Shown here: positions 1 to 20,000 of the stretch, in pieces
Layout of the letters: the number at the start of each line of letters is the position of its first letter
Position numbering within the stretch: position 1 is the first letter of the stretch
Virus record (IMG/VR): IMGVR_UViG_2925597055_000005
Location: 46,712 to 66,711 of that record
Strand: one strand, 5' to 3'
Source: an uncultured virus (IMG/VR IMGVR_UViG_2925597055_000005)
Taxonomy: Duplodnaviria > Heunggongvirae > Uroviricota > Caudoviricetes
DNA: 20,000 bases
Translations under genes and position numbers: made by a program
The notes under the pieces: model-generated
What the model saw: the letters and a program-made list of their open reading frames with translations, nothing else
Databases searched by the model: none
What the model was told of the DNA's origin: nothing

Positions 1-332
1 ACATCCGCCTTATAGCCGTATTTACCGAGTGCCAAGTCGATGACAGCCCACGCACCAAACACCGTTTGTGTCGATCGCTTATTACGCCCTTTCGTGTAAT
101 GCTCCCGGACAACAACGTCGAACGGTCCGTATTCGTGCAGGACCATCGTTGCCGCTGCCTCGATATAGGAATACCGGTGACTGTCCGGCGACTGGCTCGT
201 CGTGCTGACAGACGTTACATGTACGAGATCCACGCGCGGCCCCGACTTCAGCCGTTTGACTTCGAGGACCGCGAAGCCGGGATTAGTCGATATGTCTAAC
301 GCGAGAATGCGGATAGGCTTGGCGCTAGTCAT
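1..332 (-). CDS. RuvC-like Holliday junction resolvase (3' end outside window)
   Basis: Manual translation from ATG 332: MTSAKPIRILALDISTNPGFAVLEV...PFDVVVREHYTKGRNKRSTQTVFGAWAVIDLAL. It has the RuvC-type ILALD..GFAV and DVVVRE motifs. Absent from the ORF track because there is no stop in the window. Confidence 0.8.
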   Translation of the reverse strand, partial: MTSAKPIRILALDISTNPGFAVLEVKRLKSGPRVDLVHVTSVSTTSQSPDSHRYSYIEAAATMVLHEYGPFDVVVREHYTKGRNKRSTQTVFGAWAVIDLALGKYGYKAD

Positions 333-486
333 CTAATACCGCCTTCCACCCTGCGATGAGCCCTAAAATAAGGGAGATAGGAACCGATAGTGTGTCGCCC
401 GCTTCCGGATTCATCAGCGAAATCGAACCGTTAATGATAATCGAAAGCAATACCGCAATTAACGTGTAAAGAATAAACCGCGCCAT
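325..486 (-). CDS. small two-TM membrane protein (53 aa)
   Basis: MARFILYTLIAVLLSIIINGSISLMNPEAGDTLSVPISLILGLIAGWKAVLDD. TGATG coupling to the upstream stop; fills the gap between neighbours. Confidence 0.7.
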   Translation of the reverse strand: MARFILYTLIAVLLSIIINGSISLMNPEAGDTLSVPISLILGLIAGWKAVLDD

Positions 487-1547
487 CAGACCGCCTCCCC
501 TTTGCGTACTTTTTCGATAAACTCAAGCGCCCCGGCGTACTGCCTTTTCGTAGAATCAAAGACGTTCGACCGTTTGACTCGCGAAACCTTATCGCGGATG
601 GCTTCCAGCTCGGCCGCCGTAAGTGACTGCGCAATAGCCGTTTTGTATCCGTTGAATGTCCAGCCGTTAAGGTCGACCGCCATAGGCTTGCCGTCGTCAA
701 TCGAATTCTGAATTTCTACGAATCTATCGAGCAGTACGTCGATGTCGTCGCGTCCGATTTCGAGGCCAAACGCCCGAATGTCCGGCGACTTTTCGAATTC
801 CCCCTCATCGTACTCCCACGCTTTCTTCGATGCGTTTACGTAGAGGATTACGTATAAGTCGACGCCATACATCTCCGCATAAGCGATGCACTGCTTAACG
901 TGTTTCTCGTCCGGCTTCTTCAGCGAATAGAAAGACGTACGGGCTGCGCTCGTTTGCTTCGATTTGATTTCGAGGCCCACGCGCAATACTTCGCCATCCT
1001 CGGTGACATATCGCATGATACCGTCACATGTTCCGAAGAGGTGAAACGTCTTGCCGCCGCGCTCGATCTTATGGTTCAGCTTGGCGAAGTCCTCAAACAT
1101 CGGCGTACCGTTCGGATTACGTTCGAAGCTGAACGGGCAGGGCCGGCCGACTTTCTTTTCGAAATGTTTTTCCATAAAGAGCAGATCGCGCTGTATCATA
1201 TCGCCGATTGCCGTTCCGATGCGGGTCCAGCGTCCCTGATACGGAGGCTTTCGCGTTAGGTCTCTCGGATCACCTAGCGCCTTATGATAAAGTTCACGCG
1301 GGCAGGCATTCGCAGATGACGGCGAAAAATACGGCTTCCTCGGAAATACTTTCGGAGCTTCTGCGTACCATCGGTGGATCTGCGCGTCCAATGCGTTATC
1401 CCACGTTTCCGGCAGCGAGTGCCATTCGTTTAGATATTCGATGAGTTCATCCGCAATCTGCTGCGCGTATGTGGTCGGTTCGGGCGGCGACGGCGCTAAT
1501 TGGGCGCGCAGTGAGTTTGCGGCTGATCGTGCATTTGCGTTCGTCAA
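486..1547 (-). CDS. Cas4/RecB-like PD-(D/E)XK exonuclease
   Basis: Motifs FSPSSANACPRELY, GTAIGD, GTCDG, LEIKS and HVKQCIAY. Likely TTG start at 1547 overlapping the upstream TGA (the ORF track extends to 1559). Confidence 0.8.
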   Translation of the reverse strand: MTNANARSAANSLRAQLAPSPPEPTTYAQQIADELIEYLNEWHSLPETWDNALDAQIHRWYAEAPKVFPRKPYFSPSSANACPRELYHKALGDPRDLTRKPPYQGRWTRIGTAIGDMIQRDLLFMEKHFEKKVGRPCPFSFERNPNGTPMFEDFAKLNHKIERGGKTFHLFGTCDGIMRYVTEDGEVLRVGLEIKSKQTSAARTSFYSLKKPDEKHVKQCIAYAEMYGVDLYVILYVNASKKAWEYDEGEFEKSPDIRAFGLEIGRDDIDVLLDRFVEIQNSIDDGKPMAVDLNGWTFNGYKTAIAQSLTAAELEAIRDKVSRVKRSNVFDSTKRQYAGALEFIEKVRKGEAV

Positions 1548-1840
1548 ACTGCCACCCACTTCGTTACTACGACTTCGCGTTTTTCTACTTCGGTAATTTC
1601 GGCCAGATCGTCGGCTCCGTAAATTTCGCTGTCATACGTCCAATCGGTCCATTCAGATCCGGATCTGCCAAGTTCTCCGCGATAATGCTTATTTCCGTCA
1701 GTGAAAATAACGGTTTTGCTTTGGTGCTTGTGTCCGTGCTCCCATTCGCTTTCCTCTACGACTGTATAGGTCACATCTCCGATATCAATTCCGCCTTCAA
1801 ACGTCATATCTTCCAGTTGTTCAATCGTCAATTTAACCAA
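1544..1840 (-). CDS. hypothetical acidic phage protein (98 aa)
   Basis: Tightly coupled ORF between the polymerase and exonuclease, with a GAGG RBS. Confidence 0.75.
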   Translation of the reverse strand: MVKLTIEQLEDMTFEGGIDIGDVTYTVVEESEWEHGHKHQSKTVIFTDGNKHYRGELGRSGSEWTDWTYDSEIYGADDLAEITEVEKREVVVTKWVAV

Positions 1841-4126
1841 TTAAACCGCCTCCTCTTTTTTGAACCATTCTTCTACGGGCACACCTTCGCCCCATTTGCG
1901 CATCACTTCGATATCCGTTCCGTTCGGCACAACGTCTCCCCAACGGTAAGAATTAAGCATGATATCGCGAATTTCTTGCGCTTCTTCCCACGTAAACTCC
2001 TCCGGAACTTCAAAAATGAGTTCGTCATGCACCGTTGACCACAGCGCCCATCCCGGTTTGTTAGCGCAATATTCGTGCGCTTTAATCATCGTGACTTTCG
2101 TTTGAATAGACGACGATCCTTGTACGCGAGCATTTGTCGCTTGACGCAAAGCGCGATTAATTCGTGAATTATGTTTTCTTACGTCATCGTATTTTGGATC
2201 ATTCCATTTTCCGTACGGAATGTTTTTGCGGGGTAGTTTAGCGTCTGGCAGCCGGCGTTTTCGCGCATTCAGATCAGCCCAAACGTATCCGTTTTTTCGC
2301 ACAAATTCTTCGTTCTCTTTTAACCACGCCGACAGCTTCGGCATACTTCCGAACAACTCTTCTTTAAACTCGGTCGCCTCTTTCTTACCTACGCCTAGCA
2401 TATCCGCTAGAGAATAATCACTCATTCCGTATAATGTAGCTAACCATGCGACCTTCATTTTCTTTCGCTCTTTTGTGTCGGAACCATCAGCATTCTTATA
2501 AACTTCCTCGTACGGTCGTTTGTAGAAGTTCGATGCCATCGTTGCGTATGGATCACGTTCTTCTAAAAACGCATTAATCAGTACTGGTTCGCCCGACAGG
2601 TGCGCCACACACCTGATTTCCTGCGCTTTAAAGTCGGCGCCTACTAGCAGCTTTCCGGGAGGAGGACCGAACATCGGACGTGCTTCCGGTGGCTGATTCT
2701 GCACGTTAAACCCTTGCTGCGTTTTATCCTCTTCGTCCTTTCCGGAGCTGAATCGGCCCGTCACGGTTCCCATCGGATTGAATCGCGAATGCCAACGCTC
2801 AGTTGTTGGGTTTTGCTTTGTCGGCAGCGTGTCGATATACGTACCACTCAACTTAACGATATTCTTGTACTCTAGGAGTTTCGCAATGACATCGTAGTCG
2901 TCTTTCAACGGCTTGAGCGTTTTCTTAGCGTCCATATTCGGGAGCTCCTTGCCGATTGCCTTTGAAAGTGCGGGCCGCATCTGATGAGTCGAGTTTAGAT
3001 TTATCGGTTCGTCTCCTTCATGGAATGGCGTCAACTCCACAACTAATTCCTTTCGCAACTCCTCCGCACGCTTATGCAGCTTTTCTCCGTATTCTTTCGC
3101 GAAATCCAAGTCAAGAATATATCCGTTGGCTTCTAAATCGACGATTACATACAATAACGGAACTTCAACGGTTTGATAATATTCCAAAACCGTCGGTATT
3201 TTCGCCATGTGATAACGCTGAAATTCGTACAGCTTCCACGTTAATTCCGTATCCTTCGCTGCGTAAACTAGCGCTAGGTCTAACGGAACTTCTTTAAATT
3301 GCGCATTCCTGCCGAACAGAGCATCGAAAGTGTCTGCCGGTGTTTTTAAGTATTTAGGCGCTAAGTCTTTGAGCTTAAACGAACCGGCTCCGCCTAATGT
3401 TCGATCACTCTCGTTTTCGTTCAGAAGGTGCATCGCGGTCATCGTATCCCAAGCGACGCCTTTCAAATCGAACCCATGCCGCCGAAGCATCGCAATATCG
3501 AATATCGCGTTGTGTAAAACCTTGCCGATTGATTCATCGTTAAATACAGGCGCCAGACCTTCGAGTACATATTCGCGACTTAACTGCTCGCAATCAACGT
3601 GATCCACCGGTATATAAACGTGCCAGTCAGCGTTTGGCAACGTCAGCGAAAGCCCCACGATTACGTCCGTATAGACATCTACGCCCGTCGTCTCGGTATC
3701 AACTGCGATTATTGTTTCGTTATTTAACGCCTTGATTAGCGCCTGAAATCGTTCTTCAGTCGTAATTAATTCGTAATTATCCGGCGTATTCTCGACCATC
3801 TGCCGCAAGGTTTCTTCGCGCTGGGATTCCTGAAGCGTCTTCCATAGCCGGAGTGCCTCCGCCTTGCTGAACGCTTTAGGGTTGCCGGCCTTGTTCACGC
3901 AGTCAGCCGGATCGCGCGCTAGTTTGCCCGCATCCATGGCCGCCTTGACTTCCGTTACCCTTTTGCGATCGGCATCCGATAGCTTCATCGCGAATATCTT
4001 GCGCCAGCTTTCCTCGATCGGCTCGGCGGTCTTGGCTTTCGCCTTCCGCTTGGCCGTCTCCTCTACTGCGTCCGATTTCGGTGCCGCCGGCTTAAGCGCG
4101 TTCAAGTTTAACCGTAAGCCTTCCAT
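1841..4126 (-). CDS. polA: family A DNA polymerase with 3'-5' exonuclease, no recognisable 5'-3' exonuclease
   Basis: ExoI VDTETTG, ExoII HNAIFD, ExoIII YAAKD; TGRFSS; motif A GADFKAQEIR; motif B RKKMKVAWLATLYG; motif C TVHDEL; strong GGAGG RBS. Confidence 0.95.
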   Translation of the reverse strand: MEGLRLNLNALKPAAPKSDAVEETAKRKAKAKTAEPIEESWRKIFAMKLSDADRKRVTEVKAAMDAGKLARDPADCVNKAGNPKAFSKAEALRLWKTLQESQREETLRQMVENTPDNYELITTEERFQALIKALNNETIIAVDTETTGVDVYTDVIVGLSLTLPNADWHVYIPVDHVDCEQLSREYVLEGLAPVFNDESIGKVLHNAIFDIAMLRRHGFDLKGVAWDTMTAMHLLNENESDRTLGGAGSFKLKDLAPKYLKTPADTFDALFGRNAQFKEVPLDLALVYAAKDTELTWKLYEFQRYHMAKIPTVLEYYQTVEVPLLYVIVDLEANGYILDLDFAKEYGEKLHKRAEELRKELVVELTPFHEGDEPINLNSTHQMRPALSKAIGKELPNMDAKKTLKPLKDDYDVIAKLLEYKNIVKLSGTYIDTLPTKQNPTTERWHSRFNPMGTVTGRFSSGKDEEDKTQQGFNVQNQPPEARPMFGPPPGKLLVGADFKAQEIRCVAHLSGEPVLINAFLEERDPYATMASNFYKRPYEEVYKNADGSDTKERKKMKVAWLATLYGMSDYSLADMLGVGKKEATEFKEELFGSMPKLSAWLKENEEFVRKNGYVWADLNARKRRLPDAKLPRKNIPYGKWNDPKYDDVRKHNSRINRALRQATNARVQGSSSIQTKVTMIKAHEYCANKPGWALWSTVHDELIFEVPEEFTWEEAQEIRDIMLNSYRWGDVVPNGTDIEVMRKWGEGVPVEEWFKKEEAV

Positions 4127-4160
4127 CCGTCGTCCTCCTTCCTCGCGTAATAAAGGCCGC

Positions 4161-4310
4161 TTAATCGCTCGTTACGTTCAGGTATCCGAAAATTATTACG
4201 CCTACCAATAAAATTAACGGAGCTACAGCCGAATAAAGCGCGAATACGCCCGCAACAAATGCGGCTATAATTCCGAATAGAAATGCGATTGCTCTCGGTA
4301 ATCTCCTCAT
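4161..4310 (-). CDS. small hydrophobic membrane protein (49 aa)
   Basis: MRRLPRAIAFLFGIIAAFVAGVFALYSAVAPLILLVGVIIFGYLNVTSD. GGAGGCGG RBS; ATGA overlap with the upstream ORF. Confidence 0.7.
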   Translation of the reverse strand: MRRLPRAIAFLFGIIAAFVAGVFALYSAVAPLILLVGVIIFGYLNVTSD

Positions 4311-4486
4311 AAATCGACCGCCTCCGTCCATCTTCGTTTATATCCCGCTTCGTTTTCTGCATACCATTCCGACCAGCAAGACGGCCCGCACGCGTAAACC
4401 TCGAAGAGCGAATCGTAAATTGCGGATCGCCCTTCGTAAAGGTTAGCGTTACATGCGGCGCAGACGGCGGCCGGCTTAGCGGTCAA
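4307..4486 (-). CDS. small putative metal-binding protein, CxxC...CxxxC (59 aa)
   Basis: TTG start with GAGG RBS: MTAKPAAVCAACNANLYEGRSAIYDSLFEVYACGPSCWSEWYAENEAGYKRRWTEAVDL. Overlaps both neighbours. Confidence 0.65.
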   Translation of the reverse strand: MTAKPAAVCAACNANLYEGRSAIYDSLFEVYACGPSCWSEWYAENEAGYKRRWTEAVDL

Positions 4487-5435
4487 AGCGCGCCTCGACT
4501 GGCGTGATAAGGCGCAGGTTTGCCGGTTTTTCTCTGCAAATTCCGTACTCCTTCGTTTGAACTCCTACGCGACCCTCTTCGGTATCGTCCACGACTTCGC
4601 AAATCTCGTTATCTCCGTAGTCATAGCGAACAACATCGCCGTTCTTATACTCGCCGACCTTACGTCCGATCTTCGCCCACTTCGCTTCTTCGGCTTGCTG
4701 GCGCTCGATCTCGGCGGCTTTCTCTTCGGTTAAAATTTCGAGCTGATCCGGCGCTGCGAATCCAGACCCTCTAAAACAGTCGCCGCCTTCGATTCGAATG
4801 AGAGTGCCTCTCCGGTGGTTGTAGGCGTTATCGGAAACCTCGTAAATATTACCGTCCGTGAATCCGCCTAAAGGGTAGTCTCCGCCGCCCGACTTCAACC
4901 GCACTTTAGCGCCTTCTTTAAATTTAGCGCGTGCTGCTGCGTCTTTAGCTTCGGCAACTTCTTCGTCAGTGGCGCGTACGAGTGATTCTTCTGTACGCCA
5001 TTCCGTGTCTTTACCGTCCATAGTTTCGACCATAAAAGGAACCTGACAGCCCGTATCTTGAATCACTTTAACGATGTCTCCTTTTTCGGTGACAATAGCC
5101 TGACCGACCACCTTCGCATAATCACCGACCCTCAGACGCTCAGCTTCTACGTTTACGGCGCTTACTTTGCGGAAGATTCTCAGGTTATGCCTATACGTCG
5201 ATGCCTCGCAAATATTTCCGTCCATACCGACAATCTGATCTCGAATACCACTTGTCGTGTATGTTACAACGAAAAACTCACCGATATTTTGGTCGCCCCA
5301 CGATTCTGTAACGAACACGATATCGCCGACCTTCGCCTCGCCTTCCACGCGCTCGTATTCCGCACCGCCATACGCAACTTTCGTAATTTCACCGTTCACC
5401 ATATCGAGTGTCTTAACGCCGTCTAATTTCGCCAT
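4476..5435 (-). CDS. hypothetical phage protein with repeated SH3/KOW-like beta modules
   Basis: Four similar module starts (AKVGDIVFV, LRVGDYAKV, FKEGAKVRL, YKNGDVVRY); GGAGG RBS. Confidence 0.75.
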   Translation of the reverse strand: MAKLDGVKTLDMVNGEITKVAYGGAEYERVEGEAKVGDIVFVTESWGDQNIGEFFVVTYTTSGIRDQIVGMDGNICEASTYRHNLRIFRKVSAVNVEAERLRVGDYAKVVGQAIVTEKGDIVKVIQDTGCQVPFMVETMDGKDTEWRTEESLVRATDEEVAEAKDAAARAKFKEGAKVRLKSGGGDYPLGGFTDGNIYEVSDNAYNHRRGTLIRIEGGDCFRGSGFAAPDQLEILTEEKAAEIERQQAEEAKWAKIGRKVGEYKNGDVVRYDYGDNEICEVVDDTEEGRVGVQTKEYGICREKPANLRLITPVEARFDR

Positions 5436-5870
5436 TTATACCGCCTCCGATTCGTTAATTTTCGTAATATCTACGTCTTCGCGCCGGAAATTCAAATCCA
5501 TCCGAACCCACCGTTTGCCATCCTTCGACTGCGGCCCCCAATACTCGGTGAGCTCGCGGTTCTCGAACATCCACACGGTAGGCACCGGACCACGGCCGAT
5601 AAGCACGCCGATAAAGTAATCGACTTCATCGAGCTTATACGGTGTCCGGTCGCTTTTCCGCGCCTGAACGATAAGGCTGCCGCGCTTCTTCCGATCATAA
5701 ATCGTCTTCACCTGAAACGTTTTCCACTCGCCACTCAACGGATCTTTTGCGCTAATATCGAACGCCTCTTCCGTTTCGGACGTACTGACCGCCTGCCAGC
5801 CGCTAGCCAGCAGCGCAGCACGAGCGATCAGTTCCGAATACTTGCCGGTATCTTCTGCTTTATGCGCCAT
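5436..5870 (-). CDS. PD-(D/E)XK endonuclease (Hjc/PDDEXK_5-like)
   Basis: GKYSE...FDI...FQVKT...YKLDEVDYFIGV pattern. Start set at ATG 5870 behind AAAGGAGG (the track's 5960 start is an over-extension). Confidence 0.75.
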   Translation of the reverse strand: MAHKAEDTGKYSELIARAALLASGWQAVSTSETEEAFDISAKDPLSGEWKTFQVKTIYDRKKRGSLIVQARKSDRTPYKLDEVDYFIGVLIGRGPVPTVWMFENRELTEYWGPQSKDGKRWVRMDLNFRREDVDITKINESEAV

Positions 5871-5904
5871 ATGAGCGCCTCCTTTTCGTTTGGTTGGTAC
5901 GTGA

Positions 5905-6684
5905 TTAGAACGGTAATTCTTCGTCAGTCGGCTTCCAAGGCTCAGGTTCGTTCGCAGCATTTCCGCCGAGTGACAGACCTATCAAGCTAATATCGAAGCC
6001 GGCCGCGACTAGGTTTTCGATCTGCGTTTTTTCGTCAGCTTCGAAAAGCAGGCCGTCAAACAGCGACATATCGAATTCTTTATCCGCATACTTAGCGAAG
6101 TTCTCGCGCTCCTTCTCCGTTAGATCGTCTTCCATGTCGATGATAGGCGTTAAGCTAACGGTAGTTGCCGTTCCTGACCCCGTCTTTTCAAGCTCGAACG
6201 CAACCTTTCCGAGTTTCTTTTCATACTTCAAGATAACCGCGTAAATTGTTTGCGCCTGCTTCTTCGAGAGGTCGATAATGATCGGATCGCCCGTCGCCAG
6301 ATCGATGAATCCGAGAGCATAACGCTCTTTTACGCGATATTTACTCGCCTCTTCTTTATATCTCTCTTCCGCATGGCTATCGCCTTTGTTTTCGGCTTCT
6401 TTCTTCAGATCCTGATAGTACTTCCACGCGAGATCCCACGGCGTGTAATTGCCGACCGGGAAGCCTTTTTCGTTCATAGTGCTCGGGTTTTCAGCCACGA
6501 ACGAGTTAACTTTTTTATAGATTCCGTAGTTGTAAAATCGGATAAGGTCCGCAGTACCAAGAACGCGAACTTTAAAGGAAGTGCCGGATGTAAAACTTGT
6601 GAACTCGGTTTCCTTACCGCTTCCGCCCTCGTTCGTCGAATTTAAAGCGTTTAATGCCGCTGCACCTTTTTCAAATTTGCTCAT
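5905..6684 (-). CDS. putative single-stranded DNA-binding protein (gp32-like)
   Basis: Start at ATG 6684 (MSKFEKG) behind an AGGGGG RBS; acidic tail ending DEELPF; beta-rich aromatic core; located in the replication module. Confidence 0.7.
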   Translation of the reverse strand: MSKFEKGAAALNALNSTNEGGSGKETEFTSFTSGTSFKVRVLGTADLIRFYNYGIYKKVNSFVAENPSTMNEKGFPVGNYTPWDLAWKYYQDLKKEAENKGDSHAEERYKEEASKYRVKERYALGFIDLATGDPIIIDLSKKQAQTIYAVILKYEKKLGKVAFELEKTGSGTATTVSLTPIIDMEDDLTEKERENFAKYADKEFDMSLFDGLLFEADEKTQIENLVAAGFDISLIGLSLGGNAANEPEPWKPTDEELPF

Positions 6685-6717
6685 TCGTTTTCCCCCTACG
6701 TTTTTATTAAGGCTTTT

Positions 6718-6822
6718 CGCCCTCGCAAAATGCCGGTGTCTGCGCCCGAAACGCCGCCAGCGCTTGGCAGTAGCGACGCGACACGGATTACCTAACGGCC
6801 GCCCCGACATTCTCCGAGGACG
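6718..6822 (-). ncRNA. candidate structured RNA in the ssb 5' leader
   Basis: Minus-strand arms CGUCCUCG-G-AGAAUGUCGG and CCGGCAUUUU-G-CGAGGGCG form 18 bp with three G-U pairs. Inner stems: UGUC/GACA, GCGUC/GGCGC, CUGCCA/UGGCGG. Confidence 0.5.
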
Positions 6823-6830
6823 CGACGCGC

Positions 6831-6929
6831 CTATGATGCGTCGTCTTCGCCACTTTGCGTCCACATGCCGAAAAGTATTAATCCGATGATGACGGCGGCA
6901 ATCGGTCCCACCCACGAAAGATCAGACAT
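6831..6929 (-). CDS. single-TM micropeptide (32 aa)
   Basis: MSDLSWVGPIAAVIIGLILFGMWTQSGEDDAS; ATG overlaps the end of the upstream gene. Confidence 0.55.
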   Translation of the reverse strand: MSDLSWVGPIAAVIIGLILFGMWTQSGEDDAS

Positions 6930-7488
6930 ACGCCGCCACGCCTTTCTCAATCGATTCAATTTCGGATTTAATCGCGTTAACTTTCTCGTTAATTGACGCG
7001 TATTCAGAACGAGCAACGGCGATCTTTGCGTCAATTACTGCGATAATCTTATGTGCGCGAGCTTTTGCGCGATTTAATTCGAGCTGCGCAATTTCGAGGT
7101 TCTTTTCCGCAAGCTGAATCGTTAAGCTTCGTAATTCGCGTTTATGGCGGACGATGATGGCGCCGGATTTACGTTTGATTACCGTCTTCAGTTCGTCTGG
7201 AAGACCGTTAATTGGATTCGGATTTCCTGATGTCGTAGCGTCGATTGGCGCTAATCCTTCGTGCATTTTATATACGGTTACGACTTTATTATCGATTACT
7301 ACGAGTCTGACACGTGACTTTATATGGTCGAAGATTCGTGACGTCTTCCCATTGTGATCATTCGCATCTCCGATATAATGAGCCGTTTGCATAAGGTTAT
7401 TAATACATCCGACAGCAGATCCGCGGTCGTAGCCAAGTCGTTCAACTGCGCGATCAACAGCATGCTTGGTTACTCCGTACTTTTTCAT
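6922..7488 (-). CDS. putative RelE/DUF4258-like RNase domain plus coiled coil
   Basis: N-terminal YGVTKHAVDRAVERLG ... VRLVVIDNKVVTVY resembles the HA..R..ER / VVTVY pattern; C-terminal heptad-rich helix. Confidence 0.55.
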   Translation of the reverse strand: MKKYGVTKHAVDRAVERLGYDRGSAVGCINNLMQTAHYIGDANDHNGKTSRIFDHIKSRVRLVVIDNKVVTVYKMHEGLAPIDATTSGNPNPINGLPDELKTVIKRKSGAIIVRHKRELRSLTIQLAEKNLEIAQLELNRAKARAHKIIAVIDAKIAVARSEYASINEKVNAIKSEIESIEKGVAAYV

Positions 7489-7646
7489 CCGACGCGCACC
7501 GCCTTAATCGGAGTAGCCGGGAAATAGTCGGCCGGATCTTCATCGTGCGGCCATGCGCCTTGGTAAATGAAATCGGTGAGTTTGCGCTCGTCTAGCGCTA
7601 AAAGCGTTTGAGATTCGTTAAATGTGGGTAAAATCGATGTATGCAT
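7485..7646 (-). CDS. small hypothetical protein (53 aa)
   Basis: MHTSILPTFNESQTLLALDERKLTDFIYQGAWPHDEDPADYFPATPIKAVRVG. GGAGG RBS at 7657-7661; ATGA coupling to the next gene. Confidence 0.65.
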   Translation of the reverse strand: MHTSILPTFNESQTLLALDERKLTDFIYQGAWPHDEDPADYFPATPIKAVRVG

Positions 7647-7679
7647 AGTACGTTAGCCTCCGTTATTTTAAGGATAATC

Positions 7680-7778
7680 GCACTAGGCCGAGGACTTGTT
7701 CGCATAATTGTTCGCTTGAATTCGTTGACAATATGCAATACAATGAGGACGTAGCGAAAGTCCTTCGGGCCTAGCTGC
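7680..7778. repeat. long imperfect inverted repeat with a ~50-nt loop
   Basis: GCACTAGGCCGAGGACTTGTTCGC (7680-7703) is complementary, with bulges, to GCGAAAGTCCTTCGGGCCTAGCTGC (7754-7778). Confidence 0.75.
7716..7744 (+). promoter_or_regulatory. putative sigA promoter, antisense to the sigma-factor gene
   Basis: TTGAAT-N17-TACAAT. Confidence 0.5.
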
Positions 7779-7782
7779 GTGG

Positions 7783-8391
7783 TTATTGCGCGATCAAGTA
7801 GTCACGGTAATCACCGAACTGTTTGGTATCGAAATTGCGTGAGAGCTTTTCGAGTTTGCGTATGACTGTTGAGTGATGTAGACCCAACTTTTTTCCGATT
7901 GCCGTCGGAGTTGGCTTTTCACTCGAAAGATATGCTTCGGCGATTTGTATTGTCGTTGCGTCAGATGTAGTACCTAATAGGAAGTCGATCAGTTGCCGCT
8001 GGTCAACTTCTTTTTTTGTTGTCAAAAGTTCTTCCGGGGTTATCGTACAAGGGACCTCGAATGTTGCCGCATTCTTATGGTCTCCTTTTGGTATGATTTC
8101 TCTTTTGTTTCTGTTTACCCTCCCCCTTAAAAAATAGCGTCTCTGTAACGGAACACTTGCATTAAATAATCTTTCAAAATCATGCTCTCCGTTGTACGAC
8201 TCAATGCAAGAAAGTAAGGTATCTTCATAAATCGCTCTTGCCTCATAATAATCTGCACCAATTGATTTACCGATTGTTTTGAACTTTCGGTCATTTCTTG
8301 TTATGAAGTAATCGTAAACCATCCTAAAAGCAGATTCACTTCTACTTTCTTTGTACTTTAATACTTCGCTATTCAATTGTTCTTTTCTCAA
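7783..8391 (-). CDS. phage sigma-70-like transcription factor (region 2 plus region 4 HTH)
   Basis: ESAFRMVYDY...EARAIYEDTLLSCIESYN..DF..LF is region 2-like; TPTAIGKKLGLHHSTVIRKLEKL is an HTH. TTG start with AAGGGAGG RBS. Confidence 0.75.
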   Translation of the reverse strand: MRKEQLNSEVLKYKESRSESAFRMVYDYFITRNDRKFKTIGKSIGADYYEARAIYEDTLLSCIESYNGEHDFERLFNASVPLQRRYFLRGRVNRNKREIIPKGDHKNAATFEVPCTITPEELLTTKKEVDQRQLIDFLLGTTSDATTIQIAEAYLSSEKPTPTAIGKKLGLHHSTVIRKLEKLSRNFDTKQFGDYRDYLIAQ

Positions 8392-8411
8392 TTTTCCGTC
8401 CTCCCTTTTGC

Positions 8412-8450
8412 TTACATACGACTATATGCACCTACTTACACAACCGCGCA
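8412..8450 (-). promoter_or_regulatory. conserved motif copy 1, TGCGCGGT-N11-GTGCATAT-NN-TCG-NN-TGTAA
   Basis: 25/39 identity and identical spacing with 18864-18902; immediately upstream of the sigma gene RBS. Confidence 0.65.
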
Positions 8451-8588
8451 TTTTTTGTTTGTTTTTTCTCTATGTGTAAATAATACCAAGTATTTTCTGC
8501 AATTATCTGAAAACGACACCCTATTTATATAAAAATAAGTAGCGCGGATACGGCCTAAGTATCGTGTTCCGTAGAAGCTTAGAAAATT

Positions 8589-8619
8589 AAAAAACCCCAC
8601 AACATTACGTTGTGGGGTT
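8589..8619 (-). terminator. intrinsic terminator after aimP
   Basis: Perfect 11-bp stem AACCCCACAAC/GTTGTGGGGTT with a 5-nt loop and a U-tract on the minus strand. Confidence 0.85.
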
Positions 8620-8628
8620 AATAAAGAA

Positions 8629-8760
8629 CTAAGCGCCAACCCGAATGTCGGCTACCTTATATCCTCCTTCGGTGCTAGCTTGATTCTGTGTATCATATTT
8701 AAATGCAAATCCTGCTGCCGCCATCACTACGATTAAAGTGGCTAATAATATCTTTTTCAA
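8629..8760 (-). CDS. aimP: arbitrium pro-peptide AimP; predicted mature peptide DIRVGA
   Basis: TTG start with AAAGGAGAGG RBS; MKKILLATLIVVMAAAGFAFKYDTQNQASTEGGYKVA-DIRVGA. Signal peptide, then linker, VA and a C-terminal hexapeptide ending in GA, the same layout as phi3T AimP (..VA-SAIRGA). Confidence 0.9.
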   Translation of the reverse strand: MKKILLATLIVVMAAAGFAFKYDTQNQASTEGGYKVADIRVGA

Positions 8761-9925
8761 TTAAAACCTCTCCTTTAATTAATTTTTTGAATTTTAGGAA
8801 TGGTCTAAGCGCTCGTGAGTCAGCTCCTGCTTTCTCAAGCTCTTTCGCTACTAACCTAGCAAAAAAGAAGTTTTCTTGACAGAAAAAAGACTCTAGGCAA
8901 TTATACATTACATCTATTGACTTTTCCGCTGTGTTTTCGAAAAATATTATAAAATTGTCTTTATCGCCCCTCTCTAATATCGTATGTAACTTCGCTAAAG
9001 AAATTTTCCCATTTCTCGCTTTCTGATATGCTCTCAGTCTGAAGTTAGAGTCTTCATCAAGCTCGACACCATGAAAGACTTTAGCGAAATCTAAATTAAA
9101 CTTTGCCTCTTGGATATACTGCAAATCGCCCACTTCACGCATTAACTCGTAACTTTTCCGGAGATTATACAAACAGACATTTTTATCATCCGGTAAGTAC
9201 GACATCCCTATAACATAATATGCATCAGATTTCTTTTTCGCGGATATATTTGCATTAATAATGGATTCAGCAAAATCCCGAGCAGATTTTACATCATTAA
9301 GTTGCAAACTAATAGGCGCCAATAATTCACAGACCCTGAACGTTAAGCATTCTTTATAAAAGGTTTCTCGCGGCCCTAGGTTTGTTATATCCTTCTGGAT
9401 TTCCGAGACTTCATTTATTATTTTTTGTATGTCACCTTCAAAATAGTTGTTATACTGTCGAATGATATTCATTAAGATCAAAAGTGGTTTACTTGTTATA
9501 TTGTGGAGTCTTCCAATTGCATCCTTCAGTTCAAAACCACTCAACGTTCCTACCATATAGTTATAAACAATACGGTACACTTCCACCGTCTGTTTAAGCA
9601 CTCCGTCAGTATTTTGATGAAGTAGTAATAATCTTTTTAAAAGGGGAGCGTTTGTAGTAATTGCGGAGTATTCAAATGAGTTTTTTATTGTTTCTGTCCG
9701 GGTGATGTGCAAACACCATTCTGACAAAATTTCCTGGCTTCCCTTTCCTGTTTCTCTTGAAATCAGTTGAGCAAATTTAATAAGTTTCTTGAAACTTATT
9801 TTACCTTTCTTGAAAAAATCCCTATATGCACTTTCACTCATTCCAACAAACTCCATAACATCCGTCTTTTTTATGGCATCGTGGTCTTCAATAAAATCAT
9901 GCACCATTTTTGTGATGTATTCCAA
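8699..9925 (-). CDS. aimR: arbitrium receptor AimR (N-terminal HTH plus TPR-like)
   Basis: 408 aa, helical. AimR-like segments (WCLHITRTETIKNSFEYS, YYVIGMSYL, NLDFAKVF, FFARLVAKELEKAG) and position directly upstream of an AimP-like peptide gene. GGGAGG RBS, TTG start. Confidence 0.87.
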   Translation of the reverse strand: MEYITKMVHDFIEDHDAIKKTDVMEFVGMSESAYRDFFKKGKISFKKLIKFAQLISRETGKGSQEILSEWCLHITRTETIKNSFEYSAITTNAPLLKRLLLLHQNTDGVLKQTVEVYRIVYNYMVGTLSGFELKDAIGRLHNITSKPLLILMNIIRQYNNYFEGDIQKIINEVSEIQKDITNLGPRETFYKECLTFRVCELLAPISLQLNDVKSARDFAESIINANISAKKKSDAYYVIGMSYLPDDKNVCLYNLRKSYELMREVGDLQYIQEAKFNLDFAKVFHGVELDEDSNFRLRAYQKARNGKISLAKLHTILERGDKDNFIIFFENTAEKSIDVMYNCLESFFCQENFFFARLVAKELEKAGADSRALRPFLKFKKLIKGEVLIEKDIISHFNRSDGGSRICI

Positions 9926-9983
9926 GTGAGCCTACCTCCCTGATTATCTATTTAAATTCGATCAGCAACTTTTAACTAACTCA

Positions 9984-10013
9984 ATTATAATTATTGCATT
10001 ATCGATATGTCAA
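9984..10013 (-). promoter_or_regulatory. sigA promoter for aimR
   Basis: Perfect TTGACA (10013-10008)-N18-TATAAT (9989-9984) on the minus strand. Confidence 0.75.
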
Positions 10014-10074
10014 TAATAATTTTCGGTAGTTTTTGTTAAAGTGATAATATAAAATATACTGGACACCTTTACGA

Positions 10075-10320
10075 ATGGAGGTGTTTATTACGTTTAAGGT
10101 CGGCAAATGTCGGATACCCGAACTATGCAAGAAACGTGGAATTAGTCTCAGTCAACTCGCAGCAATGGTCGGAGTATCAAAAACGCACATGTCCGATTAC
10201 GTCAGCCTTCGGAATCTGCCGAGCATCGAACGAACCTACAATATCGCGATGATGCTCGGCTGTGCGCCCGAAGAGCTGTACGAATGGATTGAGGTATCCG
10301 ACAGCAACACGGAGGGTTAA
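10075..10320 (+). CDS. XRE-family HTH transcriptional regulator (Cro/CI-like)
   Basis: IPELCKKRGISLSQLAAMVGVSKTHMSDY...PSIERTYNIAMMLGCAPEELY. The only credible plus-strand gene, divergent from aimR. From memory it resembles SPbeta YopS-type regulators. Start codon uncertain. Confidence 0.85.
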   Translation: MEVFITFKVGKCRIPELCKKRGISLSQLAAMVGVSKTHMSDYVSLRNLPSIERTYNIAMMLGCAPEELYEWIEVSDSNTEG

Positions 10321-10336
10321 TACAACCTCCGCCGAC

Positions 10337-11332
10337 CTAAAGTACGGGTATTCCCGAACCTAAACGTAAAGTATTTCTTACGACCTCCGCACGATCATAC
10401 ACGTCTCGCAACGCTTCTGTACCGCGCTTTATAAGTAGTTCATCAGCGTCTTTCACCTCCGTAATATAACCGTGCGCAAGCCGCACCTTTCCGATCAAAT
10501 AACGCTCAATCTCCCGCCGTAACTTTTCGCCAGCTTTGTCGTTATCTGTAACCACCGTTAAATATTCGATAGGTGACTGCGCAATTATGTCCGCCTTCTG
10601 TAAATTAAATGTGCTGCCACCGGTTCCGATCGCCGGTATGCCCGCAGACCGCCACGCCATGGCATCGATCTCGGCCTCGCATATCACCGCACTTTTAATC
10701 CGCTGCGCATATACGAGATCCATTCCGTAAACTAAATACCGGATAGGCATGCCGCCTTTTACGTACCAGAACGCCTTTCCCTTCGTTGCCCTGTACTTAA
10801 CGTTAGCCAGCCGCCCGTTAGGAAGCCGCCAAGGAATCGCGACTGCATTTCCGGCAAGCGATACGCTGGCCTCTTCTTGTACCGCGCCTGCAATGCCCCG
10901 GCCCGTCAGGTAAGCGTTAGGCCCCGACATTGTGTCCGCGAGGACCGATTCCGCTAAAGGCTCCGGCTTCGTGACGGCCTTTAATTTCGGAAGCCGCAGC
11001 GCCATACGCCCGCCTTCAGCCGCCGGTGCATACGTTTCCAATAAGTACTCGATTGCGTCGTCTTCGGTTTCGCCACGCAGGAAAGCGAGCAGTTTAACGA
11101 ACCCGCCCCGCGCAAACTCTTCGTCATAGGCGCCCGAGTCGCCCCAATAGCCGGCCTTTGCCGACGCTGTGTCTTCGAGGTAAACGTAAAAGCTCGGCGT
11201 CCGATCGTATCTGAATGGACTGGCGGCCAACAGACGTTCATCGCCCCACGTCGGCCGGGTCCAATCGAATTGTTCGAGTTCATACCGAATGTCAACGTCT
11301 ACAAAACGTCCATTCAAAGTTAATATCGGCAA
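10337..11332 (-). CDS. DNA primase (TOPRIM)
   Basis: ANVKYR, VICEAEIDAM, TDNDKAG and KDADELL motifs. The N-terminal region (SPFRYDRTPSF) looks like a degenerate zinc-binding domain. Confidence 0.9.
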   Translation of the reverse strand: MPILTLNGRFVDVDIRYELEQFDWTRPTWGDERLLAASPFRYDRTPSFYVYLEDTASAKAGYWGDSGAYDEEFARGGFVKLLAFLRGETEDDAIEYLLETYAPAAEGGRMALRLPKLKAVTKPEPLAESVLADTMSGPNAYLTGRGIAGAVQEEASVSLAGNAVAIPWRLPNGRLANVKYRATKGKAFWYVKGGMPIRYLVYGMDLVYAQRIKSAVICEAEIDAMAWRSAGIPAIGTGGSTFNLQKADIIAQSPIEYLTVVTDNDKAGEKLRREIERYLIGKVRLAHGYITEVKDADELLIKRGTEALRDVYDRAEVVRNTLRLGSGIPVL

Positions 11333-11408
11333 TTCGAGACACTTCCTTTCGAGACTTGTAAATTATATTACGACATTGTTACGAGAATTACAGTCGCAAT
11401 TTGTCGAA
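11333..11408. promoter_or_regulatory. cluster of Spo0A-box-like heptamers and a TATAAT upstream of primase
   Basis: Perfect TGTCGAA at 11402-11408; variants at 11392-11398, 11380-11386, 11369-11375, 11348-11354 and 11333-11339; minus-strand TATAAT at 11367-11362. Confidence 0.5.
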
Positions 11409-11466
11409 AATATTCAAAAATTTAGATGTAATTGTTGACAATATCATCCGGTAAATTCCAATCGCT

Positions 11467-12885
11467 CTAAAACTCGAACACGTCCGCAGCCCCGGCGCCT
11501 GTTTCCGGCTGTTTCACCACGCCGATTTGCGGCAGATAGATAATTTCTGCGACTTCCCCTTCGCCGCCATCGCGCCCTTTATTCAATCCGATTAAGCCGC
11601 GTCCTTCTTTCGCGTTCGTGTCAACCGCAATCAATAACGCAGCATCTTCGAGCAGGGCTTTCGTTTTCTTGACGCCTTTACGTTGCGGTAAACTCAGTTC
11701 TCGCTCTCCGTCGTCGCCCGCCTTTTCGTCATCCTCATCCGCCTGTGTGAGCGCAAAGATAGTCGCTTTCGTATGCCCGGCAAGACGTCGCAATTTTTGC
11801 GAAGTATTAGCCGCATCCCCACCCGCAGTCTTTGACGTGTTGGCTTCGTAATCGAGGTAATAAAACGGATCTACGAGCACGACGTCGGCCTTCGTTTCGA
11901 TAATGTCCGATTTTAGATCGCGCAATGTACGAGAGACGAAATCTTCATCGTCGACGGCTCGCACCGTAATATTACCCGGAAGGATTTCGTTGAGCCGATC
12001 GAGGAATTCCATAAAACCCGCCTCAAACTCGTCGGATAGTTTGCCCTGCCGGACATCGCGAGAATTGAATCCGCCCGGTCCTAAGTAACCGATATCACGT
12101 TCCATATTGACGCCTTCTAACGGATTATTGTCGATGCCGAATTCTCCTGAAATTGATACGTATAAGCGCACAAGCACTTCGTACCAGCCCATTTCCATCG
12201 ACCATATTAGAACGTTCGCCCCCTGCATCGCGCAGTTAATGACTTCCTCTAACGCTATGGCCGATTTACCCCGGCCCGACTTTCCGTAGATCACGTACAC
12301 GTTCGACGAAACGTAGCCGCCCATCGCCTTATTGACAAAGTCGAATTTGCTGCGCCAGATCCGGAAGGATTCGCCGGCCTTACGGTTTTCATATTCCGTT
12401 TTAAATTTGTCGATGTCTCGTTTGATATCCGTACCAACCGAATTTCGAACGTTTGTTCTCATTTTAAGACTTTCGGCCTGCCCCGTCAACCACTCGAAGA
12501 ATTTTCCCATATCACCGCTTTTTTGCGCTTCAATAAATCGTTTTTCGAGCTGCGGCTCCTGAACTTGGCGATTGGTTTCCGGATCAATACGGCCGTTCAT
12601 CAGCTCGATAAATTCGCGCTCGGCCGCCCGGTCCTTGAGATTTTTCGCAAGGTAATCGTAACTGGCTTCGATATTAAAATCCGGTTGGAAGTCCGGCACC
12701 TCATTCGCAACCATCTCGGCCGTCGGCGCTTGGCCTCGGTATTTCTCCGCGTAATCCATGACGTACCGGAAGGCCTTGCGTTCGCCCTGCGTTTGGAAGT
12801 CGGCTTCCGAAACATTGAATCGCAGCAGGGCGTTCGGATCGTTCGCTTCGATGGCTTTCGATATTAGCAAAGTTCCATAGTTCAT
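11467..12885 (-). CDS. DnaB-like (SF4) replicative helicase
   Basis: Walker A YGKSGRGKS, WSMEM, Walker B VVLVDPFY, ALTQA, LNKGRDG. Confidence 0.92.
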   Translation of the reverse strand: MNYGTLLISKAIEANDPNALLRFNVSEADFQTQGERKAFRYVMDYAEKYRGQAPTAEMVANEVPDFQPDFNIEASYDYLAKNLKDRAAEREFIELMNGRIDPETNRQVQEPQLEKRFIEAQKSGDMGKFFEWLTGQAESLKMRTNVRNSVGTDIKRDIDKFKTEYENRKAGESFRIWRSKFDFVNKAMGGYVSSNVYVIYGKSGRGKSAIALEEVINCAMQGANVLIWSMEMGWYEVLVRLYVSISGEFGIDNNPLEGVNMERDIGYLGPGGFNSRDVRQGKLSDEFEAGFMEFLDRLNEILPGNITVRAVDDEDFVSRTLRDLKSDIIETKADVVLVDPFYYLDYEANTSKTAGGDAANTSQKLRRLAGHTKATIFALTQADEDDEKAGDDGERELSLPQRKGVKKTKALLEDAALLIAVDTNAKEGRGLIGLNKGRDGGEGEVAEIIYLPQIGVVKQPETGAGAADVFEF

Positions 12886-13106
12886 GCGCGCTCCTCCCTT
12901 CGATTTTTACGAAAGACAATCGATTCGACCGCTTTGTCTACAAGGCCCCCAATAGCTTCCGTTAAAAAATCCGCCCCTAATCCGATTAAATATATTGCGT
13001 ACAACGGTAAATGGATCGGCATTAAAGCGTAATTAATTGCGGTTGTAATGCGTGTCTTTCTAATCCATTCAGCGTCCGTATAAACGTATCTAATTCTGCG
13101 CTTCAT
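12882..13106 (-). CDS. small membrane protein
   Basis: 74 aa with a hydrophobic core; ATGA overlaps on both sides. Confidence 0.65.
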   Translation of the reverse strand: MKRRIRYVYTDAEWIRKTRITTAINYALMPIHLPLYAIYLIGLGADFLTEAIGGLVDKAVESIVFRKNRREERA

Positions 13107-13612
13107 TCGCCCGCCTCCCGTCTCAATTTCGCCATCACAGCGTCAGCCTTCGTTTTATATTCCGCATCCCCGAACGTCTCGTACAGGCGCGTGTAATCGT
13201 TATATTCGTCCAGTAGCTCGTCAGTCTTCCGTTTCGCAATGGCCGCCTGTTCCCTCTTCGGCGTTTCCTTCGGCCCTTTCGCCATCCCAACCGCCTCCTT
13301 TTTCGCGTAACCTATTCCGAAAGAATAATCATCCGTAAAGTGAAACGCCGCGCCCGACGGCTCCGGATAATTCGTCTCGTCGTACTCTAGAAGGTAATCT
13401 TCCGCGAACTGTTTCCGGCAGACCAGCCGCATATCCGTTTTGCGCGCGTCGAGGAATTCACCGTTAATGGCGTCGGTCAGTTCGAACTCGACGTATTCAC
13501 TTACGCCCCACTCATCGGTTTCCTTTACTTCGCGCCAAGCATCTACGTAGAATATCCGATTTTCGTACCCGGCAACCGAGACGATATCTCCGAAGGTGAA
13601 TTCCGTTTTCAT
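13103..13612 (-). CDS. hypothetical phage protein (SH3-like N-terminus, IDEAL-like C-terminal helices)
   Basis: FTFGDIVSV at the start and TDELLDEYNDY near the end; coupled to both neighbours. Confidence 0.65.
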   Translation of the reverse strand: MKTEFTFGDIVSVAGYENRIFYVDAWREVKETDEWGVSEYVEFELTDAINGEFLDARKTDMRLVCRKQFAEDYLLEYDETNYPEPSGAAFHFTDDYSFGIGYAKKEAVGMAKGPKETPKREQAAIAKRKTDELLDEYNDYTRLYETFGDAEYKTKADAVMAKLRREAGE

Positions 13613-14391
13613 CTACGCATCCCCCTTTTCGATTCGCCGACGAATTCAATCTCGCGGCATAAGTCGCCAACCCGATCGGCCAGACGTCGCTCACCGAATA
13701 CTTGCCAAAGCTGATCGAGCGCAATGTTGCTCGTGTAGATTGTCGGTAGTTGATTCGTTACTCTTGCGTTAATAACGGTGTGTAAATCGCCGCGGAAGCC
13801 GTCCGTTGCATCGCGTACTCCTATATCGTCCAGCACCGCAAATGGCGCCGCTTTAGCCGCTTCTAATGCGCGATAGTAACGGGCCGCCGCCGGCTCTGCG
13901 ACTGAATCCGGAACACGCGGGCGGTTGAATTCGTTATAGTCGTTCTGCCATGCGTTCACGTCGAGGAAATACGCCGGCCGTTGTAACGGTTCGAGGCCGC
14001 GCCGCAGGGAGCCGCTATAATGGACGCGCAACCATTCGTTAAGAAGTGCGGCGGCCGTCGTCGTCTTTCCGGTGCCGGGCGATTCGCTTACGAGGTACAG
14101 CGACTTGATGCGATCCGCTGCCGCTACCGAACCGGATTGCTGATCAAATTGACGATTAAATGTAGACGCGTAAGCATAAGCCGCTTTATAAGCCTCCGCT
14201 TGATCACCACGCGCCGGCGAATTCTGTAGCGTCACGAGCCGGTACTCACGTGGAAGCCCTGCCGCCCCTGATCGTCCACCTTCGCCTGATGCGCCGTGCA
14301 TCGCGATAAAATGCGTACAGTGCCGTGTACATGCGTCGGTCCCGGCCGATTTGCATCCGTCAGCGAGTACGCAATTGTTTTCGTTAGTCAT
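13609..14391 (-). CDS. DnaC/IstB-like AAA+ helicase loader
   Basis: Cys-rich N-terminus; SPGTGKT; VLDDIG; INARVTNQLPTIYTSN; RLADR; FVGESKR. Confidence 0.92.
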   Translation of the reverse strand: MTNENNCVLADGCKSAGTDACTRHCTHFIAMHGASGEGGRSGAAGLPREYRLVTLQNSPARGDQAEAYKAAYAYASTFNRQFDQQSGSVAAADRIKSLYLVSESPGTGKTTTAAALLNEWLRVHYSGSLRRGLEPLQRPAYFLDVNAWQNDYNEFNRPRVPDSVAEPAAARYYRALEAAKAAPFAVLDDIGVRDATDGFRGDLHTVINARVTNQLPTIYTSNIALDQLWQVFGERRLADRVGDLCREIEFVGESKRGMRR

Positions 14392-14410
14392 ATTCGCGGA
14401 CCTCCTTTCG

Positions 14411-14563
14411 TTAGTGCTTGCGCAGAGTAAACTCCGCTTTTACTTCCCGATTCCATTGATTGAGTACAAACCTTCCTTTGGCCGCCACGTAGCCTCGTTG
14501 CTTAAGCCACTGGACCATCGCTTCAACGATCTCCGCCTCACTCATCGTATATTTTAAAGTCAT
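14411..14563 (-). CDS. small hypothetical protein (50 aa)
   Basis: MTLKYTMSEAEIVEAMVQWLKQRGYVAAKGRFVLNQWNREVKAEFTLRKH. ATGA overlap, GAGGTG RBS. Confidence 0.65.
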   Translation of the reverse strand: MTLKYTMSEAEIVEAMVQWLKQRGYVAAKGRFVLNQWNREVKAEFTLRKH

Positions 14564-15342
14564 TCGCCCACCTCTTCGCGTGAGTCGTCAATGATTCTAT
14601 ATCCGTATTTACGCGCATCTTTCAAGTAAATTACTGAACCACTGGAAAAAGGCGGCCAACTGTCGTCTTCAATAACTAGTGCTTTGTTAACCCCGCTATC
14701 ATCCGATATAACATCGCCCACACGAACCTCAGTCGGCTGCGGAGCGTTTAAGTATTCGTCTGGCACCGCCAAGCCTAACGCACGTCTTAGCGCGATTGCT
14801 TTACCGATATGGACGTTGAAGCAGTCGTCAGGGGCGGCTTTGGCGATTCCTTTTGCGTAAACCTTCCCGGTGCGGAGGCCTTTTAATAGCGCAACAACTG
14901 CTCGTTTATCGCTATTCACTACGAACTCCACTTTACAGGTTGCGACACTCCCCGTACCCGTTACATATCGTACGCCATCACCGTAATTAGACAGCTTCTC
15001 AACGTCCGCCTTCGACTGCTCAACGATTTCATCACGGCGGGCTTGTGCTCGATCTTTAATCGCCTCCTGTCCGCTCTTAGCGACTTTCTTCATTTCCTCG
15101 TTGTGGAGAAACGCAGTATATTCAATTGTCTGCCGAATAACGAGGACATCTTTTCGTTCGTTTGCGTAGGCTTTTACGAATGCTTCTGAATATGGTGCCC
15201 CGATTAGAATATCGCCGAACCTCGACTTGCTTCCGATATAATCCTCGCCTACCTTTTCGAATACTGTGCTCGCACTATCAATAGCCGTTTTATTTACGCT
15301 TTCCATTCCGTCAGCCTCCTCGTTTTTAACTTCGTTATTCAC
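14560..15342 (-). CDS. hypothetical phage protein
   Basis: Long ORF containing GIAKAAPDDCFNVHIGKAIALRRA. The start may instead be the ATG near 15306 behind GAGGAGG. Confidence 0.7.
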   Translation of the reverse strand: MNNEVKNEEADGMESVNKTAIDSASTVFEKVGEDYIGSKSRFGDILIGAPYSEAFVKAYANERKDVLVIRQTIEYTAFLHNEEMKKVAKSGQEAIKDRAQARRDEIVEQSKADVEKLSNYGDGVRYVTGTGSVATCKVEFVVNSDKRAVVALLKGLRTGKVYAKGIAKAAPDDCFNVHIGKAIALRRALGLAVPDEYLNAPQPTEVRVGDVISDDSGVNKALVIEDDSWPPFSSGSVIYLKDARKYGYRIIDDSREEVGE

Positions 15343-15715
15343 TTACCCGCAACCACTTTTCCGCTGTTTTGATCGCGATCTCTGCGTGCTCAATCGTCAA
15401 GGGTTCCGTTCTCTCATCCGTCATAAATACTGCGTTACCGACCCTTCCGCGCTCTTTATACCACATCATTACGACATAGCCGCCAAACCCTTCGTAAGTA
15501 TCAGGCGCATAATTATCGTTTAAAGGTACGTATCCTATTGATCCGCAAGAATCATCGTCTCGATCGGAATGTCCTAGTTCCTCCGATAACCTGCGCAGTT
15601 TACCCATCGTTGCACACGCCCAGTTATCCGGCGAAAACACGCCATTTTCGAAAGCGCAAACCGGATCAGATCCGTGCCAAGTCTTGCCGCGTTCTCTACA
15701 TAATCGACATACCAT
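15335..15715 (-). CDS. hypothetical Cys-rich protein
   Basis: CRLC...CAF...NWACATM; GAGGAGG RBS. Confidence 0.7.
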   Translation of the reverse strand: MVCRLCRERGKTWHGSDPVCAFENGVFSPDNWACATMGKLRRLSEELGHSDRDDDSCGSIGYVPLNDNYAPDTYEGFGGYVVMMWYKERGRVGNAVFMTDERTEPLTIEHAEIAIKTAEKWLRVSE

Positions 15716-15733
15716 TCCGCAATCCCTCCTCGT

Positions 15734-16102
15734 TTAAAACCATGTATTATCTACGCCTTCATTGCGATCGGCTCTTTGCTGTTCGGCTGCCAGACCGCTC
15801 ACCGCCCGCTGTAAATTTCGTCCCATGTACGTCTGCATAAATCCGAAGCTCAAGCCCGGATATTCAAGCGACGGTTTATATTCCGCGAAGCACAGATCGA
15901 TGAATCGCTTCGTTATCTCCGGCCCATATGCGCCCGGCTTTTGTTTCGTACCGACCCAACGTCCGAGCATGCCAGCTTCGGCTTGGTAGCCGCGAAAAGG
16001 TGCGTAAGGGACGTCGTAGAGCCTTTCGTGCTCCGCTTTCAAATACGCTTGGAAATCGCGCGTATTCCACTTGGCGACCGGCTTCGTTTCATACGTCGTC
16101 AT
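15734..16102 (-). CDS. hypothetical protein, possibly resembling the C-terminal domain of phage replication initiators
   Basis: ATG 16102 behind AAGGAGTG with ATGA overlap; ITKRFIDLCFAEYKPSLEYPGLSFGFM. Function is inferred. Confidence 0.6.
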   Translation of the reverse strand: MTTYETKPVAKWNTRDFQAYLKAEHERLYDVPYAPFRGYQAEAGMLGRWVGTKQKPGAYGPEITKRFIDLCFAEYKPSLEYPGLSFGFMQTYMGRNLQRAVSGLAAEQQRADRNEGVDNTWF

Positions 16103-16464
16103 CGCGCGTTCACTCCTTCGATTTTGATTCCGAGTAAATTGAGCGTATTGATAACGCCTTCCCTTTCGCATTCAAGGCTGAACGTAACGCCTCGGGATTG
16201 TGCGTCCCGTTGCTTTTCCTGAAGTTCGGCGAAATACTCGCGCACCCGGTCTTCCGGCGTCGCTTCGACTGCGTATCCGTTGATCAATGCGGCTGCAAGC
16301 GTCATAATATTCATGTCTGCGATCGGACCAAATTCCGGAGAGTCCGGTTCCCCACCGAAATATACATCGGCATATTCGAACAAAAACCACTCATCTGATA
16401 CTGCGTCGAGGCTTCGTAAAAATTCGATAGCCTCCGCCTGCTCCTTCGTGATTGTCGGTTTCAT
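16099..16464 (-). CDS. hypothetical phage protein (DUF1642-like)
   Basis: TITKEQAEAIE...LAAALINGYAVE; AAGGAGG RBS. Confidence 0.7.
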   Translation of the reverse strand: MKPTITKEQAEAIEFLRSLDAVSDEWFLFEYADVYFGGEPDSPEFGPIADMNIMTLAAALINGYAVEATPEDRVREYFAELQEKQRDAQSRGVTFSLECEREGVINTLNLLGIKIEGVNAR

Positions 16465-16676
16465 CTTAGCGCCTCCTTTGCGATTCTATTGATTTCCCTA
16501 AGAACGATATCTCCCGTAGAAATACTCGATACGGTCGCGATTGTACTAAGCGCAGGAACACAGCGCCGGAGTTCATTATTTCGCAGTTCAAGACGCGCGT
16601 TCTTCGCCTTCAACCGCTCATTCTCGCCAATCATATCCGCCACAGCACAGCGCAATCGTTTAACTTCTTCGGTCAC
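16461..16676 (-). CDS. small coiled-coil protein
   Basis: ENERLKAKNARLELRNNEL; GGAGG RBS, GTG start. Confidence 0.65.
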   Translation of the reverse strand: MTEEVKRLRCAVADMIGENERLKAKNARLELRNNELRRCVPALSTIATVSSISTGDIVLREINRIAKEALR

Positions 16677-16720
16677 TTTAGCGCCTCCATTCCGTGTATT
16701 TTCGCGTTTTACCGCTTACC

Positions 16721-17044
16721 CTACCAATCGCCCTCGACCGTCAGTAACGCCGCTATTCCCTCGCGAAACTCCCGTATTAATCGTGCTAATTCCGAAAGCG
16801 ATGTCGCATCCGAGTCACGCAGCCGCCGATTCATTACGTCGAGTACGGCGCGTTCGACCGTTGAGTGATACGCTACTTCGCGCCACTTTTCCTTCGGCGT
16901 CGGGTCGGCGTTCGGGTTCTCCGCAAGCTTCTTCGGCCAATTCGGCGACTTCGTCGGGTCGGTGAAATAGCGTTCATTTACGATGATGTTAAGCGTATCG
17001 GACGTTAGTTTGTAATCGGGTGAGATCGGGATTTCAATCGCCAT
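16721..17044 (-). CDS. hypothetical phage protein (DUF5405-like)
   Basis: YKLTSDTLNIIV...VAYHST...SDATSLSEL; AAGGAGG RBS. Confidence 0.7.
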   Translation of the reverse strand: MAIEIPISPDYKLTSDTLNIIVNERYFTDPTKSPNWPKKLAENPNADPTPKEKWREVAYHSTVERAVLDVMNRRLRDSDATSLSELARLIREFREGIAALLTVEGDW

Positions 17045-17198
17045 GGTTGGCGTCGCCTCCTTCGTTAATTAGCCGCCAAACTTTAGCGAGTAGTTCCGGA
17101 ACGGAAACCGACAATTCTTCTTTGACCAAAGCGCGAGTTTCCGGCTTGATATCGATTAAGGCTTCGAAAATTGTAGCGAGTTCATATTTCGTAAACAT
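17034..17198 (-). CDS. small hypothetical protein (54 aa)
   Basis: MFTKYELATIFEALIDIKPETRALVKEELSVSVPELLAKVWRLINEGGDANHGD; GGAAGGA RBS. Confidence 0.6.
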   Translation of the reverse strand: MFTKYELATIFEALIDIKPETRALVKEELSVSVPELLAKVWRLINEGGDANHGD

Positions 17199-17214
17199 AT
17201 CGCACATCCTTCCG

Positions 17215-17430
17215 TTTATTAATAAGACCTAGCAATCGTTCGCTTACGCTCACTCTTGCGGATGTTCCTAATCGCGATAGAATTATTATTTAATAAGTAT
17301 CTGCGCGAAAAGGTTTTAATTGAGCGCTATTATTTATCTAGTTATTAATGGCTCTAGTTAAAAGATGGTTCTAGTTAGTGTAAAGTCGAGCCGTGTATGG
17401 GTCCGCCGTGTATGGCTCGGCGTCACATGG
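17215..17430. repeat. putative replication origin: iteron-like repeats plus AT-rich tract
   Basis: GCCGTGTATGG at 17390 and 17405, with a degenerate copy at 17420 (15-bp period); CTAGTTA at 17338, 17354 and 17371; AT-rich 17280-17348; adjacent to the initiator gene. Confidence 0.65.
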
Positions 17431-17850
17431 CTACGTAAGCTCCTCCGTATCTCCATCGAATATTGCGAGCTGACTGATCGGCATGATCGTATATCTCGCG
17501 TTATCCCATCGCTGTGTCTTCGGGTCCCGCGCCTTCTGCTTAACGACTAACGGCCGCCCCTGCCATCGATACTCGCACAGCGCTTTGATTCGCCTGTTCG
17601 CCGCAGCTCGGCTGAGATTTAGCGCGCCGGCTATCTGATCCTGCGTCGGGTAACATTCGCCATTAGCGTTCATAAACGAAGACAGTACGCAAAGAGTCTG
17701 CCAACGCTCCGCCCCGATGTCCGCGATAAGACCTTTCTTGACGGCGTCGACGTACATCTTAACGAAGATCCGCGTTTCGGCCTTGCCGGACGTTATGTTG
17801 TATTCCGATTGAGATTCGACGGATACGAGCCGCTGGTGTTCGTCGGTCAT
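17431..17850 (-). CDS. phage replication initiator, N-terminal winged-HTH (HTH_36-like)
   Basis: LCVLSSFMNANGECYPTQDQIAGALNLSRAAANRRIKAL...NARYTI pattern. Confidence 0.8.
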   Translation of the reverse strand: MTDEHQRLVSVESQSEYNITSGKAETRIFVKMYVDAVKKGLIADIGAERWQTLCVLSSFMNANGECYPTQDQIAGALNLSRAAANRRIKALCEYRWQGRPLVVKQKARDPKTQRWDNARYTIMPISQLAIFDGDTEELT

Positions 17851-18806
17851 GCCACATCGACTCCTCTCTTCATTTTTATTTCCTCGGATTTTAGTTCCGA
17901 TAGAAATGAGTTTACTCGGAAAGCCAACTCAGTGTTTCCGCTTTTCAAAAGCGATGGAACAAACTCGCTAATATGCGTGAGGGTAACGTTAGGGTGTTCG
18001 AAACTACCTTCGGACTCTTTAGCAAAAATAATCGTAAGATGGTCCGTATGCCGAAGATACTTATCGAACGTTTTGCAAGCACGATTAAATGCAGTATTCT
18101 CACTTAGCTTAGCGTCGACCCACTCAGTTCCGTTAATAACGAAATCCGGGATGCAGTCATCGATTCGTTTTTGTTTCTCGACCGATCCGGGATGCAACGC
18201 ATTAAGAACTTCACCAACAAGCAACTCAAATTCGCGCCCCTTCGTTATATAGAAAGCTGCATAGGATTCGTTAACCAGTTCGTAGGGCAATCCCCATTCT
18301 CTGCACATTTTCTTTGCGCTATGATCGTAAAATTTACGCAAATAAGTTTCGACGTGCCAAAGCTTATTTGCGTAAATATACTCGCGTTTCAAACCATACG
18401 GAAACTTATCTCTAACGTAAGCATCCAGCGCTTCTTTTTCGATATCTTCAAGGACTTCTTTTCTGTATTCGCGAAACTTTGTATCCGAAATGTTGTACAA
18501 CTCTTTTACTTCTCCGGAGATAAATTTGTTCTCGGAGACTTTATAATTGCCGTCGATGAAGAAACATCTTTCAATTTCCAAACGAGAAGGTTCTGCGACT
18601 TGCTCGTAAAGCCCGTATGCAATTAGAGATTCTTTTACGCTGCCAAAAGCCCTCTCTAACCGCTTCCTAACAGTGCCGTAATTGTACTTAGTTGAGTTTA
18701 TTAACTCCTTTCCTAGATTAGTTACATCTATGCCATCATCTATTAAATTGTCTAGTAAAAGTAATGCGTTTTCTTGCTTTTGTGTAATATCCACCTTATT
18801 GTTCAC
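17847..18806 (-). CDS. AT-rich protein with a C-terminal PD-(D/E)XK nuclease domain
   Basis: KGREFELLV...CIPDFVI...WVDAKLS motif. The likely start is GTG 18794 behind GAGAGG. Confidence 0.7.
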   Translation of the reverse strand: MNNKVDITQKQENALLLLDNLIDDGIDVTNLGKELINSTKYNYGTVRKRLERAFGSVKESLIAYGLYEQVAEPSRLEIERCFFIDGNYKVSENKFISGEVKELYNISDTKFREYRKEVLEDIEKEALDAYVRDKFPYGLKREYIYANKLWHVETYLRKFYDHSAKKMCREWGLPYELVNESYAAFYITKGREFELLVGEVLNALHPGSVEKQKRIDDCIPDFVINGTEWVDAKLSENTAFNRACKTFDKYLRHTDHLTIIFAKESEGSFEHPNVTLTHISEFVPSLLKSGNTELAFRVNSFLSELKSEEIKMKRGVDVA

Positions 18807-18863
18807 CTCTCATTTGTAACTGCATATACAATCTCCAGAACGGACACTTTCTGCTAAATTTTT

Positions 18864-18902
18864 TTACAACCGATAATATGCACGCCAAATTAATACCGCG
18901 CA
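18864..18902 (-). promoter_or_regulatory. conserved motif copy 2, TGCGCGGT-N11-GTGCATAT-NN-TCG-NN-TGTAA
   Basis: Matches 8412-8450; lies right after the integrase terminator, at the head of the replication operon. Confidence 0.65.
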
Positions 18903-18911
18903 AAAATAGGC

Positions 18912-18942
18912 AAAAAAAAATAACCCGGCCTTGTGGCCGAGT
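18912..18942 (-). terminator. intrinsic terminator after the integrase
   Basis: Minus strand ACUCGGCC-ACAA-GGCCGGGU followed by UA and nine U. Confidence 0.8.
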
Positions 18943-20000
18943 CATCGTCTCCGAGTTTTTCGTTTCTTATTTTTATTTTCCTGTATCTGAAGTAACGGCG
19001 AATGCTTACTGTGCTCCTCTGTCAGCGCCTTTTTGGATAGGTGTGTATAGCGCATTACCATGCGGAGATCGCTATGTCCGAGTATCATCTGTAAATGCCG
19101 AATGTCTCCACCGTCTTCTAAAAACATCGTCGCGCCCGTATGTCGTATTAAATGGGGATGAACGCGCTTTTTGATGCCGGCCCTATCTGCGTAGTTATTC
19201 AGACGCTGCCTAAAGTTATTGGTCGTCATCTTCTCGCCGTAGTTTGCTAGAAAAACATATTCACTATCGAATTCTTCGTTTTCTCTTATAAGTTCGCGCA
19301 GCAGTCGAAGTGTTTTATCCTCTAATGGTACGAATCTTCCCCTTCGATTCTTTACGTCTTTCCCTTCGAGTATCAACGTTTTGGAGCCGAAATCAATACT
19401 CGACTCTTTAATCGACAACACTTCGCCTACCCGCATCATAGAGTCGATGAGGCAAGTCAGCGCAACATAATCTCTAAATTCAACGAAAGATCGCTGATCC
19501 ATCGCATTAAGAATCGCCCGCATTTCGTCAGGTGAAAGGATATTTATCGGACTCTCCGGGTTCGTGATTAACGTAACCTCTTCGAACGGATTATCGTCCG
19601 CATACGCCTCTTTAATCGCGAAACGAAAGAAAGTCCGTATGGTCTTAATATAATCGTTAACTGACCGCGGAGATAACCCCTGCGTCTTATGTTCGTCCAA
19701 TTTGAAATTATGGCCGTCGAACTTTATTTTATCGTTGATCAGCCACGATACGAACCCGCGCGCAAAGTCAACGTCAATATGGCGTATGTCTGCGGACACT
19801 CCGATCTCCTCCGCGTACTTCGTTAGATACCGACAAGCACGCAGGTACTTATCGATCGTTTCCTGAACGACATTCTCAGCGCGCTTGGCATCGCACAGTC
19901 TATCGAATATGTATTCGAGATCGTATGCACCTTTTCGCGTTGTCTTTACCGAGGCCCTTCCGGCCTTCACACGCTTACCTTTTCGATTTTCTGAATGCAT
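18942..20000 (-). CDS. int: tyrosine recombinase / phage integrase
   Basis: Catalytic set intact: MMRVGE, VKNRR, HPHLIRHT, LGHS, MRYTH. ATG sits at the window edge, so the start context is not visible. Confidence 0.92.
   Translation of the reverse strand: MHSENRKGKRVKAGRASVKTTRKGAYDLEYIFDRLCDAKRAENVVQETIDKYLRACRYLTKYAEEIGVSADIRHIDVDFARGFVSWLINDKIKFDGHNFKLDEHKTQGLSPRSVNDYIKTIRTFFRFAIKEAYADDNPFEEVTLITNPESPINILSPDEMRAILNAMDQRSFVEFRDYVALTCLIDSMMRVGEVLSIKESSIDFGSKTLILEGKDVKNRRGRFVPLEDKTLRLLRELIRENEEFDSEYVFLANYGEKMTTNNFRQRLNNYADRAGIKKRVHPHLIRHTGATMFLEDGGDIRHLQMILGHSDLRMVMRYTHLSKKALTEEHSKHSPLLQIQENKNKKRKTRRR

Follow-up and report, generated by a model that had tools for sequence, protein, structure and literature searches.

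Among the closest described systems to the locus analyzed here are the arbitrium modules of SPbeta and phi3T, in which the receptor AimR recognizes an operator built as a 6-25-6 inverted repeat (PMC6458997). Three mechanisms have been described for the output element aimX: an RNA, a mimic of the MazF antitoxin, and an antirepressor (10.1101/2025.11.23.689978). The same preprint, by Kabel and colleagues, assigns about 75% of systems to an extended module and about 4% to an SPbeta-like type and leaves a "generic RP" class; the word "sigma" is absent from its main text as available (10.1101/2025.11.23.689978). Separately, phage-encoded sigma factors are known from SPO1, whose middle and late sigmas are used in the phage programme (PMC9429907), and Xpf of PBSX has been termed sigma-like (PMC4243946). 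Among the titles and abstract openings listed, a set without Stokar-Avihail et al. (2019) and the Kabel supplements, none places a sigma factor under arbitrium control. Such wiring is likewise not described in the available parts of 10.1101/2021.09.20.460909, PMC13220667, 10.1101/2025.10.13.681967, PMC13748020, PMC13389391, PMC9429907, PMC9476937, PMC5135824, PMC4243946, PMC13064462, and PMC8612738.

We analyzed a 20-kb stretch of DNA (the window), which is the final 20 kb of a 66.7-kb provirus record. Family scans place in it an integrase gene along with those for helicase loader, DnaB-like helicase, and primase, as well as ssb and polA; to judge by the order and sequence of the ORFs rather than by family scans, the structural genes seem to be located in another part of the record. 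On the minus strand, aimR is followed by aimP, an intrinsic terminator, a 237-nt noncoding spacer, and a gene for a 202-aa sigma-like protein. As in SPbeta and phi3T (clade 2), an intrinsic terminator follows aimR-aimP; across the family it precedes a long-spacer inverted repeat, which is degenerate in the window. Whereas the output of those phages is a MazF-binding peptide or an RNA, reached through antitermination, the output slot of the window holds the sigma-like gene and an extended -10 element. We conclude that this is a real and conserved variant of arbitrium and that a self-amplifying phage sigma factor is most likely its output. The elements of its core are as follows.

9984..10013, minus strand: aimR promoter, consensus sigma-A (12/12, 18-nt spacer), from a promoter scan of the sequence and presumably active
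8699..9925, minus strand: aimR, receptor of 408 aa (PF22871, NF038310)
8629..8760, minus strand: aimP, propeptide of 43 aa with C-terminal ADIRVGA (NF033802)
8583..8619, minus strand: intrinsic terminator after aimP, an 11-bp perfect hairpin plus T-run (hairpin search)
8512..8549, no strand assigned: position of the family's AimR-type inverted repeat, degenerate in the window (3/6 pairs)
8480..8488, minus strand: extended -10 (TG-n-TATTAT); the predicted host sigma-A promoter to which it belongs has a poor -35 (3/6)
7783..8391, minus strand: gene for a phage sigma-70-like factor of 202 aa, TTG start, GGGAGG RBS (fold prediction, weak TIGR02937)
Residues ~1-97 of that protein: predicted sigma2 domain (fold model)
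Predicted helices 145-185 of that protein: sigma4-like helix-turn-helix domain (fold model)

The earlier note on this DNA had placed about 200 nt without a convincing ORF after the aimP terminator, then a co-oriented sigma-70-like gene in lieu of a canonical aimX. The spacer, at 237 nt, indeed contains no RBS-bearing ORF, its chance frames being broken by indels; the next gene is co-oriented and, weak by sequence (TIGR02937 below cut-off), has a predicted fold that matches sigma-70; and neither an AimX ORF nor an aimC-aimL pair follows aimP. A synteny survey of the kind that note suggested found the layout conserved across the phage family, with aimR upstream of sigma in 65 of the 76 loci fetched with the sigma alignment. 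The comparisons thus support this first reading of the aimR-aimP-sigma wiring at the level of sequence, and two features reach beyond it: a site inside aimR and an antisense RNA.

The remaining 11 loci comprise two without upstream sequence, eight from Paenibacillus, and L025. Conversely, sigma lies downstream of aimR in 38 of the 39 loci fetched by four AimR queries, mostly on the same contigs as the sigma-fetched set. Named homologs of the sigma-like gene are mostly from Bacillus. The gene also occurs without aimRP, in Mgbh1, L025, and the eight Paenibacillus loci; therefore, the adjacency of aimR and sigma is in part a matter of fixed gene order. In most of the aimR-less loci, an XRE gene lies directly divergent from the sigma gene. 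Relatives in runs X11 and X14 are about 95 to 98% identical on both flanks and carry a different cassette between 7779 and 10077, which ends like the sigma gene of KLEB27-1. Receptor, peptide, and sigma appear, from these sequences, to be exchanged between phages as one unit.

The aimR product scores well above the cut-offs of both receptor profiles (PF22871, 92.6 bits versus 26.7; NF038310, 216.8 versus 70), and the gene overlaps the aimP start by 62 nt. The aimP product matches NF033802 at an E value of 6.6e-5 with 23 bits, under the cut-off of 35; its N terminus is basic and hydrophobic, as for a secreted propeptide, and its gene adjoins aimR. The mature peptide is likely DIRVGA. With a heuristic pick, the aimP slot is filled in 68 of 68 loci. 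Propeptides of six loci (L020, L021, L034, L045, L061, and L069) carry tandemly repeated C-terminal peptides, and the SDKVGG repeat in L020 and L061 supports a signal of six residues in that group. The receptor of the window is 37% identical to Wbeta-type receptors, and its best PDB match is distant (E of 1.8e-5). We built a tree from 26 sigma-linked AimRs, three Wbeta-type receptors, and that of SPbeta, leaving out L033, whose aimR is split. The sigma-linked receptors form two groups separated by a branch with 100/100 support, and the Wbeta types fall within the group of the window; hence, the layout is not a property of one receptor lineage.

By sequence alone, the sigma-like protein is a weak candidate: TIGR02937 matches it with an E value of 0.022 and 14.4 bits against a cut-off of 42.9, no sigma family in Pfam or PHROGs matches, and sequence searches of the PDB gave no significant sigma match. 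We found 118 homologs, of which 115 were aligned together with the window protein. Among these 116 family members (window protein included), 95 match TIGR02937 at an E value of 0.01 or lower, and just one matches Pfam Sigma70_r2; weak helix-turn-helix matches also occur in the homologs. The AlphaFold model (pLDDT 83, pTM 0.47) has two helical domains joined by a loose linker. When this model was compared with the PDB by Foldseek, the best 50 of 500 matches were all sigma-70-family chains, aligned full-length, with Bacillus subtilis SigH at the top (E of 8e-4). Several sigma2 domains align to the N-terminal domain (Z 8 to 9, rmsd 2.8 to 3.2, 86 to 92 residues), among them SigW (Z 9.0, rmsd 3.2, 91 residues) and RpoS region 2 (Z 8.7, rmsd 2.8, 90 residues); Z scores of 8 to 10 are middling for helical folds, and whole-chain TM-scores are about 0.3 to 0.4. 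Structure matches among named viral proteins are mostly sigma factors. The 202-aa protein is thus predicted to adopt a sigma-70 fold, and the promoter covariation described below lends indirect support to its use of core RNA polymerase.

The spacer between aimP and sigma measures 160 to 282 nt in 66 of 68 loci. The other two have insertions: L039 and L049 carry about 500 and 2,200 nt, respectively, directly after the aimP terminator, and the latter insertion contains a 419-aa transposase-like ORF, with loss of the normal region upstream of sigma. All 27 nonredundant spacers retain the terminator, a count made without a shuffle control. A strong extended -10 is found in 19 of the 27, versus 3.9 in shuffles (maximum, 10), and the -35 matches consensus at no more than three of six positions in 25, so that the spacer promoter looks activator dependent. 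An unconstrained grid of inverted repeats peaks at the 6-24-6 arrangement placed 26 bp before the -10, with 3.22 pairs versus 2.85 for the best of 200 shuffles. At least five of six pairs form in 14 of the 27 spacers (shuffles, 3.2; maximum, 11), and the other 13 fall below five, including the window (3/6) and its closest divergent relative, L010 (4/6). Where the repeat is present, its gap to the -10 (24 to 28 allowed) is 26 nt in 13 of the 14 loci, while its distance from the terminator ranges from 8 to 47 nt; the -10 anchor is probably wrong in a few loci (L024, L057, and L062). Of the two routes that the earlier note had offered, a fixed distance to the -10 and a variable distance to the terminator fit activation better than antitermination. 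In the window, single-base indels in five near-identical relatives break the chance ORFs of the spacer. A hidden AimX ORF was considered and rejected: ORFs of at least 25 aa occur in 23 of 27 spacers and ORFs of at least 20 aa with an RBS-like word in 5 of 27, and none is shared. A LexA box was not found in the spacer; the consensus has a single match in the genome, inside the helicase gene.

A bipartite motif, TGCGCG-N16-CATAT(T/A)(A/G)T, occurs at four places in the genome of the window, the copy within aimR differing at one position.

8421..8450, minus strand: predicted phage-sigma promoter before the sigma gene, TGCGCG-N16-CATATAGT (motif)
9215..9244, minus strand: predicted phage-sigma promoter within aimR, TCCGCG-N16-CATATTAT, 484 nt before the aimP start (motif)
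18873..18902, minus strand: predicted phage-sigma promoter after the integrase gene, in front of the operon that includes helicase loader, helicase, and primase (motif)
Genome position 40380: predicted phage-sigma promoter after nrdF (motif)

When 21 genomes were queried with the site upstream of their own sigma gene, 58 further matches were recovered, compared with about 6 in block shuffles, and 20 of the 21 yielded one or more, generally in similar settings. The motif is nonpalindromic and has a spacer of 15 to 18 nt, and at most of its intergenic sites a start codon follows after about 45 to 140 nt; together, these properties amount to promoter geometry. No motif site stands ahead of the structural genes, the best score after the four training sites (25 to 30 bits) being 14. 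The motif was also weighed as a binding site for AimR and ruled out, since Mgbh1, which has no aimR, carries it four times. Similarity between motifs follows sigma identity (rho of 0.74) more closely than that of primase (0.39) or helicase (0.40). In a partial Mantel test on 20 genomes, a set without the window's own, the association with sigma remains at 0.71 (P = 0.0005), together with a residual link to primase (0.31; P = 0.024). Two pairs of genomes illustrate the point. G002 and 268TH002 share 98% identity in integrase and 92% in primase versus 30% in sigma, and the motif that follows the integrase gene is in each case the genome's own; similarly, G006 and KLEB27-1 share 90% in primase and helicase, have sigmas 22% identical, and carry their own motif before the same downstream gene. 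These comparisons suggest that motif variants track the sigma allele, not the neighboring genes. The site at 8421-8450 would give sigma positive autoregulation. The earlier proposal that sigma launches the replication genes holds insofar as predicted sites that track sigma precede replication operons; it is refined in that the genes for loader, helicase, and primase are located upstream of aimR, where a separate site at 18873-18902 serves them.

To assess the site within aimR, we compared the best internal match of each locus with 60 synonymous shuffles; L071 had no usable site. The match beats the shuffles (0.05 or better) in 19 of 26 nonredundant loci, and 7 fail, KLEB27-1 among them. The window is borderline, with 3 of 60 shuffles equally good. 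Moreover, the best match to any of the 26 motifs reaches 11/14 in the aimR gene of Wbeta and 10/14 in that of phiCM3, so the 11/14 of the window against its own site is weak by itself. The site usually lies 440 to 515 nt before aimP, with 268TH002 differing (132 nt), and the AimR residues encoded there change with the motif (for example, SDAYY, SDGYY, and SHMYH). No terminator-like site lies between the internal promoter and aimP in the window. If sigma drives aimP from this position, it would set up negative feedback through the peptide.

A further transcription unit is predicted on the opposite strand at the 3' end of the sigma gene, and an XRE gene diverges from aimR.

7716..7744, plus strand: sigma-A-type promoter that reads into the sigma gene from its 3' end
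7751..8017, plus strand: predicted antisense RNA of about 265 nt with a 5' hairpin, complementary to the final ~225 nt of the sigma gene
7987-8004, plus strand: antisense terminator, hairpin plus T-run
10075..10320, plus strand: xreA, divergent XRE/Cro-C1 gene, candidate repressor (family scan; covered in RNA run X17)

The antisense promoter is found in 28 of 36 loci versus 4.0 in shuffles, and the hairpin that follows it often has a GCCUA loop (26/35). A terminator-like site lies 170 to 262 nt within the sigma gene in 34 of 37 loci versus 4.8 in synonymous recodings, a range chosen after the hairpin positions were known. In RNA run X17, coverage of the 20 kb is confined to 7763-7989 and 10083-10309; the contigs are identical to the window where they align, and their extents match the predicted antisense RNA and xreA, although they come from one run and carry neither strand nor level. 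Raw-read run X23 gave no match, and runs X11, X13, X14, X16, and X21 hold relatives or scattered pieces that are uninformative on strand or level. The antisense unit and the own-sigma promoter occur in aimR-less loci too; in sequence, XRE, sigma, and antisense RNA look like an older core, with aimRP inserted before sigma. Inverted repeats flank the antisense promoter (7680-7780); in the sense transcript, they would pair into a long stem. In L001, L003, L010, and L017, a palindrome lies between the -35 and -10 of this promoter. Farther along, upstream of ssb, the noncoding stretch at 6740-6850 is GC rich and seemingly structured, with GCCTA-like words on the plus strand (by eye), and has no Rfam match; the Rfam search returned a single chance match (E of 0.46).

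The xreA gene has an RBS followed by ACG at 10090, where L022, L031, and aimR-less relatives have ATG; this ACG is probably the true start. The RBS is within a hairpin, and the 5' and 3' ends pair (10060-10380; fold z of -6.1). Start codon, RBS hairpin, and paired ends together suggest deliberately low translation. Most relatives have a second XRE gene. In loci of this kind (L001, L020, L027, L032, L037, L059, and others), an 18-bp palindrome, TGTTYAC-N4-GTRAACA, shares positions with both the left AimR box and the aimR promoter. When at least 12 of 14 positions had to match, 14 of 27 loci carried it upstream of aimR and 12 of 27 carried it in the spacer, counts made without a control; it is a candidate repressor operator. 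The window and L010 have neither the second XRE gene nor the palindrome.

Taken together, these features make it highly probable, going by the sequence, that AimR gates the sigma gene by some route. With somewhat less confidence, we propose that peptide-free AimR would activate the weak spacer promoter, after which sigma would transcribe itself, the replication operons, and aimP. Host polymerase would make AimR from the consensus promoter at 9984-10013. Peptide-free AimR would then bind the operator beside the -35 of the extended -10 promoter and activate it; the family anatomy is seen in the alignments, and the operator of the window is degenerate. The resulting sigma would read its own promoter and lock itself on, as the site and its covariation suggest, and would also read the sites after the integrase gene and after nrdF. 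From the promoter inside aimR, it would produce AimP in proportion to lytic activity, and the terminator would halt this transcript before the sigma gene. By analogy with known systems, imported AimP would inactivate AimR in newly infected cells and lysogens, so that the loop is not started. Host-driven antisense RNA, whose elements are seen, may set a threshold for sigma mRNA in the lysogen. The peptide signal would thus likely determine whether the phage kills or stays dormant, through induction of a transcription programme of the phage's own for DNA replication.

Other readings of the same anatomy were considered. AimR could act by antitermination: with peptide-free AimR bound, the aimP transcript begun inside aimR would continue past the terminator and on into the sigma gene, an arrangement that could also accompany activation. 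This is the demonstrated mechanism for clade 2 AimR (PMC10769878); the order of terminator and operator is the same in the window family as in phi3T and SPbeta, and the window has a predicted promoter upstream of aimP with no terminator-like site up to that gene. It also bears against activation that AimR of phi3T and SPbeta is an antiterminator and that phi3T has no promoter downstream of the site, according to the available text (PMC10769878). However, function was lost in phi3T when the site was shifted relative to the terminator by -8 or +69 bp (PMC10769878), whereas here this distance varies between 8 and 47 nt; L010 lacks a 27-nt block that the window has between terminator and operator position, and the conserved extended -10 would be left without an explanation. 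We consider antitermination unlikely, though worth keeping in view. A slightly less likely reading is that aimRP merely adjoins sigma. AimR would then act through a small RNA that is hidden, through a small ORF, or at operators far from here, and control of sigma would fall solely to the XRE repressor, the antisense RNA, and sigma's own promoter. The sigma gene, its own promoter, and the antisense unit do exist without aimRP, no clear operator is seen in the window, an AimX ORF can encode as few as 29 aa (Kabel preprint, 10.1101/2025.11.23.689978), and AimR of SPbeta binds further operators (PMC6458997). Yet no RBS-bearing small ORF is conserved, with frame-breaking indels in close relatives; the operator-like repeat sits at a fixed distance from a -10 aimed at the sigma gene; and aimR itself carries a promoter matched to the local sigma allele, which ties the modules together.

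Two readings that alter the role of one component are less probable again. The sigma-like protein may be a sigma-derived DNA-binding activator or an adjunct of sigma rather than a dissociable subunit, the motif being its binding site and the gene still being gated by AimR. Its scores below family cut-offs, the single Sigma70_r2 match among 116 members, and the pTM of 0.47 leave room for this, but sigma2-like and sigma4-like domains are both predicted, the motif has promoter geometry, and the same slot of KLEB27-1 holds an annotated, nonalignable sigma with its own motif; we regard this reading as very improbable. Finally, an operator abutting a -35 can block polymerase, and AimR might therefore repress the spacer promoter, in which case the peptide would promote lysis. 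The poor -35 in 25 of 27 loci, with its activator-dependent look, speaks against such inverted logic, as does the fact that the peptide favors lysogeny in the arbitrium systems compared, in their available descriptions; we give it hardly any weight.

Activation of the spacer promoter by peptide-free AimR is thus the reading we retain. In its fullest form, which we put forward tentatively, the locus would represent a fourth arbitrium output: AimR would be a classical activator of the sigma gene; sigma would form a switch that locks itself and would transcribe aimP as well, from a promoter inside the aimR coding sequence, so that receptor residues co-evolve with sigma specificity; the antisense RNA would set the threshold; and the receptor-peptide-sigma cassette would be swapped between phages as a unit. 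If true, the layout would explain part of the "generic RP" class through positive control by a sigma factor, and it would reopen whether AimR can be a true activator, a view overturned for clade 2. Direct tests are feasible in B. subtilis with the isolated phages 268TH002 and phi18-2, and the family is a source of small sigma-promoter pairs whose changes in specificity are readable.

Compared with SPbeta and phi3T, the 6-24-6 family repeat is close to their 6-25-6 operator (PMC6458997). In SPbeta-like systems, a sroA-F (yopM-R) type operon follows aimX and the peptide mostly ends in RGA, whereas the window has other downstream genes and a peptide ending in VGA. As in the extended module aimR-aimP-aimX-aimC-aimL (phi106, phiW23, and Wbeta), the output of AimR here would favor early lytic and replication genes. 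Unlike in that module, aimP of the window is followed neither by a small antirepressor ORF nor by a convergent aimC or aimL, the next gene being co-oriented and encoding 202 aa; its XRE gene lies upstream of aimR and is divergent; and control is likely positive, through a sigma factor, rather than by derepression. In PBSX, Xre represses the phage programme. The Xre-Xpf and SPO1 cascades resemble the window in that the sigma-like factor is encoded by the phage; no sequence family link between the sigma-like protein and the PBSX and SPO1 factors was found, and the available accounts of those phages describe no peptide gate, receptor-embedded sigma promoter, or antisense RNA. Likenesses in gene order come from the deposited temperate phages 268TH002, 268TH007, phi18-2, and vB_BauS_KLEB27-1 (KLEB27-1). 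Mgbh1 has no aimRP, and the sigma of KLEB27-1 is not alignable with the window family. The available text of the paper on the 268TH phages mentions neither arbitrium, aimR, nor sigma; the deposited annotation, which is annotation only, names an "AimR transcriptional regulator" (268TH002) and an "RNA polymerase sigma factor." Adjacent aimR and sigma matches are present in 268TH007 and phi18-2, and 268TH002 and KLEB27-1 share the order of the window: primase <- XRE, followed by aimR, (aimP), sigma, ssb, and polA.

What the first reader, a model, noticed from the sequence alone, without database searches (positions are those of the whole stretch)
8629..9925. Arbitrium peptide-communication system with an unannotated aimP encoding DIRVGA
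Seen: a 43-codon ORF missed by the track, with a strong RBS, signal peptide and the ending KVA-DIRVGA, directly after a 408-aa helical regulator and followed by a terminator. Known: this is the AimR/AimP layout of phi3T (SAIRGA) and SPbeta (GMPRGA). Inference: the mature peptide is DIRVGA, with Asp1/Arg3/Val4 instead of the xxxRGA pattern, so it is probably orthogonal to the phi3T/SPbeta signals. The phage itself (PolA/primase/helicase module) does not look SPbeta-like. I cannot tell whether this peptide is already catalogued.
Basis: partly seen in the sequence, partly recalled or inferred. Interest (0 to 1): 0.85.

Follow-up and report, generated by a model that had tools for sequence, protein, structure and literature searches.

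The report
Phage peptide switch feeding sigma factor
This dormant Bacillus virus carries a genuine peptide-signalling "arbitrium" unit whose signal most likely ends in DIRVGA, and it appears to switch on the virus's own sigma factor rather than the usual small output gene, which would be a further way of turning virus-to-virus signals into the kill-or-hide decision.

Summary
The aimR-aimP pair is real: AimR passes Pfam and NCBIfam cut-offs, and the 43-codon aimP ends KVA-DIRVGA before a terminator. The phi3T/SPbeta comparison is misplaced. The receptor groups with Wbeta-type AimRs (35% identity, against 16% to SPbeta), and DIRVGA fits that group's peptides (EIKPGG, DIRPGG, DIRIGA). It is a new allele, not a new peptide class; the protein is already in NCBI, and the main 2019 catalogue could not be checked.

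The wiring is more interesting. No aimX-aimC-aimL follows; a sigma-70-fold gene occupies the aimX slot in all 41 aimR-bearing loci of 60 primase-anchored relatives, and 10 others carry ImmA/ImmR instead. A receptor-specific dyad sits at a fixed distance from an extended -10. An allele-specific bipartite motif (here TGCGCG-N15-GCATAT) precedes the sigma gene and two other operons, with a near copy inside aimR, upstream of aimP. Inferred circuit: peptide-free AimR turns on the sigma, which drives replication genes, itself and aimP. None of this is tested experimentally.

The scan reported arbitrium-to-sigma wiring on at least seven other genomes; I found it in no paper. The intragenic copy did not come up in my search of earlier notes.

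The parts
8699..9925 (-). aimR, 408-aa arbitrium receptor of the Wbeta-containing clade; its last 62 nt overlap aimP
   Evidence: PF22871 92.6 bits; NF038310 216.8 bits; tree
9984..10013 (-). consensus sigma-A promoter of aimR (TTGACA-18-TATAAT, 12 of 12)
   Evidence: both hexamers invariant in 7 of 7 aligned loci
8629..8760 (-). aimP, 43-aa pre-peptide; predicted mature signal DIRVGA encoded at 8632-8649; RBS at 8767-8776
   Evidence: identical protein on 14 contigs in NCBI and others
8593..8619 (-). intrinsic terminator-like hairpin directly after aimP
   Evidence: a hairpin follows aimP in the 22 spacers folded
8549..8573 (.). small dyad TACGG-N15-CCGTA in a 27-nt segment absent from the DIRIGA relative; role unknown
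   Evidence: three relatives read TACGA...TCGTA (change on both arms), two read TGCGA...TCGTA
8514..8547 (.). candidate AimR operator: degenerate dyad with AT-rich spacer, centred 42 nt upstream of the extended -10
   Evidence: family-level dyad at this offset, 0 of 1000 shuffles; the window's own copy is the weakest of 14 (3 of 6 arm positions)
8480..8488 (-). extended -10 (TGGTATTAT) without a good -35, 97 nt before the sigma start
   Evidence: invariant in 7 of 7 aligned loci
8424..8450 (-). candidate phage-sigma promoter TGCGCG-N15-GCATAT before the sigma gene
   Evidence: 3 exact copies in the 66.7-kb genome, 0.017 expected
7783..8391 (-). 202-aa sigma-70-fold protein in the aimX position
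   Evidence: Foldseek rows all sigma-containing entries, best SigH model E 3.3e-4; Sigma70_r2 in 4 of 23 relatives; NCBI names in its cluster
9218..9244 (-). one-mismatch copy of the sigma motif inside aimR (codons 228-236, SAKKKSDAY), about 485 nt upstream of aimP; candidate aimP promoter
18876..18902 (-). exact sigma motif after the integrase, heading the helicase-loader/helicase/primase gene run
10075..10320 (+). 81-aa XRE/Cro-type HTH gene divergent from aimR; repressor candidate
   Evidence: PF13443, PF01381; homologue found in all 41 aimR-bearing loci
7485..7646 (-). 53-aa ORF after the sigma gene, preceded by degenerate LexA-like sites; function unknown
   Evidence: phrog_30530; conserved in relatives; best LexA-like match has 2 mismatches

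Best explanation
A genuine arbitrium system on a 67-kb temperate phage of the B. velezensis/amyloliquefaciens group, with a Wbeta-clade receptor (probably clade 3a, by elimination). AimP is exported and cut after Ala37 to give DIRVGA, which returns through Opp and inactivates AimR (from established family biology). Its output is not AimX but the phage's own alternative sigma factor. Peptide-free AimR binds the dyad downstream of the aimP terminator and turns on the sigma gene, most likely by activating the -35-less sigma-A promoter at fixed distance. The sigma then reads TGCGCG-N15-GCATAT promoters: before its own gene and the DNA-polymerase run, before the helicase/primase run, after nrdF, and inside aimR, from where it makes aimP. 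Signal production is thus tied to lytic commitment, and accumulated peptide shuts the loop and favours lysogeny. Shown: gene identities, order, conservation, motif statistics. Inferred: processing, binding, promoter use, direction of control.
For: AimR and AimP family hits. No aimC/aimL downstream and no conserved small ORF between terminator and sigma gene. Of 60 primase-anchored loci, 41 carry aimR and all 41 have the sigma-like gene next; 10 carry ImmA/ImmR-like genes divergent from it instead; 1 has sigma without either; 8 gave neither (3 truncated, 5 distant). The dyad is centred 42 nt upstream of the extended -10 in 14 loci, 0 of 1000 shuffles also with one locus per receptor group (7 loci), and its arms change with the receptor. 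Wbeta has the same terminator-dyad-(-10) cassette before its small ORF. Distance to the -10 is fixed while distance to the terminator ranges 27-64 nt (12 of 14 loci measured). Sigma fold. Motif: 3 exact copies vs 0.017 expected; 2-3 copies in 5 of 5 genomes with this sigma allele, 0 in 5 of 5 with others. Other alleles carry their own motif at the same places. Pre-sigma motif recurs inside the own aimR at 12 or more of 14 positions in 12 of 19 loci, against 18 of 342 cross-locus pairs and at most 10 on the reverse strand.
Against: No expression, binding or genetic data; the RNA runs laid gave no test. The window's own dyad is the weakest (3 of 6) and lies 64 nt from the terminator, against 27-44 elsewhere. 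In phi3T and SPbeta the AimR site also lies downstream of the terminator and AimR acts by antitermination, with no promoter found there in phi3T (PMC10769878). The -10 anchors and the scored motif positions were chosen after inspection; three anchors (L021, L049, L003) were set by eye. The window's sigma protein has no Pfam sigma hit of its own, and the model's pTM is 0.46 with TM-scores of 0.25-0.38. The intragenic motif lies on a conserved AimR helix; Wbeta, which has no sigma gene beside it, also reads GCATAT there, so protein constraint explains part of it (synonymous-resampling P 0.013 for the window). 7 of 19 loci score 11 or less, including all 4 with the short sigma type.
Confidence: 0.62

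Rival explanations
1. Same output, other mechanism: AimR antiterminates the aimP transcript, as in phi3T and SPbeta, so that aimP and the sigma gene form one transcript; the extended -10 is idle or AimR-independent.
For: Order terminator then dyad matches phi3T and SPbeta. A candidate promoter inside aimR would supply the upstream transcript.
Against: In phi3T an 8-bp shortening of the terminator-site distance abolished the effect, whereas here that distance ranges 27-64 nt while the distance to the -10 is fixed. The -10 is conserved across the family.
Confidence: 0.2
2. AimR controls a non-coding aimX RNA or an undetected small protein in the 237-nt spacer; the sigma gene is only a neighbour under its own and XRE control.
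For: SPbeta aimX acts as RNA and AimX ORFs are small and divergent. The 27-nt segment holds a dyad with a two-sided change. The sigma gene persists without arbitrium in 11 loci.
Against: No conserved ORF in the spacer. No terminator was called between the -10 and the sigma start. In Wbeta the same cassette reads into a small ORF 40 nt on.
Confidence: 0.1
3. The system is real but the active peptide is longer than DIRVGA, or the signalling is degenerate in this lineage.
For: Other clades use up to 10 residues. The window's dyad is degenerate, the second XRE gene of most relatives is missing, and one relative has a 381-aa aimR.
Against: Ala at -7 in 11 of 12 alleles. aimR and aimP are intact with DIRVGA unchanged in the window and 4 of 5 close relatives, and the receptor's 90% cluster has 18 members.
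Confidence: 0.08

Closest known systems
Wbeta-type extended arbitrium (aimR-aimP-aimX-aimC-aimL; signal EIKPGG; Kabel et al. 10.1101/2025.11.23.689978)
   Same: Receptor clade (35% identity), aimR/aimP overlap, acidic-Ile-basic-x-Gly peptide, terminator-dyad-(-10) cassette after aimP.
   Different: No AimX antirepressor, aimC or aimL downstream; a 202-aa sigma-fold gene takes that place; the locus sits between primase and DNA polymerase, not beside the integrase.
SPbeta/phi3T arbitrium (clade 2; GMPRGA, SAIRGA; AimR as antiterminator, PMC10769878)
   Same: aimR-aimP-terminator-operator order; hexapeptide after Ala.
   Different: 15.8% identity. Of the SPbeta-type peptide contacts listed in PMC13220667 Table S4, few align as identical (Y159 kept, R228 to Lys, N202/N206/N329/D360/E300 changed, alignment uncertain at this distance). 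No sro operon; 67-kb phage.
phi106/phiW23 clade 1 arbitrium (DPPVGM, EIIVGA)
   Same: B. subtilis-group hosts; EIIVGA resembles DIRVGA.
   Different: Receptor about 20% identical and outside the clade; those loci have aimX-aimC-aimL and a LexA box before aimX; no GAAC-N4-GTTC site in this spacer.
Phages 268TH002 (ON210835) and vB_BauS_KLEB27-1 (OM654379)
   Same: Same gene order primase, XRE, aimR, aimP, sigma; both genes annotated in GenBank as AimR/regulator and sigma factor.
   Different: Other alleles (INAIGG, DIRPGG; receptors 25-29% identical); two XRE genes. The part of the genome announcement I read (PMC9476937, part 1 of 2, whole main text) does not mention arbitrium.

Membership tests
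Arbitrium (AimR-AimP) | AimR-family receptor with N-terminal HTH and TPR body | tested here: met
   PF22871 and NF038310 above cut-off; matches to solved AimRs at E 1.8e-5 to 8e-4
Arbitrium (AimR-AimP) | Adjacent short pre-peptide with signal sequence and C-terminal mature peptide | tested here: met
   43 aa, basic N-terminus, hydrophobic core; NF033802 E 6.6e-5 but under its cut-off; variable hexapeptide at the same place in 41 loci
Arbitrium (AimR-AimP) | Terminator after aimP followed by an AimR operator | tested here: inconclusive
   Terminator present; dyad significant for the family but only 3 of 6 in this locus
Arbitrium (AimR-AimP) | Secreted peptide binds AimR and shifts the phage to lysogeny | not testable with these tools
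   Needs bench assays; no structure prediction of the pair was obtained
Arbitrium (AimR-AimP) | Located on a temperate phage or mobile element | tested here: met
   Tyrosine integrase in the window; virion genes in the genome; relatives classed as proviruses
SPbeta-type clade 2 arbitrium | Clade 2 receptor, xxxRGA-type peptide, sro operon downstream | tested here: not met
   15.8% identity, outside the clade; DIRVGA absent from the clade 2 table; sigma gene downstream
Extended arbitrium (aimX-aimC-aimL) | Small aimX ORF, opposite-strand HTH aimC and aimL downstream of aimP | tested here: not met
   None downstream; the only nearby HTH gene is upstream of aimR
AimR clade 3 (3a) of Stokar-Avihail/Kabel | Grouping with reference clade 3 sequences | tested here: inconclusive
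   Reference table not seen. By elimination: B. subtilis carries clades 1, 2, 3; this receptor is outside 1 and 2; clade 3a is subtilis-dominated and mostly lacks the extended layout
Sigma-70 alternative sigma factors | Region 2 helical domain and region 4 HTH joined by a linker | tested here: met
   Two-domain helical model; Foldseek list filled by sigma factors, one at E below 0.001; Sigma70_r2 in 4 of 23 relatives
Sigma-70 alternative sigma factors | Binds core RNA polymerase and initiates at its own promoters | not testable with these tools
   Only indirect: allele-specific bipartite motifs

The most novel reading that the evidence does not exclude
A phage family of B. subtilis-group and related hosts runs lysis-lysogeny through a swappable aimR-aimP-sigma cassette. 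AimR acts as a classical activator of a phage sigma factor, and that sigma's promoter is written into the receptor's own coding sequence, here on the helix that aligns with the peptide-binding helix of SPbeta AimR. Peptide, receptor, operator, sigma and promoter would then have to change together, and signal production would report lytic commitment directly.
Probability: 0.4. Interest if true: 0.82.

Novelty: new variant of a known kind. Interest (0 to 1): 0.6.

Why it matters
The DIRVGA allele alone adds one more peptide to a family with over a hundred. The wiring matters more. Kabel et al. list three known modes of aimX action and leave the systems without the extended or SPbeta layout, including clade 3a, unexplained. 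A sigma factor as direct output would fill that gap, would give AimR an activator role where phi3T and SPbeta show antitermination, and would explain when aimP is made. It is testable now: phage 268TH002 is a cultured member on B. subtilis, and the operators and promoters are predicted to the base. The set of related alleles in overlapping hosts also gives a ready panel for cross-talk tests.

Tried and rejected
DIRVGA in print: 0 papers in full-text search; 0 in the one supplement file of PMC10075063; 0 in the four files of PMC13220667, which cover clade 2 only. Stokar-Avihail 2019 was not retrieved, and the bioRxiv supplements (Kabel's table of 9,300 AimRs, Manley's Table S10) are closed, so 'uncatalogued' is not shown and is unlikely.

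Clade-1 origin, suggested by EIIVGA: rejected by the tree. The DIRVGA DNA pattern in viral contigs gave 8 hits: 5 were the known relatives, 3 were chance matches in unrelated genes. The 67-aa ORF at 8436-8639 as AimX: rejected, its length is not conserved (28-39 aa in relatives). LexA control of the spacer: no box. My first dyad shuffle used offset 43 and gave 17 of 5000; it was redone over all offsets. The intragenic motif was not found for the 4 short-sigma loci even with other -10 offsets. GTDB genome scan: no relative. RNA runs: none holds half of the locus; two raw-read runs laid 0 reads and two contig sets covered fragments only, so no test. No complex prediction of AimR with AimP was obtained, so binding rests on family knowledge alone. 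PMC12472986 had no clade information; 10.1101/2023.04.27.537455 had no passage on antitermination.

Full report
Observation. The 408-aa ORF (8699-9925, minus strand) and the 43-aa ORF ending KVADIRVGA (8629-8760) are present. The small ORF has a strong RBS and a hydrophobic N-terminal core and is followed by a terminator-like hairpin at 8619-8593; a perfect sigma-A promoter lies upstream of the large gene. The large protein passes the AimR cut-offs of Pfam and NCBIfam. The small one hits the AimP model below cut-off. The two genes overlap by 62 nt. The identical AimP is already in NCBI/nr on 14 contigs.

Context. The window is the end of a 66,711-base phage record with virion, lysis, integrase, PolA, primase, helicase and ribonucleotide-reductase-like genes. 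Gene order matches the temperate phages 268TH002 and KLEB27-1. Named members of the sigma protein's cluster come from B. velezensis and B. amyloliquefaciens.

Receptor and peptide. In tblastn against phage genomes the best of 43 records are Wbeta relatives at up to 38%. In a tree of 64 AimR sequences (25 from loci, 39 of the 43 proteins P0003-P0045, those over 330 aa), the receptor lies in a clade of support 1.0 with Wbeta and the family's overlap-type receptors; SPbeta (15.8%) and three clade-1 EIIVGA receptors (about 20%) lie outside. Clade 3a is my inference by elimination; I did not see the reference table. Peptides of this receptor group in the same phage slot are DIRVGA, DIRIGA, DIRPGG, ELRPGG, EIKVGG, GIKVGG, INAIGG, INIIGG, ANQLGG, DPVPGG, DPIPGG and PEKVGG; 11 of these 12 follow Ala. 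Wbeta's EIKPGG is reported active and needs its first residue (PMC8878798, passages). DIRVGA is therefore a typical allele of this group. It appears in no paper of the library and in neither supplement set searched, but the two main catalogues were not visible.

The output slot. Kabel et al. (parts 1-4 of 7 and passages read) report that about 75% of systems have aimX-aimC-aimL, about 4% are SPbeta-like, and clades 2 and 3a are the exceptions; the word sigma does not occur in their main text. Here the next gene is a 202-aa protein with a two-domain helical model (mean pLDDT 77, pTM 0.46) whose Foldseek list is filled by sigma-70 factors, best a SigH model at E 3.3e-4. Four of 23 relatives hit Sigma70_r2, the window's protein itself does not. 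I took the first 60 of 72 primase-anchored loci (L016-L075; the other 12 were distant matches at E 1e-9 or weaker and were left out). 41 carry aimR, and all 41 have the sigma-like gene next; 10 have ImmA/ImmR-like genes divergent from it; 1 has neither regulator; 8 gave no hit with either profile. These loci are related and partly redundant, so the counts show conservation, not 41 independent events. The swap between arbitrium and ImmR/ImmA in front of a constant sigma gene suggests that this gene is the switch's target (inference).

Cis elements. In 22 spacers a hairpin follows aimP closely. An extended -10 lies about 90-125 nt before the sigma start. A dyad is centred 42 nt upstream of it: mean 5.2 of 6 arm matches in 14 loci, 0 of 1000 shuffles taking the best offset each time, and the same with 7 loci, one per receptor group. 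Arms follow the receptor: GAACA-N20-TGTTC with INAIGG, INIIGG and ANQLGG, AGTT...CAACT with DIRPGG and ELRPGG, AAATTGGGT...ACCCAATTT with GIKVGG. Wbeta has the same cassette before its small ORF. The window's own dyad is the weakest (3 of 6), and a 27-nt extra segment separates it from the terminator. In phi3T and SPbeta the site also follows the terminator and AimR antiterminates (PMC10769878, passages), so that mode stays open. The fixed distance to the -10 and the variable distance to the terminator (27-64 nt) favour activation here.

Sigma promoter. TGCGCG-N15-GCATAT, invariant before the sigma gene in 7 aligned loci, occurs exactly 3 times in the genome, all on the minus strand between genes: window 8450, window 18902 after the integrase, and genome 40380 after nrdF; 0.017 expected from 60 Markov simulations. 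It occurs 2-3 times in 5 of 5 genomes with this sigma type and in 0 of 5 with other types. As an independent test, the different pre-sigma motif of 268TH002 was found at exactly three places in the 45.5 kb fetched (of 65.5 kb): after the integrase, inside aimR and before sigma. Three further allele motifs gave 3 copies in 3 of 3, 2-4 in 3 of 3 and 4-5 in 3 of 3 cognate genomes; of 6 non-cognate controls 5 had none and one had 2 copies near the contig end.

Copy inside aimR. The window has a one-mismatch copy at 9244, about 485 nt before aimP (1.65 matches with up to one mismatch are expected per genome, so alone it means little). Across 19 loci the pre-sigma motif matches the own aimR at 12 or more of 14 positions in 12, against 18 of 342 cross-locus pairs and a reverse-strand best of 8-10. 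It lies near codon 228 in one group and near codon 348 in the INAIGG group. Against it: 7 loci score 11 or less, the site is a conserved protein helix, and Wbeta also reads GCATAT there; synonymous resampling gave P 0.013 for the window and 0 to 0.088 for the 12.

Mechanism. Most likely, peptide-free AimR switches on the sigma gene; sigma amplifies itself, starts the replication operons and makes aimP; accumulated DIRVGA inactivates AimR and the phage lysogenises. Confidence about 0.95 for a true arbitrium pair, 0.85 for DIRVGA as the signal, 0.8 for the sigma gene as output by either mode, 0.62 for the circuit as stated. The true repressor and the DNA-damage input are unresolved: the upstream XRE gene is a candidate, and no LexA box lies in the spacer.

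Novelty. The peptide is a new allele of a known kind. The wiring was not found in searches (listings and abstracts; titles point to SPbeta papers and reviews, which I did not read) or in the papers read. Eight earlier notes of this scan describe a peptide receptor next to a phage sigma gene on other genomes, seven of them as arbitrium; they are unchecked notes, I had this reading before seeing them, and they add no independent evidence. A word search for the intragenic promoter returned none, which is weak evidence as only short texts are shown. Other papers seen: Manley (parts 1-2 of 6, passages), Aframian (passages), PMC13220667 (supplement 1 whole, supplement 2 part 1 of 9), PMC9476937 (part 1 of 2), PMC6669507 and PMC11945551 (passages). 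Verdict: new variant of a known kind, interest 0.6.

Noticed in passing
window 18819-18846 (-): A second motif, TGTCCG-N17-TGCAGTT, lies just downstream of the post-integrase TGCGCG site and resembles the promoter motif of the INAIGG-type sigma alleles. 268TH002 and G012 also carry more than one motif type there. These may be relics of earlier cassette swaps.
   Followed up: partly
window 10075-10100 (+): The XRE gene's called ATG has no RBS before it; GGAGGTG lies just after it and precedes an in-frame ATT, so the true start may be ATT.
   Followed up: no
window 9926-10074: The DIRVGA and DIRIGA loci lack the second, roughly 70-aa XRE gene that most relatives carry between the first XRE gene and aimR.
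   Followed up: partly
window 7690-7715 (-): Two CGAAC-led LexA-like sites with 2 mismatches each precede the 53-aa ORF; several relatives have a one-mismatch site here. A possible DNA-damage input to the polymerase gene run.
   Followed up: partly
L008:3001-4146 and L010, L016: One DIRVGA relative has a 381-aa aimR that ends before aimP; L010 and L016 have split aimR ORFs. May be sequencing errors or decay.
   Followed up: no
L058, L060-L064, L067, L068: Distant members hold receptors from outside this clade with longer Gly-rich peptides (one, L063, with a repeated KDPGTGGL) in the same slot before the sigma gene.
   Followed up: partly
window 17847-18806 (-): A 319-aa ORF with no Pfam, NCBIfam or PHROG hit heads the helicase gene run, directly under the post-integrase motif.
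   Followed up: no
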